DNA of 64,000 bases from a virus. The translations under genes and the position numbers were made by a program. Positions 1 to 64,000 of this stretch are shown here, piece after piece. Location of the stretch: positions 1-64,000 of the IMG/VR virus record IMGVR_UViG_3300043446_004155, one strand, 5' to 3'. The notes below the pieces were generated by a model. That model had not been told where the DNA came from and searched no databases. It worked only from the letters and a program-made list of their open reading frames with translations. Position 1 is the stretch's first letter; every line of letters begins with the position of its first letter.

Positions 1-169
1 ACCACCATCCACCTTCCTCTGGACCGCCGTAGTTGAGCGTCGTTTCGTGGATGGTGATGACCGTTGGATCTTCGTGTTCGAAGTACTTGTGAGTTTTGTA
101 GGCTCCGATTGCGTATCGGGCTTTGTAAGTGTTGGGATAGAACTTCTTGAGTTCTGAGATGTAAGACAT
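1..169 (-). CDS. Phage early protein, truncated at window edge
   Basis: ATG at 169; MSYISELKKFYP...LNYGGPEEGGWW; YGGPEEGGWW is a motif recurrent in small phage proteins. Confidence 0.7.
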   Translation of the reverse strand, partial: MSYISELKKFYPNTYKARYAIGAYKTHKYFEHEDPTVITIHETTLNYGGPEEGGWW

Positions 170-256
170 GATACAAACTCCGTGATGATGATTGAAATGA
201 TTGAGATCAGGATGACGATGATGTCACCGTCATCCCAAGCTTGTTTCAGTGTGTAG

Positions 257-505
257 TTAGTAGTGGTAGTCATGGATTAAATACCTCTCGTTGTAATGGT
301 CGCATGCGTTGCGCTCTGCTGAGCTGATCTCTTCGATACCATCCCAGTCAGATTCGTTGCTTTCACGCATGGCTTCTTCTTGTTGGTGTGCAATGTCAGC
401 CATTGCATCGAGGTAATCAGCATTGCGTTGTTCATCAATGAAGTTAGGGTCTCTCATGAGTTGAGTTGAGTGAAAGAATTGGTTGAACCTGGGACTTATA
501 TCCAT
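257..505 (-). CDS. Small acidic hypothetical early protein (start may be ATG at 457)
   Basis: ORF track; CAACTCAACTC precedes the ATG at 457, as in neighbouring genes. Confidence 0.6.
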   Translation of the reverse strand: MDISPRFNQFFHSTQLMRDPNFIDEQRNADYLDAMADIAHQQEEAMRESNESDWDGIEEISSAERNACDHYNERYLIHDYHY

Positions 506-571
506 TGTTGAGAAGAGTTCTCAATAAGGAATGCCCAGGTATACGTAGTACAAAAGTACTAGTGGCGGTGA

Positions 572-1000
572 TCAAACTGTGATGTGCGCCCAGGCAGTGC
601 CGTTGGCAATTTGGGCGATACGACAGTGGCTGACACCATACATACGACCAAGTTCGTGATAAGCCTTGGTCTTGCTGTTGAACTTAGTCATCAGCTCTGG
701 ATCAGCCAAGATCTGCTTCAGTTCTCTCACCTGAGATTCTGTGAGTTTCTGCTTGAAACGACGGCCCATCTCAAGGGCACGCGAAGGAGAAACTTGGGTC
801 TTCTTAACAGCCATAACCTGTGGTGCCGGCTGTTGCTGCAGGGGGATGTGGGGGGTTGTATCAAAGACTTTCGTCTTGAGTTGAAACCCAAGGGTCACTG
901 ATGATCCGTCTTTAACGACGGAGATGGTGACCTTGCCATCCCGTGTAATGACGCTGACGTGATCAGGGTTGTTGACGTCGAGCTGACTGAGCGCTTCCAT
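572..1000 (-). CDS. Protein with C-terminal HTH DNA-binding domain
   Basis: KLTESQVRELK...ELGRMYGVSHCRIAQIANGTAWAHI resembles the HTH at the C-terminus of HNH homing endonucleases. Confidence 0.65.
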   Translation of the reverse strand: MEALSQLDVNNPDHVSVITRDGKVTISVVKDGSSVTLGFQLKTKVFDTTPHIPLQQQPAPQVMAVKKTQVSPSRALEMGRRFKQKLTESQVRELKQILADPELMTKFNSKTKAYHELGRMYGVSHCRIAQIANGTAWAHITV

Positions 1001-1114
1001 GAGTGTTGCTGTGTTGAGTGCAGTGGATGCAGATGGAGAATAGCTGGTACCAGCAAGGATGCAAGTACCAGCCGTAGTGGTTCAGGCAGTGATGACACTA
1101 GTGGTAGTGCGTGG

Positions 1115-1465
1115 TTACTTCATGTACAAATACGATCCAGCCCAGTCGGCTTTCAGAAGGCAGGTCTCATACGACACATCGTCAAGCAGGTTGTACCGCA
1201 CATGTTTGGCTGGTGCCTTCCATGTGGCGGGCTTGTAAACAGCACCTGACTGGCGATGGATAAATGCATGGACACTGCCTTCGTAATTGCCGAGACTGTT
1301 ACGTGTAACATTCCGCTGGATGATCTTGTAGTACTTGGTGCCACGAACAATGTTGAATTCGATGCCACCATCTCCGTACTGCTTGTTGTAGTGTTCCAAA
1401 AGCTTATCGATCAAACGATTGATGCGGGCTTCTAGAACTTCAGTGTGTTCAGCGAGTGAGTACAT
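1115..1465 (-). CDS. Conserved cyanophage hypothetical protein
   Basis: KYYKI...SVHAFI...GAVYKPATWKAPAKHVRYNL, a motif common in cyanophages. Confidence 0.75.
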   Translation of the reverse strand: MYSLAEHTEVLEARINRLIDKLLEHYNKQYGDGGIEFNIVRGTKYYKIIQRNVTRNSLGNYEGSVHAFIHRQSGAVYKPATWKAPAKHVRYNLLDDVSYETCLLKADWAGSYLYMK

Positions 1466-1643
1466 GATTTGAGTTGGATGGAAGTTGAATAAGGTCTACG
1501 CCAACCATTGCAGAGCCAGTGATGCCTGCAATGATGATGACGAATAGACCTTGAAGGATTCGACTACCGAGAGTCTCATTAGACGCATGGTAAGAATCAA
1601 GGGTGATGAACTTGTTCTTGCCCATGGAATAGATACGTTTCAT
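1449..1643 (-). CDS. Small membrane protein
   Basis: Hydrophobic stretch ILQGLFVIIIAGITGSAMVGV. Confidence 0.55.
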   Translation of the reverse strand: MKRIYSMGKNKFITLDSYHASNETLGSRILQGLFVIIIAGITGSAMVGVDLIQLPSNSNHVLTR

Positions 1644-1727
1644 CTGAGTTGAATTGATGAAGTGAACGTAGTCCTGTGGTGAGGACTACAGAAAAGGGCC
1701 GAGGCCCCTTCGTGTAGTCGTCTGATG

Positions 1728-2114
1728 TCAGAACGGAATTTCTTCCAAGGTTGGTTCAGTCTTTGGTGCAGTAACCTCAGGCCGTACCTTGGGACGAGGA
1801 GCAGATCCTATGACGGCACGTACTTTCGTCAGTGCCATCTCCGGATACTTCAGTGCGACGAGATCGCCGTCCTTGAAGTAATGCGTACGGATGCTGTTGA
1901 GTCTGACATCAAATTGGGTGAGGATGAGCTGCTGACCAACCACGAGTGTGCCGTTGTTGTAGGCAGTCATCAAACCATTGGCATTATTGAACTTAATGCG
2001 GCAAGTACCTTCGTACATGTCGTTAACAACCATGGAGATCGCAAGGAACTCGCGACCTTCATGTGTAGCCAGCTCCATGTAACTGATGTTGCCAACAATG
2101 GTGTTAGAGAACAT
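1728..2114 (-). CDS. Single-stranded DNA-binding protein-like (OB fold)
   Basis: N-terminal NTIVGNI, beta-rich body, Pro-rich linker, acidic tail LEEIPF. Confidence 0.65.
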   Translation of the reverse strand: MFSNTIVGNISYMELATHEGREFLAISMVVNDMYEGTCRIKFNNANGLMTAYNNGTLVVGQQLILTQFDVRLNSIRTHYFKDGDLVALKYPEMALTKVRAVIGSAPRPKVRPEVTAPKTEPTLEEIPF

Positions 2115-2191
2115 GATTGAACTGAGTTGAGTGAACTAGCAGACGATGAGGTCTGCAGAAACCCATCCTTGTGGATGGGAAAGTGCAAACG

Positions 2192-2401
2192 TCACTTGAT
2201 CTTTAACTCTGCATTGTGGATGCAGTAGTACGTATCACCAAGGAAACCTTGGGTGTAAATGAGATTGTGATTGGGGCGTGAATTGCATGTTGCCTTGTAG
2301 TGCTGGTTGATGGCCTTCTGGCCAAACACAGATAGCATCATGCCTACGCCAGTGCCAAGCACAAGAGCGAGCGTTGCATCAAACATGTAGTTCTTAGTCA
2401 T
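2192..2401 (-). CDS. Small membrane-anchored hypothetical protein
   Basis: N-terminal TM segment; Cys pair in the C-terminal part. Confidence 0.6.
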   Translation of the reverse strand: MTKNYMFDATLALVLGTGVGMMLSVFGQKAINQHYKATCNSRPNHNLIYTQGFLGDTYYCIHNAELKIK

Positions 2402-2407
2402 GACTGT

Positions 2408-2575
2408 TCAGTTAGGTGAGATGAAGTTGGACAGAGCAGTGCGGTAACCATTGACCTCATGGATCAATGCCTCCCTTCGTACTTTGAGCTGAGCCTTAAC
2501 ACGCTCAGGGGTCTGGTCTTGGGCAACCTTGACTGCTGCGACAGCAAGGAGTTGCGATAGTTTTGCACGTAACAT
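2408..2575 (-). CDS. Small hypothetical protein (start refined to ATG at 2575)
   Basis: CTAACTCAACTC precedes the ATG; the upstream part of the track ORF overlaps a structured element. Confidence 0.55.
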   Translation of the reverse strand: MLRAKLSQLLAVAAVKVAQDQTPERVKAQLKVRREALIHEVNGYRTALSNFISPN

Positions 2576-2650
2576 GAGTTGAGTTAGGCCACCCTCGGTG
2601 GGTGGCAATGATTGTCCAGGGGTTTGCACCCTGGAACCCGCTTAGACGGA

Positions 2651-2956
2651 TCAATCCTGGTCGGCGTCTGCCAACTCGATCTTCATAAGCTGTCGCATTG
2701 ACAGCTCAGCAAGATCAAACTTCTCAACAGACCATTCGTAGAAGAAGTGCTCACGATAATCGCAGTTACGATCACCGCATTCACAAGGCTTGGTAATCCA
2801 ATCCGTCTCTTCTTCCTTGGCCTGCTTTGAAGATAGTTCCACAGCCTTAGCTTCAGCTTTACGCTTAGAAGCGTAATACGCAACGACACAAGGCTCGTTA
2901 TAGTAAGCCCTACGGTTGAACTCGGTGAGCGTGTAGACGTGCATGGATCTCTCCAT
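2651..2956 (-). CDS. Hypothetical protein with CECGDRNC cysteine cluster
   Basis: ORF track; start refined to ATG at 2956, downstream of the structured element. Confidence 0.6.
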   Translation of the reverse strand: MERSMHVYTLTEFNRRAYYNEPCVVAYYASKRKAEAKAVELSSKQAKEEETDWITKPCECGDRNCDYREHFFYEWSVEKFDLAELSMRQLMKIELADADQD

Positions 2957-3028
2957 GTGTGCGGTGCCCATCTCCGCTGGGGGCAATACTGAGTGGGGGA
3001 TTCGATCCCCCGGCATCACGCCTGGTAC

Positions 3029-3226
3029 TCAGAACGGAATCTCGTCCAGCACTTTGGGCCAAGGCCCATAGCTGTGGATCTCGTTATCTTCCAGAGTCAC
3101 GAGGTAAGCTTCCATGGCTTCTTTGCTACGGAAAAACTTACGCTCGTACTCGGGCTCAAAGTCGTCGCAATAAACATCAACGGTGGTGACAAAATAATGC
3201 ATGGTGTTAAATGCAATGGACTGCAT
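3029..3226 (-). CDS. Small acidic protein ending VLDEIPF
   Basis: First gene of the leftward block; SSB-like C-terminal tail. Confidence 0.6.
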   Translation of the reverse strand: MQSIAFNTMHYFVTTVDVYCDDFEPEYERKFFRSKEAMEAYLVTLEDNEIHSYGPWPKVLDEIPF

Positions 3227-3624
3227 GCGTGTTACGGATGCGCAACCCCCGATTAATCCTCATCTAATCCCGATCTATTAGGTCGGAATTAAATAACAAA
3301 CTCCTGGAACCTCCACGCTCACTGTCCTATTTGGACCGCCGGAGAGCGGGAGGCGAAACCCCAGTTCGGGCGCGGAGTTTGGAGGATTTAACCTCGTTCG
3401 ATACGAATTCGTATCAAAAATCCCGACGATATTAATGAGAATCATTCTCAATAACGCGTCGGGTTCTTTTTTTCTACGCGCATCTACTCTCGGTTGGGGG
3501 TTGGGAGAAGCGTCAGGTAATTTTGTACCCTTTTCAGCGGTGTATAGGCCCCCTTTTGGTATAAACGTGTACCATTTATTGCAATTTTGTATGTAATTTC
3601 CCTAATTAGCCCAAAAATTGACAC

Positions 3625-3648
3625 AAAAAAGCCGGGGTTGGCCCCGGC
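3625..3648 (-). terminator. Intrinsic terminator
   Basis: Minus strand GCCGGGG-CCAA-CCCCGGC-TTTTTT, downstream of 3676..3888. Confidence 0.75.
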
Positions 3649-3675
3649 AATTAACCCAAATATTACAGTGTTGTT

Positions 3676-3888
3676 TTAGACGGCGCCTTTTTGTATGTGC
3701 TGTGTCGCCAAACTGACGGCCTGTTGGTATTTTTGCGTGTCTGGCACAGCTCTTGCTAGCTCCTGGCCCGCAGCTGCCCTCATTTTTTGGACTTCGAACG
3801 GGTGCATTCCACCTTCACGCAGTTCATTGGCGCGTTGGTCAATTGTTTGACGAATATTTTCGCGCCTTTCCTGCTGTTCTTCGTTCAT
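3676..3888 (-). CDS. Small helical hypothetical protein
   Basis: ORF track; followed by a terminator. Confidence 0.6.
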   Translation of the reverse strand: MNEEQQERRENIRQTIDQRANELREGGMHPFEVQKMRAAAGQELARAVPDTQKYQQAVSLATQHIQKGAV

Positions 3889-4009
3889 TTGTAGAGTAAC
3901 TTACCGGTTTTACGGTTTATATTCCTAAGTTTACAGGATACTTACGTTTTTTAATTACCCAAAGTTAGAATGTAACCAATAAAAGTTAAAAAGATACGTC
4001 TTAAAGGTT

Positions 4010-6130
4010 ATGGCGCTTTCTCCAGCTGATTTTTACGCCTATAGCCGCGCCACTGGGGCTCCAATCCCCGAAGATCCCGAAGAACGGGCACAAATGGCGC
4101 CAGATGTCCTGGAGTTCCGCCGTAATCAACTCAAAGCCCCAGAAGGTGAGCTTGTTGTGGCTGGTCTTCGGGGATTTGGTCCGTATAAAAATGTTAATCC
4201 GGCCGAATTAGAGCAACGTCGTCAAGAACTCCTTAATCAAGACAAACGTGAAGAGTCAAATCCCCTCGGTGCGTTGGGTGCTGCCGCAGCTGCTGTAGGT
4301 GCATTGGCAGGTTTAGGGTTTGGTGCCAGGGCATTAATGCGTCGTGGGCAACAGATCCCCAAAGGTCCGGCTAAATCCGCAACCGCTGGTGTACGCCAAG
4401 TCAATCTTGCGGACATGGAGCAGGCAGTACGTCGTGTTGCTGCTGAACCTGCACCTTCTACACCTCCGCCCGCCCCATCAAAAGTTGTAGCCCGTAGCGT
4501 AATGCCTACGGAGGAAGAGGCATTTGCTAAATATGCGCGTGAATTAGGTGAAGCTATTCCAGAACCTACGGCAGAAGAGCTGAATTTCCCTCCTGCTCAA
4601 TACCGTACGTACGGTGTTGGATATCGTGAACGCGCAGCTGAACCTGGATATCGCTCTAATGCACTTGCCGCATTTGAAAAGCGTTACCCACCTTCCCCAG
4701 AAGTACAGGCCGCACGTCGTGCTGCGGCACAAGAAGATTTATTAAGTGCTGCAGCAAGGCTTCAAACAAATACTGAAACCCTAACCGACATCCAAAAGGT
4801 CCAAGCTGTTTCCAATGCAGATCAATTCATTAACGCGGTTGAATCTGGTGAGGATCAAACGACAGGACGTTTAATTCAAAAGTTAAACATCGCAGATCCC
4901 TGGGGCCAATCCACCATTCCTCCATCTGCTGTAAATGACCAACAACCCACCCTTTTACTTCCGGCAGCAGCGGTTAGCCCGAGGGAAAAGGCACAAGAGT
5001 TTCTTCAGTCTCGTTTTGAAGAATTAGGTGCCACTATCCCAGGTCGTTATCGGCGCGAACGTGCCATGGGTCAGGATCCTGCTATTGCAGAAGCCATGGA
5101 GCTTTATGCATCCACTGGTGATCCAGCCGTCTTGTCTCGTTTGTCTGCAGCACCGTCTTCTCCGCTGTCTGTAGTGCCGCGTGTTCAAACAGAACTCCGA
5201 GAGAAAGAAGAGATCCCAACCGGTATGTTCTTCAAGCCCACAGGGCAGGGTGAGTTTATTGACGACTTGTTTGAAAAAGATATTGCGTTAACAAACAAAA
5301 TCTCCAGCCTTGGAGCTGAAAAGCAAAACATCTTGAATCGCCTGGAAGAGATCGATCAGCTCGAACCGCAGTTGCGTTTTGCTGCTGCAGATGAACCAGG
5401 CCAAGGCGGGTATTACACCCGGATGCTTAACAAGATGATGTTTGAGCGTCAGAGTCTTAATCCTGATGTCATCAATGCTGATCTCGGTGACGCAATTGCC
5501 CAACGCGACTTTGTCCGTTCACAGATGGAATCCCTGGAATCCCTGGGATCTAAATACAAAATGATCTCACGCCAAGAAGGCGTGCGTCCCTTTTTTGAAG
5601 TGGATCCAGTCACTAACGAACCAATTGCTGAAACCCTTGAGCTTCGTAGTGGGCGCCCCACCATTGATACTGAACGCAAAGGTGGGGGAGGAAGGAATAT
5701 TGCTGAGTTTACCGCTGGAGCAGGTAATGTAACAGCAGAAGCAGTTCGGGAAATATTACAAGGCGGACAAAAAACTAGAGTTCGTGACTTTGATATTGAG
5801 ACAGGAGGTCTTCCTGAAGTCTTTGAGTCAGATCGTTCTCAAACAGGACGTTCCATTGGAATTTACGGAATTGAGCCAAGAAATGAACCTATTGCTGATC
5901 CAACCCTTCGTCCAACTGTTCTTCAACGAGAAGAAACAAAGATGGCAATTCGCCGTAAACCACAAGAGGGTGAAGCGCTCAAAACTTACATAGAAGAGGT
6001 TCGTCGCGCCAAAGCTGCAACACCTGAAACAAAGCGCCGCTCCTTGGAAGTAAGTGAGGCATTACGTCGGGCTACAATTGAAGGACGTGATCCGCAAGCA
6101 ATCCTCAAACAGTTTGGTATTGGTATTTGA
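4010..6130 (+). CDS. Large Ala/Glu/Pro-rich protein with one hydrophobic helix; putative internal virion protein
   Basis: 706-aa ORF; GALGAAAAAVGALAGLGFGA segment; function inferred. Confidence 0.6.
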   Translation: MALSPADFYAYSRATGAPIPEDPEERAQMAPDVLEFRRNQLKAPEGELVVAGLRGFGPYKNVNPAELEQRRQELLNQDKREESNPLGALGAAAAAVGALAGLGFGARALMRRGQQIPKGPAKSATAGVRQVNLADMEQAVRRVAAEPAPSTPPPAPSKVVARSVMPTEEEAFAKYARELGEAIPEPTAEELNFPPAQYRTYGVGYRERAAEPGYRSNALAAFEKRYPPSPEVQAARRAAAQEDLLSAAARLQTNTETLTDIQKVQAVSNADQFINAVESGEDQTTGRLIQKLNIADPWGQSTIPPSAVNDQQPTLLLPAAAVSPREKAQEFLQSRFEELGATIPGRYRRERAMGQDPAIAEAMELYASTGDPAVLSRLSAAPSSPLSVVPRVQTELREKEEIPTGMFFKPTGQGEFIDDLFEKDIALTNKISSLGAEKQNILNRLEEIDQLEPQLRFAAADEPGQGGYYTRMLNKMMFERQSLNPDVINADLGDAIAQRDFVRSQMESLESLGSKYKMISRQEGVRPFFEVDPVTNEPIAETLELRSGRPTIDTERKGGGGRNIAEFTAGAGNVTAEAVREILQGGQKTRVRDFDIETGGLPEVFESDRSQTGRSIGIYGIEPRNEPIADPTLRPTVLQREETKMAIRRKPQEGEALKTYIEEVRRAKAATPETKRRSLEVSEALRRATIEGRDPQAILKQFGIGI

Positions 6131-6132
6131 TC

Positions 6133-6345
6133 ATGGCAAAAAACAAGAAAGATAAAAAGTGGATCCAAGGGATGGAGATGAAGGAGGGCGCCTTCACCGC
6201 TAAAGCTAAATCCCGCGGCATCAGTTCAGCCCAACTTCAAGAGAACGTACTGTCTAATCCAGATAAGTACGACGAAAAAACGGTAAAGCAAGCAAACCTT
6301 CGTAAAACACTGGTAGGCTTACATAAGAAAAAGAAAGCTAAATGA
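6133..6345 (+). CDS. Small Lys-rich basic protein
   Basis: MAKNKKDKKWIQ...KEGAFTAKAK...QANLRKTL. Confidence 0.7.
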   Translation: MAKNKKDKKWIQGMEMKEGAFTAKAKSRGISSAQLQENVLSNPDKYDEKTVKQANLRKTLVGLHKKKKAK

Positions 6346-6872
6346 AACTAGATAAACCCAAAACCTCTCCAGGGCAATACATTGGTTTTGGTGGCAACAA
6401 AGATAAAAAATTATCATTTAAAGATCAATACGATCTACCGGCTCAGTCTCAGGAAACACCCTGGGTCACATCACGGTTTGGTCCGCAGGATCTTGTAAAA
6501 GCAATTGCCAATAAACGTTTGAATTTCAACGACCTTAACTTTCTTCCCGAAGGGCAGCAAGTCCAAGGTTATGAGATGTTCCCTGGACGTGGACGTTTCA
6601 ACATGAAGGATGATTATGATTTTTCAATCGGTCGTCCAGCAACTCCTAATTTTCCAGAACAGCAGCCTGACTTTGATCCAGCCTGGAACGACTTCTATCT
6701 TTCTAGTCCGGTCATTCCACCTGAAGAGAAAACCAAAAATCCTTTCCCGCGTCAAGATAACATTGATCCCAATGGTTATCTAATGGCCATGATGCAAGGT
6801 GAAGGCAGTACAGCTATTGCTCCTTTCCCAGATCTTATTAACGAGAATCCACAGTCTTCTCCTTCGATCTAA
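6342..6872 (+). CDS. Pro-rich hypothetical protein
   Basis: ORF track; its start overlaps the upstream stop. Confidence 0.65.
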   Translation: MKLDKPKTSPGQYIGFGGNKDKKLSFKDQYDLPAQSQETPWVTSRFGPQDLVKAIANKRLNFNDLNFLPEGQQVQGYEMFPGRGRFNMKDDYDFSIGRPATPNFPEQQPDFDPAWNDFYLSSPVIPPEEKTKNPFPRQDNIDPNGYLMAMMQGEGSTAIAPFPDLINENPQSSPSI

Positions 6873-6910
6873 GTTAAACAAATTAAAATAAAAAGATATA
6901 GGTAAACAAT

Positions 6911-7483
6911 ATGAACCCGTTTACGCGCCTGCTTCAGTACGCATCCAAGAATAAAGACCTGGTTGGTAATGTGGCCGCTGGCAGTGCGTTGTCTGCTGGA
7001 TTCGGCATGATGGCCGGTGGTCCAGCAGCTGGTCTTGCCTATGGCCTTGGAGACTTTGCCACTGCTCTTCCGTTAACTGCAGCAGCACGCAAGCTTCGGC
7101 CAGCCAAAAGTCGTCGTGTTGAAGTTGCTCCAGGTAAGTTCGAAGAAGAGCTTGTCCCCTCCCGCTTGGAGACTGCAGCAAACCTTGGCGGCTCTTTGGT
7201 TTCCCCCTTTGCAACAGAAGCTTTAGTTGGAGGTCTGCTGCCCCAACCGCAAGTGATGCCAACGCAAGTCTCACAAGAGCAGCAAATCATGCAGCAGATG
7301 ATGCAACGTCAAGCAATCAATAACTTAGAAGTCCCACAAGCTGTTGCCCCTGGCACCCAGTTCCAATCTCAAGGTATTGAACAAACGTTCCTCGACAACT
7401 ATCGCCAGCAAGTCACCAAAATGCTTCCCAACCTCCCTCCTGGTTACGTGGAAGAGATGATTGCAATGGGCGGAGCAGGCTGA
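6911..7483 (+). CDS. Gly/Ala-rich membrane-type protein, putative ejection/internal protein
   Basis: Glycine-zipper-like N-terminus, Gln/Met-rich C-terminus. Confidence 0.6.
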   Translation: MNPFTRLLQYASKNKDLVGNVAAGSALSAGFGMMAGGPAAGLAYGLGDFATALPLTAAARKLRPAKSRRVEVAPGKFEEELVPSRLETAANLGGSLVSPFATEALVGGLLPQPQVMPTQVSQEQQIMQQMMQRQAINNLEVPQAVAPGTQFQSQGIEQTFLDNYRQQVTKMLPNLPPGYVEEMIAMGGAG

Positions 7484-8397
7484 TGAATCCCCTTAATTTT
7501 TTAAAAGAATATAAACGCGGTTTTAAAAAAGCTGACGTTGCCCAGATCCGCATGGTTCGTGAGGGACTTGGCTATGGCGAAAGTGTTTTAGACCCACGGT
7601 TTAAACAAGCAATTAAGGCAAAAGGAATCTCAGCGCGTGAGACACCAGCACAATTCCTGGGCGCTTATACCTCTCGCATGTTAATTGATGTGAGTAATGA
7701 TGGCACACGAACCTACTGGTGGCGCTGGAATCATCCTCTTGCTATTGCGCAGCGTGTAGCTGAGGTTGGTGTTCAAGAAATTGATACGCCTACGGGACGT
7801 GCTGCAGCAGGTTTGGCTATTGCAGTACCCGCTGTTGCTGCCGCTGGCACTTACGACATTACTAATGTGGGCCAAGCATTCAGGCCAGAAGGATATGCCC
7901 AAAGTTATTCTGAGCCTGGTACCGACGACCGTAGAGAAACGCAGCAACCAGTACAAGAAATTATTGAACGCTTTTTCTTGGGACGAACTGGTGATCCCTT
8001 GAAGTATGCAACTGCTAAAGAAGAAATTCCTGATTTAACACCAGAGCGTTACGGTAATTATCTCAATTTCCTTTACAACGAAAAAGGTTTGTTGGGCCTT
8101 GGAGTTGTCAAAGGGACCATGGAAAACCTTCAAGGGTATCCGGAAGCTCGTATGTTGGGCTTCCCCGTCAACCTTCCCATGGCAGGTGGCTTTGTTGCTG
8201 GTACGGCAGGAGCCAAACTTGCGGCATCTGGGGGAGGTACTCCTAAGCAACGTGCAATCCGTGGTGCAATTGGTGGCGCGGTTGGTTCTCTCTTGGGCGT
8301 GGCAACAGGCAATGCTGCCAATGAAATGATTGCATCCGGTAACCGACCTCAGTTACCAACAACTGCAGAATATGGTGTGACTACTGGTAAAATTTAA
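7483..8397 (+). CDS. Hypothetical virion protein with C-terminal glycine zipper
   Basis: GAIGGAVGSLLGVATG; TGATG overlap with the upstream gene. Confidence 0.65.
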   Translation: MNPLNFLKEYKRGFKKADVAQIRMVREGLGYGESVLDPRFKQAIKAKGISARETPAQFLGAYTSRMLIDVSNDGTRTYWWRWNHPLAIAQRVAEVGVQEIDTPTGRAAAGLAIAVPAVAAAGTYDITNVGQAFRPEGYAQSYSEPGTDDRRETQQPVQEIIERFFLGRTGDPLKYATAKEEIPDLTPERYGNYLNFLYNEKGLLGLGVVKGTMENLQGYPEARMLGFPVNLPMAGGFVAGTAGAKLAASGGGTPKQRAIRGAIGGAVGSLLGVATGNAANEMIASGNRPQLPTTAEYGVTTGKI

Positions 8398-8419
8398 AAT
8401 ATAAGAAATAATCAAATAG

Positions 8420-9343
8420 ATGGCTCGCATTTTTACGGATCCGGCCACTGGCAAAACTTACATGGGAGATCCAGTCTCCGGTGAAGTAATGGAAGTCGGC
8501 GCAACTGCACAGCCGCAAGGTCGTCGTGCAAAAGCTCAACAACAACTGCAAGATCTTGTGGGACGGCTGCAAACCGGCGCTGGCACTGCTGTTGAAGGCA
8601 TCCAGCAACGTGCAGCAGGTGCAGGTGAATATATTCGCAATAAACCGATGCGTGCCGGTCTTCGCGGTGGCTTAGCCGGTGGCGCGTTAATGGCGATTCC
8701 CTCCTTAATGGAAGGCCGTCCCGCTGAAGCATTTGGTGGTCTTGCCGGCTCTGCCGCTGGTGGCGCCGCTGGCGCAGCTCTTGGTTCTGCACTCCTTCCC
8801 GGCGTTGGTACCGTTATTGGCGGTCTTGCTGGTTCCGCTCTGGGCGGCATGCTTGGTGGCAACTTAGCCGAGACTGCAGTCTCTGCGTACACCGGTAAGC
8901 CCCCAACGGGTAAAACAGGTACCGAGATTCCGCAACCCCCACGTTACGTTGATACTCCCCTGGGACGCATCAACCTGAATGAAGCGGCATCGATGGAAGA
9001 TGCCATGAACCGTAATCAAAAGCGTCAGCTTGATTATTACGGCACCATGATGGGAATGACCACGTCCAACCTGAAGGACCTGACTCAGTTCCAAAACGAT
9101 CAAGAAATCAATATGCAAAAAGCAATGCTTCCAATTACCACGAAACTTGCTAACGATCAGTTGACCCGTGCACAAGCACTGATCAATACTCAGAACAACG
9201 CTTATATCCAACAGATGATGGTTGGCGCACAAGCTAATCTTGCTCTTGGTGCACAACGTGAGCGTGGCGCCACGATGCGTCAAGCCCTGGCCACTAACCC
9301 CTATGTGGTTGCCCTTGGCGCCCCCAACATTTCTATTAGCTGA
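8420..9343 (+). CDS. Glycine-zipper, Gln-rich protein (DNA pilot/ejection-like)
   Basis: GGAAGAALGSALLPGVGTVIGGLAGSALGG followed by a Q/N/M-rich helical region. Confidence 0.65.
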   Translation: MARIFTDPATGKTYMGDPVSGEVMEVGATAQPQGRRAKAQQQLQDLVGRLQTGAGTAVEGIQQRAAGAGEYIRNKPMRAGLRGGLAGGALMAIPSLMEGRPAEAFGGLAGSAAGGAAGAALGSALLPGVGTVIGGLAGSALGGMLGGNLAETAVSAYTGKPPTGKTGTEIPQPPRYVDTPLGRINLNEAASMEDAMNRNQKRQLDYYGTMMGMTTSNLKDLTQFQNDQEINMQKAMLPITTKLANDQLTRAQALINTQNNAYIQQMMVGAQANLALGAQRERGATMRQALATNPYVVALGAPNISIS

Positions 9344-9354
9344 GGTATAAACCC

Positions 9355-9810
9355 ATGGCAGATGCTTCTTTATTTGGAGATTACTATTCTTCTTTTTCTG
9401 GCATGGGCAGTCCTGCGACGCCTAAAGCTAGAGCTTATGATCCATGGGAGCAGGATATCTTAAGCAAAATGAGCCCAGATATTGCTGGCGCCATCATGCT
9501 TAACAAAAAACGTGAAGATGTCTATAACGATCCCACACGTTTTGGTGAACTCCTTAATGTAATGAAAGAGTTCCGAGCAGAAGAAGCTGCTAACGCGGCA
9601 AAGATTCAAGCTGAACGTGATAAACGAGCATTCCAATACAATTTAATTGCAAGCATCCCACAGACAATCAACCAGGTCAGCAGTAACCTGGCGCAAATGA
9701 CGTATAACGCACCACGACTGCAGATCCTTGCTGGCATCCCTGATCAGATCCGTGCTGCCTATGGTTCGATGCCGGCAATTAACGTTGCCCGTACCCGAGG
9801 TTTTAGTTAG
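9355..9810 (+). CDS. Hypothetical helical protein
   Basis: ORF track; GAGG RBS. Confidence 0.65.
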   Translation: MADASLFGDYYSSFSGMGSPATPKARAYDPWEQDILSKMSPDIAGAIMLNKKREDVYNDPTRFGELLNVMKEFRAEEAANAAKIQAERDKRAFQYNLIASIPQTINQVSSNLAQMTYNAPRLQILAGIPDQIRAAYGSMPAINVARTRGFS

Positions 9811-9830
9811 TACTGACATATAATTAAACC

Positions 9831-10361
9831 ATGGCAGGATCTTTTTCTTTTGGTACATCTTTAAGTAGTATTCCAAATACTAGCTTTTTGAATGTATCTT
9901 CCCCAATTTCCTCGGCAGCGCCAGGAGCAAGTGCTGCATATCAACAAGCTATCTCGAAACCTACAGGAGCCGGCATGGATCCCTTTTCAATTGGCGCAGC
10001 AGTCTTGGCTCCCGTCATTGGCGGGATCTTTGGGCAAAGTGCAGCTGAAAAACAAGCAGCTGCAACAGAAGAAGCAGCTCGGATGGCTGCTCAATCTACA
10101 AAACAAGCCGCAAAGATTGGCGCTCAAGCCCAAATTGCCGGTCAGCTTGGAGGTTTCGGTCTCGACTACCTTACGTCTCGTTACGAAGGTGGCGCTGGTG
10201 GCGCCTTAAACCGTATTAACGCTGCTCGTGATTATGTTCAACGAGCAAACATCGAAGCTAATAATCCTTCTGTAGTTGCACTGCGTTCCGTGGAGCGGTA
10301 CGAAAATCGCTTACGTAATGCAATGCCTGGCTATATGCCTCCTTCTGCTTTGTTTGTGTGA
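9831..10361 (+). CDS. Ala/Gly-rich putative ejection protein
   Basis: MDPFSIGAAVLAPVIGGIFGQSAAEKQAAA pattern typical of pilot/injection proteins. Confidence 0.6.
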   Translation: MAGSFSFGTSLSSIPNTSFLNVSSPISSAAPGASAAYQQAISKPTGAGMDPFSIGAAVLAPVIGGIFGQSAAEKQAAATEEAARMAAQSTKQAAKIGAQAQIAGQLGGFGLDYLTSRYEGGAGGALNRINAARDYVQRANIEANNPSVVALRSVERYENRLRNAMPGYMPPSALFV

Positions 10362-10390
10362 TTTAAAATAAAAACAATATTGAGGTTGAC

Positions 10391-11116
10391 ATGGCAGGTA
10401 CTAACTTTTTTGAGTATGCATCTAACAAACGTTCCGGAGACGATGAGATCTCGGATCGTCTTGGTGCAATTGAAACTGCCTTGGGTATTAAGCAACAATC
10501 TCCTTTAGAGTCTTATTTTGGTGGCGGTATAACCCAAGAAAAGAAAGGGAAAGATGGAGGCCTGGGCACTAAAAAATTATTTAGAATTGGCAACATTCCC
10601 CTCAAACAAATTCAAAGAACCGAAGAAGACATCACGCGTACTGCACCAGATTACGCTGAGTTCCTGGCTGGGCAGGTTTCCCGTGGTGAGCGCAGCCCTC
10701 TGGAAGCATCAGATCTATATGCAGACTTTGGCCTTGCTTATGGTATTCCGGATGCATTCAAAACGGCTTCCACCCTGGGCAGTATGGCCATGGGAGCCGC
10801 CCCTGAAGGTGTTGTAGAGCGTTACCGTCCTTTCCAACAGTTTGCAGCTCAACAACTTGGAATCAATTTATCCGAGCAAGATATTAAGTCAACGGAAGCA
10901 GCAGCTCGTGCTTTAGGTAAAACAAGTCCAGAGGCCTTTTCCCAGTTCCTTGGTCAAAAGATGCTGACCTCACCGGAGTATATCCGTAAGACGCCTTTGG
11001 CATTTGCAGCCAATCTTCCCTTTGGCGGCCAATACGGTGTTGGTTACTCACAACCTGATGGAACACAGACAGGCACCTATCGTTTTAAACCGCCCTCCAC
11101 TGTGGATTACAGTTGA
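10391..11116 (+). CDS. Hypothetical virion-associated protein
   Basis: ORF track; GAGG RBS. Confidence 0.65.
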   Translation: MAGTNFFEYASNKRSGDDEISDRLGAIETALGIKQQSPLESYFGGGITQEKKGKDGGLGTKKLFRIGNIPLKQIQRTEEDITRTAPDYAEFLAGQVSRGERSPLEASDLYADFGLAYGIPDAFKTASTLGSMAMGAAPEGVVERYRPFQQFAAQQLGINLSEQDIKSTEAAARALGKTSPEAFSQFLGQKMLTSPEYIRKTPLAFAANLPFGGQYGVGYSQPDGTQTGTYRFKPPSTVDYS

Positions 11117-11155
11117 TTTCCGCTCTTATACTAAATATTAATAGAGAAAATAAAC

Positions 11156-11959
11156 ATGGCCGGCGCTCTTGAATCGTTTTTTGAACAACAACGCAAGCGT
11201 GGCGTTCAGCTTTCTGGCGCACCTAAAAAACAATTAACAAAAGCACTTCAACAAAAGGGTAAAGCTGGTCAGGGCAAAAAGATCACAGCTGCTGAACTCG
11301 CAAAAGGGCGTGCAGCTTACACAAAAAGTGGGGGCACAGATTATTTGGCAACTATTGGCCGCACTTACAAGCCAACGCAGCTTTCTAAAGATGTAAAGTC
11401 AAGGCTACAAAAAGCAGGCTTCGGCTTAGATGAAAGTGGTTATTACACTCAAAGCGGTCCAATCACAGGCAGTGTTTTAAACAAAGCCCTTTCTGCTGGG
11501 TACGACCCACAAGAAGTGCGTTCTTATCTTGCGGGCAACTTCGCTCAAAGTGCGCTAGATGATCAAATTTCTAAATTCCTTGGCCAAGGTGGCCAATATA
11601 AATTAGATCCAACAACAGGTCGTTGGTCTAAGCAGTCTTTAGATGTAGATCCTAACGCTGTAGCAGGCCTTGGAACAGTTACCGGAGGACAAGGTATTTA
11701 CGGTGGCATAAACCCAGACGCTGCCCCTGGAGCGACTCCGTTTGAAATGGAGTACGCCGCAGCAATTGATCCCTATAAGATCCAAGCTAAATCAGCTGAA
11801 CGACTTGGGCGCCTGGGACAAGCTACCGATCTTCTTGGCCGCAAAATGGCCTATGGCACTGAGTACGACATTGCCAAAATGAATCGCCTTCAAAATCTAC
11901 AACAAGCTCAGATTCAACAAGCTAATTACTTGTACAACTTAATTCCTTCCGCTTTCTAA
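11156..11959 (+). CDS. Hypothetical protein, Lys-rich N-terminus and Gln-rich C-terminus
   Basis: ORF track. Confidence 0.65.
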   Translation: MAGALESFFEQQRKRGVQLSGAPKKQLTKALQQKGKAGQGKKITAAELAKGRAAYTKSGGTDYLATIGRTYKPTQLSKDVKSRLQKAGFGLDESGYYTQSGPITGSVLNKALSAGYDPQEVRSYLAGNFAQSALDDQISKFLGQGGQYKLDPTTGRWSKQSLDVDPNAVAGLGTVTGGQGIYGGINPDAAPGATPFEMEYAAAIDPYKIQAKSAERLGRLGQATDLLGRKMAYGTEYDIAKMNRLQNLQQAQIQQANYLYNLIPSAF

Positions 11960-11990
11960 ACCCCTGGTATAATTAGTTTCAGTAGATCTT

Positions 11991-12137
11991 ATGGACTTTA
12001 GTTCTCCGCCGGTAAAGCCAGAGGTTATCTCCGAGGCTCCTTTTGATATTCAAGGGTTTAAAGGACTTTTAAGCACACTAAGAAAATCAAAAGAACAACA
12101 AGAGAACAAAGCAAAACCTTTATACATTCCTGAGTAA
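11991..12137 (+). CDS. 48-aa protein absent from the ORF track
   Basis: MDFSSPPVKPEVISEAPFDIQGFKGLLSTLRKSKEQQENKAKPLYIPE; fills the gap, TATAAT upstream, shares a motif with the next gene. Confidence 0.6.
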   Translation: MDFSSPPVKPEVISEAPFDIQGFKGLLSTLRKSKEQQENKAKPLYIPE

Positions 12138-12141
12138 TAAA

Positions 12142-12828
12142 ATGGCTAAAAAGGGCGATAATAAAAAAAGCAGTGGGTCACAAGCTGCTGTAACGCCCAC
12201 CAAGGCCTCGTCTTCTAGTGGGTCTTCGGTTGGAGCCCCCAAATCTTCTGGATCCTCAACAAAAAGCGATCGTGTTTCGACCCTTACTCAGAAAGCAAAA
12301 AATTTAATTGCCACTGCTAGTGGTGGGGCTATTGCCGATCCGGCTAAGTTTAAAGATATTCTTGGCAAACTAAAAAAATTAGATGCCGACAAAAGAGTAA
12401 AAAATTTACGGCAGCAAAAACAGCAAGCAGTTCAGGCATCAAGATTAAAGCCGTCTTCAGACGAAAAAGATACTTCTTCAGTCGTTAACAACGATACAGA
12501 ATTGACAAAATCACTATATCTACCTGGATCCTCTGTGTCCACTGGTTCGTTCAGTTCAGGATATGACGGTGGAGGCGGAGGTAGCTCCGGTGGATCGTAT
12601 TCATGGGATACAGGATACAATTCTGATCTTAATAAATGGCTGTCTGAATACCAAACTGAACAGGCCGGACGTGCTGCTGATTACCAATCTATGTTGACTG
12701 ACCTTGCTTCTCAAGAAGGTCAATTTGACCCAAATCTCTTCCGCAGCCTTCTGCTTGAGTTAGAATCTTCTAAGAAACGCCAAAAGGAATGGAATGAGCA
12801 GTCGGCAAAAGCAGCGTATAAGTATTAA
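12142..12828 (+). CDS. Ser/Lys/Gly-rich low-complexity protein
   Basis: ORF track. Confidence 0.65.
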   Translation: MAKKGDNKKSSGSQAAVTPTKASSSSGSSVGAPKSSGSSTKSDRVSTLTQKAKNLIATASGGAIADPAKFKDILGKLKKLDADKRVKNLRQQKQQAVQASRLKPSSDEKDTSSVVNNDTELTKSLYLPGSSVSTGSFSSGYDGGGGGSSGGSYSWDTGYNSDLNKWLSEYQTEQAGRAADYQSMLTDLASQEGQFDPNLFRSLLLELESSKKRQKEWNEQSAKAAYKY

Positions 12829-13339
12829 AGAAGAAAGCACCATTGACACTGGTGCTTTTGAAGATTGGTTTATTGAACAGCCAGAAGATGTTCAAGAATC
12901 TTTTCATGCGTTTGCAGCTGACAACTATTCGTTTATCGAATGTTTTCTTTATGCTCGCTTCCTTGGCTACGTAGGAAATATCCTTGCTTGTGAAGCTTGG
13001 GTTAAAAATCGCTACCCCAAGCCAGACCACAGGAAGACTCTTCTGATTGAAATCGAAGAGATGAGGGAAGACATTCGCAAACTTCGTGATGACATTGAAA
13101 ACTGTGTTGTAAAACGCGATGCAGGCGTAGCGCGTATTGCATCAATGCAAAAAGAATTGCGTGGAACTATTCATCAGGTTGAACAGTACACATCCGCCAA
13201 AGATCGCAAAGGCTTGCTCATGGCTGGAGCTGACCGTGCTATTCGTGAGTTGATGTTTATTTTCAAAGACGATCCAATTGAAGCGCCTCTTCATGAAGCA
13301 AGTATGAGCGTCTGGGCTCGTATGCAACTTGAAGAATAA
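12794..13339 (+). CDS. Helical/coiled-coil protein, candidate terminase small subunit
   Basis: Lies just upstream of TerL; central coiled coil; function is a positional inference. Confidence 0.45.
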   Translation: MSSRQKQRISIKEESTIDTGAFEDWFIEQPEDVQESFHAFAADNYSFIECFLYARFLGYVGNILACEAWVKNRYPKPDHRKTLLIEIEEMREDIRKLRDDIENCVVKRDAGVARIASMQKELRGTIHQVEQYTSAKDRKGLLMAGADRAIRELMFIFKDDPIEAPLHEASMSVWARMQLEE

Positions 13340-13370
13340 CCAAAGCTTAAAATAAAGAAAAACATCTGTT

Positions 13371-13532
13371 ATGGCCAAAGGTAAAATGCCTCCTCAACTT
13401 CTTGAGCATTTCAAGAAGAAAGAAGCCAAAAAAGAAGATGGCACTGAGATGAGCGATAAAGAAAAACGTCGCGCTGCTTTAGATAAAGCTCGTCAGTACC
13501 AAAATAAAAAACGTAAGAACAAAGGAGAATAA
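13371..13532 (+). CDS. 53-aa Lys-rich basic protein absent from the track
   Basis: MAKGKMPPQLLEHFKKKEAKKEDG...NKKRKNKGE. Confidence 0.65.
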   Translation: MAKGKMPPQLLEHFKKKEAKKEDGTEMSDKEKRRAALDKARQYQNKKRKNKGE

Positions 13533-13564
13533 GTTAGTATTCATTAACTGGTTGAATACTTCTC

Positions 13565-15091
13565 GTGCCTTCTTATCTTCATCTGGCTTATCGCAGGAAT
13601 GCACGTGCTGCTTCCAAGAACTATCAACTTAAGCCAAATAAAAACCTTGAAGATTTAAAGAAAGCACGGGAAGATTTTGGTTTCTTTTGTGAGTACGTAG
13701 CTGATAAACCTCCTGCACAACATCATAAAGATTGGCATCGGCATTTTGTCACAGAAGAGAATAGTAGCTGCCTTCTTCGGATCGCTGGTCCTAACGTAGA
13801 CCTGCTTGCCCCCCGTGGCTCTGCCAAGAGCACTGTTCTGGGTCTTCTGACTGCATGGGCCATTGGCATCCATACGCAGGCCAAACGCCCTCTCCAGATT
13901 CTTTATCTGTCTTATACGGTTGACATTGCACGTTCCAAGTCTGCAACGATCAAACGCATCATTGAAAGCAAGCGATACCAAGAAGTTTTTCCAGAAGTTC
14001 GCCTTTTGAAAAATGTCACCAGCAACGAGTACTGGTCAATTGACCACAAGTTTGCTGGCATTGATGTAACCGGTGACGAACAATTTACACTCTGCGCAGC
14101 AGGCCTAAAAGGTTCGGTGACCTCCAAGCGTTCTCATCTCGTCATGATTGATGACGCTATTAAATCTGCTGCGGATATCTCCAACCCTGATATCAGGAAG
14201 ATGATGCAGGACAACTGGAATGCCGTGATCGCACCCACCATGTTTGAAGGAGGACGAGCCATCTGCCTTGGTACTCGCTTCAGACATGATGACATTCATG
14301 CCACTACATTCAACGAACAAAACAACTGGACTCAGATTGTTCTTTCTGCAATTACAAACGATCCCAAGACTGGTGACGAGCTTTCATACTGGCCCGACAT
14401 GTGGTCGTTGGATTACCTGAAGGAAAAGAAACGGCAAGCACCTATTGCTTTTTCGTTCCAGTACATGAATCAAATCATCAGGCAAAACGAGCTGTCGCTT
14501 GCGCCTGAACTGATTGTTAAAGCTGAAATTTCAACGGAGTTCGATACGCTTGGTGTTGGGGTTGACCTCTCTGCTGGCACTAAAGAAAAGAATGATTACA
14601 CCGTCATGATCCTTGGGGGTCGTATTGGTGATCGCATCCATATTATTGATTACCGCAGGTTACGTGTGATGGGCAACCTGGAAAAACTAGACGCCCTCAA
14701 GGAACTTTTAAATGACTGGTCAATCCTTGGCAAAGATGCAAACGACAACTACTTCCCAACGTATTCAACGTGTGATATTTGGTCAGAAGCTGTACAGTAT
14801 CAGGCATCCCTGGAAGCCGACTTCAAGCGAGTCTGTTTAAATCAAGAGAGTCTCTACAACTTGATTTGGCATCCTGTTAAAGGATTCCGAGCAGATAAAC
14901 TGGCCCGCTTCCGTGGGATCATGGGCATGTTTGAAGACCGCAAAATCATCTTCAATCGTTACAGAAATTTCACCAATCTTTTTGAAGAGTTAACTAATTT
15001 TGGTGTTAGCAGTCACGACGATTGCGTTGACGCCCTCGTTTGGCTTGTAACCGGTTTGGCAAGAAAAGGACAATTGCAAGTTGATTACTAA
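13565..15091 (+). CDS. terL: Terminase large subunit
   Basis: Walker A APRGSAKST, Walker B LVMIDD, coupling motif GTRF, RNase H-like GVDL and HDDCVDA. Confidence 0.93.
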   Translation: MPSYLHLAYRRNARAASKNYQLKPNKNLEDLKKAREDFGFFCEYVADKPPAQHHKDWHRHFVTEENSSCLLRIAGPNVDLLAPRGSAKSTVLGLLTAWAIGIHTQAKRPLQILYLSYTVDIARSKSATIKRIIESKRYQEVFPEVRLLKNVTSNEYWSIDHKFAGIDVTGDEQFTLCAAGLKGSVTSKRSHLVMIDDAIKSAADISNPDIRKMMQDNWNAVIAPTMFEGGRAICLGTRFRHDDIHATTFNEQNNWTQIVLSAITNDPKTGDELSYWPDMWSLDYLKEKKRQAPIAFSFQYMNQIIRQNELSLAPELIVKAEISTEFDTLGVGVDLSAGTKEKNDYTVMILGGRIGDRIHIIDYRRLRVMGNLEKLDALKELLNDWSILGKDANDNYFPTYSTCDIWSEAVQYQASLEADFKRVCLNQESLYNLIWHPVKGFRADKLARFRGIMGMFEDRKIIFNRYRNFTNLFEELTNFGVSSHDDCVDALVWLVTGLARKGQLQVDY

Positions 15092-15124
15092 ACTTAGAAT
15101 TGAAAGAAAGTATTTGTTGGTCTT

Positions 15125-15418
15125 GTGGGTCCGGAATACATTGCCATTGGCTTGACAGCCATTGTCTCAGCCATTACTGGCGGAGGGTGGGTAGCTAATC
15201 GTCTTCTTGATCGACAACGCGAACGCATCCAACAAGCGTTGGACTATACCGGATCCCAAAAACGGAGGATTGACATCTTGGAAGATCAGATCAATCGCAT
15301 GCCGATGGAGTACGTACTCAAGGTTGACTTCCTAAGAGAAATCAAAGAGATGCACGATAATTTTCGCGAAATTAATAATAAACTTGATAAGCTAATGGAA
15401 AAGATTTTATCCAAATGA
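15125..15418 (+). CDS. N-terminal TM plus coiled-coil protein
   Basis: YIAIGLTAIVSAITGGGW followed by a heptad-rich helix. Confidence 0.65.
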   Translation: MGPEYIAIGLTAIVSAITGGGWVANRLLDRQRERIQQALDYTGSQKRRIDILEDQINRMPMEYVLKVDFLREIKEMHDNFREINNKLDKLMEKILSK

Positions 15419-15597
15419 CCTACGTCGTTGAAGTCCAGGAAGACGAGAACGGAGATCAGTTCATCGTCTTACCAGACGAAGTAATTGAAGATTTGGGTTG
15501 GCAAGAAGGGGATATTCTCAATTGGGATGTACGCGGAGAAGGGATTGTTCTCTCCAAAGTCCACGATCCATCTGGTTACGAAGTTTTAGAAGAGTAG
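15415..15597 (+). CDS. AbrB/MazE/SpoVT-like DNA-binding protein
   Basis: VQEDENGDQFIVLPDEVIEDLGWQEGDILNW swapped-hairpin signature. Confidence 0.75.
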   Translation: MTYVVEVQEDENGDQFIVLPDEVIEDLGWQEGDILNWDVRGEGIVLSKVHDPSGYEVLEE

Positions 15598-15623
15598 AAT
15601 ATAAAAACTAAAAGAGTTAGAAA

Positions 15624-16241
15624 ATGTTTTATAGCGGTGAATCCAACGTACCCGGAGCCCCAGGCAATCTCTTTGCAGGCGGAAACTTCATGGGTGGCGC
15701 AGGCAGCGCAATTAATCCGGAAGCATTCAAACGTGATGCGCGTCAACAAAAAATATATAACAAAGGTGTAGGAACGGACAATCCAAACGAAAAAGAGATC
15801 TTTCTCCAGCGCACCGGACCTCAACTCCCCTTTGCGTACCAAGGCGGAACGTCCTTCCCCATTGCTCAAGCTTATCCAGGAGGACAAGCCATTGGTAATG
15901 CTGGAGTTTTGGGTGGCCCCATGGAAATGGGCCCCCGCCTTGGTCCCCGCCCATTGAACTTAAATATCAACGCAGCCGATGATCGTGTGGAATCGATTGG
16001 CGGCAGTGCCAATATTCAGCTTGATCCAAATCAAACTCTTCGTTTAGGTGCTAACTTCAATCCTGCTTACACTGATGAGCTTGGCATGCAAACACCTCAA
16101 GGCTATTCAATCTACGGGTCTTACGAAACACCAGGCCTTGGCGTGAATGTAAACTATCGGAACACGGGTCGCCGTACTAATCCTGTTCCTGGTGCAGGCT
16201 TCCCCGGTGAACTTACTGCGGGATTCAAGGGCCGTTTTTAA
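15624..16241 (+). CDS. Gly/Pro-rich protein with beta-strand-rich C-terminus
   Basis: ORF track; alternating strand pattern, terminal Phe (GFKGRF). Confidence 0.6.
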   Translation: MFYSGESNVPGAPGNLFAGGNFMGGAGSAINPEAFKRDARQQKIYNKGVGTDNPNEKEIFLQRTGPQLPFAYQGGTSFPIAQAYPGGQAIGNAGVLGGPMEMGPRLGPRPLNLNINAADDRVESIGGSANIQLDPNQTLRLGANFNPAYTDELGMQTPQGYSIYGSYETPGLGVNVNYRNTGRRTNPVPGAGFPGELTAGFKGRF

Positions 16242-16390
16242 TGAAAAAGAAAAAGTTAGCCAAACAAGCACTTAAGCACCCGGAGTTGTTCACTCCCGCT
16301 GAATTAGCTTATTTTGATCGCTGGCTTTGGCAACGAAAACAACACAAGAAAGCTGCTAAGATTGAGTTAAGTAAAAAGGAAAATAGTTAA
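16241..16390 (+). CDS. 49-aa basic protein absent from the track
   Basis: MKKKKLAKQALKHPELFTPAELAYFDRWLW...; TAATG overlaps at both ends. Confidence 0.65.
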   Translation: MKKKKLAKQALKHPELFTPAELAYFDRWLWQRKQHKKAAKIELSKKENS

Positions 16391-18639
16391 TGTCCGTCGA
16401 CGCAAAGGCCAGGCTGCGGGAAATCGTCGAATCGTACCTGGAAAAAGATTCTGGTACTGTTGTCGACACTGGTGTCGTTGCGTCGCACCTGGCACAGATG
16501 AAACTCTTTGGCATCCGCCAAGGGGTTGAGTTTTTTCCTGGCCAAGACAACTTCGGTGCACAGCGCAAGGACTTTGTTGACCGAGTTGTTAAATACAACC
16601 AAATTGATGTACGCCTGGATTCCATCTGGGATTACTTCCTGTGCGATGGTAAGGGCATTTTCTACATCCGTCCCACAAAACAAAACTATCGCGTTTATTA
16701 CTTCCGCGAACACGAGTATCGCAGTTATTACAACGTAGACGGTGAACTGGAAGAGGTGGTGATCATCTACAGCTACAAGGTCCGCAAGGCTGGTAGTTCG
16801 TACGATGGTATCAACATTGTGAACGCCACAGGCACATCAATCACTGGTGAGCCGGGCTCCAAGCGTTACATTCGTCTTTCGATCAAAGCAAATGAAATTG
16901 AAGAAACTCATTCAGACGCAGAATTAAATTTTGATATGCCCTCTGGCATGGCGCCAGGGAAAAATAAAACATTTAAAAACTCACTTGGTTTTATCCCTTG
17001 CGTTGAGATCTTCAACAATCCCAAAGGTTTTGCAAAAGAAGGGGTTGGTGAGTTCGATGCATTAGCCAACCACATCGTGACGCATGATGAGTTGGTGCGC
17101 ACCATGCGGAAGAACGTTCAGTTCTTTGGCAATCCAACGCTGTTGTCGTCTCGCCCTAAGACCGACCTGATCGAGTCCGGTGGCGAGTCCGTGGTTCAGC
17201 GCCCCTCAATTGCAGCAAACTCTGGTTTTGCTGGTGCCAGCCCCTTAAGCCGTTCAATGTTTAAGGCGGATCCTGTCTCCCGTGGTGTTGATGGTCAGAT
17301 CCGTGTGCCACGCGTCATTGCAAACCTGGAGCCTAACGACCGCGTCGGTTACATTGTTCCAGATGCAATCACTGGAGATCAAAACAATTTTGCCCGTCAG
17401 TACCGAGAAGAAATTCGTACCGCCCTTGGTGGCGTTGATGAACTTTCCATTTCGGCGGGTGTTACTGCAACTGAATACAAATCACTGTTTGGTCGTGTTT
17501 CTGCTACATCCAAGAAAAAAGCAAATGCTATTTACACTTATGGCATCTGCCGTTGTCTTGAGCTAATTATTTATCAAGAAGAACAACTATTCCGCATGTC
17601 ATTGGCTGCGGCACTTGGTATTGAACGCCCCGTTGAACCAGCCCCTACTGCTCCCCAAGAAGAAAAAGACGCTTATAAACAAGCCCAGGAACAATTTGAA
17701 CAACAAGTTCAAGATGCAATTAATGCATGTGTTCAGGCCCAGGATGTTCCTCCTGGTGTAACGGGCCTCATCCCAGATGGTGATCTCACTATGCTGTGGA
17801 GGTGGACAGGACCTGTTTACGAAGATTCGACGCAAGACGTACTTAACAATTCAATTGTGGTACGAAATCTGCAAGAATTAGGTGTTGATAGCATTGAAGC
17901 ACTGAAATACCTCTTTCCGTCTAAGACGGATGAGGAACGGGCCGAGATGCTATCTGGGTTCCCGTTCAGGATGGTGAGTGAACTACAGGGCGCTTTTGCT
18001 CAATTCTCTCGCCTGGTGGGTGGCCTGATGCAGACCCCTCACCCGCAGTCACCGAACCTTCCGATGGCTGCCGATCCCAGGTTGGATTTAACTCCATATC
18101 TGTATCGAACTCTAGAGGCTTTACAAAAGGAGATGAGTTATGCAGGACGCTACCGTCCAATCGATCCCACAGACGAGCCCGACTCCGGCAGTAGCGCCGA
18201 GCAGTTACGTGACTCCGTCTTACCAGCCGAGCCAAGCCCCGGTCTCGTACCAAGCAGCCCCGGCGAATTACCAGGTGGCAGCACCTCAGGCGGCCCCGGT
18301 TTACCAACCCTCAGCCCCTACTCAGTACGCCCCCCAATCCCAACCGGCGGAAGCCCAGAGCAATCCGTGGGAATCGGCGTTCAACAAGGTGGTGAACCTG
18401 CTGAGCGCACCAGTTCAATCCCCATTCCAGGGTCAACCATCAGCTCCGACGACGAGCTACGCCCCGGCCAACTACGGTTCGGTGAGCAGCCCAGCTACGC
18501 AACAATCGGTTCCGCAGACCTGGTCAACCAACCAGGCTTACTCGCCCAGCTCTTCCCCAACTTACTCGGAGAGCCTGAGTCAGGAAAGCCAGCAGGTCCT
18601 CGCCGCGTTCGGAAGCGAAGCTCCCGCAATTCTAAATAA
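16390..18639 (+). CDS. Portal protein with long disordered C-terminal extension
   Basis: Position between TerL and scaffold/MCP; portal-like motifs LCDGKGIFY and NSLGFIPCVEIFNNP. Confidence 0.75.
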   Translation: MSVDAKARLREIVESYLEKDSGTVVDTGVVASHLAQMKLFGIRQGVEFFPGQDNFGAQRKDFVDRVVKYNQIDVRLDSIWDYFLCDGKGIFYIRPTKQNYRVYYFREHEYRSYYNVDGELEEVVIIYSYKVRKAGSSYDGINIVNATGTSITGEPGSKRYIRLSIKANEIEETHSDAELNFDMPSGMAPGKNKTFKNSLGFIPCVEIFNNPKGFAKEGVGEFDALANHIVTHDELVRTMRKNVQFFGNPTLLSSRPKTDLIESGGESVVQRPSIAANSGFAGASPLSRSMFKADPVSRGVDGQIRVPRVIANLEPNDRVGYIVPDAITGDQNNFARQYREEIRTALGGVDELSISAGVTATEYKSLFGRVSATSKKKANAIYTYGICRCLELIIYQEEQLFRMSLAAALGIERPVEPAPTAPQEEKDAYKQAQEQFEQQVQDAINACVQAQDVPPGVTGLIPDGDLTMLWRWTGPVYEDSTQDVLNNSIVVRNLQELGVDSIEALKYLFPSKTDEERAEMLSGFPFRMVSELQGAFAQFSRLVGGLMQTPHPQSPNLPMAADPRLDLTPYLYRTLEALQKEMSYAGRYRPIDPTDEPDSGSSAEQLRDSVLPAEPSPGLVPSSPGELPGGSTSGGPGLPTLSPYSVRPPIPTGGSPEQSVGIGVQQGGEPAERTSSIPIPGSTISSDDELRPGQLRFGEQPSYATIGSADLVNQPGLLAQLFPNLLGEPESGKPAGPRRVRKRSSRNSK

Positions 18640-19066
18640 TTACGCCCTTCAGCTGGAAGGTCTTCTGGACAGTGCTGTTGCCTGGGGCCAGGAAATGACC
18701 GAGACTCTCCAGGGTTATGCAGAATTTGCCACCGAGTCTCACACTGAGAACCTGGCTTACAACGAGATCCTGACCAACCCCGATGTTCTGAGCGATTACA
18801 CGCTCCGTTTCTTCGGTCCCGAAGGTCCGTATCCTGTGCACGAAGGCGAAGCAGATCTGGAAGCTTATGGCTATCCAACTGAGCAAGTTGATCCCGCTCT
18901 CTATGGCGAGTTCCCTGCTCCTCCTGCCGCAGCTGCTCCTCAGCAACCTGCCAACTTCTGGGGCACCTTCAACGAAATGATGGCGCGTGATCCCCAGAAT
19001 GCATGGCGTGTTCTGAACCAGGCCCAGCCTAACGTTGTGTCCAACAAACTCTTCGTGATGGAGTGA
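18140..19066 (+). CDS. Capsid scaffolding-like protein
   Basis: AAGGAG RBS 7 nt upstream; Pro/Gln/Ala-rich N-terminus, acidic helical middle; precedes MCP. Confidence 0.7.
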   Translation: MQDATVQSIPQTSPTPAVAPSSYVTPSYQPSQAPVSYQAAPANYQVAAPQAAPVYQPSAPTQYAPQSQPAEAQSNPWESAFNKVVNLLSAPVQSPFQGQPSAPTTSYAPANYGSVSSPATQQSVPQTWSTNQAYSPSSSPTYSESLSQESQQVLAAFGSEAPAILNNYALQLEGLLDSAVAWGQEMTETLQGYAEFATESHTENLAYNEILTNPDVLSDYTLRFFGPEGPYPVHEGEADLEAYGYPTEQVDPALYGEFPAPPAAAAPQQPANFWGTFNEMMARDPQNAWRVLNQAQPNVVSNKLFVME

Positions 19067-19070
19067 GGCA

Positions 19071-19688
19071 GTGGTAAAACTTGCTGGTAAGTATGCAAAT
19101 GTAATCAGCAGGAATCCGATTGCTTCTGCAGTGGCTGGCGGCCTTGGCGCCGCCGGCCTTGCTACGTTAGGGAACGTCCTTTCTGGCGAAGCTCAAACGG
19201 AACAAGGGGGTCGTCTTGGCCTTGAAGCAGTGGGTGCTGGTGCCTTAGGTGCAGTCCTTGGAGCCCAAATTCCAGCCCTTCGAGGTAAAGCGTCTCAGCT
19301 TTATCGCAATATCGGCAACGTTAGCCTGGAAAATCCAGGTGCAGTTGCGCGTAAAGCGCAAATGTCTCCAAGAGAAATTCAACAAGCTGAATTCATGCGA
19401 GACATTTTAAATGAGACAGTTAAAACTGGTGTGGTATCTCCGCAACAAATGCGTGACGATATTAAAACTAGCTTAAAGCGTTCCCAAGCCGGTATTAATG
19501 CCGGTGTTATTCCTGCCGGCGTGTTGGCAGCAGGTGCCTTAGGTGGAATGACTGGTGGCGGCATTGCAAATCTTGCAGCTGGCATGGGTCTTCCAGGCAT
19601 GGGCATTGACCCAGAGGGCTACGGTTCCAACAACACACCAAGCGCACAATTTGGCGTCAAATCGCTTGCATCCACACAATATGTGTGA
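19071..19688 (+). CDS. Gly/Ala-rich membrane-type virion protein
   Basis: Three glycine-zipper-like segments; GAGG RBS. Confidence 0.6.
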   Translation: MVKLAGKYANVISRNPIASAVAGGLGAAGLATLGNVLSGEAQTEQGGRLGLEAVGAGALGAVLGAQIPALRGKASQLYRNIGNVSLENPGAVARKAQMSPREIQQAEFMRDILNETVKTGVVSPQQMRDDIKTSLKRSQAGINAGVIPAGVLAAGALGGMTGGGIANLAAGMGLPGMGIDPEGYGSNNTPSAQFGVKSLASTQYV

Positions 19689-19784
19689 TCTAAGCTAAGT
19701 ACCTGCTAAAATTTGTGTTAGATAAGACACACGTGTCTTTATCTTTCACCCGATAAAAACACTGACACTGGAGGATAAACCAAG

Positions 19785-19796
19785 GTGTTTATTGAT
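19785..19796 (+). CDS. Major capsid protein exon 1 (MFID)
   Basis: GGAGGA RBS at 19770-19775; GTG TTT ATT GAT joins in frame to AAC GAC TTT CCA at 20621. Confidence 0.85.
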
Positions 19797-19798
19797 AG

Positions 19799-20377
19799 CT
19801 AGTTCAGATCCTGGTAGGTATGACCTTTCAAGATTTGGTAAATAGCTCCGTGGTTACAGTCAAACTTTTCAGCAATCTTTCGATACGAGAGTCCTGCTTC
19901 TTTTAAAGCTTTGATTTGAATCACGTCTTCCGAAGAAAACTTTCTCAAAGTCTTTTTCGGTTTCCCTTTACTGGCAAAGCCATTGTTTTTATAACAACCG
20001 GTTTCCCAGGCTCTTGTTAAGTTTTCTTGTTTGGTAACGATCTCAAGATTGTCAAGTCGATTATTCCTCTTGTCATTATCTTTGTGATCAACTTGAAGGG
20101 AAAAGTTACTGGTTCCATGAGAACGCAGATCTAATCCCAAAAAAGCTACAGCCATCAAGACGTGAAGATGAAAACGTTTTCTCTTCCCATCAACAAGAAC
20201 TGAAATACGGTCATAAACACTGGTTGAGCGAATAGGGATCTCTTGAAAATATTCTTGATTATCGGGATCAAGTTGTTTTTCAAAAGCTTTCCCCTCTTCC
20301 GTTAAGTAAAGATTACCAAATCCAGGAACAAGTTTTGGATTCATGTTGTTCATAAACAAGTTTCCAAAGCGTAGCAT
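19799..20377 (-). CDS. Intron-encoded HNH homing endonuclease, antisense to the intron (true start probably 20353)
   Basis: LHVLMAVAFL...QVDHKDNDKRNNRLDNLEIVTKQEN motif plus C-terminal HTH. Confidence 0.88.
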   Translation of the reverse strand: MLRFGNLFMNNMNPKLVPGFGNLYLTEEGKAFEKQLDPDNQEYFQEIPIRSTSVYDRISVLVDGKRKRFHLHVLMAVAFLGLDLRSHGTSNFSLQVDHKDNDKRNNRLDNLEIVTKQENLTRAWETGCYKNNGFASKGKPKKTLRKFSSEDVIQIKALKEAGLSYRKIAEKFDCNHGAIYQILKGHTYQDLN

Positions 20378-20396
20378 GCCTCAACTGAACGCTCAA
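20368..20396 (-). promoter_or_regulatory. Candidate sigma70-type promoter for the antisense HNH gene
   Basis: Minus strand TTGAGC-17 nt-TACGCT with TGn extension. Confidence 0.5.
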
Positions 20397-20620
20397 CGTT
20401 GTCACCCCACCGAGCAATCGATGGGTGCAAACCGGATGAATTCAGGGAAGCCCTAACGTTAAGACGAGGGTAATCCTGAGCCAAGCCAATCAAGCGTGAT
20501 TGGAAGGTGCAGAGACTACTGGGTGTAACACGACCTTGTTACGTAATACCAGATTTAGCGTCCGGCATCCCACAGGGATGAAGAGATAGTCCACCCCTCT
20601 AAGAAACTAGAGACCAGGAG

Positions 20621-21772
20621 AACGACTTTCCAAAAATTCTTGGTGCGGAACTTTACCGTCCCCACCCTGCTTACATTGCTGAAATGGCAGTGGAGCCCGT
20701 GGTCGTCCACGACTTCACCCGTCAGCCTGGTCAAACCGTTCAGTTAGACCGCTACAAGTTCTGGGGTACCCCTGGCACCAAGGATAGCCGGGAGCGTATC
20801 GCTGACCAGACTATTGGTACCGCCAACAGCCGCAACATCACCAAAGAGAAGGTGCTTGTTGTGCTGAAAGAGTACACTGGCCCTGCTGACCCGGGTGATC
20901 CGACCCAGCCTTCGACCTTCAAGATCGCTCGTGAAACCCTGATTACCGCCCAGCGCCTGCTGCTGGACACCGGTAACCTCAACATGTTCCACCAGTCGAT
21001 CGGCAGCCTGACTCTGCTCGACGACTATCGCCGTTGGCGTGACCGCGTGTTCATCGATGAACTCGCTAAAGCCGAAGCCAATGGTGAAGCTTCCAGCACC
21101 CAAGGTGGTTACTACTTCCCTGGTGGCAAGAACAAAGCTTCTAACGGTTCTATTGCTTACACTGCTGCTGAATACGCCGCTCAGGTGCAGCAGTTCCAGG
21201 TGCGTACCGACCTGCTGACCGTTGTTAAGGACCTGCGTAAGCGCAACGTTCCTACCTTCGCTGATGGTCTGTATCGTTGCATCTGCGATCCCACCTTCAT
21301 GATGCACCTGCGTCGTGATCCTGACTTCCGTGAGATCGCTCGTTACAGCGGCAACCCTGGCCAAGGCATGTACATGGGCAACCCCATGATGCCTAACAAC
21401 GCCAGCTTCTACATGGGTCCCCAAGCTGGTCAGGGTTACTTCCTGGCTGGTGAGCCTGTGATGCCGACTGGTGTTCAGTTTGAAGGTGTGAAGTTCTTCG
21501 AGTCGACCAACTTCCCGACCAAGACTGTTAGCGCAAGCTTCACCGACACCCCTTCGTACAGCAACCAAGAAGTTGCCCAAGGTTACTTCTTCGGTCCTCA
21601 GTCCATCGGTGTTGGTATCGGCGGTCCTAACGCTCAGGTGCTCATCAACAACAACGATGACTTCAGCCGTTTCATCATCCTGATCTGGCAACTGTACGCT
21701 GGCTTCGAGATCCTGAACAAGGACTTCGTAACCACCGCCTTCAGTTTTGTTTCTGACGACGGCACCATCTGA
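20621..21772 (+). CDS. Major capsid protein exon 2
   Basis: The open frame extends 21 codons upstream of the track ATG at 20684 (NDFPKILGAELYRPHPAYIAE); DFTRQPGQTVQL capsid-like motif; strong codon bias. Confidence 0.88.
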   Translation, partial: NDFPKILGAELYRPHPAYIAEMAVEPVVVHDFTRQPGQTVQLDRYKFWGTPGTKDSRERIADQTIGTANSRNITKEKVLVVLKEYTGPADPGDPTQPSTFKIARETLITAQRLLLDTGNLNMFHQSIGSLTLLDDYRRWRDRVFIDELAKAEANGEASSTQGGYYFPGGKNKASNGSIAYTAAEYAAQVQQFQVRTDLLTVVKDLRKRNVPTFADGLYRCICDPTFMMHLRRDPDFREIARYSGNPGQGMYMGNPMMPNNASFYMGPQAGQGYFLAGEPVMPTGVQFEGVKFFESTNFPTKTVSASFTDTPSYSNQEVAQGYFFGPQSIGVGIGGPNAQVLINNNDDFSRFIILIWQLYAGFEILNKDFVTTAFSFVSDDGTI

Positions 21773-21805
21773 TAAAGATATAAATCCAACTTAACGGAGA
21801 AATAA

Positions 21806-22603
21806 ATGTCCTACTTGTCTTCTAAAAAGATCTATCCAGGTAACTGGACCAACGCCCTGAACGGCTGGTACAAGAACATTGATGTCGCCGCTGACGGCAG
21901 CAATGACTATTCCAAGGGTGGCCCCACTTCGGTGCTGGCCGTCCCTGGTTACCGCTACTTCCAGCAGCGTGGTTACGCCGTGGTGGATTGGGCCTCTGGT
22001 GATGCTGCCACCAAGGGCCAAACCCTGAACGTGATCGTTCCTTCGCCTTACCGCCAGGACGACACCCGCCCCGACATCACCGGCATGGTGATCTCTGGTA
22101 ATGCCACCCAACCTGCTTTCGTGTATCGCGCTGCGATCTCGGTTGCTTCTGGCTGGGGCGATGGTCGTGTTGCCACCGGCATCTATGCTGCCACCGGTAA
22201 CATCATCACTTTCGGTGCTGGTCCTACCGCCGTGACTGGCGTGGGTGAGCCTATTGCTCAGGCCAACCTGACCTCCACCACTTCTGGTGACGCCGCCACC
22301 AAGATTGTGTTCGCTGCTGGTGCTCAAGCCCTCAGCTCCACTCCGTTCCTGACCGCTACCGGCGCAACCGGCCTTGGTCCTTCTGGTGTGTATAAGTCTC
22401 TGACTGGCGCTACCACCTTTAAGGTCTTCGCTCGTGGTGCCAACACTGACACTGGTGTGTCTGGTGGTATCTACCTCGCTGACGGTGATTACAACGCTGG
22501 TCTCAAGGGTTACCTCGTGGTTGAAGTGTGCTACATCCAACCTGATGATGCACCTGGCTACGAAGATATCGAAGAGTACATCATTGGCCGCACTGTTAGC
22601 TGA
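21806..22603 (+). CDS. Abundant structural protein (capsid decoration/minor capsid)
   Basis: Directly after MCP; GGAG RBS; same strong codon bias; G/A/T-rich. Confidence 0.65.
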   Translation: MSYLSSKKIYPGNWTNALNGWYKNIDVAADGSNDYSKGGPTSVLAVPGYRYFQQRGYAVVDWASGDAATKGQTLNVIVPSPYRQDDTRPDITGMVISGNATQPAFVYRAAISVASGWGDGRVATGIYAATGNIITFGAGPTAVTGVGEPIAQANLTSTTSGDAATKIVFAAGAQALSSTPFLTATGATGLGPSGVYKSLTGATTFKVFARGANTDTGVSGGIYLADGDYNAGLKGYLVVEVCYIQPDDAPGYEDIEEYIIGRTVS

Positions 22604-22644
22604 TTAGGTTAAACTAGGACCAGAAATTAAAACATCTGGTCCTC

Positions 22645-23055
22645 ATGCTTTATCAGCATCGTAAAACCGGCGCTCGCGTCAAAGTTGTAAGCGAATGGGA
22701 TAACGGCGATTGGTTCATGGTCGAAGATCAGGACGGTCGCCTTTATACCGCTTACAAAAATGAATTGACCCCTGATGAAGCCGCAACTAAAAAAGTTGCT
22801 ACTCTTCAGGTTAAGGATAAGGCAGCCCAAGAAGAGCCTCGTACTTTCCCACCCGAAACACGTTTAAACATTAATAGTGCCACCCCTCAAATGATCGCTG
22901 ATCATATTAAGGGTATCGGTCTTAAGACAGCTCGAGAGATCAAAGATCTTCAGATGTCCTTATCGGGTGAGAAGTTTAATAGCCTTGAGCAGTTAAAACA
23001 GATTAAGCGTGTGGATTGGGAAGCTGTGCTTGCCGCCGACTTAATCAGGGTTTGA
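22645..23055 (+). CDS. Helix-hairpin-helix (ComEA-like) DNA-binding protein
   Basis: RLNINSAT...IKGIGLKTAREI...KFNSLEQLKQI. Confidence 0.8.
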   Translation: MLYQHRKTGARVKVVSEWDNGDWFMVEDQDGRLYTAYKNELTPDEAATKKVATLQVKDKAAQEEPRTFPPETRLNINSATPQMIADHIKGIGLKTAREIKDLQMSLSGEKFNSLEQLKQIKRVDWEAVLAADLIRV

Positions 23056-23073
23056 TCCATTTCACAAAAGAAA

Positions 23074-23098
23074 GCCCCTGGGAGACCAGGGGTTTTTC
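23074..23098 (+). terminator. Intrinsic terminator of the capsid operon
   Basis: GCCCCTGG-GAGA-CCAGGGGT-TTTT. Confidence 0.85.
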
Positions 23099-23123
23099 GT
23101 TTTAAAATAAAAAGAAAAAGATA

Positions 23124-23756
23124 ATGGCCGAACGCTCTATTGTTGATATCGGTAAAGCTCTTCAACGTTACGGGCTTAACATCGGAGAGCATCCAGAATT
23201 TGGTGGTGTCGGCTCAGGGCACTCGCCCAAAGGTTATCATCCTGTTGGCCAAGCGATTGATGTGCGTGATTGGCGTGCAGATGTTGGACCTGCCTATGAA
23301 GGAGGCAAGCCAATTCCCTGGAAACAAAGAACTGAAGAGTTGGCATGGCGTGCTAAAAAACTAGGACTGTTTAATGAAGCATTGGGGCCTGGCGATCCGG
23401 GGCACGATACGCACGTTCATCTTGCTTTAGCAGGGAAAAAGTTCATTACAGACCCTCAGCTTGAGTGGCTTGCCACTGGACGTTACAAAACTCCCGAGGG
23501 AAAACTAACAGACTTGATGCCAGGATCTTCAAATGTCTCGGCAACCACTCTTCCGCTAGATCAAGCATCCGCTGGAGCAACTGGAGATGATCTTTCAACA
23601 TTGATGTCACTTCTTCAGTTAACTAATCCAAAACAAAAAACTGTACAAGAATCATTACTTGAGCAGTCTTTGGGCGAGTTATTTTCTCCTCAGCAAAGTC
23701 TTGCGCAACAGTTTTTGATGGAGTACATGAACTCTCCCATCCCAGGAGTGGGTTAA
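23124..23756 (+). CDS. Virion-associated M15/LAS-type Zn peptidase-like protein
   Basis: HSPKGYHPVGQAIDV and GHDTHVH (Hx6D...HxH). Confidence 0.6.
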   Translation: MAERSIVDIGKALQRYGLNIGEHPEFGGVGSGHSPKGYHPVGQAIDVRDWRADVGPAYEGGKPIPWKQRTEELAWRAKKLGLFNEALGPGDPGHDTHVHLALAGKKFITDPQLEWLATGRYKTPEGKLTDLMPGSSNVSATTLPLDQASAGATGDDLSTLMSLLQLTNPKQKTVQESLLEQSLGELFSPQQSLAQQFLMEYMNSPIPGVG

Positions 23757-23795
23757 ATTGATGCCTTTATAATTAAACTATAACGAAAGGTAGAC

Positions 23796-24257
23796 GTGCA
23801 ATTATCTGAATTTGATAAAAGCAGGGTCAGGTATCACCTGGGCTACTTTACCGTGTCTGTTCCAGCGGGTGACTATGCCCGTCTGGAAGAAGCCATGAAT
23901 ACCATCCCGGATTCATACTTCTATGACAAGGTTGTTATTCAACTTGGCCGTTGCGATACAGCCGAGAAGAAGACAGAAGTTGCATCGACACCTTCTACGC
24001 GAGTTGAAAGCATCCTCGGTGACGTGGATCGTACAATTCGCTCCAGCAATGCTAAAGAGTCATTAAAGGTTTGGGACGAGATTTATCTCTACGAAACCAA
24101 CCGTCTTGCTGGCATCCTTTACGTTCCCAACTACAAGGATCCTTTCCAGGCCAGGTACCGTTATGAACGCTCTGGTGCTGAATTCATCCAGGCATTACCT
24201 GGTCCTGCCGACACTGCTGTTGGTTCACGTCTTTATTTACATGAGGTTTGGAGGTAG
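23796..24257 (+). CDS. Putative head-tail adaptor/neck protein
   Basis: LSEFDKSRVRYHLGY N-terminus; position after capsid genes. Confidence 0.55.
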   Translation: MQLSEFDKSRVRYHLGYFTVSVPAGDYARLEEAMNTIPDSYFYDKVVIQLGRCDTAEKKTEVASTPSTRVESILGDVDRTIRSSNAKESLKVWDEIYLYETNRLAGILYVPNYKDPFQARYRYERSGAEFIQALPGPADTAVGSRLYLHEVWR

Positions 24258-24259
24258 TT

Positions 24260-25120
24260 ATGCCTATTCCCATTAATCGAAATACAGATACGTCCTATGG
24301 ACTTCTTGGGGCGATTAGGAATTTTATTTCGCCTCCAGGTTACGTTTCCCGTGGACCCCTTGGCTCTTTACCAGCGGGTGCAGCAGCTGGCGGTCGTCCT
24401 CCAATGCCTGGCCTGCCTAGCAACTATAAACAAACGGAATTAGCCGCAGGTGCCGCAGCTGAAGCGTTTCGCCCTGGAGCAGGATTCCCTGGTCAGCAAG
24501 CTGCTGCCGAACGTGATTACCAACAGAAGAAATCTGAAATTGCTCAGTTAACCGCTCAGAACCCAGAGTTCCAACGTTACGAAAGAGCACGGGCTGTCGC
24601 CAAAAGTCAAGAGGAAATGAACGCTGTTCGTGACGAGGGCATGCGTATTTGGGCCGCAAATAATCCTGAATTAGCGGCAAAAGTAAAGCCTGGCTCCACG
24701 GGATATGAAGCCATCCAAGGCGCTATTGGGGCTTCTCAGCCCTCCGCCTTAAGTGGTGAGCAAGTACCGGGTGTCATGAGCTTTGATCCCAATACAGTTC
24801 TTTCGACAACTCAAAACATTCAAGGGCAGTTCCGTCCGAATCAACCGTTAACAGATCAAGAAATCCTGGCGGCAATGAGCTTCGATCCGAACGTTGCCAT
24901 GCGCAGTGCAGCTAACATTGGATTTGCTCCTATGTCTCCAGCGGAATCAGCCATGCTGCAAGCCGTGGGAGGAGCACAAGGTGAATACGTCACACCAATG
25001 CCTGCCGTTGGTGCATTAGATCAAGCTGGTCTTACCTTTACTACACCCGCAGAGAAACGTCGCCAAGAAAGCTCCGCTCTTTTCCAAGAGCTTTTGAAGC
25101 GGGCCTTAAGCGCCCAATGA
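24260..25120 (+). CDS. Ala/Pro/Gln-rich hypothetical virion protein
   Basis: GGAGG RBS before the ATG at 24260. Confidence 0.6.
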   Translation: MPIPINRNTDTSYGLLGAIRNFISPPGYVSRGPLGSLPAGAAAGGRPPMPGLPSNYKQTELAAGAAAEAFRPGAGFPGQQAAAERDYQQKKSEIAQLTAQNPEFQRYERARAVAKSQEEMNAVRDEGMRIWAANNPELAAKVKPGSTGYEAIQGAIGASQPSALSGEQVPGVMSFDPNTVLSTTQNIQGQFRPNQPLTDQEILAAMSFDPNVAMRSAANIGFAPMSPAESAMLQAVGGAQGEYVTPMPAVGALDQAGLTFTTPAEKRRQESSALFQELLKRALSAQ

Positions 25121-25209
25121 TTTGAATCTGGCAGTGCTTCTCACGTAAGCCCAGCCGACTGGACACGAATCTTTTGATTCACGGGGGCCAGTGTTGTTGC
25201 TTTAAACCC

Positions 25210-25326
25210 ATGATTCTCTGTCCCAAGTTTGTTAAACGAACCCTGACCCATCTCGCAACAGTACTAACGCTTCAAACAGTATTTGTTCCCGCACTCAGGG
25301 CAAGTTCAAACTGGGTAGCAAGTTAA
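25210..25326 (+). CDS. 38-aa signal-peptide-like ORF
   Basis: [38 protein letters not shown]. Confidence 0.4.
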
Positions 25327-25336
25327 CAAGAAACCC

Positions 25337-25960
25337 ATGTCTTACAACACCGAACAACTAAAAGAAATTGCGCGGCAGAAGGCCCGTGATTTTGGTGTGA
25401 ATGAAGACATTTTCTTGAAGCTTGTAGGCGCCGAATCAGGCTGGAATCCACGCGCCAAAAGCAGTGCCGGCGCCGAAGGGCTTGTTCAGTTGATGCCTGC
25501 CACCGCACAAGGTCTTGGTGTATCTAATCCCTATGATCCCGTTCAAAGCCTGACAGGTGGTGCTCGTTACTTGAGTCAACAACTCAAGCGTTTTGGTTCT
25601 TACGACAAAGCCTTGGCCGCTTATAACTCTGGTCCAGGCACTGTTGAAAGGTATGGTGGTATTCCTCCCTTCAAGGAAACACAGAACTACGTGAAAAAAA
25701 TCCTTGGAGGCGGAACTCCACCCGCAGCCAAGCCGCAAGCTCAAGTCGCAGAAGCCCCTGGAGCAAATCCACAAGATTTCTTAAAGGGTTACCTTTTGCA
25801 AACTTTGCTGATGGGCGCACAAAACCCTGTTCCTTCACTGGGAGAACAGTTATTTAAGACTGCGTTCCAGCGGCCAATGACTCAAGCTGAGTCGGACATT
25901 TCAACGGCGTCTTTATTTACGCCTAGGACACCGTTCCTTGAATCGTTGACTCAGTTTTAA
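25337..25960 (+). CDS. Lytic transglycosylase (SLT domain)
   Basis: [39 protein letters not shown]. Confidence 0.92.
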
Positions 25961-26067
25961 TTCATAGGCTCCACTTACCTGGGGCCTTTCTCATCTAAAG
26001 AGTTTTTACATTAAAATAGATTTTAAAGGCCCTGTACTTGGCAAAAGTTTAATACACGAGAACGCAC

Positions 26068-26847
26068 ATGTCATCGACGAGTTCGAACAAGCAACCCCTG
26101 TTTATTGACCGTCCGTTATTTGACACGGTCCGGGTTACTACGCAGACTGTTGGCAGTCAAGCCAGTAATACGATTTTCGTGCAGGGTGGCCAGGCTCCAT
26201 CGATCCTGGTGGACATGGACGCTGCTCTTAGCGAAGACAATAACAATGGCGGTGTTGTTGATTCGATTACGATTGCACGTAACGACCGTTATCGAGATGC
26301 CGATTACACCGTCAATGCTTCAACGTCTGGTACCGTTGTTGCATTGACGAGTGGGCAAGTCGTTTATATTCAATCTTCTGCGGTTCTTACCAATGGCACC
26401 GCAAGTGGCGTAGGTTACTACACCTATACCGGCTCGGGTACTTTAACCGGTGTCAATACTGCCTTGAATTATTCGGGTGCTATTGCAAGTGGTTTTCAAT
26501 ATCAAGGTGTCGCTTACGGGTATCAACCAGCCGTAACTTTTGTTTTCTATCAGACCCGTAATACGACCACTCCTATCCCAGCCAGTGGCGATTACCGTGT
26601 CCTGTTCGCCAAGACAGTCCCAGCTAACAGCGGCATTGTTGACTGCTCAGACGTGATGCCGCAATTGGCGATTCCGATGCCAACCGCAGGCAATACCAAC
26701 GGTCTTGGTCCCAGCGCACCTCTCCGCAACAAGGGGATTTACCTGGAGCGCGGTGACCGTATTTATGTGGGTGTCTTTGCGGAAGGCCCCAACATTTCTG
26801 GTTATAACCCAGGCGCTCATGTGTATGCACAAGGCGGATTCTTCTAA
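26068..26847 (+). CDS. Beta-rich structural (tail/neck) protein
   Basis: T/G/S/V-rich; structural context. Confidence 0.6.
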   Translation: MSSTSSNKQPLFIDRPLFDTVRVTTQTVGSQASNTIFVQGGQAPSILVDMDAALSEDNNNGGVVDSITIARNDRYRDADYTVNASTSGTVVALTSGQVVYIQSSAVLTNGTASGVGYYTYTGSGTLTGVNTALNYSGAIASGFQYQGVAYGYQPAVTFVFYQTRNTTTPIPASGDYRVLFAKTVPANSGIVDCSDVMPQLAIPMPTAGNTNGLGPSAPLRNKGIYLERGDRIYVGVFAEGPNISGYNPGAHVYAQGGFF

Positions 26848-26853
26848 TGTGCT

Positions 26854-28392
26854 GTGACTAAATCAAAAGGTACGTTTGGATCCTTTGCGTCTTTCACTAA
26901 AGAAAAAGACAAGGGTCCATTTCGCTTGAAGCCGATCACAACCGAGTTCTCGAAGGGTTCGATCCCTGATTCCATAAGCACGGCCAATCGGGAATCAGCA
27001 TGGTCCAGATGGCGTCGTGGCTATGAGTTGGCCACGGCAACTTTTTACGATAACGATTTCACTTATCAATTTCAATATCAAATTCCTGTTCCTTCGGGAA
27101 CTCCAAGTTCGGTAGCCAATCCAAACCCTATTATTTCGGGTGCATTTGTTGGGTTCCCTACGACCAACAAAGAGCTCGGCATGCATTGGGCAGGTTGGCG
27201 TTACGCCGGTTCCATGAGAAGTGATAAGTTAAAAGACCCCATTACAAACGACAGACTTTACATTGAATCAATTACACAGGACCAGAGCAACTGGTATGTA
27301 AAGCTTGCGGGTTCCTGGAGCGCAGCCAACCCACTTCCTCCTCCCTTTTATGTCGCCGTTCCAGGTGTGCCAGGAGGTTTAAAACCTTTAATTACTGAGA
27401 TCCTGGAGGATCGCGTCATCACAATTGATGGTGACATTATTGATAAAGATACAATTGACCCGACAACTCAAAAACGATATGGTTACGTTCAGGCTGTATT
27501 GACAGCCGTTAATCAAAACACAGGTATACTGACTTTCAAGAAAGCTGGTTCAGTGCAAGTGACACCGGACCAAGAATACTTAACTCCCTCTCCAGCTCAG
27601 TTTACCGTTGGGAGGTACTTAATTACTGGCGCAAGATTCTGCTGTTCATGTCAAGATTTTACCCACAGGGATTATGCCTTCTTGACAAACCCTTCCGCTA
27701 AAGACAAGAAATTTTTTCCACGCAATAACATTTCATCGGTTAAACCCGGACGTTATGAGGTCACAACACTGAGCGGAGTTGTTGATAACAATGCAATGAA
27801 TCCGGCTACCGTCAATAGACAGATGGATGTTTATGCACCTTCTGGATACAGCGTACCGTTTTCTTTATCCACTTCAACAACAATTGATAACAACGCCACT
27901 CGAGATAATGTTGGCGTTTATCGTGAATTTGGTGCAACGTATTTAAGAAGTACTTCGAACCCTGCAATCCCTGGATCAAAAGCAGAAGGGATGCCACTCT
28001 ACGATGACTACACATCTGAACAAGGTGTTATCACGGCAATCACAGATAACTGGACGCCGTTATTAGATGAGATGCGTTATTGCAAACATATTTACGCACT
28101 TAAATTCAAAGACAATACGTTCCCTCCTGAGCCTTCTGATTTTCCTGTTCAAATCGGAAGCATGGCTGCGTGGGAACAAAAGCTAGTCGAAAATACCGAA
28201 AACGAACAGAAGGAAGCAGCATCATTTGTGATGACCATGAGATCTCTTGCAGATATGGACGTTCCTCCATACAACTGCCAAAGCCCGATGATGATGCCAA
28301 TGATGCAAAAACTATTTAATGTTCCTGCTGACTTTATCGTGATGCAAGGTTTTACCATGTTTGATAAAGACGGGAAACCATATAAGCCTTGA
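26854..28392 (+). CDS. Protein with a split SWIM-like Zn finger
   Basis: FCCSCQDF ... YCKHIYAL. Confidence 0.6.
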   Translation: MTKSKGTFGSFASFTKEKDKGPFRLKPITTEFSKGSIPDSISTANRESAWSRWRRGYELATATFYDNDFTYQFQYQIPVPSGTPSSVANPNPIISGAFVGFPTTNKELGMHWAGWRYAGSMRSDKLKDPITNDRLYIESITQDQSNWYVKLAGSWSAANPLPPPFYVAVPGVPGGLKPLITEILEDRVITIDGDIIDKDTIDPTTQKRYGYVQAVLTAVNQNTGILTFKKAGSVQVTPDQEYLTPSPAQFTVGRYLITGARFCCSCQDFTHRDYAFLTNPSAKDKKFFPRNNISSVKPGRYEVTTLSGVVDNNAMNPATVNRQMDVYAPSGYSVPFSLSTSTTIDNNATRDNVGVYREFGATYLRSTSNPAIPGSKAEGMPLYDDYTSEQGVITAITDNWTPLLDEMRYCKHIYALKFKDNTFPPEPSDFPVQIGSMAAWEQKLVENTENEQKEAASFVMTMRSLADMDVPPYNCQSPMMMPMMQKLFNVPADFIVMQGFTMFDKDGKPYKP

Positions 28393-28420
28393 CATAATTC
28401 TTAATAAGGTATACTTATGT

Positions 28421-28438
28421 TAAGTCTCACGAGACTTA
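28421..28438. promoter_or_regulatory. Palindromic operator-like site
   Basis: TAAGTCTC-AC-GAGACTTA, just downstream of TTGACA (28389) and TATACT (28410). Confidence 0.5.
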
Positions 28439-28511
28439 TTAGGAATTCCTTAAGAAATCGCGCCCCGTGACGTACCATTCCTAGGTTCTGGTCACGGAGA
28501 CTGTTTTAACC

Positions 28512-28934
28512 ATGACTCAGCCCATCCCTGTTGACCAGAGGATTGTTGACGAGTTTTTTCAGTTGAGCTCCCAGCGTGCCCACAAGGGAGTTGCCTGGTT
28601 GTTTGGTATGATTGCAACTTATGGCGTTAAGCCAGAAGAACTTTCTTCCTTTGACTGGGGACCGGAGAGCACGTTGATCGTGACCAACAAAAAACGTCCG
28701 ATCCGCCCGCTGCACCCACAGTGGGTCTTTCTATTTGACCTACAGAAAAAACGGCCTTGCGAAATGCAAGACCGTCTACCCATCCTTTCGTCGAGTCTAT
28801 ACAGGCTGATGGCTCACCAGGTCATCAGCGTTAACATCACAGATTTACTGTTGGCTCATAGGCTACGGAAACAACACTACAAGCAAATCAAGCAACAGCA
28901 GCAAGCTTCTCCTGCTTACGCAGGTGCTTTCTGA
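28512..28934 (+). CDS. Degenerate mini tyrosine-recombinase-fold protein
   Basis: WLFGMIATYGVKPEEL matches the cyanobacterial integrase box I with R>K; IRPLHPQWV; no intact box II or catalytic Tyr region. Confidence 0.6.
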   Translation: MTQPIPVDQRIVDEFFQLSSQRAHKGVAWLFGMIATYGVKPEELSSFDWGPESTLIVTNKKRPIRPLHPQWVFLFDLQKKRPCEMQDRLPILSSSLYRLMAHQVISVNITDLLLAHRLRKQHYKQIKQQQQASPAYAGAF

Positions 28935-29106
28935 CTGCTTCCACATTCCAGCGGTAACCATCCCTGGAACGAGTCTCCGGGAATGCGGCGAAATGGGGAC
29001 CGAGCTTTAGCGTGCCATTGTCCCGCATGCGGAAGAGTTCCTTGCGGTCAATACCGAGGAGTTCTTCGGCGCGGGTAACGGAGACCCAGCCTGTGTTTTG
29101 AGCCAT
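28888..29106 (-). CDS. Excisionase-like/winged HTH DNA-binding protein
   Basis: WVSVTRAEELLGIDRKELFRMRDNGTLKLGPHF...YRWNVEAV. Confidence 0.7.
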   Translation of the reverse strand: MAQNTGWVSVTRAEELLGIDRKELFRMRDNGTLKLGPHFAAFPETRSRDGYRWNVEAVRKHLRKQEKLAAVA

Positions 29107-29246
29107 GACTTAGGCGTCAGGGTGAACAACTCTCGTACGGTAACGGTTTAGAGCCTTGGGTCAAGGGCATTCATACTTTTTTAATGCTCGCATGAAGAAC
29201 TGTAAAGCTTAAGGAAATTAAAATAAGGTAACGGCAACTAAAGAGC

Positions 29247-29741
29247 ATGTATTACAGCGAGCATGAGCCCATTGCCCTTCTCGTTGAAATCACGCCAAAG
29301 TTAGCAAAGAAACGTTTTAGGGATGAGATCTATAAGTCCTGGAACCACAAATGCGCTTATTGTGGAGACGATGCAACAAGCTTGGACCATGTGATTCCGC
29401 GTCATAAATCAGGTGAGACAACTCGCAAAAATTTAGTGCCAGCCTGCAGGCGCTGCAATGCTTCCAAGGCATCTTACAAGTTACACGAGTGGTACTTAAA
29501 TCAAGATTTCTTTTCTAAAGCTAGGCTCAATAGAATTGAGAGATGGATTGATCAGAATCCTTTCCAGGTATTGCATTGGGAAGAAGAAACAGATTCATCA
29601 TTAGTACGAGTTAATTATGTCGGACAAACCAAGGAAAGCTGTGGCTGCTGCCAAGCGATACCAGAAGGACAAGATGAAATGCAACTCGCCGCAGCGTACC
29701 CCCGGTCACAAGACCAAATCTCATATTGTCAAAGCTTGTGA
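29247..29741 (+). CDS. HNH endonuclease (cyanobacterial McrA-like)
   Basis: CAYCG...SLDHVIPRHKSG...NLVPACRRCNASK. Confidence 0.88.
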   Translation: MYYSEHEPIALLVEITPKLAKKRFRDEIYKSWNHKCAYCGDDATSLDHVIPRHKSGETTRKNLVPACRRCNASKASYKLHEWYLNQDFFSKARLNRIERWIDQNPFQVLHWEEETDSSLVRVNYVGQTKESCGCCQAIPEGQDEMQLAAAYPRSQDQISYCQSL

Positions 29742-29919
29742 AGGAGGTGAGGAGAAGATCATTCGCTTTGGACAGCAAGGCGTAGAAGGCGCCGGCAAGA
29801 ACCCCAAAACAGAAAAGGACAAAGCCCGCAAGAAGTCGTATTATGCACGACATAATGCCCAGGATCCCAATCCTGACAAGATGTCTGCACGGTACTGGAG
29901 TCATAAAACGAAATGGTAA
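29617..29919 (+). CDS. Basic conserved phage protein
   Basis: KSHIVKAC...IIRFGQQG...RKKSYYARH...SARYWS. Confidence 0.75.
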   Translation: MSDKPRKAVAAAKRYQKDKMKCNSPQRTPGHKTKSHIVKACEGGEEKIIRFGQQGVEGAGKNPKTEKDKARKKSYYARHNAQDPNPDKMSARYWSHKTKW

Positions 29920-30031
29920 ATAGCGTCAAGTGGTATAATGTTCGATGGGTCACTCCTAAGGAACAATCCAACAACAGGCGTGCCAGGAACTCAGTTTGCC
30001 GCTAAACTGCGTGGGCTGATTTCTTTCCAGC

Positions 30032-30157
30032 ATGGCAAAACCCAAATCCTCCGGCTCCATCAAAATTCAATCCAAGCCCAAAAAAACTCGTCAGGGACAG
30101 GGAATGAATTCACTTCCTAATCACGGACGTAAACAACGTCGCGGTCAAGGGAAGTAA
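30032..30157 (+). CDS. 41-aa Lys/Arg-rich peptide absent from the track
   Basis: MAKPKSSGSIKIQSKPKKTRQGQGMNSLPNHGRKQRRGQGK. Confidence 0.6.
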   Translation: MAKPKSSGSIKIQSKPKKTRQGQGMNSLPNHGRKQRRGQGK

Positions 30158-30193
30158 TTATTTGTGTATATTGGGGGTAATTAAGTTACCCCC

Positions 30194-30859
30194 ATGTCTG
30201 ATTTTTCTGCTGCAATTGAACTAATCAGAAAATACGAAGGGTATAACGAGAAGGCTTACCCAGATCCAACCACTGGTGCCGAGCCGTACACCATTGGTTA
30301 TGGCACCCAGTTTTATCCGGACGGCTCTCCAGTCAGGCGCGGACATCTTTGCACAAAACGCAAAGCTCTGGAGTACCTGTACCACGAATTAGAAGTCCTT
30401 GATACAGAGCTAAAGAAACTAAATCTTGGCCTTGATGATTCAATGCATCAAGCTTTGCTTTCGTTTTGTCATTCCGTAGGCTGGAGCTCCTTCCTGTACA
30501 GCAATATCATCGATTGCCTAGAACGAGAAGACTGGCGTGGTGCAAGCCAAGAGATTCCCAAATGGGTCTTTGATCAAGACCATAAGATGGTTGGCGCCCT
30601 TTTGCACCGCCGCCAGGAAGAGGTAGCGCTGTTCTTGCGTCAGGCCAATGACAACCCCTGGATCTCTGCAGAGATTCTCTTGACGGCTTTCCGTAATTAC
30701 AGCGCAGCTGCCCACCAGGTACGTGCAATCCGCATCCTTGAGGAATCCATCAATCCTTACACCTTGTCTGAATTTGCTAATAACTACAGGATTGACGAAG
30801 ACCCCTGGTGCGCCTCAGAGTACGAGGATTTCGATCCTCAAGGCATCTGTGACATTTAG
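30194..30859 (+). CDS. Lysozyme (GH24, T4/P21-like)
   Basis: IRKYEG...AYPD...YTIGYG catalytic E-D-T pattern; LLHRRQEE. Confidence 0.88.
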   Translation: MSDFSAAIELIRKYEGYNEKAYPDPTTGAEPYTIGYGTQFYPDGSPVRRGHLCTKRKALEYLYHELEVLDTELKKLNLGLDDSMHQALLSFCHSVGWSSFLYSNIIDCLEREDWRGASQEIPKWVFDQDHKMVGALLHRRQEEVALFLRQANDNPWISAEILLTAFRNYSAAAHQVRAIRILEESINPYTLSEFANNYRIDEDPWCASEYEDFDPQGICDI

Positions 30860-30883
30860 CCCTAGAATAGTTCTAATTGAAGT

Positions 30884-31183
30884 ATGAAACCAGGAATGGA
30901 CAGATCGGTTGAACCTCACCAATTTGAGCTTCCTTTAGAGCTTCAATTCTCGATGCGCAAGGCCGAGCTACAGGCTCAGGAGATGACGTGGGATCAGCTT
31001 TATTCCGCACTTCTGAATTTGTACCACCAACGCCTGATGGAGTGGTATGCGGTTAAATCATTGATGGCCGATGAGAATGTCAATATCGAGTTTGACATCC
31101 CCACCGACCTTGAATTAGCAGAACTTGCCGCCGCATGCATTTACGACGACGAGGATGATGACGACGAACTTCAGCCGTTCTGA
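30884..31183 (+). CDS. nblA: NblA-like phycobilisome degradation protein with acidic C-terminal extension
   Basis: ELPLELQFSMRKAELQAQEMTWDQLYSALLNLYHQRL fits the NblA pattern LSLEQQF...MS.EQ....L..LY.Q. Confidence 0.7.
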   Translation: MKPGMDRSVEPHQFELPLELQFSMRKAELQAQEMTWDQLYSALLNLYHQRLMEWYAVKSLMADENVNIEFDIPTDLELAELAAACIYDDEDDDDELQPF

Positions 31184-31680
31184 GCTTCGTCAAATTGAAT
31201 GAGGCGATCCAAGTACCACTGAGCTTTTTTCAGGGACTTTGTACCGCCTTTCAGTCGTTCACGCCATCCATATTTCATCAAATTGCCTTTGCAGTAACCA
31301 CGGAATTCTTCCGGAGTTAACGAAGCCTCAATAGCTTCAATGCACTCAATTTCACCATCGGTGTAGTGCGGAGGATGGTTCACCTCGTCTGGTTGAACCA
31401 CAGGTGCTTCTTCCTTGACAGCCCAAGGTACCGGGCAGACGCCGTCTTTACATTCCATCTTGAGAGTATCGTCAGTTTCTACCGGAGCAAACCACGCCTT
31501 TTCTGGGACAGAAGCAGTTCTTCCTCCGGAGCCATTCCCAAGTCCAGCACTAAGGTCTTTGGTCGTGGAGATGAAGCTGGGTACATCTCCACTGCTTCCT
31601 CCATCGATGGGATATAACCCGTCATTCCAGGCCGTGCCCCCTCGAGTTCCAGTGGATTCCTCTCCAGTCCCTCTTCGCAT
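31171..31680 (-). CDS. DUF3310 / T7 gp1.7-like nucleotide kinase domain protein (true start probably internal)
   Basis: DEVNHPPHYTDGEIECIEAI...GYCKGNLMKYGWR...SLKKAQWYL. Confidence 0.8.
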   Translation of the reverse strand: MRRGTGEESTGTRGGTAWNDGLYPIDGGSSGDVPSFISTTKDLSAGLGNGSGGRTASVPEKAWFAPVETDDTLKMECKDGVCPVPWAVKEEAPVVQPDEVNHPPHYTDGEIECIEAIEASLTPEEFRGYCKGNLMKYGWRERLKGGTKSLKKAQWYLDRLIQFDEAQNG

Positions 31681-31835
31681 AACGTCAAGCCGCGATTGTA
31701 CTGGTCATATAATGGCACATCATTTTCTTCATTGTCGAGATCAGTGCCAAATGTTGCCTGATTCAGACAACGGCACATGACTTCATCAATGATGCTTTGA
31801 CCGAGACCGTCGCGGTAATCAGCAGGGCTATGCAT
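31479..31835 (-). CDS. Acidic hypothetical protein
   Basis: ORF track; overlaps the 5' part of the DUF3310 ORF. Confidence 0.55.
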   Translation of the reverse strand: MHSPADYRDGLGQSIIDEVMCRCLNQATFGTDLDNEENDVPLYDQYNRGLTLCEEGLERNPLELEGARPGMTGYIPSMEEAVEMYPASSPRPKTLVLDLGMAPEEELLLSQKRRGLLR

Positions 31836-31876
31836 GGAAATATCCTGGCCTAAATTGCCTCGATTACAATATTAAC

Positions 31877-32338
31877 ATGGCAAGATTCTATAACCCACGT
31901 CGAGAAAATATCGACCAACCGGTGGATACACCAGTTGGTTACAAAGGTCGGCTTGAGTACGACCCACGCCATGATTCTGGTTCTTCTGGTGGTGAAGTCA
32001 GTGACCTTACGCCGGAACGTCAATATGACGTTGACTTACGTCGACTAGATCGAGAGGAGCGCGATACAGCTGCAGCCGCTGATACCGCCAACGTTATTCA
32101 GCAGGGTCGTGTTTCGCGTTACCTCAATGCAGCACGTTTGGCCGAGAAGTATAAATCTCAGGCCGATACAAAGTATCCAATCATTGGTAATTCCGTGGGA
32201 CGTTATCCATCAGGCCGACAGGGTGTTGTTCTACCAAGCTTGGGTGATGCTCCAGGGGCTCGTGGAAGTGTCAACTATCCCAACAAGCCCCAGCCGCGTA
32301 CAGGCCGTGCTTACAACTGGCTTGATTCCTTTGCTTGA
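31877..32338 (+). CDS. Hypothetical hydrophilic protein
   Basis: ORF track; TACAAT upstream. Confidence 0.6.
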   Translation: MARFYNPRRENIDQPVDTPVGYKGRLEYDPRHDSGSSGGEVSDLTPERQYDVDLRRLDREERDTAAAADTANVIQQGRVSRYLNAARLAEKYKSQADTKYPIIGNSVGRYPSGRQGVVLPSLGDAPGARGSVNYPNKPQPRTGRAYNWLDSFA

Positions 32339-32926
32339 TCAGACCTTACTGAAGACAACTTCAGGGGCTTGATTCTGGTATTTACCCTTGCGGTCCTGGT
32401 AGCTAACTTCGCATGGGTTACCGCGATAGAAGAGGAGTTGGGTCACACCTTCATCTGCGTAAATACGGTTGAACAGTCCCGTGCAGTTACTGATTTCAAG
32501 CGTCAGGTAACCTTCCCAGCCACTCTCAGCAGGAGTGATATTAACCAGGATTCCCGATCGGGCATACGTAGATTTGCCAACGGCAACGACAGTCACATCA
32601 CGGGGGAGCTTGAGTCGCTCTCGTGCCACACCCAGGCAATACCCGTAGGGAGGAAGCAGGAAGTATTTGCCCTTCTCGTCTTCCAGCAATTCGGCATTAG
32701 TTAGGATCTCTGGCTTGAAATCCTTTGGATCGCATTCACCCTCTGAGATGCGTCCAAAAATAAGACATTGCTCCGGCGATAAACGAATGTCGTACCCATA
32801 AGAGCTCAGTCCATAGCTGAGAATACGGCGGCCATCTTCTTTGCTGACGAGGCGATCCTGGAACGGAACGATCATCTCCTCATCTTCCGCCAGCTGACGG
32901 ATTTCCTTATCGCAGAGAACGCTCAT
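32339..32926 (-). CDS. dcd: dCTP deaminase
   Basis: SYGLSSYGYDIRL, GKSTYARSG, NITPAESGWEGYLTLEISN, YQDRKGKYQNQ. Confidence 0.93.
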   Translation of the reverse strand: MSVLCDKEIRQLAEDEEMIVPFQDRLVSKEDGRRILSYGLSSYGYDIRLSPEQCLIFGRISEGECDPKDFKPEILTNAELLEDEKGKYFLLPPYGYCLGVARERLKLPRDVTVVAVGKSTYARSGILVNITPAESGWEGYLTLEISNCTGLFNRIYADEGVTQLLFYRGNPCEVSYQDRKGKYQNQAPEVVFSKV

Positions 32927-32958
32927 AGACCCTTTAAAGCTTTTTCAATATAGATCAT

Positions 32959-33546
32959 TTAGCAAAGAACACGCCCTTTTTCAGCGTAAATGTCGATAAA
33001 TTTCTGGGTTGCTTCACCGACATTGTCCTTGGGTTGCAGATAAACCAAGAATGAAGTACAGGTGTTGTGTTTCTTGATTCCTTCGTTTGTTCGTGCAACA
33101 AGCGTTGGTACAGTACGGAGAATGCACACAGGAAAATCAAAGAGACGCTGCTCGTACCTAAACATATCGGGGCAGTTGGAGAAATAAAGTCCTTCCTCAA
33201 TCTCGTTGTGGTACCAAGCTTTGAAAAGACGCCGAAACCAAACGGCATGGGACGATGTCAAAGTCGCAGAGCATGCCCTGGTCATTTTCCACCGCTCGTT
33301 CTTCTTATCCCAAAAGTACGTTCCGCTGGGTGGGAATAAGTAAACTTTGCCGAACCATTCTTGATCGTTCAGTCCATCATCCGTAGGTGTAAAGAAGTTT
33401 TTTGCGTTGATGTATTCATTGGCAAAAGCAGAGCTGGCTACATCAAGGTCGATGTGACCCATTAGGCCGTGCGCTGCTGCAACGAGATCTGCATTAGTCA
33501 CAAGCTCCAGATCTTCACGGCGCATGCCGCTTTTTGTAATTGCCAT
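32959..33546 (-). CDS. Phage Dam-like N6-adenine methyltransferase homologue with altered catalytic motif
   Basis: IDLDVASS, DDGLNDQEWFGKVYLFPPSG (NPPY expected). Confidence 0.65.
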   Translation of the reverse strand: MAITKSGMRREDLELVTNADLVAAAHGLMGHIDLDVASSAFANEYINAKNFFTPTDDGLNDQEWFGKVYLFPPSGTYFWDKKNERWKMTRACSATLTSSHAVWFRRLFKAWYHNEIEEGLYFSNCPDMFRYEQRLFDFPVCILRTVPTLVARTNEGIKKHNTCTSFLVYLQPKDNVGEATQKFIDIYAEKGRVLC

Positions 33547-33932
33547 TACGAGTTGGTTGCTTTGTTGTAATCCACTTCAAAATATCGAATGCCCTCGTCA
33601 TCATTAATGACGTATCCAGCTTTTTCAGTTGGATCAATTTTTTGTGCTGCAGAGAGAATACGACGGAAGCTCTCGGCTAAATCACCGTCATTTGCCCGTT
33701 CACACTCCTCTTGTGCTGAGTGAATTTCTTTAAGTGTCCAGAAGAACATCGAGCGTTCTTTGTTCCTTGGCTGGAACACCATCACGCCAGGCCCCTCTGC
33801 ATCCCACATTTTGCAGTAATGTTCGCCCATGTCACCAAGGATTAAACGCACTGTGGCATCCAGCATGCGGACCTTGGTATCGTCCATGTCAGGACCGATG
33901 GCCTGAGCAATTAATTTCTCGCGCCTATTCAT
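33546..33932 (-). CDS. Hypothetical protein
   Basis: ORF track; translationally coupled to neighbours. Confidence 0.7.
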   Translation of the reverse strand: MNRREKLIAQAIGPDMDDTKVRMLDATVRLILGDMGEHYCKMWDAEGPGVMVFQPRNKERSMFFWTLKEIHSAQEECERANDGDLAESFRRILSAAQKIDPTEKAGYVINDDEGIRYFEVDYNKATNS

Positions 33933-34407
33933 TGGATGCTAACCCTTGCTTTTGGAGGACTTCTTGGAGTTTGGGCAGTGGTTGATAGATGACAACCAAC
34001 TTGCCAAGAACCCCGCGTTTTTTAATAAGCTTACCGCTTTCGTCCCGAAGTTTGTCAAATTCACCGGAACGGATCAGATATTCGGCAACACAACGCAACC
34101 TCCGCTTAAGAGGAAGTTCTGCCGCTGGGAACTTGCTACAAATGGTATCGGGCTTCATGTCGCGGAAAGCAACACGTAATCGATTGGCCAAGGTCATGTT
34201 GGAATTCACGTCTTCTTCCTCGTAGTTCCTGATCACTTCCAGATAACGACGCAGGCAACCACCATCAAAAGACCCCTCGGGTGGCATAAAACATTCCACC
34301 TGCAGAGCCAAGGAAACTGGAAGGAGTTCTTTGTAATTCTCCAGGCTGACTTCCTCGATTAGAAAGGTTTCGAACCTATGAGCCAGAGGTACTGTTTTCT
34401 TCTGCAT
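33925..34407 (-). CDS. Hypothetical protein, possible winged helix
   Basis: ORF track; basic C-terminal region. Confidence 0.6.
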   Translation of the reverse strand: MQKKTVPLAHRFETFLIEEVSLENYKELLPVSLALQVECFMPPEGSFDGGCLRRYLEVIRNYEEEDVNSNMTLANRLRVAFRDMKPDTICSKFPAAELPLKRRLRCVAEYLIRSGEFDKLRDESGKLIKKRGVLGKLVVIYQPLPKLQEVLQKQGLASNE

Positions 34408-34852
34408 CTGGAGAGTTTTCTAAGGAAGCCAAGTAAGCATCAATGGAATGCTCGTTAATTCGATAAGCGTGAGAATTTCTTTCTTTGTAGTCTCGATTAG
34501 TCAGTTCAGGGTTTTTGGCAAAAGAACGCACCAGGTGATTCCAGGGGATCCGAAGCTTGTTCTTTTTGCCGGCACCTGGATTGATGTTGACGTAATGAAC
34601 ACCCTCCGTCCAGCCAGCGCCTCTTGTACTGGTTTTGCCAATAGAAATCCAGTTGCGAATTGTTTGGTCAGACACTGACAAACGCCTGGCACACTCCTCG
34701 GTTGAAATGTATTCGTCTGCATACATCTCAGGGTTCGGACTGTTTTTATCTTTGGCACCTTGCTGTAGAGCCCAAAGACTGCCAAGAATGTTACGAATTC
34801 CTTTTAATTCGTAAGCGATGTCCTCTAGGCCTTTGCGAATTCCGTACGACAT
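34376..34852 (-). CDS. Excisionase-like HTH DNA-binding protein
   Basis: YISTEECARRLSVSDQTIRNWI...WTEGVHY. Confidence 0.75.
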   Translation of the reverse strand: MSYGIRKGLEDIAYELKGIRNILGSLWALQQGAKDKNSPNPEMYADEYISTEECARRLSVSDQTIRNWISIGKTSTRGAGWTEGVHYVNINPGAGKKNKLRIPWNHLVRSFAKNPELTNRDYKERNSHAYRINEHSIDAYLASLENSPDAEENSTSGS

Positions 34853-34900
34853 ACCTCAACTGTTTTGGCTAAATGCTAATGTATTTGAACAAGAGTTGTA

Positions 34901-35251
34901 ATGACCATGGACGAACAAGTCCAAAACAGCATTCCACCTGAGTTTCGTCAGCTGCCAAAACTATCGGCGGAACAAATTGAAATGCTGAAAGCTGTCGCCA
35001 AGGAACGTGCGATTGCCCAAGCAGCCGCCGAAGCACCTCCTCAACCGCCCCAGAATCAACGACTTGCTGCACCGCCACCGTCCATGGTGCCACCCCAAAC
35101 GCAACCTCAGATCATCTATTTGCGACGCAACTTTACGGTTGCAGAACTCCTGTTGGTTCTTCTCCTATCCTGTGGCTTGGTTGCTGGGACACAAGCATTA
35201 TGGGGAATTGGATCGCGCATCTTACCTCAGATCGAAATAAAGGTCAAATAA
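34901..35251 (+). CDS. Pro/Gln-rich membrane protein
   Basis: C-terminal TM ELLLVLLLSCGLVAG. Confidence 0.65.
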   Translation: MTMDEQVQNSIPPEFRQLPKLSAEQIEMLKAVAKERAIAQAAAEAPPQPPQNQRLAAPPPSMVPPQTQPQIIYLRRNFTVAELLLVLLLSCGLVAGTQALWGIGSRILPQIEIKVK

Positions 35252-35304
35252 AAATACGGCAAACCTAAACTATAATTTTAGTTATAAGGTTTGCAGGCGT
35301 ATAC

Positions 35305-37725
35305 GTGGCCAACAGGCGGATTTCTGATCTACCAGCAATTACTTCGATCGACATCAATGATGCCGATCTATTTACTGTTGTCCACGTTGCAGAGGTTGAT
35401 CCTGGTCTAAAGAATAAGCGTTTTACGGTAGCAGAACACAAAACTTATCTAAACAATTACTACCTCCAACTCAGTGGTGGAACCATCGTCAATGATTTAG
35501 TCATTGGTGATGATCTGAGTGTTTCCGGAGATTTAACAGTCGCCCAAAACATGGCGATTGTTGGGACCGGTACATTTGGAACCCTTATTATCAGCGGTTT
35601 CACAAGCACTGGTGTTATTAGCGGTGTAACAATTACTGGTACCAATATTCTTGGTGTCAACGTCAACGGCAACAACGGTTACTTTGCGTCTCTCCAGGCA
35701 CCTGCAGCAGCCCTTGGCGCAGCCACAGCCACGACATTAAGCGGCGGAGCGATCACTGGTAACACAATTGCCGCAAGTGGAATTACCGGTCAAACAATCA
35801 CTGGAAATAACGTTTTTGGTCTAAGCATCAGCGGCACCACGATCACAGGTGTTACCGGTGTTTTTACTACGTCTTTATCCGGTGCGACAATCACTGGCAA
35901 TGTAGGAAACTTTGCAAATCTAACTGGAGTTTCTGGGACCTTTACAAGCCGCCTGTCTGGTGCTGTTATCACAGGAAACACCGGTACGTTTAGCCGGATT
36001 ACAGGTGTTTCTGGTGCTTTTACTTCTAACCTGTCTGGTGCCGTTATTACCGGTGTCACCGGTCAGTTTACGCAACTTAATGGAGTTACCGGCCAATTTA
36101 CCGTTGTTTCTGGTACGACTGTTACAGGTGCAACTGGTCGATTTACTAATATCACTGGCCAGAGTATTTACGGAGTCACCTTGTCGGGTGAAACCATCAA
36201 TGCTTCAACTGGCAACATTCTTGATCTCTTAACCGTTACTGGCGTTTTCCTTGACCGCCTCTCTGGTGCTGTTATTACAGGTCAAACTGGTCTATTCAAT
36301 TCGTTAACAGTTGGTGGAATCAACATCACCGGAAGTGTCAGCGGTGGAACTGTTACCGGTACCAGTGGTCAATTCATTACCATCACTGCTCAAACCGGTA
36401 TCTTTACCGATACCATCTCGATTCCTTCTATTACGACCACGGGCAATTTGTCTGCCAGTGGCGATTTAATTGTTGAAGGCAGCGGTTACATTACTTCCGG
36501 CCTTGTTGTTTCCGGAACCATCTCTGGAAACACCGTAACAGGCGAGACTTTTATCTTTAACACGGCTACTGGCTCTTCACTCAACGCCACTGGCTTAATT
36601 TCTGGTGTTTTAATTACTGGAGATGTCATCCAGGCAGCATCTCTTACGGGTGTTACTGGTACGTTTACGTCTTTAAGCGGAGCTTCCATTACTGGAAGTA
36701 CGGTTTCCGCCACCACCGGCACGTTTGTATCCGGTATTTTCACAAATCTATCGGGAACGACCGTTACTGGTGCAACTGGTTTATTTGGCAGCGTTACAGG
36801 CGCAACAGGTACCTTCACAACCAGGGTCTCTGGTGCAACCGTAACTGGCAATACAGGTCTGTTTGGAAACCTCTCTGGCATTTCCGGTACATTCACCAAT
36901 CTTTCTGGTAACGCAATTACCGGTAATACGTTCAGTGGAACCGTAGGTACATTTACAACCCTTAATGCAACCTTTGTTAATTTCACCGCTACGTCAACGG
37001 GCAATATTGTTGCCAGCGGTAGTGGTATTTTTGCCTCTGGACTCTTAACAAGTGGTGATTTATTTGTCAGTGGCTCGGGTTATTTTGCGTCTGGCGTCAA
37101 TATTACCGGAACCCTATCCGGCACCACTGGAATCTTTACTGCCTTAAGTGGGGATTTAATTTCAGGTGTTTCTGGTACGTTTACAACACAACTTTCTGGC
37201 GCGTTAATTACTGGCAATACGATTCAAGCAACATCCATCACTGGTGTTTCTGGTACGTTTACAACACGACTTTCTGGCGCGTTAATTACTGGCAATACGA
37301 TTCAAGCAACATCCATCACTGGTGTTTCTGGAGTTTTTACGACTCTTACTGGCACTACAATCCAATCAACAACAATTAACACATCTAGTGGCGTTCGTTG
37401 GTTAGATGCTGATGCCAGCAATTGGGTTGCTTTCCGTGCCCCCACTGTTGTTCCCGCAGATGTTACTTGGATTCTGCCATCTGGCGATGCCACGACATCA
37501 GGCTATGCATTAATCAGTGATGCCTCCGGAAACCTGACATGGGGTGAAGCCGGCGGTGGCGCAAAAGGCGGTGGCACAGACGAAGTGTTTTATGAGAACG
37601 ATCAGTTTGTTACCGCGAATTACACGATTACCACCAACAAAAATGCCATGACAGCAGGCAGGATTAGTATTAATTCTGGAATATTTGTCACAGTGCCCAG
37701 TGGCAGTAATTGGGTTGTGGTCTAA
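35305..37725 (+). CDS. Tail fibre protein with T/G/S-rich ~26-aa repeats
   Basis: N-terminal RRISDLP anchor; repeats SGATITG...GVSGTFT; C-terminal FYEND...TVPSGSNWVVV. Confidence 0.82.
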   Translation: MANRRISDLPAITSIDINDADLFTVVHVAEVDPGLKNKRFTVAEHKTYLNNYYLQLSGGTIVNDLVIGDDLSVSGDLTVAQNMAIVGTGTFGTLIISGFTSTGVISGVTITGTNILGVNVNGNNGYFASLQAPAAALGAATATTLSGGAITGNTIAASGITGQTITGNNVFGLSISGTTITGVTGVFTTSLSGATITGNVGNFANLTGVSGTFTSRLSGAVITGNTGTFSRITGVSGAFTSNLSGAVITGVTGQFTQLNGVTGQFTVVSGTTVTGATGRFTNITGQSIYGVTLSGETINASTGNILDLLTVTGVFLDRLSGAVITGQTGLFNSLTVGGINITGSVSGGTVTGTSGQFITITAQTGIFTDTISIPSITTTGNLSASGDLIVEGSGYITSGLVVSGTISGNTVTGETFIFNTATGSSLNATGLISGVLITGDVIQAASLTGVTGTFTSLSGASITGSTVSATTGTFVSGIFTNLSGTTVTGATGLFGSVTGATGTFTTRVSGATVTGNTGLFGNLSGISGTFTNLSGNAITGNTFSGTVGTFTTLNATFVNFTATSTGNIVASGSGIFASGLLTSGDLFVSGSGYFASGVNITGTLSGTTGIFTALSGDLISGVSGTFTTQLSGALITGNTIQATSITGVSGTFTTRLSGALITGNTIQATSITGVSGVFTTLTGTTIQSTTINTSSGVRWLDADASNWVAFRAPTVVPADVTWILPSGDATTSGYALISDASGNLTWGEAGGGAKGGGTDEVFYENDQFVTANYTITTNKNAMTAGRISINSGIFVTVPSGSNWVVV
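37165..37331 (+). repeat. Near-perfect 78-bp tandem duplication
   Basis: Copies start at 37165 and 37243 (one mismatch, CAA/CGA); partial third copy at 37321. Confidence 0.9.
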
Positions 37726-37788
37726 TTTTCTAATCTATTGAGTAGAATTGAATTAAACTAAACAGTAAGGAAACACTGAGAAGAAAAG

Positions 37789-38418
37789 ATGGCTTACGGT
37801 AACCTGGCGGTTGACTATATTACTTATACATTCAATAGCAATGACGCGATTGCAACCGTAAGCAGTGTCGTTAACGGAAGTTTTCCTAATATTACAACTA
37901 CCGGAACCCTTTCTGGTGCAACGGTCACAGGAACGAGCGGACAGTTTACGACCGTTAGAGCTGTTACAGGCATCTTTACAACAACCCTTAGCGGCGCAAC
38001 GGTTACTGGTACAACTGGAAACTTTACAACCTTAAACGCATCATCGATCCCAGGTTTTGCAGTACTATCAGGCACTCAAACTTTTAGTGGTGGACAGATT
38101 GGACGTGTCAGTGTTGTTAGTTTTGCCACTGGGATTGCCTTGGATCTAGCTACAAGTAATAATTTTCAAATTACGTTGACGGGAAATACGACCCTTCAAA
38201 ACCCAACTAATGCTGTATCTGGTCAAGCTGGTATTGTTACAATTATCCAAGGCACTGGGAACAATACAATGGCGTTTGGATCTAACTGGAATTATCCCGG
38301 TGGATCAGGCAGTGTTCCAGCCTTGACAACAACCAGTGGGGCCAGAGATGTTTTGGCATATTACTGCATAAGCTCCACCCAAGTTGCTTATCGTTTAATC
38401 CAGGATATTAAAGCTTGA
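37789..38418 (+). CDS. Short tail fibre/adaptor protein
   Basis: Same T/G repeat; C-terminal LDLATSNNFQITLTGNTTLQNPTN...GQAG domain. Confidence 0.75.
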   Translation: MAYGNLAVDYITYTFNSNDAIATVSSVVNGSFPNITTTGTLSGATVTGTSGQFTTVRAVTGIFTTTLSGATVTGTTGNFTTLNASSIPGFAVLSGTQTFSGGQIGRVSVVSFATGIALDLATSNNFQITLTGNTTLQNPTNAVSGQAGIVTIIQGTGNNTMAFGSNWNYPGGSGSVPALTTTSGARDVLAYYCISSTQVAYRLIQDIKA

Positions 38419-38419
38419 T

Positions 38420-40861
38420 ATGTCTATCATCAACGGAGGCTCTACTTTAGGTTTTTTTGGTGGATCAACACCTTACGAAATCTCTCGTTCGTTGCGGTTT
38501 AATTCAGCAGATTCGGCGTACCTGAGCCGCACCCCCGCATCCGCCGGCAACCGCAAGACGTGGACCTGGGCGGGGTGGGTGAAGCGGAGTTCGCTGGGAA
38601 CCGAACAGACGTTGTTTTGTTCAACTGATTTAACAGCAAATACAACATATCTAGGGTATAACGCTACTACAAATTGCCTTGATTTCTACCAGAATACAAG
38701 CTCGGCTATCGTCGCCAGAAAAACTACTACTGCCGTATTTAGAGACTCAGGCGCATGGATGCATGTTTGCGCTATTTGGGACACTACAAACAGCACTGCC
38801 ACAGATCGCATGCGGCTCTATGTCAATGGTAGTCGTATTACAGTGTTCAACACAACTACTGATCCAGCGTCTAGTACAGATAGCAGAGTCAATAGTACAT
38901 TAGAGCACAATATCGGCAGAGCCGGCGCATCAACTTACCATTTGGATGCTTACCTTGCCGACATCCACTTCATCGACGGCCAAGCGTTAGACCCCACCAG
39001 CTTCGGTGAGTTCTCCGCCACCACCGGCGTCTGGATGCCGAAGAAGTACACCGGCACCTACGGCACCAACGGTTTCCACCTGGACTTCAGCGATAACTCC
39101 GCCGCCACTGCCACCACGCTGGGTAAAGACAGCTCCGGCAACGGCAACAACTGGACGCCGAATAATCTCAGTGTCACCGCTGGTGCAGGCAACGACAGCC
39201 TGGTGGATGTACCCGTCAACGGCACGCAGACCGACACCGGCGCCGGCGGTGAGGTGAGGGGGAATTACTGCACTTGGAACCCGCTGGACCTTGTTTCTAC
39301 AACGCTGGCTAACGGGAATCTTCAAGCGTCTGGGTCAACTGATGTAGCAGGGGTTTCTGGAACGATTGGAGTCAGCTCTGGTAAATGGTACTGGGAAGTC
39401 ACTGCAGGTTCTACTTACGATGTTATTGGAATCTGGTCGACAACATCACGGGTTACTAGCTACCCAGGCGACACATCAAGTTCTTACGGCTATTTTGGGT
39501 CAACTGGTAACAAGATAAACAGCGGTGCCGGCTCTGCGTACGGCGCAACATTTACAACTAACGATGTTATTGGTGTTGCTTTAGATCTAGATGCTGGCAC
39601 CCTAACTTTTTACAAGAATGGAGTCAGTCAAAGCACTGCATTTTCAAGTTTGGCAGGAGGTTTTAGACCGGCGGTTCGTGCTGGAAGCGCATCTGGGGCT
39701 AGTACCGCAACCTACTTAAATGCAGGCGCTCGTCCCTTTGCCTACACAGCCCCCAGCGGCTTCAAGGCGCTCAATACCAGCTCGTTACCGGCCCCAGTAG
39801 TCACGAAGCCCTCCACGGTTTTTGATACATACTTATGGTCTGGCAATGGTGGCACTCAAACAATATTCACCAGCTTTAGTCCAGATTTCGTCTGGGTCAA
39901 GCAACGCGATAACACCAATGTCGCATCTCATGTTCTGGTTGACATAGTTCGTGGCAATAACAACGTGCTTCGGACCAACGGAACTGATGCAGAAAATGCA
40001 GCCGGTATTGATCCAGCGCTGTATGACGGGGTTACAAACTTAAGCACTGCATCTTTCGATGTAGTCAAGGGATCCAGTGGAACGTATAACGGAACCAACG
40101 GCTCAGGTAAATCGTACGTGGGCTGGGCCTGGGACGCCGGCAGCAGCACCGTCACCAACCCCGCTGGCACCATCTCATCGCAGGTGAGGGCGAATACAAG
40201 TGCTGGGTTTTCGATTGTTACTTATACGGGAAATGGAACAAATGGGGCGACAGTTGGACATGGATTAGGCGTCGCGCCTTCTTTTGTTATTTGGAAGAGA
40301 AGAGACACAGCTTCTAATTGGTTGAGCTACCATGTCTCACTTGGTAACAATCAATACTTTTACTTAAGTAGTACAGCGGCGGCGGCAACAGCATCCGGCA
40401 TCTTCGGATTTAGCTCGGCAACTGCGACGCTTCAGAATTACACCGATTACAACGCAAGCAGCGGTACATACGTCGCCTACTGCTTCGCCCCAGTCGCGGG
40501 CTACAGCGCCTTCGGTTCCTACACCGGCAACGGCAACTCGGATGGGCCGTTTGTTTACACAGGACATAGAAGTCGCTGGATAATGATAAAAGCGTCTTCT
40601 GGCACTTCTGCCGGAAGTGCTAACTGGATGATCATTGATACTGCCAGAGATGCGTATAACTTGTCTGTCTACAAACTTGCTCCCAATCTCAGCGACGCTG
40701 AAAACTCCATAAATATAGGCAACACAACTCAAAACACAATGGACATTTTAAGCAATGGCTTCAAATTGAGAAGCACCACTGCCAGCACTAATGAAAGTGG
40801 TACGACGTATGTGTGGGCAAGCTTTGCTGAAAATCCCTTCTCCCTGGCTCGTGCCAGGTAA
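38420..40861 (+). CDS. Receptor-binding tail protein with LamG/ConA-like and SPRY-like domains
   Basis: SRSLRFNSADSAYLSRTP, TWTWAGWVKR, SSGKWYWEV, DVIGVALDLDAG. Confidence 0.82.
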   Translation: MSIINGGSTLGFFGGSTPYEISRSLRFNSADSAYLSRTPASAGNRKTWTWAGWVKRSSLGTEQTLFCSTDLTANTTYLGYNATTNCLDFYQNTSSAIVARKTTTAVFRDSGAWMHVCAIWDTTNSTATDRMRLYVNGSRITVFNTTTDPASSTDSRVNSTLEHNIGRAGASTYHLDAYLADIHFIDGQALDPTSFGEFSATTGVWMPKKYTGTYGTNGFHLDFSDNSAATATTLGKDSSGNGNNWTPNNLSVTAGAGNDSLVDVPVNGTQTDTGAGGEVRGNYCTWNPLDLVSTTLANGNLQASGSTDVAGVSGTIGVSSGKWYWEVTAGSTYDVIGIWSTTSRVTSYPGDTSSSYGYFGSTGNKINSGAGSAYGATFTTNDVIGVALDLDAGTLTFYKNGVSQSTAFSSLAGGFRPAVRAGSASGASTATYLNAGARPFAYTAPSGFKALNTSSLPAPVVTKPSTVFDTYLWSGNGGTQTIFTSFSPDFVWVKQRDNTNVASHVLVDIVRGNNNVLRTNGTDAENAAGIDPALYDGVTNLSTASFDVVKGSSGTYNGTNGSGKSYVGWAWDAGSSTVTNPAGTISSQVRANTSAGFSIVTYTGNGTNGATVGHGLGVAPSFVIWKRRDTASNWLSYHVSLGNNQYFYLSSTAAAATASGIFGFSSATATLQNYTDYNASSGTYVAYCFAPVAGYSAFGSYTGNGNSDGPFVYTGHRSRWIMIKASSGTSAGSANWMIIDTARDAYNLSVYKLAPNLSDAENSINIGNTTQNTMDILSNGFKLRSTTASTNESGTTYVWASFAENPFSLARAR

Positions 40862-40904
40862 TTAACAGACATTGAGCTAAAATAAAAGAAAACGATTTAA
40901 AAAT

Positions 40905-41381
40905 ATGTTTATTCTTGATGGGAAAACTTTATCTCCAGATGTACCGTTTAGCCATGACGGTGTAAATTACCCAGCGAATTGGCTGCGTTTATCCAGCCTG
41001 GAAGAGAAAGAAGCTATTGGTATCCAGGAAGTACCCGATCCTCCAACCTGGGATCAAAGGTTCTACTGGGGATACGATCAAGATGGCAACTTAATTCCCA
41101 AGGATCACGGCCAGCTTGTTGAGCAGTGGACTCAACAAACTCGGCAGACGGCCAACACATTACTCTTTCCAAGTGATTGGATGGTAGTACGAGAGGTCGA
41201 TAACGGCATCCAGGTTGATCCAGCCTGGCGTACATGGCGAGAAAGCATCCGTTTAGCAGCAGGAAGCAAGGTTTACGAAATTGAACAGACCACAACCACC
41301 GATCAATTAGCTGCTTATATCACTGGTCCTGACTACAGCGCATGGCCGGCAGATCCCTCGCAACCTCAGCCAACTGTTTGA
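40905..41381 (+). CDS. Tail fibre assembly chaperone-like protein
   Basis: YPANWLRL, LLFPSDWMVVR, WRTWRESIR. Confidence 0.7.
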   Translation: MFILDGKTLSPDVPFSHDGVNYPANWLRLSSLEEKEAIGIQEVPDPPTWDQRFYWGYDQDGNLIPKDHGQLVEQWTQQTRQTANTLLFPSDWMVVREVDNGIQVDPAWRTWRESIRLAAGSKVYEIEQTTTTDQLAAYITGPDYSAWPADPSQPQPTV

Positions 41382-41440
41382 ATAAAATAAAGGATAAAAA
41401 CTCTTGAATTAAACTAAAACATAGGAAAGTATAAAAAGAG

Positions 41441-42196
41441 ATGAGCTACGGAACTGTAAAAGTTGATACTATTATTTACACCTCCGGTGGCTTAGATGCG
41501 TCTGGAACAATAAGCGGAATTGTTAATGGTAATTTCCCAAGTGTTCAAACAACTGGTGTAATTAGCGGATCAACCGTTACAGGTGCAACTGGAAATTTTA
41601 CTGTTATTAATGCTGTTACAGGTGTTTTTACTTCTACATTAAGCGGTACTACGTTTACCGGCACTACGGGTAACTTTGCATCAATTAACTCTGCAACGGG
41701 GTCGTTTAGTTCTGGTTTAACGCTTCAAAGTGGTAATGCAACTTTAAACTCTCAATCCGAAGCGCGTTTTGCAGATAGTGACAGTAGTAATTGGGTTGCC
41801 TTTAAAGCATCTGCAACTATTGCAAGCAATGTAACTTGGACATTGCCAAGTGGAGATGGCACAAGTGGCCAAGTTCTACAAACAAACGGATCAGGAGTTT
41901 TTGGCTGGACAACTCCCCTTGGTGACTATATAATTACAGTTACGGCTACAGGAAAAACACTTACAAATCGAGAGCGTTGTACAATAACAGCATCAGGTCA
42001 AACATTAACTTTACCTGCGTCACCCAGTGCAGGCAATGAGGTAACAGTAACCATTGCTGGTACATTTCTTGATACTGTTGTCGCTAGAAACGGATCAAAT
42101 ATTATGTCACTTGCCGAAGACCTCACTGTGGACAAGGGAAATATCTCCGTTACCCTCTACTACGTTGATGCCACTCGCGGCTGGAGGATTATCTAA
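41441..42196 (+). CDS. Tail fibre paralogue
   Basis: N-terminus like 37789; SNWVAFKA...VTWTLPSGDG shared with 35305; C-terminal TLTLPASPSAG...YVDATRGWRII. Confidence 0.78.
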   Translation: MSYGTVKVDTIIYTSGGLDASGTISGIVNGNFPSVQTTGVISGSTVTGATGNFTVINAVTGVFTSTLSGTTFTGTTGNFASINSATGSFSSGLTLQSGNATLNSQSEARFADSDSSNWVAFKASATIASNVTWTLPSGDGTSGQVLQTNGSGVFGWTTPLGDYIITVTATGKTLTNRERCTITASGQTLTLPASPSAGNEVTVTIAGTFLDTVVARNGSNIMSLAEDLTVDKGNISVTLYYVDATRGWRII

Positions 42197-42510
42197 TGTC
42201 TACGCTTAGTCAATTTGTTGGCGGAAGTCCAATTAAATCAATTCAAAGAGGAGTAATCAGTACTGGAACCAATGATTCTAGTGCAACAGCTACAATTTCT
42301 TCCGTCGATACAACAAAAGCAATTGTCAACTATTTAGGATCAAGATTGCCCATTAACAACACAAGTGCAGTTGTTGTAAATGATTTTGGCAATACCCTTG
42401 CTCATGTTGCCCTTACAAACGCTACTACAATAACCATCACAAGAGGCAGAGCACCTGGAGGTGGATGGGGGGCTATTAATATTTCTTACGAAGTCATTGA
42501 GTACAACTGA
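42196..42510 (+). CDS. Small tail fibre tip protein
   Basis: IKSIQRG...ATISSVDTTK...YEVIEYN. Confidence 0.7.
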   Translation: MSTLSQFVGGSPIKSIQRGVISTGTNDSSATATISSVDTTKAIVNYLGSRLPINNTSAVVVNDFGNTLAHVALTNATTITITRGRAPGGGWGAINISYEVIEYN

Positions 42511-42511
42511 A

Positions 42512-42679
42512 ATGGAAATTTTTTATTACGCACAAATTGACGGCAATAGCATTTGCTATGCAGTCACCCAAACGGCGGGGGAAATTATCCAAAACGATAT
42601 GATTCGTATAAATTCATATGACATTAATCTCCTTGGTAAAAAATGGGAAAACGGAACTTGGGTTGACCCTGACGTTTAA
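42512..42679 (+). CDS. Small fibre chaperone-like protein
   Basis: MEIFYYAQID...LLGKKWENGTW. Confidence 0.6.
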   Translation: MEIFYYAQIDGNSICYAVTQTAGEIIQNDMIRINSYDINLLGKKWENGTWVDPDV

Positions 42680-42736
42680 ACGCCACAGCACAAAGATCAT
42701 GGACCTGACCTAGAGTTAATAAAAATAGTTAGGTCA

Positions 42737-43747
42737 ATGACAATAAAATTTACGGATGCAGCCAAATTCTACGAAGAGCTTCCACATCAAAAAGAAGCCT
42801 GGGACTGGCTTCAAAATGTAGTATCTGCTGAAACCTTGGCGGAATTTGCCAAGCGTTATCGCAAAGAAACAAAAGCGGCAATTGAAAATACCTGGGAAGG
42901 TGTACGTGCAGCGGCCAAAAAAGCCGGAGCTGCATTTCCTGATGTTGTTTGTGCACAATGGGCACTTGAGTCGGGATGGGGGAAACATTTTTCAGGTAAA
43001 TGGAATGCATTTGGTCTGAAAGGATCAGGTAGTGCGGTTAGCACCCAGGAATTTATCAATGGCAAGTGGATCACAATTACAGATAGCTTTATTGATTTCC
43101 CTGATTTAGAGACTTGTGTTTTCTATTTAGTTGATCGGTGGTACAAAGATTTTGGCCGGTTTAAAGGTGTTAACCGTGCCAAGACTCGCAATGAATGCGC
43201 TCAGCTATTGGTCGTTGAAAAATATGCAACTGATCCCGATTACAGCACAAAATTAATTCAGATCCTTGACCGACAGCTTGGTACAGCTGGAAACATTGAG
43301 AAGAAACCAGAAGCAGAAAAGAAAGATCGGTTTAATCCCTGGAGCCCATTTACATTTAAAGTAACGCCCAACATTACGTATGGCGAGCTCACACTCAACC
43401 AAGAGGCAAGGCGGTTTACCAAACAGTACCAATGCGACACAGCACTGGAGATTTGCGAGTTTCTTGAAAAAGTGCGTAGTGCGTTCGGCAATAAACCTTT
43501 GATCATTACCAGTGCCGCTCGACCGGAGCCCATCAATACACAAGTTGGTGGCGCCAAAAATAGCGAACATACCTACAACGCTCCCTCTAAAGGTGCGGTT
43601 GATTTTTATATCGAAGGCGCCAACATTTATGTCGTGCAAGATTGGTGCAACAAGAATTGGCCGTACTCATTGGGTTACGGCGCATTAAAAGGTTTTGTGC
43701 ACATCGGTATTAGGGAAGGACGGCAACGTATTCGCTGGGACTACTGA
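42737..43747 (+). CDS. Modular endolysin: glucosaminidase (GH73-like) plus peptidase M15A
   Basis: AQWALESGWG, NAFGLKG, YATDPDY; IITSAARPEPIN..VGGAKNSEH...AVD, GFVHIG. Confidence 0.88.
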   Translation: MTIKFTDAAKFYEELPHQKEAWDWLQNVVSAETLAEFAKRYRKETKAAIENTWEGVRAAAKKAGAAFPDVVCAQWALESGWGKHFSGKWNAFGLKGSGSAVSTQEFINGKWITITDSFIDFPDLETCVFYLVDRWYKDFGRFKGVNRAKTRNECAQLLVVEKYATDPDYSTKLIQILDRQLGTAGNIEKKPEAEKKDRFNPWSPFTFKVTPNITYGELTLNQEARRFTKQYQCDTALEICEFLEKVRSAFGNKPLIITSAARPEPINTQVGGAKNSEHTYNAPSKGAVDFYIEGANIYVVQDWCNKNWPYSLGYGALKGFVHIGIREGRQRIRWDY

Positions 43748-43748
43748 G

Positions 43749-43910
43749 ATGAAAAAATACAGGGAACCGCTCATTAGAGTGAATGTTTGCTGGCAAGTTG
43801 GAGACGAAAAAAAGTGCGTAACCCTGCCGAAAGAGCAGGCCTACGCAACAAGGGATTGGGTTGAAAGAGAAGGGGGCGTTTGCTTTTGGTTTCAAGCTTT
43901 GCCTGATTAA
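43749..43910 (+). CDS. Small hypothetical protein
   Basis: ATG 1 nt after the endolysin stop. Confidence 0.5.
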   Translation: MKKYREPLIRVNVCWQVGDEKKCVTLPKEQAYATRDWVEREGGVCFWFQALPD

Positions 43911-44075
43911 TCAACGTTGTTTGGCGCGACCAATGACCAGAGCTGCGATCTCGATCAACTTATAGAGCTTGCCCACGAGTTTATCGTCGGAAGGAGTGGG
44001 GGTTAAAGCGCAAATTGCAGAAGCAGCGGCATGAATAGCCAGTGCAACTTCCAGATACTGATTAAGGTGTTCCAT
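43911..44075 (-). CDS. 54-aa holin-like membrane protein absent from the track
   Basis: MEHLNQYLEVALAIHAAASAICALTPTPSDDKLVGKLYKLIEIAALVIGRAKQR; TPTPxDD turn between two hydrophobic helices. Confidence 0.6.
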   Translation of the reverse strand: MEHLNQYLEVALAIHAAASAICALTPTPSDDKLVGKLYKLIEIAALVIGRAKQR

Positions 44076-44126
44076 GACTGATCTATAGATCTGTTTACAT
44101 TCTAAAGCTTGGTGTAAAGACTTTAT

Positions 44127-44264
44127 TTAATCTTCATAAATACGGCAGCTTCTTTCCCAGGGATTGTTGTCACAGTACGTTTTGAATCTCTTTGCGGGAC
44201 TTGGTGTACCCAGATGAAAGCGCCTGGAAAGTTTACAGACAATCCAGTTGTAAAAATTAATCAC
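44127..44264 (-). CDS. 45-aa peptide with CP12 C-terminal motif, absent from the track
   Basis: GTG start overlapping the upstream TGA; MINFYNWIVCKLSRRFHLGTPSPAKRFKTYCDNNPWERSCRIYED. Confidence 0.7.
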   Translation of the reverse strand: MINFYNWIVCKLSRRFHLGTPSPAKRFKTYCDNNPWERSCRIYED

Positions 44265-45001
44265 GGTACCGTTGCGAAGGGCACAAGAAAAGCAGGGAAT
44301 CTGTCATCAACTTGATGTTCACGTTGCCAGGCTGCTTCCCATTCAGCTAACGAATGATCGTGCGCATCTTGACCATCATAAGTTTCTGTGTGGTCATTCA
44401 GAATAAAGTCATTGTTTTCTAACAGAATGTAGGCAAAATCTTCCAGCAATAAATTGAAATCTCCCGAGAGAAACTCAAGGACTACGGCAACTTCATAATC
44501 GAGCGGTTCATTACGTGTTGTAGATATGCACAACAGATAACTCCCAGGAGGCAACGGGTAGTAACGCTCGTCTCCTTTGTCTAATCTGTTGGGATCAAAG
44601 GTGTTGTATAGGTCTGACTGGGCATCCATCACGTGTCCAACGTATGGGTTGTACACTTTCCCGTCAATTGTTGTCGTGATGCTGTCATCCTGAAAGATTC
44701 CGCGTCCCTGGATGGGATTGAGATTCAGGTCATACACAGACGTATTGATGTACTTAGGCCTTGGACCGCCTTTAACCACAATGATCCAGGCCTGTGCCGT
44801 GATCGTAAAACTAAACCAGTGGTTATAGGTTCCACCTCCATAACCACCATTGGAATTTAAACTTGTATCACGACGACCAACAACCTGGTTCTTGGGCCCC
44901 AGGCTTCCTTTTAAGTTACGAATGGATAGTTGACTGAATTGACCCATGTTTAATGGGTTGTCTTGAGTTCGTTGCCGTTGAATATCTTGATTACGGGCCA
45001 T
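44261..45001 (-). CDS. Hypothetical beta-sandwich protein
   Basis: ORF track; NHWFSFTI...LPPGSYLLCIS resembles PPC-type domains. Confidence 0.6.
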   Translation of the reverse strand: MARNQDIQRQRTQDNPLNMGQFSQLSIRNLKGSLGPKNQVVGRRDTSLNSNGGYGGGTYNHWFSFTITAQAWIIVVKGGPRPKYINTSVYDLNLNPIQGRGIFQDDSITTTIDGKVYNPYVGHVMDAQSDLYNTFDPNRLDKGDERYYPLPPGSYLLCISTTRNEPLDYEVAVVLEFLSGDFNLLLEDFAYILLENNDFILNDHTETYDGQDAHDHSLAEWEAAWQREHQVDDRFPAFLVPFATVP

Positions 45002-45029
45002 TTATTACAGTTGAACCAATCAAACTATT

Positions 45030-45713
45030 CTACTCGTTCGGTATTTCTATATTTTCTGGAAACGTAATGGTATTACGAAACGCTTTATTGAACACCAGGG
45101 GTTGATCTTTGTTCTTGCCGTAAGCCATCAGCTTTTCCGCTTTGAACTCAATTTCAAATGGTTGGATGTCTTCTGGATAAAAGAGTTTGTTCCAACTTGA
45201 AATCAAGTGCAGTGGGTTGCCACATCTTGGGTTCCCGCATAGGTGTGTGACGACCATATTCCCGATGTCGCCCCAGGCACAGTTGTAAATAGCTTTATGA
45301 AAACTTAAGTTTTCAGCCTTTTGGTGGCTGTAGGCCGACCGATAGGACGGCATACAAATACGCTTGGGTGTGTACGGGCCAGGTGATTCGATTGTCCAGC
45401 ACTCATCCGCAGATCCTCTGGTGACCTTTTGCCACAACTTTTGGTATCTGGCTTTGTACTCAACATTGAGGTAGTTAATGTCAAAACCACAGAGGTTTGA
45501 TTGGATCTTGTGAACGCAGTGGTAGCACCAGTGGCGTTCCTTATCCCGTATGTAGTGGTTGTGTGGACAAACAAAACCCCGGTAGTAGCCCTTGACATCA
45601 AGCTCTTCATCGGAGAGATCGTCGATACCAACAACAAAACGAAAGTCCGTTGCTTTGGATGCCCTGCGTTCAGAACGATGGAGGTTTGCCATTTTAGAAA
45701 AGGGCAGGTGCAC
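45030..45713 (-). CDS. His-Me finger (Zn-binding loop) endonuclease-like protein
   Basis: DECW...FHKAIY...VVTHLCGNPRCGNPLHL; N-terminal CPHNH..CYHC. Confidence 0.75.
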   Translation of the reverse strand: MHLPFSKMANLHRSERRASKATDFRFVVGIDDLSDEELDVKGYYRGFVCPHNHYIRDKERHWCYHCVHKIQSNLCGFDINYLNVEYKARYQKLWQKVTRGSADECWTIESPGPYTPKRICMPSYRSAYSHQKAENLSFHKAIYNCAWGDIGNMVVTHLCGNPRCGNPLHLISSWNKLFYPEDIQPFEIEFKAEKLMAYGKNKDQPLVFNKAFRNTITFPENIEIPNE

Positions 45714-46077
45714 TAGGAATCATTCGCTCTCCCCTGGGCTTCACAACGTTTGCGTGACGTTTTTTGTTGAATTTTTGAGTTGGAATTAATTGTTTTCTGT
45801 TGTCTTTGTCAAAGTTCTTGTATTCATGCATGATATCTAGCTCAATGGGATCCTCTTGCGTACGCAGGAAATAAACGAGTCGGTGCGCCAGATAGACCGT
45901 GTTGTCGATGCAGACCATATAAAAGCCTGTCACCTTGTTCATGCGTCCAGCTTGAGTCCCAGCCTTATTACAAGCCTTGTCGACCACCCACTCCAAACCA
46001 CTGGGGTACCGATCCGAAAGTTTGATCAGTTCTTGGACGCGCCAGAGGGGCGGCATGGGCTTGCGGTTACGAGACAC
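45694..46077 (-). CDS. Degenerate HNH endonuclease-like protein
   Basis: GTQAG...YLAHRLVYFL...DIMH...DN. Confidence 0.6.
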   Translation of the reverse strand: MSRNRKPMPPLWRVQELIKLSDRYPSGLEWVVDKACNKAGTQAGRMNKVTGFYMVCIDNTVYLAHRLVYFLRTQEDPIELDIMHEYKNFDKDNRKQLIPTQKFNKKRHANVVKPRGERMIPSAPALF

Positions 46078-46130
46078 GGCCTGTGAGTTGAGTGTTCCGA
46101 GATTTTACGGCGAACCAGCCACGGTGTCTA

Positions 46131-46320
46131 GTGCAGCAAAAAACTAAGAATCAAATAGGATTATTCTATATATAACTTAAATGACGCCGCTTGACCAAAG
46201 TGTATGTACTTTATTTCTCTTCACCCTCTTTTGCACCTTCTGAAACTTACAGTATTTTCCTAAAGTGTCATTTGTCTATAGGGGGGATATAGCGGGGTCT
46301 GATTCTTAGTTCTTATGCAC
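46131..46320. repeat. Non-coding element bounded by inverted repeats
   Basis: GTGCAGCAAAAAACTAAGAATCA ... TGATTCTTAGTTCTTATGCAC, with inner AAATGAC/GTCATTT. Confidence 0.7.
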
Positions 46321-46355
46321 CGCACCTAAGTCTCAACCTAAGACTCGTTATCCAT

Positions 46356-46386
46356 AAAAAAGGAGCCCCTGGCGGGACCCCTCCTT
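46356..46386 (-). terminator. Intrinsic terminator of the replication operon
   Basis: Minus strand AAGGAG...CTCCTT hairpin followed by a T tract. Confidence 0.6.
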
Positions 46387-46407
46387 CGCGACCTCGGAAC
46401 TTTAGGG

Positions 46408-46749
46408 CTACTTCCGCCCGTAGTCGTCTTCCAGGCGAGTGATGTCCCCCTCATACAGGAGGTTACCCCTCTGGACCTCGATTAACCTGAGCTCGCAATC
46501 CCCTGCTTCCAAGCGGTGCCACTGGTCTTTGGGGATTGTGACGGTGACACCAGGGGCGGCGGGGATCGTCTCCTCACCAACGGTGATGGTCCCGGAACCA
46601 CCAACAACCACCCAGTGCTCATCTCGATACTCATGCTTTTGCAGACTGAGACGCTGCTTGGCATGAACAACGATCACCTTCACCTGGTACTGAGGACCCG
46701 TGAGTATGCTCTCAAACCATCCCCAGGGTCTGGTCTCCGAATAGGTCAT
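46408..46749 (-). CDS. Mannose-6-phosphate isomerase type II cupin (ManC C-terminal-like)
   Basis: RPWGW, RLSLQKHEYRDEHWVVV, HRLE, IEVQRG..L.EGDITRLEDDYGR. Confidence 0.9.
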   Translation of the reverse strand: MTYSETRPWGWFESILTGPQYQVKVIVVHAKQRLSLQKHEYRDEHWVVVGGSGTITVGEETIPAAPGVTVTIPKDQWHRLEAGDCELRLIEVQRGNLLYEGDITRLEDDYGRK

Positions 46750-48017
46750 GCCGTGACCTCTGCCAGTTCCTTGGCCTTAGTAATGGCGGCCTTCTTCTTG
46801 CGCTTGCTGGTCTTAATTTGAGGCTCATCCACCTTGGTCAAAACTTCCTGGAACACATCGTTGAAGTCAGATGCGACCGTATCCCAGTTGAAGCAAGGAT
46901 CCGTGACGCGGTCGTAGCACTTCTGCGCCACTTCATCAAGCATCTCACGGTTTTCGTAAAGATCTGTAAGGATGCTTGCCAGATGGTTGTCATCCGGGCA
47001 TGGCATGATGCGACCAAAGTTGGTGTCCACATCTGCGTGGAGGTTGCGAATCAGAGGGCCGCAGCCGTCAAAGATTTCTTTACAGGAGGTGTGATCGGGT
47101 ACCACCTGGGCCACACGGCAGGCAGCGTGTTCGAAGTTAACCAGACCCCAGCCTTCCCCTTTACAGGTGTTAACACCTACGTCAGCAACGTTGTAAATGG
47201 TGTTGAGTAGCTCCACATCCACGGAGGGACCATGGGGAGTGGGCGCTGTCATGATGATGCGACCGTTGGGATCCAGACCTTGACGGGTCATTTCCCGGTG
47301 GAAGAGGGGCATGATGTCCCAACCTTGGTCCTTTTGCCCCATGTGCAGGTAAAGCTTGGCGTCTGGCCTACCGACAGCAAATTTGGCAAAAGCGGAAATG
47401 GTGAGGTCAATCCGTTTGCGGAACTGGTTTCGATTCCCGTTGAAAACAATGAAGTCGTTGGGGTCCAGGTTGAGTTTTTTCCGTGCCTCTACCTTGTCAA
47501 TGGGATAGAACTGACCAGCAGTCACACCGTGAGGCACCACCCAAATCGGCTTTTCAACCCCAGCCTTAATCGTTTCTTCTGCACCGAATTTGGTGTAGCA
47601 GATCGCTGCATCCCACTCATTCATGGTATCGGTCAAGCAGCCGTACCACCCATAGGAATCCATGGGGTAGTAACCCACAAACTTAAAACCGATCTGCTCC
47701 CTGAGATCTTTGATCTGACCCCACTGGTTGTTGATGATCCAACAGTCGTTAATCGTGAAGATCACATCGGGACGAATGCGTTCAGTGATTTCACGAATCC
47801 GGGCCTCACCAAAAGGCTGGTTTTGGTACATGTTGGAGGCGGGGTACATGAAGTACTCCTTTTGCAGCGGCGTGTAATCACCGTGCCAGTTGCAACCCAG
47901 TACATGGATTTCGTACTGATCCTTCAGGCGGCTCAGCACGTTTTCAGTTACACGAGCAAAGCCAGTGGTTGCAACAATGTCACCAACCCACAGCAGTTTG
48001 GGTTTATTTTCAGCCAT
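46746..48017 (-). CDS. Glycosyltransferase family 4 (GT-B)
   Basis: TGFARV, NRNQFRKRID, EGWGLVNFEHAA (Ex7E). Confidence 0.88.
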   Translation of the reverse strand: MAENKPKLLWVGDIVATTGFARVTENVLSRLKDQYEIHVLGCNWHGDYTPLQKEYFMYPASNMYQNQPFGEARIREITERIRPDVIFTINDCWIINNQWGQIKDLREQIGFKFVGYYPMDSYGWYGCLTDTMNEWDAAICYTKFGAEETIKAGVEKPIWVVPHGVTAGQFYPIDKVEARKKLNLDPNDFIVFNGNRNQFRKRIDLTISAFAKFAVGRPDAKLYLHMGQKDQGWDIMPLFHREMTRQGLDPNGRIIMTAPTPHGPSVDVELLNTIYNVADVGVNTCKGEGWGLVNFEHAACRVAQVVPDHTSCKEIFDGCGPLIRNLHADVDTNFGRIMPCPDDNHLASILTDLYENREMLDEVAQKCYDRVTDPCFNWDTVASDFNDVFQEVLTKVDEPQIKTSKRKKKAAITKAKELAEVTA

Positions 48018-48050
48018 TTAATTAATTATTGACTGAAAATAGTATACGAA

Positions 48051-48401
48051 TTATTGAGGAGTTATAGACCTTACCAGCTCTTTCTCCTCTGATTGTTTCG
48101 CTTTTAGTTTCGTCTTTAAGAATTCGGCTGCCTTGTGAGTATTGGTTGTATCACCACAGGTGTAGAGATCAATAGCCGCATAACCCAACTCCGGCCAGGA
48201 GTGGATGGATGCATGGGATTCGGCCAACAATGCCAGAAGTGTTACCCCTTGCGGCTGAAATTTCTCACCAAAAACACGCAGGATTTTGGCACCCGCCATG
48301 TTGAGGGCTACCTGGAGTAGCCGCTCAAGCTCATCGTAATCATCGAGGAGTTCTTGATCACAGTCATAAAGATCAAGAATCAGGTGCCGCCCGTTGCTCA
48401 C
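48051..48401 (-). CDS. speD: S-adenosylmethionine decarboxylase proenzyme (pyruvoyl family)
   Basis: GRHLILDLYDC, FQPQGVT, LLAESHASIHSWPE, AIDLYTCG. Confidence 0.9.
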   Translation of the reverse strand: MSNGRHLILDLYDCDQELLDDYDELERLLQVALNMAGAKILRVFGEKFQPQGVTLLALLAESHASIHSWPELGYAAIDLYTCGDTTNTHKAAEFLKTKLKAKQSEEKELVRSITPQ

Positions 48402-51025
48402 AGTTCGTTTGCTACCTCTTCCATTGTCGCACTAGATGCTTTATCTATCACGTCACCATAGAACGTACGCCATTCTTCCTTATTAAGACCCACTTCTACA
48501 AGGGATGGATATTGTTCGTACTTCGGACTGGACGCCCGCAGTGCGATGTTGACTACCCGCATGCCGCGACTGTTCTTGAATTGATAGACATTTAGCTTCA
48601 GCTGGTGAACACATACGTCCATCAACAGGGATTCAAAACGGCTACGGCCCAGGATGTTGCTGTTGGAACCACGAGAGAACTCACAGTAGCTGGCATACAA
48701 CCACTTGTCCCAGTTGATGTACAGGTTTGAGACACCACCAGGTGCGTGCTTAGCCAGACCCACCGGAGACGAAATACCTGGATCAAAGACCACACAGTGC
48801 TGCATCCAATCCAAGATCTGGTTGGATTTCAGGATCTGCTCTTTGTGATGCTTGGCAAAGAAGTCAACTTTTTCGTTGGTCTCCATCAGATATTCCCGCA
48901 TCTCAGCTTCCGTCATATCAAGAACCCAATTCACAAGTCCTGGAAGCAAAGCAGCAAATTCACCGAAGGGACGACCGTGATCATCCATATCGATGAGGGT
49001 ACGTTGCTCGGCAGAGCTACCGGTGAAAGGCCGATCAAAAGGAATGGTGAGACGACGACGTGCCAAACCAGAAGTCGGATCAGTCGTTTGAATGGGTTCG
49101 TTGGCGGTGATCATGACCAGACCATTGAACTTAAACGGCTTCTGGCTCCCAGCCTGGAACTTGCGCTCATTACGAATTAGGTCACGACCGGTGATTGCTT
49201 TCAATACGGATACCGAACCGCCGTAACGTTCCACATCATTGAAGAGCAGAAGTTTTTTCTTATAGAGGTTGGCAGTTTCAAATCGGTTCTTCTCTAGATG
49301 CTCCAGCGAAGAAATCATGGCATTGTCATCACCCACCAGTGCGTGAGCCAAGTTGCTGTAGGTGGACTTACCGGACTTACCAGGTCCAACAATCTCAACA
49401 AACTTCTGGATATCGGAGTGACTCAGTAGTACCGCCCGCAACCAAGCCCTCAACACCTGGACTCGACCCCAGCTGTCATTTTGTGTGGACTTCAGCCACT
49501 TAATGATGGGCTCACATGCGGCGTAGGGATCGTATTCGTATGGCAATTGTTGTGTGATGTAGAGCTCACGGTTGAACGGCATGAGTTCCCGCGTCTCAAC
49601 ATTCAAGATTCCATTAGTAAACAACAGGTATTCATTCCCTTCATACCAATCGTCAAAAATAGTTGAAATCCTCAATTGCTCCATTAAGTCGGAGATGAGG
49701 TTCATGGAGTAACCGCTGTGCAGCAAACCATCCTTGATGGAATCCAACCGGCCTTTGATGTCGCCTTTGACTTCATATTCCGACAGTTGAGACCACAGCC
49801 CCTTCCGTTGATATTGATACATAAAGAATGCGCCATGCGATTGGCTGTAGCGCAGATTTCCCTGGTAATCCTGCAACAAGATTCCAGCGATCACATCAGA
49901 GGATGGATTACGTGTCTTTTGTTCTTTACCGTTGCGTCCCTTAGCCGCCTTTACTTTCCAGCCGCCTTGAATCACAGGTTTCTCTTCTGTCTCCACGGAA
50001 TCTCCAGACGAGAGTCCCAAGTCTTCTTCCAGTTCTGTTAATAATTTTGCAACGTGATCAAGCATGGCATCATCTACATTCATTGACTTGTGATTTTGAG
50101 AGGGCTCCCAACCGTTCTCTTTGGCAACGTGCACGAGCGAACCAATGCCACGTCCACCACCTTTCGAGAAAGAACGCCAGCGCCTATGACATTCACCCTC
50201 TTGATACTTTTCTGATTGGCGAGACCATTCATCCCAGTGATCAAGCAGGGATTCATCTAGTGAATGGAGCGATTGACCCACCATGATCCAGATGTCGTAA
50301 TCATCTGTTGCTTCTGGCGGCATGCCCCACATGGCTTCCAGTGCCAACTGCATATCCCTTTCCAAGGAGACTTCAGCGTTGATGGCAAAGGATGGACCAA
50401 TGATGCGAGTGGTCTCTTTGGCGGGAACACCCTGCTTGACATTCTTCTGGATAATGCAATTCAGCAGCCAATCCGGAAACTCAGGCAGCTCCTGGATCCA
50501 CTCAAACCCTTGGTCAGAAGCGGTGAAATATCCTTCCGTCTCTGGATGCAGTCCCATCAGCACCCCTTGGTGCCGCTTCCAGAGAATTTCTAGTTTTTCC
50601 TTTTCCCCTTCCGCGTGCCAGGTGTATTTGTTGCGGACAAGATGCTTGTGTTGATCGCGGGAAAGGCGATACAGTTTCCGCTCCCGACCTTCTTTACCAC
50701 TGAGGATTGTCAGGGTATTGGGCAGTGCCTCATTAAATGACAGTTCCGACAGTGACTCAATGAGTGCGTAGACGGTTGGACCGTCAACATCAACCCAGAT
50801 CAAACCATAGGGATGGTTGTAGACAGGACCACCAAGCAGACCAACTGCTTTGCAGCGGCCCAGCAACATTTCATTTTCTATCTCTTGCGGGCTGAATGGT
50901 TTGTTCTGCCACCCCGCGATGTATGGGTCTTTGTTTGGACCCAATGGAGTCAGGGGCCAATCAATGGGGATGTAATCGAGCCGAATTTCACCGGGCTTGA
51001 GAGCTTGCTGGTTGGTATTGGTCAT
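48398..51025 (-). CDS. Bifunctional primase-polymerase / PriCT-2 / D5-like SF3 helicase
   Basis: WVDVDG prim-pol; DDYDIWIMVGQSLH...WDEWS PriCT-2; GPGKSGKST Walker A; LLLFND; MITAN. Confidence 0.9.
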   Translation of the reverse strand: MTNTNQQALKPGEIRLDYIPIDWPLTPLGPNKDPYIAGWQNKPFSPQEIENEMLLGRCKAVGLLGGPVYNHPYGLIWVDVDGPTVYALIESLSELSFNEALPNTLTILSGKEGRERKLYRLSRDQHKHLVRNKYTWHAEGEKEKLEILWKRHQGVLMGLHPETEGYFTASDQGFEWIQELPEFPDWLLNCIIQKNVKQGVPAKETTRIIGPSFAINAEVSLERDMQLALEAMWGMPPEATDDYDIWIMVGQSLHSLDESLLDHWDEWSRQSEKYQEGECHRRWRSFSKGGGRGIGSLVHVAKENGWEPSQNHKSMNVDDAMLDHVAKLLTELEEDLGLSSGDSVETEEKPVIQGGWKVKAAKGRNGKEQKTRNPSSDVIAGILLQDYQGNLRYSQSHGAFFMYQYQRKGLWSQLSEYEVKGDIKGRLDSIKDGLLHSGYSMNLISDLMEQLRISTIFDDWYEGNEYLLFTNGILNVETRELMPFNRELYITQQLPYEYDPYAACEPIIKWLKSTQNDSWGRVQVLRAWLRAVLLSHSDIQKFVEIVGPGKSGKSTYSNLAHALVGDDNAMISSLEHLEKNRFETANLYKKKLLLFNDVERYGGSVSVLKAITGRDLIRNERKFQAGSQKPFKFNGLVMITANEPIQTTDPTSGLARRRLTIPFDRPFTGSSAEQRTLIDMDDHGRPFGEFAALLPGLVNWVLDMTEAEMREYLMETNEKVDFFAKHHKEQILKSNQILDWMQHCVVFDPGISSPVGLAKHAPGGVSNLYINWDKWLYASYCEFSRGSNSNILGRSRFESLLMDVCVHQLKLNVYQFKNSRGMRVVNIALRASSPKYEQYPSLVEVGLNKEEWRTFYGDVIDKASSATMEEVANEL

Positions 51026-51207
51026 GCCTGGTTACTCGTTCGAACTTCTACTTTAAAGTTTTTATCTGCAAAACTTGCCTCTTTCAATAGCCAGAAGGCG
51101 TGAAGATGCATGTCAGTGGGCAGATAAAAACAGTCCCCATCCGCCGCATTCATCATGCGACTCATGAGACTATTCATCCACTCACCCATACAGACGTTGA
51201 TGTCCAA
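51022..51207 (-). CDS. Small hypothetical protein
   Basis: ATGA overlap with the primase gene. Confidence 0.55.
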   Translation of the reverse strand: MDINVCMGEWMNSLMSRMMNAADGDCFYLPTDMHLHAFWLLKEASFADKNFKVEVRTSNQA

Positions 51208-51208
51208 C

Positions 51209-51652
51209 TTAGGAAGCCTCCCGAAGGTATTGGATTGCCTGAGAAAGGAGGTTTATGTCATCCTTAAAGAATCCAATGCCTTTATTGCACCGAGTACACA
51301 AAAGGCCACGGACCCTCCCGGTTGCATGACAGTGATCGACAGAAAATCGTTTGACGTGCCCATAGGAAGGGTTTTCAGTCTTGCATATCGCGCATTTATT
51401 CTGTTGGTTTTTTACTTTCTCTTCATATTCTGAAAGTGTAATTCCATACCTTTGTTTTAATTGAGTACTTGATTGTGTTTTTAAGTATTTTTCTCTATTT
51501 TTTTGCCTGTACAATGCTGATTCTTTTCGAGCACATTCTTTACATTGTGTTTTATATTTTTTGTTTCTTTTATGAAAACCGTATTTTTGAAGCTCTTTTG
51601 TTTGTTTACAGACGCGGCAGATTTGCCACAAACCGTTGAGGCCTGTGTCCAT
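51209..51652 (-). CDS. Endonuclease VII-family homing endonuclease
   Basis: YGITLSEY...QQNKCAIC...VDHCHATGRVRGLLCTRCNKGIG. Confidence 0.9.
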   Translation of the reverse strand: MDTGLNGLWQICRVCKQTKELQKYGFHKRNKKYKTQCKECARKESALYRQKNREKYLKTQSSTQLKQRYGITLSEYEEKVKNQQNKCAICKTENPSYGHVKRFSVDHCHATGRVRGLLCTRCNKGIGFFKDDINLLSQAIQYLREAS

Positions 51653-51766
51653 GGTGAGGGCTTGACTTGTTTGTCTTCTTATCCTACGGCGACCAATCCA
51701 GACGATCCATTACGAGTTTCTAAAAATCAGTAAGTCTCATCAGACTCATCTAGAGGATCAATCTTT

Positions 51767-52123
51767 TCAAATTGTTTCATTAGTCTCTGATACACCAGCA
51801 GAGCATCCTCCTTTGTCACCACGGCAGTTTGGCAGGCCACATCCCAGGCATGCCGTTTTCGATTCTCCAGTTTGTTCATCTTTGTACCACGGTGCAGTCA
51901 GCTGCATTGCTCCACCCAGTTTTTGTGATTCACCTGTTTGGAGCACAGGATCAATCGGATGTTCTCTATAGATTGGTTTGTTTTGTTTTTCAAGCTCAAT
52001 CTCAGCCTGGATCCGATTATCCAACTCGATCATATCAAGCCTGGCTTTAAGTTTTGCCTCAAACCAAATACGTTTCCACCATTGAACAATGGCGTCAATC
52101 ATGAGAAATAACAGTTGTTTCAC
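51767..52123 (-). CDS. Hypothetical protein
   Basis: ORF track. Confidence 0.55.
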   Translation of the reverse strand: MKQLLFLMIDAIVQWWKRIWFEAKLKARLDMIELDNRIQAEIELEKQNKPIYREHPIDPVLQTGESQKLGGAMQLTAPWYKDEQTGESKTACLGCGLPNCRGDKGGCSAGVSETNETI

Positions 52124-52178
52124 GGAATGACCCTAAGTATCTTTAATTTAAAATAAGAAAATAGAAAAGCATAGTCAC

Positions 52179-52859
52179 ATGGCTGCTCCACGCCCCACTC
52201 CTGGCCGCGACCATTTAAATCGTTTGCGCTCAAGCCGCGCACAACAAAGATCTGCATCACCAAGCAGCCCAGATCAAGGGGATACCACTTGGAATTCGTA
52301 TGACTGGGGACAAGGATGGGCCAAATCACCAGGTGGAGTAGGGCGTCAGCTTGGTTTATCGGGTCGTTCTTTAGGCGAATTTGCGCGTTTTGTTAATGCA
52401 CAACAACGGCTTGCCAACGAACAGGAACATGGAGGCGATTGGGGATACAATCCTAAATACTCGGTTGAGAATATGCCGAGCTGGATTAAAGAGTTGTACG
52501 CATCTAAAGGCGCCTCTGGAGTTGATCAGGCTACTGGGACTAGTGGTACCGGCCAACGTGTAACAGGAGGCGGCTCCTCCAGTCAAGGAGCAAGCGGTTT
52601 AAGCTATGACCCTGCAGCAAAACCAGATTGGGAGCAACGTTACACGGGCGGTTATACAAATGTACTTCCATATGTCCGCAACACTTTGGGTTTAAAGGGC
52701 CGCGATCTTGGTAGGGTGATGCGTGCGTACAACCAACAATATCGCCGCAACCCAACCGAAAAATTTATTAATAACGATTTATTACAGAGCATGGGACTTT
52801 ACAACCCCTATGCCCCAAACAACCCAGGCGGAATGCAACGAGGCTCAGGTCACTGGTAA
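52179..52859 (+). CDS. Gly/Ser-rich low-complexity protein
   Basis: ORF track; TAAAAT upstream. Confidence 0.6.
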   Translation: MAAPRPTPGRDHLNRLRSSRAQQRSASPSSPDQGDTTWNSYDWGQGWAKSPGGVGRQLGLSGRSLGEFARFVNAQQRLANEQEHGGDWGYNPKYSVENMPSWIKELYASKGASGVDQATGTSGTGQRVTGGGSSSQGASGLSYDPAAKPDWEQRYTGGYTNVLPYVRNTLGLKGRDLGRVMRAYNQQYRRNPTEKFINNDLLQSMGLYNPYAPNNPGGMQRGSGHW

Positions 52860-52890
52860 CAACACAGACAATTTTTTTTGAGGTTTAAAC

Positions 52891-53211
52891 ATGGCCACCC
52901 CAACACCCGCTCCATCGTTGAGTTCCTATCAGAGTTTACTTAATAAATTAAAGGCATCCAGAGCACAAACGTCGACAGGATCTACGACAACTTCTACGCC
53001 AGCCCCTACCGGCGGAAGTTTTATTGGTGGAAATTTTGCCAATGCATCCACTAGTCCAACTTCTGGGCTGCCCAAGAAACCAACACCTTCTCCTACGCCA
53101 AATCCATCATTTCCTTCTACGGGCGGTGGTTTTATTGGCGGTAATTTTGCTACTGCATCCACTCGTCCAATTAGCGGATTACCTCGCAAGCCATCACCTT
53201 TTCCCCGTTAA
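52891..53211 (+). CDS. Pro/Ser/Thr-rich protein with duplicated GGxFIGGNFAxASTxPxSGLPxKP unit
   Basis: GAGG RBS; two copies at about 53011 and 53122. Confidence 0.65.
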   Translation: MATPTPAPSLSSYQSLLNKLKASRAQTSTGSTTTSTPAPTGGSFIGGNFANASTSPTSGLPKKPTPSPTPNPSFPSTGGGFIGGNFATASTRPISGLPRKPSPFPR

Positions 53212-53212
53212 T

Positions 53213-54067
53213 TTAAATTAAGTCAGGATCGTAAACATTACAGTTCTCAATTTGGGAATAGTATTCGGCTACGATCTTGCACCAATCTTCCCTTAACGAA
53301 TCCAGGAATCGCCTGGAGATCTTAAAGACTTGAGTACGAACAGGCGTCGATACCAAGATGGCCGCCTGTTGTACTTTCATTCCAAGGGTCTGCTCGATAG
53401 CAATATCATACGCAGCAAGTTGCTTGCAAGTCTTTTTGAATTTCATGTGACCGCCTAAAAGATCACGCCATTCAGGCGAACCTTTCTCCAGGTCTTTGGG
53501 CCACTTGCGGCTATATGGTTTAACGCTGGTTTTTAAGTCAGCCAGCGTTAGTTTGTTATTGGCAACAGCAATAATATCAGGAGCACCAGCCCAAGCACGG
53601 CCTTCGTCATCACAACCCCAGACGCGAGCAACGTCATCAGCACCAATAGTAAAATCAAATTTATCCAGAACAGGGGACTCTGCCCAGAGAACTTCCTGGA
53701 ATTGATCCAGGATTTTTGGCATTCCCGCCCAAAAGTCCGCATATTCTTCTTTGATCTCTGGATTTTTATTCCCCTTTAGATACTGTTCCATTCCATAGTG
53801 GATAGCAGTACCACGTTCCGCTGCGGCTTCTTTAACGCCTGGATTTGCCTTTGACCACATTTCAAGCTTCCGTTTGTTTGCTTCGGAAGCTGTTTCGCTG
53901 ATGATTGTGGTTACGGACGGCGCAGGTCCAGTGGGTAACGGAGTTGTATAGTGACGTTTTCCGTTAAGTGTTATCCTGGCTGCGGTCCGATTAATTGACC
54001 GCATAACTTCTGGTTGCTCATCCTTGGCTTTAATCCAAGGATCCTCGTTATTTAGTTTAGCAACCAT
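53213..54067 (-). CDS. PD-(D/E)XK exonuclease
   Basis: PSVTTII, RGTAIH, AGAPD, ADLKTS, QLAAY. Confidence 0.88.
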   Translation of the reverse strand: MVAKLNNEDPWIKAKDEQPEVMRSINRTAARITLNGKRHYTTPLPTGPAPSVTTIISETASEANKRKLEMWSKANPGVKEAAAERGTAIHYGMEQYLKGNKNPEIKEEYADFWAGMPKILDQFQEVLWAESPVLDKFDFTIGADDVARVWGCDDEGRAWAGAPDIIAVANNKLTLADLKTSVKPYSRKWPKDLEKGSPEWRDLLGGHMKFKKTCKQLAAYDIAIEQTLGMKVQQAAILVSTPVRTQVFKISRRFLDSLREDWCKIVAEYYSQIENCNVYDPDLI

Positions 54068-54293
54068 TAACAGGTTTTGTATATTGTCTATAATTTAGCA
54101 GGTTAAAAACTAAGAATGATTGAATTTGGGCGCATTGTTCTGACAATTCTGTCGGCTATGCTAATCACAGCACTGATTGAGCTAGTCCCACATTGGATCC
54201 GTTAACCAAAACACGGCTTTTCATCCAAGGTTGGTGGTCCTGCATGAGTGTATTGATGCAAATCTTGTGGAATTGCATTAAGGTGAACTGGGT

Positions 54294-54488
54294 TTGGGTC
54301 CTGGCATGGTGTGCAACATTAGCCGTTTTTATTACTGTGATCCTGACATTGACGTAAAAACGTTCATCCGCCTGGAAGAACACAGCAGAAACGGTGTCGC
54401 TTTTGACGATATCGAGACGCTAGAAGCGGATGAGTTTGAGGCAAAGCTCCTGGAAGAGCAGGAGCCTTACCTGCGTGTTGATCTTTAG
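54294..54488 (+). CDS. Small acidic hypothetical protein
   Basis: ORF track; start uncertain. Confidence 0.4.
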   Translation: MGPGMVCNISRFYYCDPDIDVKTFIRLEEHSRNGVAFDDIETLEADEFEAKLLEEQEPYLRVDL

Positions 54489-55507
54489 ACGGTCGCCAAA
54501 TCGTAGGTGATCATCTCTTTGACCATGTCTTCAAAGGAGATGCGAGGCTCCCAGTTAAGCTCCCGGTAAGCCTTGGTGCAATCCCCCAGGAGAGTATCGA
54601 CCTCAGCCGGACGATAGAACTGTGGGTTGATACTGATAATCGTTTTATCAAGCGTCCTACTAAAACCAATTTCATCAACGCCCTCACCTCGCCATTCCAA
54701 GTTGAGGTTCAGATAGTCCGCAGCAATCTCACAGAATTGACGAACGCTGTGTTGCATGCCCGTTGCGATCACATAATCTTTAGGCGTTTCTTGCTGCAGG
54801 ATTAGGCGCATGGCATCCACATAGTCTTTGGCATGTCCCCAATCCCGTTTGGCCTCCAAGTTTCCCAGCTCAAGCACCGGGATTTTGTGGCGCATGACAC
54901 CAACCAATCCCTTGGTGATCTTCTTAGTTACAAAATTGTCGCCCCGGATTGGGCTCTCATGGTTAAAGAGGATTCCGTTGGCGGCAAATAGGTCGTAGCT
55001 CTCGCGGTAATTGACGGTCAACCAATAGCCAAACAGTTTGGCCACACCGTATGGACTCCTGGGATAGAAACCTGTCTCTTCATTTTGAGGAAACGACTGC
55101 ACCTTCCCAAACATTTCGGAGGTAGATGCCTGGTAGAACTTGGGCGACTTGGCTGCAGCACGGCATGCCTCTAGGACATTCATCACACCAATTGCGTTAG
55201 CCGATGCGGTGCTGACAGGAGACTTAAAGCTGACACCCACATGACTTTGGGCAGCCAAGTTGTACACCTCATCAGGAGCAAAGTCCTGGATAACCCTGGT
55301 CAAAGAAGGTGCATCAGTCAGGTCAGAATATTCAATTGTCACATCCTTGGGAATTTCACCACCAAAAACCCATTTGAGTTTGTCGAGATGGTTGGGTTGG
55401 GTATGGTTTCTTACGACGCCACAAACTTTGTAGCCATTATCGATCAGGTTACGCGCCAGATAGGAACCATCTTGGCCAGTGATTCCAGTGATCAGTGCTT
55501 TTTTCAT
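54485..55507 (-). CDS. gmd: GDP-mannose 4,6-dehydratase (start refined to 55507)
   Basis: KKALITGITGQDGSYLA, YNLAAQSHV, YQASTSE, PRSPYGVAK, NHESP, RDWGHAKDY. Confidence 0.95.
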   Translation of the reverse strand: MKKALITGITGQDGSYLARNLIDNGYKVCGVVRNHTQPNHLDKLKWVFGGEIPKDVTIEYSDLTDAPSLTRVIQDFAPDEVYNLAAQSHVGVSFKSPVSTASANAIGVMNVLEACRAAAKSPKFYQASTSEMFGKVQSFPQNEETGFYPRSPYGVAKLFGYWLTVNYRESYDLFAANGILFNHESPIRGDNFVTKKITKGLVGVMRHKIPVLELGNLEAKRDWGHAKDYVDAMRLILQQETPKDYVIATGMQHSVRQFCEIAADYLNLNLEWRGEGVDEIGFSRTLDKTIISINPQFYRPAEVDTLLGDCTKAYRELNWEPRISFEDMVKEMITYDLATV

Positions 55508-55556
55508 TTGCAATATCTGCGTGGTTAAAGTATAACCATTAAAAAGACTATTAGTT

Positions 55557-56732
55557 ATGACGGTGTTTGATTGGCCTCTCCAGAAAAATACGATTGGATG
55601 GAAGGAGCGCCTGGCACTGGCAAAATTTATCCTTACTTCTGATCGCTTCACCAACGGTCCCGAGTGCCGTCAATTTGAAGAAGAATGGAGCCAATGGCAA
55701 GGCGTACCGTATTCCTTGTATGTAGCCAATGGATCGGTCGCCAACTTCCTACTGCTTGATGCAGTACATGAATACTACTTTCCAGAGAAGGAGCAGCTGA
55801 CCATTTTTGCGCCAGCCATCAACTGGGCAACAAACATCTCAACTTTCTGCCAGCAGCATCACAACGTTTACTTCTACGACATCGATTACGAAACCTACAG
55901 CCCCACCGTTGAATCAGCCAATCAACTCTCGGCCAAAGGCCTGGAGCCAGATGTTGTTTACTTGACGCACGTCCTTGGTATCTCCAATGACATGCAAAGG
56001 GTCAAGGAGTTGTGGCCTAATGCAATGATCATCGAGGATTGCTGCGAATCCCATGGCGCGCGTGACCTTAAGAGCGGAGTAAAAGTCGGTACAACAGGCG
56101 TTGGTTCAACCTTCTCCTTTTACTTTGGGCACCACATGACGACTGTCGAAGGTGGCATGGTGTGCATCAAGAACGAAGGATTGTACAACCTATTGCGTGC
56201 CAAGCGATCTCACGGTTTATCACGCGAGATGATTCCGTCCTATCGCGTTGAACTTCAAGATCGATACCCCGACGTTGACCCGACTTTCCTGTTCCCGACC
56301 AAGGGATACAACTTCCGCAACGTAGAAACAGGAGCTGTTTTGGGCCGCATCCAGCTGAAAAAGCTCGACGCTTGGAACGAGCAGCGTGCCAAGAACTATG
56401 AGTTGTTCCGCAAGGAAATGCTAAAGCGTCCTTGGTTTGAAACCTTACCCAAGGCGAAGGGCAACAGTGCCATGACCCTACCGTTCCATTGCACGGACGA
56501 AACAATTGCCACTGAAGTCAAGAAGTTTCTCCAGTTAATCGGTATTGAGACGCGCCCATTTCTGGTTGGTAATCTCTTGCGTCAACCCTTCATGGAGGAC
56601 TATGAATCGGTCATCCCTCTTCCCAATAGTGAACGGATGCATACCAATTCTTTCTACATTGGCAACAACCACTTCATTAACGAAGCCGACATCTACAAAC
56701 TTTCGGAGCAATTGGACAAATGCGGATACTGA
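55557..56732 (+). CDS. DegT/DnrJ-family PLP enzyme, ColD/E1-like 3-dehydratase type
   Basis: EDCCESHGA; SFYFGHHMTTVEGG has His where aminotransferases have the Schiff-base Lys. Confidence 0.8.
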   Translation: MTVFDWPLQKNTIGWKERLALAKFILTSDRFTNGPECRQFEEEWSQWQGVPYSLYVANGSVANFLLLDAVHEYYFPEKEQLTIFAPAINWATNISTFCQQHHNVYFYDIDYETYSPTVESANQLSAKGLEPDVVYLTHVLGISNDMQRVKELWPNAMIIEDCCESHGARDLKSGVKVGTTGVGSTFSFYFGHHMTTVEGGMVCIKNEGLYNLLRAKRSHGLSREMIPSYRVELQDRYPDVDPTFLFPTKGYNFRNVETGAVLGRIQLKKLDAWNEQRAKNYELFRKEMLKRPWFETLPKAKGNSAMTLPFHCTDETIATEVKKFLQLIGIETRPFLVGNLLRQPFMEDYESVIPLPNSERMHTNSFYIGNNHFINEADIYKLSEQLDKCGY

Positions 56733-57457
56733 TTTGTAGCATCATCCGGAACCGGGAACCATTCTTGTTTGGATGGAAGGATCAAATCTTATGCCTCAAG
56801 GATGAAAACCCTGGCATTACGTTTGATCTTTCTGTCTTTGAGAATGACTCTACCGATGGAACGGTTGAGTACCTGCAAGAAATTGAGCCCGAGCTCAAGG
56901 AGGAACTAAACAAGGTCTGGATCCAAACCCGCAAAAAGGACTGGCCTTATTTCGGTTCAATTCGAGCCGAGGATCGGGTGAAGTACCTGGCCATGGCACG
57001 CAACGAATGCCTGGATCGAGCAGACAAAGAAGTTGGCCTCCAGTATTACGACAAGGTTGTTTTCATTGAACCTGACGTTGACTATGACCCCGAGCAGGTC
57101 AGCCAACTTTTTTGGGTGGACGACGACATTGCGTCGCCCTATAGCGTGCATCCCATGAACGTCCAGAGTCATCGCTGGATCTATGACAGCTGGGCAACCC
57201 GCATCAATCCAGAGGATGACATCTTCAAGGGTCCCCGCATCTTCGAGATGCCGCCCCGCCTTGACGTAGCATCAACCTTCAATTGTTTCTGCGTTTATCG
57301 TGCCAAGCCACTTGAGGAAGGTGCACGTTTCTCCGGCATCAACCCATATACCGATTCCTGGGACTGCGACACCACAAACATTTGTTATGAGTTTGCAGAT
57401 CGAGGTTATGACAAGATTGGGCTCTACAATATTCTTTTAACCCACTTAGGAAACTAA
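56720..57457 (+). CDS. GT-A fold glycosyltransferase
   Basis: FENDSTDGT, LAMARNECL, FIEPDVD, IYDSWATR. Confidence 0.75.
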   Translation: MRILICSIIRNREPFLFGWKDQILCLKDENPGITFDLSVFENDSTDGTVEYLQEIEPELKEELNKVWIQTRKKDWPYFGSIRAEDRVKYLAMARNECLDRADKEVGLQYYDKVVFIEPDVDYDPEQVSQLFWVDDDIASPYSVHPMNVQSHRWIYDSWATRINPEDDIFKGPRIFEMPPRLDVASTFNCFCVYRAKPLEEGARFSGINPYTDSWDCDTTNICYEFADRGYDKIGLYNILLTHLGN

Positions 57458-57500
57458 GGCAAACCGTACTGTTTATTCAGGTTCACCGTATTTACGCATC

Positions 57501-57707
57501 ATGGAAAAACTCCCAGAATATATGCAGGTGATTGAAGAGGGTAAAACCCTGGTCGCCAACCACAACAAACTTTTGGAAAGTTTATTGCTATCGAGGCAAG
57601 CTAATGACAACAACATTTATACTGACCAAACAACCAACGGAATCGCAGATGGCTCTTTCAGCGCAGGTGAAGGAATCAGTAGCACAGGCGACGGCACACC
57701 TGCGTGA
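57501..57707 (+). CDS. Small hypothetical protein
   Basis: ORF track. Confidence 0.4.
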   Translation: MEKLPEYMQVIEEGKTLVANHNKLLESLLLSRQANDNNIYTDQTTNGIADGSFSAGEGISSTGDGTPA

Positions 57708-57876
57708 CGCCCTTGCGTTTGCTGCACGATCCGAACATCCGATTACAATTAGTTCATTGTCAGATCTTTTGATTCGTTGTGAATCATTAGAGCAGATGGA
57801 TGAGATCATGCAGAAGTTTGGCTCATCCTCCAGTCGATCAGGCAACTTGCCCTCCCAAAACTTTGGCAAAGAGTGA
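57649..57876 (+). CDS. Conserved cyanophage helical protein (start refined)
   Basis: MALSAQVKESVAQATAHLRDALAFAARSEHP. Confidence 0.65.
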   Translation: MALSAQVKESVAQATAHLRDALAFAARSEHPITISSLSDLLIRCESLEQMDEIMQKFGSSSSRSGNLPSQNFGKE

Positions 57877-58022
57877 ACGGTATCGCTTAACAGAAGAGGA
57901 TCGACTCCTCAGATACTTCGCGGAGCTGGAGCGGTTGATACCCAATCCTCCGGCCAATTGGGCTGTGAATGCTAAAGAATGTAAGTGGGCTAAAATATTG
58001 AAAGAAAGAAACAATAAGCCAG

Positions 58023-59213
58023 ATGGCTGATATTAACCAACAGATTCTTGGTCAAGCGCTAGGCGGTCAGTTTGATGCCGCATCTTTTTATCGCGCTAAG
58101 AAGGCCGGTTTTTCTGACAGAGATATTATTAACGCAATCAACGCGTCGCCTTCATCTGCCACAGGCCAGATGAAGTTTATTGCACAAAACTATGAAAAAG
58201 CGTTATCGCAGACAGGTCCATCCAGATATCGCAGCGGTTCTTATAGCGCAGGCGGGCAGGAGTGGGGTCCTCAGTTGATGGTTACTCCTAACAAATACAA
58301 CCCTCTTCTCGGCGGACGAGATCCTTACGGTGGAAAATTTTCAAACGTAATGACTGGCGAGGACCCTGGACAAAATTTTGCAAAACGCGGCATGAGTTTT
58401 GCGTACGGTCCCGTAAACGCACAGGATTATGTAAACGAGCAATATTGGAAGGGCCAAGTCAATGTAAACCCAGAAGTTAACTACCGCTGGAATACCGGAG
58501 ACAGTTTGGACCCAGAACGCGACATCGACAATCAGTACGGTCGCCTTGCTGAGATGGACCTGGCTGGCCTAGGGGGCACCGAAGAATATAAAAAATTAGC
58601 GAGGCAGCGGGCAGAAGCATACGAAAAAGGAGGTACGTTAGCGGTTAATGAGTGGGGGGCCGGCTTACATGAAAGCGACCCTCGATTTGCTCAAATTGCA
58701 CAAGATCCAAAAGCATATGCTGCTTACTTTACAGAAACGAGCCCGACTCGCGGTAGCTCTGAAGCAGCGCGTTGGATGGAAGAAGCACTTGGTGGTAAGG
58801 TCATGACACCTTTAGCAGGGGCACCAGGCAAGACAACAACCCCTGGCACACAACCCACCCAGCTTGCCGGCAAAGATTACAAGAATGTTCAAAGTGCTTT
58901 TAAAGCAGCACAAGAAACCGGACAGCGTTTTGGTACGGAAGACATCCGCGCTTTGCGTGAAAGCACTGGCCAAAGCACAAAACAAATTGTGAGGGGGCTG
59001 CGTGAGCAACGTGACGAGGCTGGTCAAACCGGTGGTGTATTGACGCAAGAAGCACGTGATATGTTCCGTGCAATCAAAGAGCCTCGCGGTGAAAGGCCAG
59101 AAGATAAGCCAACGCCAGAAAAAATGGAGAAGCGTCGGCAAGCAGCAAAAGTTGCCGGTAAAGTCGCTGGTGAAAAAGCAGCGCAAGGCGCTTCTAGAGC
59201 AACTGGTATGTAA
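58023..59213 (+). CDS. Large Gly/Gln/Ala-rich putative internal virion protein
   Basis: ORF track; TAAAAT upstream. Confidence 0.6.
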   Translation: MADINQQILGQALGGQFDAASFYRAKKAGFSDRDIINAINASPSSATGQMKFIAQNYEKALSQTGPSRYRSGSYSAGGQEWGPQLMVTPNKYNPLLGGRDPYGGKFSNVMTGEDPGQNFAKRGMSFAYGPVNAQDYVNEQYWKGQVNVNPEVNYRWNTGDSLDPERDIDNQYGRLAEMDLAGLGGTEEYKKLARQRAEAYEKGGTLAVNEWGAGLHESDPRFAQIAQDPKAYAAYFTETSPTRGSSEAARWMEEALGGKVMTPLAGAPGKTTTPGTQPTQLAGKDYKNVQSAFKAAQETGQRFGTEDIRALRESTGQSTKQIVRGLREQRDEAGQTGGVLTQEARDMFRAIKEPRGERPEDKPTPEKMEKRRQAAKVAGKVAGEKAAQGASRATGM

Positions 59214-59241
59214 AGCTTGCGGGTTCCTGGTTTGAATAAAA

Positions 59242-59523
59242 ATGACTGAAGAAAACAAATATACAAAACCAGGATTGCGCAAGAGTATCAAAGATCGCGT
59301 GATGGCTGGTTCCAAGGGCGGCAAGCCGGGCCAGTGGAGTGCACGCAAGGCTCAGCTTGTTGCACAGGAATACGAGAAAGCAGGTGGCGGATACAGGGGT
59401 GGCAAAGACGAAAAGCAAAAGTCCTTAGAGAAGTGGGGCAAGGAGAAGTGGATGACCAAGGACGAATACGAAAAGCGCGGTAAAGCTAAAGCTGCCGCCA
59501 AGAAATATAAAGAAAGTAAATAA
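59242..59523 (+). CDS. Basic protein, N-terminal half of a DUF5872-like family
   Basis: YTKPGLR...GSKGGKPGQWSARKAQL...YEKAGGGY. Confidence 0.75.
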   Translation: MTEENKYTKPGLRKSIKDRVMAGSKGGKPGQWSARKAQLVAQEYEKAGGGYRGGKDEKQKSLEKWGKEKWMTKDEYEKRGKAKAAAKKYKESK

Positions 59524-59547
59524 AGGTCAAGTATTAGGAATACTGTT

Positions 59548-59751
59548 ATGGCAGACAAGGCTATACAAAAGGGATATACCAAGCGTTATCTACCAGAATC
59601 CGCCTGGGCCTCATTGTCCAAAGAGGAACGTCAAGAGACCGACCAAAAGAAACGCGCTGCTAGCCGCGAAGGAAAACAATTTGTACCAAATACTAGAAAA
59701 GCAAAACTTGCTGGACGCGCAGCCCGCCGTTACCGCGACAGTAAATCCTGA
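59548..59751 (+). CDS. Basic protein, C-terminal half of the same family
   Basis: TKRYLPESAWASLS...TDQKKR...GKQFVPNT. Confidence 0.7.
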   Translation: MADKAIQKGYTKRYLPESAWASLSKEERQETDQKKRAASREGKQFVPNTRKAKLAGRAARRYRDSKS

Positions 59752-59763
59752 TATGCTGACACA

Positions 59764-59877
59764 TGGAGCAATACCGCTCTGGGACTAATAGTCGAAAAGT
59801 CCCTCCACGTTACAAACGTGGTGCTCAACAAAGCGCGGAAGGAAGTATGACCCCGGCTTAGTACACCGGGGTTTTTT
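59764..59877 (+). ncRNA. Candidate structured small RNA with its own terminator
   Basis: GAGCA/TGCTC encloses hairpins GGGACT/AGTCCC and CCACGT/ACGTGG; TATGCT upstream; terminator 59850-59877. Confidence 0.5.
59850..59877 (+). terminator. Intrinsic terminator
   Basis: ACCCCGG...CCGGGGT-TTTTT. Confidence 0.8.
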
Positions 59878-59890
59878 ATGTATAATACTT

Positions 59891-60000
59891 ACGTTCCCGC
59901 TCTCTTTTAATCGGGCTGCAAGGGTACGACAAGGAACGTTGTATTAAATGAAGAGTCCCCTAGGCCGCATCGTAGATCATCGTAGGCGGATACTCTCGCC
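59891..60000 (+). ncRNA. Candidate structured leader, weakly glutamine-riboswitch-like
   Basis: TATAAT at 59881; ACGTTCC...GGAACGT closing stem; second domain AGAGT/ACTCT enclosing CCGC/GCGG. Confidence 0.4.
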
Positions 60001-60012
60001 CTTCCAACAATA

Positions 60013-60357
60013 ATGTCAGACTTTCCTTGTACTGGTTGCGGACTTTGTTGCAAAATGGTTGCCAATGTTCTGGCTAACGCAGCAAATGTACATGAGCCAA
60101 TACTTAAAGATGCGTTAAATAGTTTTCCGTATCAAGCCAAGGAAGATGGAAGTTGCGAAATGCTAGTTGACGACCGTTGCTCTGTATACGAGAACAGACC
60201 TACGATCTGCAATATTGAAAGCATGCAAAAAATTTACGAGAAAACACAAGGCATCTCCAAGGAAGATTACTACACCCTTAACATTTCAATTTGCAATGCT
60301 TTGATTAAGGAGCAAGGATTGCCCCAAAAATATTTTATTCCCCATTTAGGCTCTTAA
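60013..60357 (+). CDS. YkgJ-family cysteine cluster (CxxCxxCC) protein
   Basis: FPCTGCGLCC...CEML..DRCSVYENRPTIC. Confidence 0.85.
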   Translation: MSDFPCTGCGLCCKMVANVLANAANVHEPILKDALNSFPYQAKEDGSCEMLVDDRCSVYENRPTICNIESMQKIYEKTQGISKEDYYTLNISICNALIKEQGLPQKYFIPHLGS

Positions 60358-60377
60358 TAGGGTAAGCTGTTTTTATC

Positions 60378-60452
60378 CGGGGATTAGCTCAGTTTGGCCA
60401 GAGCGCTGCGTTTGGGACGCAGATGCCGCAGGTTCAAATCCTGCATCTCCGA
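60378..60452 (+). tRNA. trnP: tRNA-Pro (TGG), CCA not encoded
   Basis: Acceptor CGGGGAT/ATCTCCG; anticodon arm CTGCG-TTTGGGA-CGCAG; T arm GCAGG-TTCAAAT-CCTGC. Confidence 0.93.
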
Positions 60453-60505
60453 TATCAACAATTCCAATAAATGCCTTATATTAATTACACGAATAAAAAC
60501 TATGA

Positions 60506-60832
60506 ATGCCCTGGAGAGATTCCAAGGAACGCATCAACAAGAATCGACAGAAGCTTCTGGAGTACAAGAAGACTCTGCAATGCGAGCAATGTGGGTTGAA
60601 CGATCATCGTGTCCTTGAGTTTCACCACATCAAGGATAAGGATCAAAACGTTTCACGGATGGTGAGCACTGGGTTAAGCTGGCAAAGAATTGAAAATGAA
60701 ATTAAAAAATGTATTCCATTGTGTTGTAACTGTCACAGGATAGAACACTTTAGACTGATACAAAAGGAAAAAACAAATGCTGTCAACCGATACACGCCTG
60801 AAGGTTCAGTTCATTTGCGATTGTATTGGTAA
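60506..60832 (+). CDS. HNH endonuclease
   Basis: CEQCG...VLEFHH...EIKKCIPLCCNCHRIEH. Confidence 0.85.
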   Translation: MPWRDSKERINKNRQKLLEYKKTLQCEQCGLNDHRVLEFHHIKDKDQNVSRMVSTGLSWQRIENEIKKCIPLCCNCHRIEHFRLIQKEKTNAVNRYTPEGSVHLRLYW

Positions 60833-61094
60833 GGGCGCACCAGTTGAATTAAAGGATATGGCATGGGTGCAAAAACTTGCCACCCGTAATCCAACGGTGG
60901 ATACCTGGCTTCGGCAAGCAAGACGCAAAGCTATACAGGCCGATCAACCCAGCAATGACCTGGATGATTTCTGTAATGCCTTGGACCTTGGTGAACCAGA
61001 CCCCAGTGATCACCTAGTGGGACCACAAGATCCAGTGACATTAGCTGAGTGGTTTACCAGCAGACAGAAATGGTTTCGTGGACAAGCTGATTAA
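60777..61094 (+). CDS. Conserved cyanophage/cyanobacterial hypothetical protein
   Basis: MLST..RL...IC..I..G..V.L.DM.W.QKLA...LDDF.N.LDLGEPDPS. Confidence 0.7.
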   Translation: MLSTDTRLKVQFICDCIGKGAPVELKDMAWVQKLATRNPTVDTWLRQARRKAIQADQPSNDLDDFCNALDLGEPDPSDHLVGPQDPVTLAEWFTSRQKWFRGQAD

Positions 61095-61101
61095 ATTTTT
61101 G

Positions 61102-63387
61102 TCAACGGAAGAATAGTCCACCTGCTTCTGAGATACCCAACTCTGGAATGCTTAACGTACCAAATGGAGTTGGAAATTTCCATTTACTTCCCCGGCGACG
61201 AGCAGCTTCTGCCCGTGCCAACTGTGATTTAGCTGCTTGTTCGTCTGCTTTCTTATTTAATTTAGTTGAACCGCCTAGTTGCGAAACAACAGCAAGAGGA
61301 TTAGCAATACGAAGACCACCAGCAACTGCTGGAAGAACAGCAGCAGTTGTTGCAGGCGCTAAGCGTTGAGCAAGTCCTGCTCCTGCACCAATGACTGGAG
61401 CGGCCGCTGTTCCAATTGCATATTCGGTAGCAACTTGTTGAGCCGCTTTGCGAAGATTGCCGGTTTCAACAGCTTGCCTGAAGGCGGGATCAAATAATGG
61501 AACAGAACCTGCTAAATCAGTTGTAGTATTAAAACCAGTCCCTATAGCTTGAGAAATTTTTGGTAGAGCTTTGTTGTATACTTCTGCTTGTTTTGCTTTA
61601 GCAGCAATATCAAGTAAAAGATCAGAAGAATTAACACCAGCGCTTTCTAAAACGCGCACAGTGTCACTATCCATCTGAGGACGTTGAATTGTTCCTTGAG
61701 GATTTGCGCCTAAATTTGCGGGGTTAAGATACGTTCTACCGCCTTCTCTAAAATCCATTGGCGCGGCAGACGTAAAACCTCCCATGCCTACACCACGCGC
61801 TTTATCAATTGCAGATCTAATAGAATTATCCGCATAAGTTAAGGCGTCTTCAAAAAAGTCAGGATCACTAGGAGGTGTCCAGCTTCCAAGAAGTGAATTT
61901 GTTGCTCTTGTTACAGGAGGTCTTTGGGGAGTTGAGGGACGCTCTCCCAACGTGTCTTCTAAAATTTGGAAGTTTTTAGGATTAGCTTTAGCTAATGCTT
62001 CATAAACGCGTCGATCTCGCTGGAACTCAGGGGAGTCAATATCTAAACCCTGTTCTGCATAATTTTGACGAACAAAATTTATATAACCAGGGTCTGTTTC
62101 ACCCATTAGCTTTATCAAAGCATTCTTTTTAACATCCCATTCACCGCTTAATGCTCTTGCTTTAATTTGCTCAGGAGAGTTATAAGTAATTTGTTCTTGG
62201 GTTATTTTTTCTTTTAATGCAGGGACTGCGATTTCAGCAGCTTTATTGAGTTCTTGTTGCCACAAATTAGTGTCAACTGTAGGCACTAAAGGAGCATTCA
62301 TCAACGAAAGAGGATTGCCATATGGAATCCCACCAGTGTTGTATCCACCTGCAATTTGTTGTGTAATTACCCGTGGCGGCCCATATTCATTATTCATGAA
62401 TTGGTTAGCAGCCTCTGAGCGTATTGTTCTGCCTTGCCAGTTATCTTTATCAGACCACTCAACACTGCCTCCCCTCTTAAAAGCGTCCCAATTTGCCTGG
62501 ACCTGATCGTAAAATTCTTGCCCTCTTTGGGCCATTGTATTAAATTCTTCTTGACTGATTGGAGGACTCAAGAAAGAAGCAACATTATTTGCGTCCCTAA
62601 ACAAAGAACTTCCTTGTGCTGCACCACGTTGTTGCACAAGAGTACGTCCACTCATTCGTGCATTTCGCTTTGCATCTTCAATCCCTGCTTCATATGCAAG
62701 CGAAGGATCAGATGTAAATACCGGCGCTTGTTGAGTTAAATTTTCTAAGCCAATATTTTGAGCTGCCAGCGGTGTAGCACCAACATTTTCTGCAATCGTA
62801 ATAAGTTCCTCGCCACGCAACGTATTTCCAACGTTGGCAAAGTCATGCATTGCATCGTGTAGTTTTAGCTCATTACCATAAGCCCTTCCTGTTGCCGGAT
62901 TAATTACTGGCCCTGGATCTTGCCCCTCAAAATATTGATTAAGAAAACGTTTAGCTTTTTCTTGTACTGATTCAGTATCACGAATATTTACAGGTGGTTG
63001 TGTAAAATCAAACTCTCTGCCAAAAGGTTGATTTGAATTACTAGAAAATAAACCAGCTTCGTTTGGATTAACAGGAACTACTTTAGGATACAGCTCTTCC
63101 CAATCCGTAACAGGAAGACTACTTGCCGGACCAGAGTGAGGAACAATCTGTACGGCAGCGCCTGGTTTGTTAAAACGAATACCCTGACTTGTATCAACTG
63201 TTTTATCCCAAATTATATCGGATACATTACGAGTTGGGTATTGAGGTTGCGCAAGTCTTACTTGCTCTGTTTCGGCTGCTCGGTTATACAAACTTTGCAG
63301 ATCAGGAGAGAGAGGTTCGCCTGTTTTAGTTGAACGAAGAATTGCAGCGTTTAATTTTACGCGTTCTGCAGGAGTTAATTCCATCAA
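61102..63387 (-). CDS. Large Ala/Gln/Pro-rich protein with hydrophobic C-terminus and an HDxxHx11E motif
   Basis: 761-aa ORF; LHDAMHDFANVGNTLRGEE. Confidence 0.6.
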   Translation of the reverse strand: MMELTPAERVKLNAAILRSTKTGEPLSPDLQSLYNRAAETEQVRLAQPQYPTRNVSDIIWDKTVDTSQGIRFNKPGAAVQIVPHSGPASSLPVTDWEELYPKVVPVNPNEAGLFSSNSNQPFGREFDFTQPPVNIRDTESVQEKAKRFLNQYFEGQDPGPVINPATGRAYGNELKLHDAMHDFANVGNTLRGEELITIAENVGATPLAAQNIGLENLTQQAPVFTSDPSLAYEAGIEDAKRNARMSGRTLVQQRGAAQGSSLFRDANNVASFLSPPISQEEFNTMAQRGQEFYDQVQANWDAFKRGGSVEWSDKDNWQGRTIRSEAANQFMNNEYGPPRVITQQIAGGYNTGGIPYGNPLSLMNAPLVPTVDTNLWQQELNKAAEIAVPALKEKITQEQITYNSPEQIKARALSGEWDVKKNALIKLMGETDPGYINFVRQNYAEQGLDIDSPEFQRDRRVYEALAKANPKNFQILEDTLGERPSTPQRPPVTRATNSLLGSWTPPSDPDFFEDALTYADNSIRSAIDKARGVGMGGFTSAAPMDFREGGRTYLNPANLGANPQGTIQRPQMDSDTVRVLESAGVNSSDLLLDIAAKAKQAEVYNKALPKISQAIGTGFNTTTDLAGSVPLFDPAFRQAVETGNLRKAAQQVATEYAIGTAAAPVIGAGAGLAQRLAPATTAAVLPAVAGGLRIANPLAVVSQLGGSTKLNKKADEQAAKSQLARAEAARRRGSKWKFPTPFGTLSIPELGISEAGGLFFR

Positions 63388-63935
63388 CCGTTCCGCAATG
63401 TAGCTTTAACAAACCAAGCAGCCTTAAAGGCTTGACCACACAGCTCAGCCATGTAGTTTTGGATATCAATGGCACCCACCTTGGCAGCAACGGGCTCCAA
63501 CTTTTTGGTCTTCATGCCCAGCTCTTCCAGGTTTTTGTAGTACGTGGTGAGCTGATCGGTTCCCTTATAGCTGGTAACGTGTTGGATGCCAGGACCAGCA
63601 TCAGCCAGCCCCCTGGCGCACATAGGCATCAGGTAGTCCATGGACCTGATGAATTCCGACAAAGTATCGAACTGAGTTTGATGAGCCTCGTACTGATCTC
63701 CAAGGAAGGCATGCACCCCGAGGAAGTTCGACCCCTCGTAGTTCAGGTGAATGAGATGGGCTTGTGTCTGAAGTTCCTTGAGGTAGGAAGCCAGGGAGAT
63801 GCACTGCTGGATAAAAGCCCCGACATCACCATTCTTTGAACGGGCAGGACCTTTTGGTTTGGATTGAGGCTCTGGAACAGCTTGCATCGGCGCTGTTTCA
63901 GGAGCAGGAACTGTTTGAGGACCAGGAGTATACAT
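63384..63935 (-). CDS. dps: Dps/ferritin-like DNA-binding protein
   Basis: QAHLIHLNYEGSNFLGVHAFL..QYE...FDTLSEFIR...KAAWFV. Confidence 0.85.
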   Translation of the reverse strand: MYTPGPQTVPAPETAPMQAVPEPQSKPKGPARSKNGDVGAFIQQCISLASYLKELQTQAHLIHLNYEGSNFLGVHAFLGDQYEAHQTQFDTLSEFIRSMDYLMPMCARGLADAGPGIQHVTSYKGTDQLTTYYKNLEELGMKTKKLEPVAAKVGAIDIQNYMAELCGQAFKAAWFVKATLRNG

Positions 63936-64000
63936 GGTTTTTAATCAGTAATAGCAGTCTATCAAAGAGAAATTTCTTCCCAATCTAAAGCTGCATAGAC

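Follow-up and report, generated by a model that had tools for sequence, protein, structure and literature searches.

How can a phage produce its major capsid protein when the reading frame of the gene closes after only five codons? This question is raised by positions 19,785 to 21,772 of the window, the whole 64,000-nt stretch of DNA analysed here (positions 1 to 64,000 of the IMG/VR virus record IMGVR_UViG_3300043446_004155). An earlier note on this DNA had read the locus as a capsid gene split by a group I intron with an HNH gene in reverse orientation in its P1 loop. The analysis strongly favors this view: in the major capsid gene of this S-EIV1-like freshwater cyanophage, the first four codons are very probably followed by a mobile group I intron that carries an antisense HNH gene and would splice and home.

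A group I intron splits the capsid gene after its fourth codon

The Shine-Dalgarno sequence of the capsid gene (GGAGG, 19770..19774, plus strand) lies 10 nt 5′ of the GTG start and is conserved with the intronless phage S-EIVl. Exon 1 (19785..19796, plus strand) is GTG TTT ATT GAT (M-F-I-D), and the intronless alleles set its last base at U19796. The intron reads AGC TAG directly after GAT, which places an in-frame stop at 19800-02. The capsid frame picks up again at 20621 with AAC GAC TTT CCA, in frame with the ORF ending at 21772, so that exon 2 (20621..21772, plus strand) comprises 383 codons and a stop. The RBS, the four codons, the 824-nt insert and the in-frame continuation had all been described in the earlier note and match the sequence. 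In a profile search the exon 2 product was identified as a phrog_1357 major head protein (residues 31-373, E 2.4e-16), and a phrog_20475 virion structural protein gene lies upstream of the capsid gene. Pfam gave no matches for the capsid protein and its neighbours.

The insert was identified as a group I intron of 824 nt (19797..20620, plus strand; last base G20620) by Rfam model RF00028 and by intronless alleles. The RF00028 match covered 20372-20613 on the plus strand and the full model (1-253), with 90.2 bits against a gathering cut-off of 50 bits (E 9e-22), and was the only one in the 82.6-kb genome. The cultured relative S-EIVl, a Synechococcus phage, has an uninterrupted GTG-start ORF (L001:1586-2737) that reads MFIDTDFPKILGAELYRPHPAYICEMAVE. 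Positions 19703-19796 correspond to its leader, RBS and first 12 nt, and its remaining sequence aligns from 20621 onward. Likewise, GTG-TTY-ATT-GAT runs directly into AAC/ACC-GAY-TTY in 60/60 intronless IMG/VR loci, with a junction of GAT-AACGAY or a near variant. Because S-EIVl and these 60 loci are uninterrupted, the splice sites can be assigned to U19796 and G20620, giving an 824-nt intron whose removal restores the reading frame of the same homologues. Two of the checks that had been proposed for an intron after codon 4, a covariance-model search and an alignment to intronless capsid homologues, therefore came out in its favor. Moreover, the splice-site U and G are present in all copies, the equivalent of G20620 being kept in L067 despite a changed preceding base, and exon 1, the RBS and the leader are conserved among the intron-bearing copies.

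The capsid N-terminus was then considered. The 21 codons upstream of ATG 20684 are under clear coding constraint and this N-terminus is coding: among 82 loci the three codon positions have 4/2/21 variable columns, and the 58 DNA versions of the stretch encode 6 peptides. ATG 20684 itself is kept in all relatives, the intronless ones too. No in-frame ATG, GTG or TTG was found in the window between the upstream stop at 20600-02 and ATG 20684. This result, together with the comparative evidence, agrees with the earlier proposal that the full-length capsid protein requires splicing. The spliced product, with GTG TTT ATT GAT joined to AAC GAC, would be a 387-aa capsid protein (4 + 383 codons) with the N-terminus MFIDNDFPK, and unspliced RNA would yield only MFIDS before the stop.

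Fold of the intron

The 5′ strand of P1 (UGAU of exon 1 followed by AGC, 19793..19799, plus strand) pairs with the guide GUUGUCA (20398-20404). The predicted splice-site wobble, U19796-G20401, lies inside this 7-bp helix (19793-99/20398-404), in which the exon side amounts to only 4 bp. All seven pairs, the U-G pair that had been claimed at the 5′ splice site included, are standard in 16/16 copies. They are also invariant, so that there is no covariation either way and P1 rests on sequence. The P1 extension, in which GUUCAG (19802..19807, plus strand) pairs with CUGAAC (20385-20390), closes the loop holding the HNH gene; it is 100% paired in the 16 copies, and in L016 one G-C pair has become A-U by compensatory change. 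The CGUU adjoining the guide (20397..20400, plus strand) could form P10 with AACG of exon 2 (20621-24), a pairing judged by complementarity, and neither side varies among the copies. The guide, both strands of the extension and the CGUU are present exactly where the earlier note had placed them, and its suggestion of a P10 with AACG can be retained on the same basis.

The ribozyme core (20405..20620, plus strand) was delimited by Rfam alignment and by pairing counts over the 16 copies. On the plus strand, P3 (20432-38/20559-65), P4-P5 (20442-79), P6 (20480-508), P7 (20514-18/20587-91) and P8 (20567-79) were placed by the Rfam alignment, and P2 (20406-25) and P9 (20597-612) have three and two pairs with compensatory changes, respectively. 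An extra P7.1-like hairpin (20519..20552, plus strand), which appears as a 38-nt insertion when aligned to the Rfam consensus, is predicted between P7 and P3′ and shows compensatory changes at three pairs, in L067. In the alignment of 16 copies the proposed structure has 69 pairs, with 99.4% of cells paired. Nine pairs are compensatory (P1 extension 1, P2 3, P7.1 3, P9 2), versus a shuffle mean of 2.1; this number was reached by 0/500 shuffles, and slid controls gave 0-2. P3, P4, P6, P7 and P8 are invariant or changed on one side only. Since these helices and P1 hardly vary, they are supported by the family model and not by covariation. A single-sequence MFE prediction for the ORF-less intron was not informative on its own (z = -1.76): P3-P6, P8 and P9 came out, and P1 and P7 were missed.

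An antisense HNH gene at the tip of P1

The P1 loop contains an HNH homing-endonuclease gene on the minus strand (19799..20341, 181 aa + TAG). The protein matched Pfam HNH_3 with 39.8 bits (cut-off 24.8) and phrog_59 with 1e-27, and its only PDB match was I-HmuI (1U3E, E 7.5e-6), covering the nuclease and C-terminal parts. The motif DH-x-D-x3-NN-x4-N, with the catalytic His and Asn, is conserved in 14 HNH copies. A C-terminal helix-turn-helix was scored at 23.7 bits by HTH_38, under the cut-off of 27, and the I-HmuI alignment extends through this part. The ORF is intact in 14/14 copies, with a median dN/dS of 0.097 and dS up to 1.5, and the gene is under purifying selection. A tblastn search of 50,697 phage records returned only two weak matches (31-33% identity); a close cultured relative of the HNH protein was therefore not found among them. 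The HNH stop and the unspliced capsid-frame stop overlap in one CTAG palindrome.

The minus-strand ORF spans 19799-20377. While the assignment to the HNH family stands, a start at ATG 20377 was rejected: in L044 and L028 a stop comes right before FGKLF, and L012 lacks a start codon at that point. Since some copies do not keep the first 12 codons open, the conserved ATG 20341 is most likely the start.

Two relatives, L003 and L023, have 276-nt ORF-less introns at the same site, in which P1 and its extension are retained and a short hairpin replaces the HNH segment. This layout shows the HNH gene to be placed at the tip of the predicted P1 and, with the HNH_3 match, bears out the earlier claim of an antisense HNH gene in that loop. 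The ORF-less introns also retain the final codons of the HNH gene (YQDLN), along with the -35 region.

A candidate HNH promoter (20368..20396, minus strand) consists of a -35 element TTGAGC (20396-91), a 17-nt spacer and TGn followed by a -10 element TACGCT (20373-68). A generic promoter/terminator scan upstream of the HNH gene gave no site, and it was replaced by a comparison of 79 loci. Among the 39 distinct versions at these loci, TAnnnT lies exactly 17 nt from the -35 in 37, and TG occupies -15/-14 in 36 of these 37. The three inner letters of the -10 element take 14 forms, and the hexamer here agrees with the consensus at only 3/6 letters. The element is promoter-like, a candidate for a conserved extended -10 promoter within the intron.

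Distribution and mobility

Among capsid-gene relatives, 13 full copies have an insert of 821-827 nt at the same site, and so do 71 of 80 loci reached via the HNH protein. Some contigs belong to both sets, which were drawn from many metagenomes and show 78-98% identity. The HNH gene is present on at least 108 IMG/VR contigs; all 80 examined loci lie at this capsid-gene intron site, and none is free-standing. In the capsid-locus set, 60 of 82 loci are intronless.

On the capsid tree, at least 14 changes (gains or losses) of intron presence are required, and well-supported branches force 11-12 of these. Sister loci can differ, as L007 has the intron and L008 does not, and the two ORF-less copies are placed apart, among intron-bearing and intronless loci. 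The presence of the intron is very patchy, as expected for a mobile element.

Splicing and proposed mechanism

In public data, a contig of RNA run X1 joins 19796 to 20621, omitting exactly 824 nt, and the same joint was found in X23, a run of unstated kind. An unspliced 908-nt contig (run X3, record 17, 19733-20640) spans both junctions. All public runs were used as contigs, and RNA libraries can also hold DNA. Because intronless phages are the majority in such samples (60/82 loci), the joined form could come from intronless genomes. The depth of the intron is lower than that of exon 2, in runs of RNA and of unstated kind alike, and since a mix of intronless genomes is possible, this difference cannot separate out splicing. 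We infer that this intron is spliced in vivo.

Transcription of the plus strand would yield a late mRNA carrying the intron, in which exon-1 UGAU would pair with the guide as P1 and set the U-G wobble at the splice site. Attack by guanosine after U19796 would free exon 1, which would then attack after G20620 while AACG of exon 2 is held by CGUU in P10. The HNH gene, on the other strand at the P1 tip, would be transcribed from its own intron-internal extended -10 promoter near the guide. In co-infection the enzyme would presumably act on capsid alleles that lack the intron, nicking or cutting them, and repair would copy the intron into them (homing). For these last steps, we infer both use of the HNH promoter and nuclease activity of its product.

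The same layout might serve as a regulatory gate and not only as a parasite, timing capsid synthesis or hindering co-infecting intronless phages. With the RBS and GUG placed 8-27 nt ahead of the 5′ splice site, a ribosome on unspliced RNA would cover P1 and halt at its UAG, so that splicing would have to outrun initiation. Moreover, the HNH promoter abuts the guide and would fire across P1 into exon 1 and over the capsid RBS, giving a transcript antisense to the capsid leader. A role of the intron-encoded endonuclease of PhiPA3 in phage competition is described in a published report (PMC11620839). We regard a gate of this kind as rather unlikely.

Alternative explanations

Because core pairing is retained by compensatory changes across copies with HNH dS up to 1.5, it is very improbable that the insert is a dead, non-splicing relic, with exon 1 unused and the capsid protein made from ATG 20684 without its first 25 residues. 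The conservation of ATG 20684, even in intronless relatives, is consistent with such a relic, and so is the indirect nature of the case for splicing, on which the lower intron depth in RNA and unstated-kind runs cannot decide. However, the window offers no start codon within the 21 constrained codons upstream of this ATG; exon 1, the RBS and the leader are conserved where the intron is present, and no copy has lost the splice-site U or G. An assembly artefact or chimera, by which an unrelated intron/HNH segment entered the capsid gene of this contig, could be suspected of a metagenome-derived virus record such as the window. The same insert nevertheless recurs at the same base in the 13 full copies and the 71 HNH loci from many metagenomes, and public-run contigs such as that of X3 cross both junctions, which makes an artefact extremely unlikely.

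On the other hand, the locus could combine two selfish elements, an ORF-less intron having later been invaded by a free-standing, promoter-bearing HNH cassette whose nuclease may by now serve phage-versus-phage competition, as in the PhiPA3 case, either in place of classic intron homing or in addition to it. ORF-less 276-nt introns do occur at this site. With a promoter-like element of its own and an opposite orientation, the HNH gene is independent of the intron RNA, and its dS of up to 1.5 is far above the core divergence of about 9%. Yet all 80 HNH loci examined are in one intron at one site, the YQDLN codons and -35 region left in the ORF-less introns fit ORF loss as well as gain, and the ORF-less copies stand apart on the capsid tree. 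We consider a union of two elements unlikely, and favor a single mobile group I intron that carries its HNH gene in P1.

Significance of the locus

With this mobile intron, gene calling can be corrected for a widespread freshwater cyanophage lineage, in which the capsid gene is missed or truncated in annotation, even in the GenBank record of S-EIVl, and in which the intron-bearing first exon is only 12 nt long. Close relatives form a natural three-state series (intronless, intron with HNH gene, ORF-less intron), which suits study of the mobile-intron life cycle in an essential, very highly expressed gene.

Comparison with known systems

The earlier note had seen a likeness to the cyanobacterial tRNA-Leu(UAA) intron. 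The two share the P4-P6-P7 core, including the 16-mer AATCCTGAGCCAAGCC, and beyond this core the likeness does not hold. The 38 cyanobacterial loci align only over 20439-20517 (79/223 core positions), with 73-78% identity. The best cyanobacterial trnL locus ranks 29th of 76 genome loci, and other phage or bacterial introns match better. ARAGORN found no tRNA at the cyanobacterial loci with default settings; with the intron option it reported trnL(UAA), twice called Ser. Membership in the trnL(UAA)-type (IC3) introns was rejected, given the core-only alignment, the rank of 29th or lower and the extra hairpin between P7 and P3′, in which the present intron differs from them.

The HNH protein resembles I-HmuI of the SPO1/SP82 DNA polymerase intron, both being encoded in a phage group I intron. 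The I-HmuI gene lies on the sense strand inside a DNA polymerase gene, and the enzyme nicks a single strand. The present gene is antisense with its own candidate promoter, and its product is a predicted endonuclease. Among cyanophages, the I-PfoP3I intron of Pf-WMP3 belongs to group IA2 and carries a nicking HNH enzyme (PMC3428280), and the abstract of that report mentions no antisense ORF. The introns of Pf-WMP3 and S-PM2 are group I introns in protein-coding cyanophage genes like the present one, but their host genes are DNA polymerase and psbA rather than the capsid gene. In nuclear rDNA group I introns, e.g. at position L2066, a published account places antisense homing-endonuclease genes in a peripheral loop (PMC9548176). 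The present gene likewise lies opposite the ribozyme strand in such a loop. By that account the L2066-type introns are eukaryotic, lie in rRNA genes and carry genes for His-Cys box enzymes whose expression involves spliceosomal introns; their sequences bear no relation to that of the present intron. The present locus provides a clear example, from a bacterial virus, of an antisense endonuclease gene in a P1 loop, separately promoted if the candidate promoter is used.

The earlier note had called a capsid host gene, a 12-nt first exon and an inverted endonuclease gene in L1 an unusual combination. This remark is weakened, since a capsid intron with a backward endonuclease gene is not unprecedented: in mycobacteriophage LittleE the capsid gene holds an intron of 819 bp that is spliced and bears an endonuclease ORF on its bottom strand (Pope et al. 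2013, PMC3706429). There, splicing was demonstrated by RT-PCR and N-terminal sequencing, the intron type was left open as 'most likely a group I', and a capsid intron in lactococcal phage Tuc2009 is cited. Compared by that description, both phages have a split major capsid gene, an intron of about 820 bp, an exon-1-final U, an intron-final G and intronless relatives; other relatives of LittleE carry an ORF-less form of the intron in a different gene. LittleE is an actinophage whose insertion is reported inside the gene near the processing site, whereas in the present cyanophage the intron lies four codons from the start.

Structure of the capsid locus and position of the splice sites

The window belongs to an IMG/VR virus record of 82.6 kb that is rated complete and has direct terminal repeats; its nearest cultured relative was Synechococcus phage S-EIVl (KJ410740; 77% DNA identity over the head-gene region). 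The plus-strand gene block spans about 4 kb to 31 kb. An earlier note, made from the sequence alone, had described a ribosome binding site, four capsid codons, an insert with a minus-strand ORF and a resumed capsid frame, and this reading agreed with the DNA. The ribosome binding site GGAGG lies at 19770-74 and exon 1 (GTG TTT ATT GAT) at 19785-96, followed by AGC TAG; a 192-codon minus-strand ORF occupies 19799-20377, and the capsid frame resumes in exon 2 with AAC GAC TTT from 20621 to the stop at 21770-72. The intron-split capsid gene was thus confirmed as an observation. Elsewhere in the window, at 16390-19066, a 749-aa virion structural/portal-like ORF (phrog_20475) overlaps the next ORF, Q/P/S-rich and 308 aa long, by 500 nt in another frame, and one tRNA gene was found on the plus strand at 60378-60452 (Rfam tRNA, 65.4 bits).

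A covariance-model search with the Rfam group I intron model gave a full-length match at 20372-20613 (+), the only one in the genome, which scored 90.2 bits (gathering score, 50), in line with the proposed group I intron. In S-EIVl, the capsid gene was an unbroken GTG-start ORF of 383 codons (L001:1586-2737), the product of which starts with MFIDTDFPKILGAELYRPHPAYICEMAVE. Positions 19703-19796 of the window aligned with the S-EIVl leader, ribosome binding site and first 12 coding bases, and the remainder aligned from 20621. Over this region (L001:1511-2737, equal to 60784-62010 of KJ410740), the GenBank record lacks an annotation for the 383-aa ORF and instead lists one ORF on the minus strand and a truncated one on the plus strand. 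Capsid loci from 80 IMG/VR relatives, the window and S-EIVl were then compared. Sixty of the 82 were intronless, reading from GTG-TTY-ATT-GAT (or a near variant) straight into AAC/ACC-GAY-TTY. The intron was present at exactly the same base in 20 loci, namely the window, 13 further full copies (824-827 nt) and six cut by contig ends, and two loci carried a 276-nt intron there. These direct exon 1 to exon 2 readings corroborated the placement after capsid codon 4. The junction contains one ambiguous base (A); the splice sites were set at U19796 and G20620, both kept in all intron copies, because only this choice satisfies the group I rules.

Fold of the intron and the HNH gene in the P1 loop

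The structure model comprised P1 and its extension, the helices P2 to P9, and a hairpin located between P7 and P3′, and pairs were counted on an alignment of 16 intron copies. Standard pairs occupied 99.4% of 1104 cells. Changes on both sides were found at nine pairs versus a shuffle mean of 2.1, a count reached in 0 of 500 shuffles, and a control with the 3′ partners slid gave 0-2 double-changed pairs. Compensatory changes fell in the P1 extension (G-C to A-U, L016), P2 (three pairs), the P7.1-like hairpin (three pairs, L067) and P9 (two pairs, L044/L028). P3, P4, P6, P7 and P8 were invariant or changed on one side only among the 16 copies; the family model, rather than covariation, is the basis for assigning them. 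At the base of P5 (20450, 20471), 12 copies have G-U and four (L016, L067, L044, L028) have A and C together, a replacement that keeps a wobble-like geometry and is not a standard pair. P1 pairs UGAU/AGC, the slash marking the splice site, with GUUGUCA (20398-404), placing U19796-G20401 at the splice site, and CGUU (20397-400) could form P10 with AACG of exon 2, both sides being invariant. The wobble and the possible P10 proposed earlier both fit the sequence.

The two 276-nt introns (L003, L023), which are ORF-less, shared with the window their first 24 nt and the whole sequence from UCAACUGAAC on, with only a short, perfectly paired hairpin between, indicating that roughly 550 extra bases of the window sit at the tip of P1. 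This segment is the minus-strand ORF, which matched Pfam HNH_3 (39.8 bits; cut-off 24.8) and phrog_59 (1e-27), so that the antisense HNH gene placed in the P1 loop by the earlier note held up. The sole match among solved structures was I-HmuI (1U3E; E 7.5e-6), the HNH enzyme that Bacillus phage SPO1 encodes within an intron, with the nuclease and C-terminal parts both covered, and nuclease activity is predicted in this phage. The ORF was open in 14 of 14 full copies and encoded 181 aa in every copy, counted from the conserved ATG 20341, with a dN/dS of 0.07-0.15 (median 0.097, 91 pairs; dS up to 1.5). A start at 20377 of the longer ORF was rejected: its first 12 codons showed no coding conservation and are interrupted by a stop in two copies. 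The palindrome CTAG at 19799-802 contains both the TAG of the HNH gene and the stop codon that ends the unspliced capsid frame. An IMG/VR search with the HNH protein found at least 108 contigs, and all 80 kept carried the HNH gene in this same capsid-gene intron at the same site. Together, the core interpretation of a capsid group I intron with an antisense HNH gene in its P1 loop was supported.

Candidate promoter of the HNH gene

Upstream of the HNH gene, 39 distinct versions from 79 loci were compared. The -35 element was TTGAGC in 36 and CTGAGC in three. Exactly 17 nt downstream, TAnnnT was present in 37 of 39, of which 36 also had TG at -15/-14, and the inner three letters of the -10 took 14 different forms. 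Judged from sequence, an extended -10 promoter would be conserved in this way, and coding sequence would not; the candidate had escaped a generic consensus scan for promoters. The HNH gene may be expressed from this predicted minus-strand promoter adjoining the guide sequence. Since it is the sole convincing minus-strand gene inside the plus-strand block, its transcript would be antisense to the capsid leader.

Predicted use of the 12-nt first exon, and RNA evidence

From the 3′ splice site to ATG 20684 lie 21 codons, in which the 82 loci vary at 4 columns in first, 2 in second and 21 in third codon positions; their 58 DNA versions encode only six peptides, indicating that these codons are translated. 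In the window, this stretch has no in-frame ATG, GTG or TTG, and TAA 20600-02 closes the capsid frame upstream of exon 2; the 21 codons can thus be translated only when splicing has joined them to exon 1 with its GTG. From unspliced RNA, the product would be MFIDS followed by a stop. These results strengthened the proposal that full-length capsid needs splicing, which is predicted for this phage.

Logan contigs from public runs holding close relatives were compared with the window. In RNA run X1, one contig connected 19796 directly with 20621, a skip of exactly 824 nt, and the same joint occurred in run X23 (kind unknown). Runs X6 and X1 contained loose ends with exon 1 ahead of 20621, and a 908-nt contig of X3 crossed the entire unspliced intron. 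The joints may derive from ordinary intronless mRNA or DNA, because the same habitats commonly hold genomes that lack the intron; they agree with splicing and are no proof of it.

Distribution of the intron and comparison with known introns

When intron presence was mapped on a maximum-likelihood exon 2 tree of 82 rows, at least 14 changes were required, 11-12 of them forced by strongly supported branches. Sisters had opposite states, as in L007 (intron) versus L008 (none) and L044 (intron) versus L038/L046 (none). This patchiness is consistent with phages that circulate together having repeatedly gained the intron by homing, or lost it.

Among phage records, the best nucleotide matches of the core were introns in a Vibrio phage terminase, a Ralstonia phage DNA polymerase and several jumbo phages. 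In Vibrio phage 1.187.O (MG592553; L083:1356-3630), the annotation divides the terminase gene into three pieces, which are separated by matches to the intron core of the window, and a GIY-YIG nuclease gene lies directly upstream; two group I introns probably interrupt the terminase gene. The DNA polymerase of Ralstonia phage BOESR1 (OQ389126; L084:60-2296) appears in the annotation as two ORFs separated by about 150 nt, with an 86%-identical match to the P4-P5 region at their junction and an HNH gene downstream. The 16-mer AATCCTGAGCCAAGCC was common to at least 120 genomes of many phyla. The best core match among 120 such loci (81% over 94 nt) was the Woesearchaeota MAG contig CAYIBB010000024.1 (L255), which is binned as a DPANN archaeon and could be a phage contig or hold a real intron there. 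The cyanobacterial loci checked were tRNA-Leu(UAA) genes with introns of 221-271 nt. They aligned over only 79 of 223 core positions, the best ranking 29 of 76, so the trnL(UAA) likeness seen by the earlier note stands as a shared common core and not as special kinship.

Cyanophage introns are also known in psbA. One in a DNA polymerase gene, I-PfoP3I, is described in PMC3428280, and PMC9548176 refers to antisense endonuclease genes in nuclear rDNA introns. Our literature search found no paper on introns in the S-EIV1 lineage. What is noteworthy here is the first exon of just 12 nt, the antisense HNH gene at the P1 tip with a candidate promoter adjoining the guide, and the co-existence of intronless, ORF-bearing and ORF-less alleles. 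The combination had been called unusual, but its main features are already published: by the account in PMC3706429, the capsid gene of mycobacteriophage LittleE is split by an 819-bp intron that was shown to be spliced and carries an endonuclease ORF on the bottom strand, a related ORF-less intron lies in the tail gene of another phage, and a capsid intron of lactococcal phage Tuc2009 is cited. As in LittleE, the capsid gene is split and the endonuclease ORF is antisense within the intron, and the present intron is a well-populated case of that arrangement.
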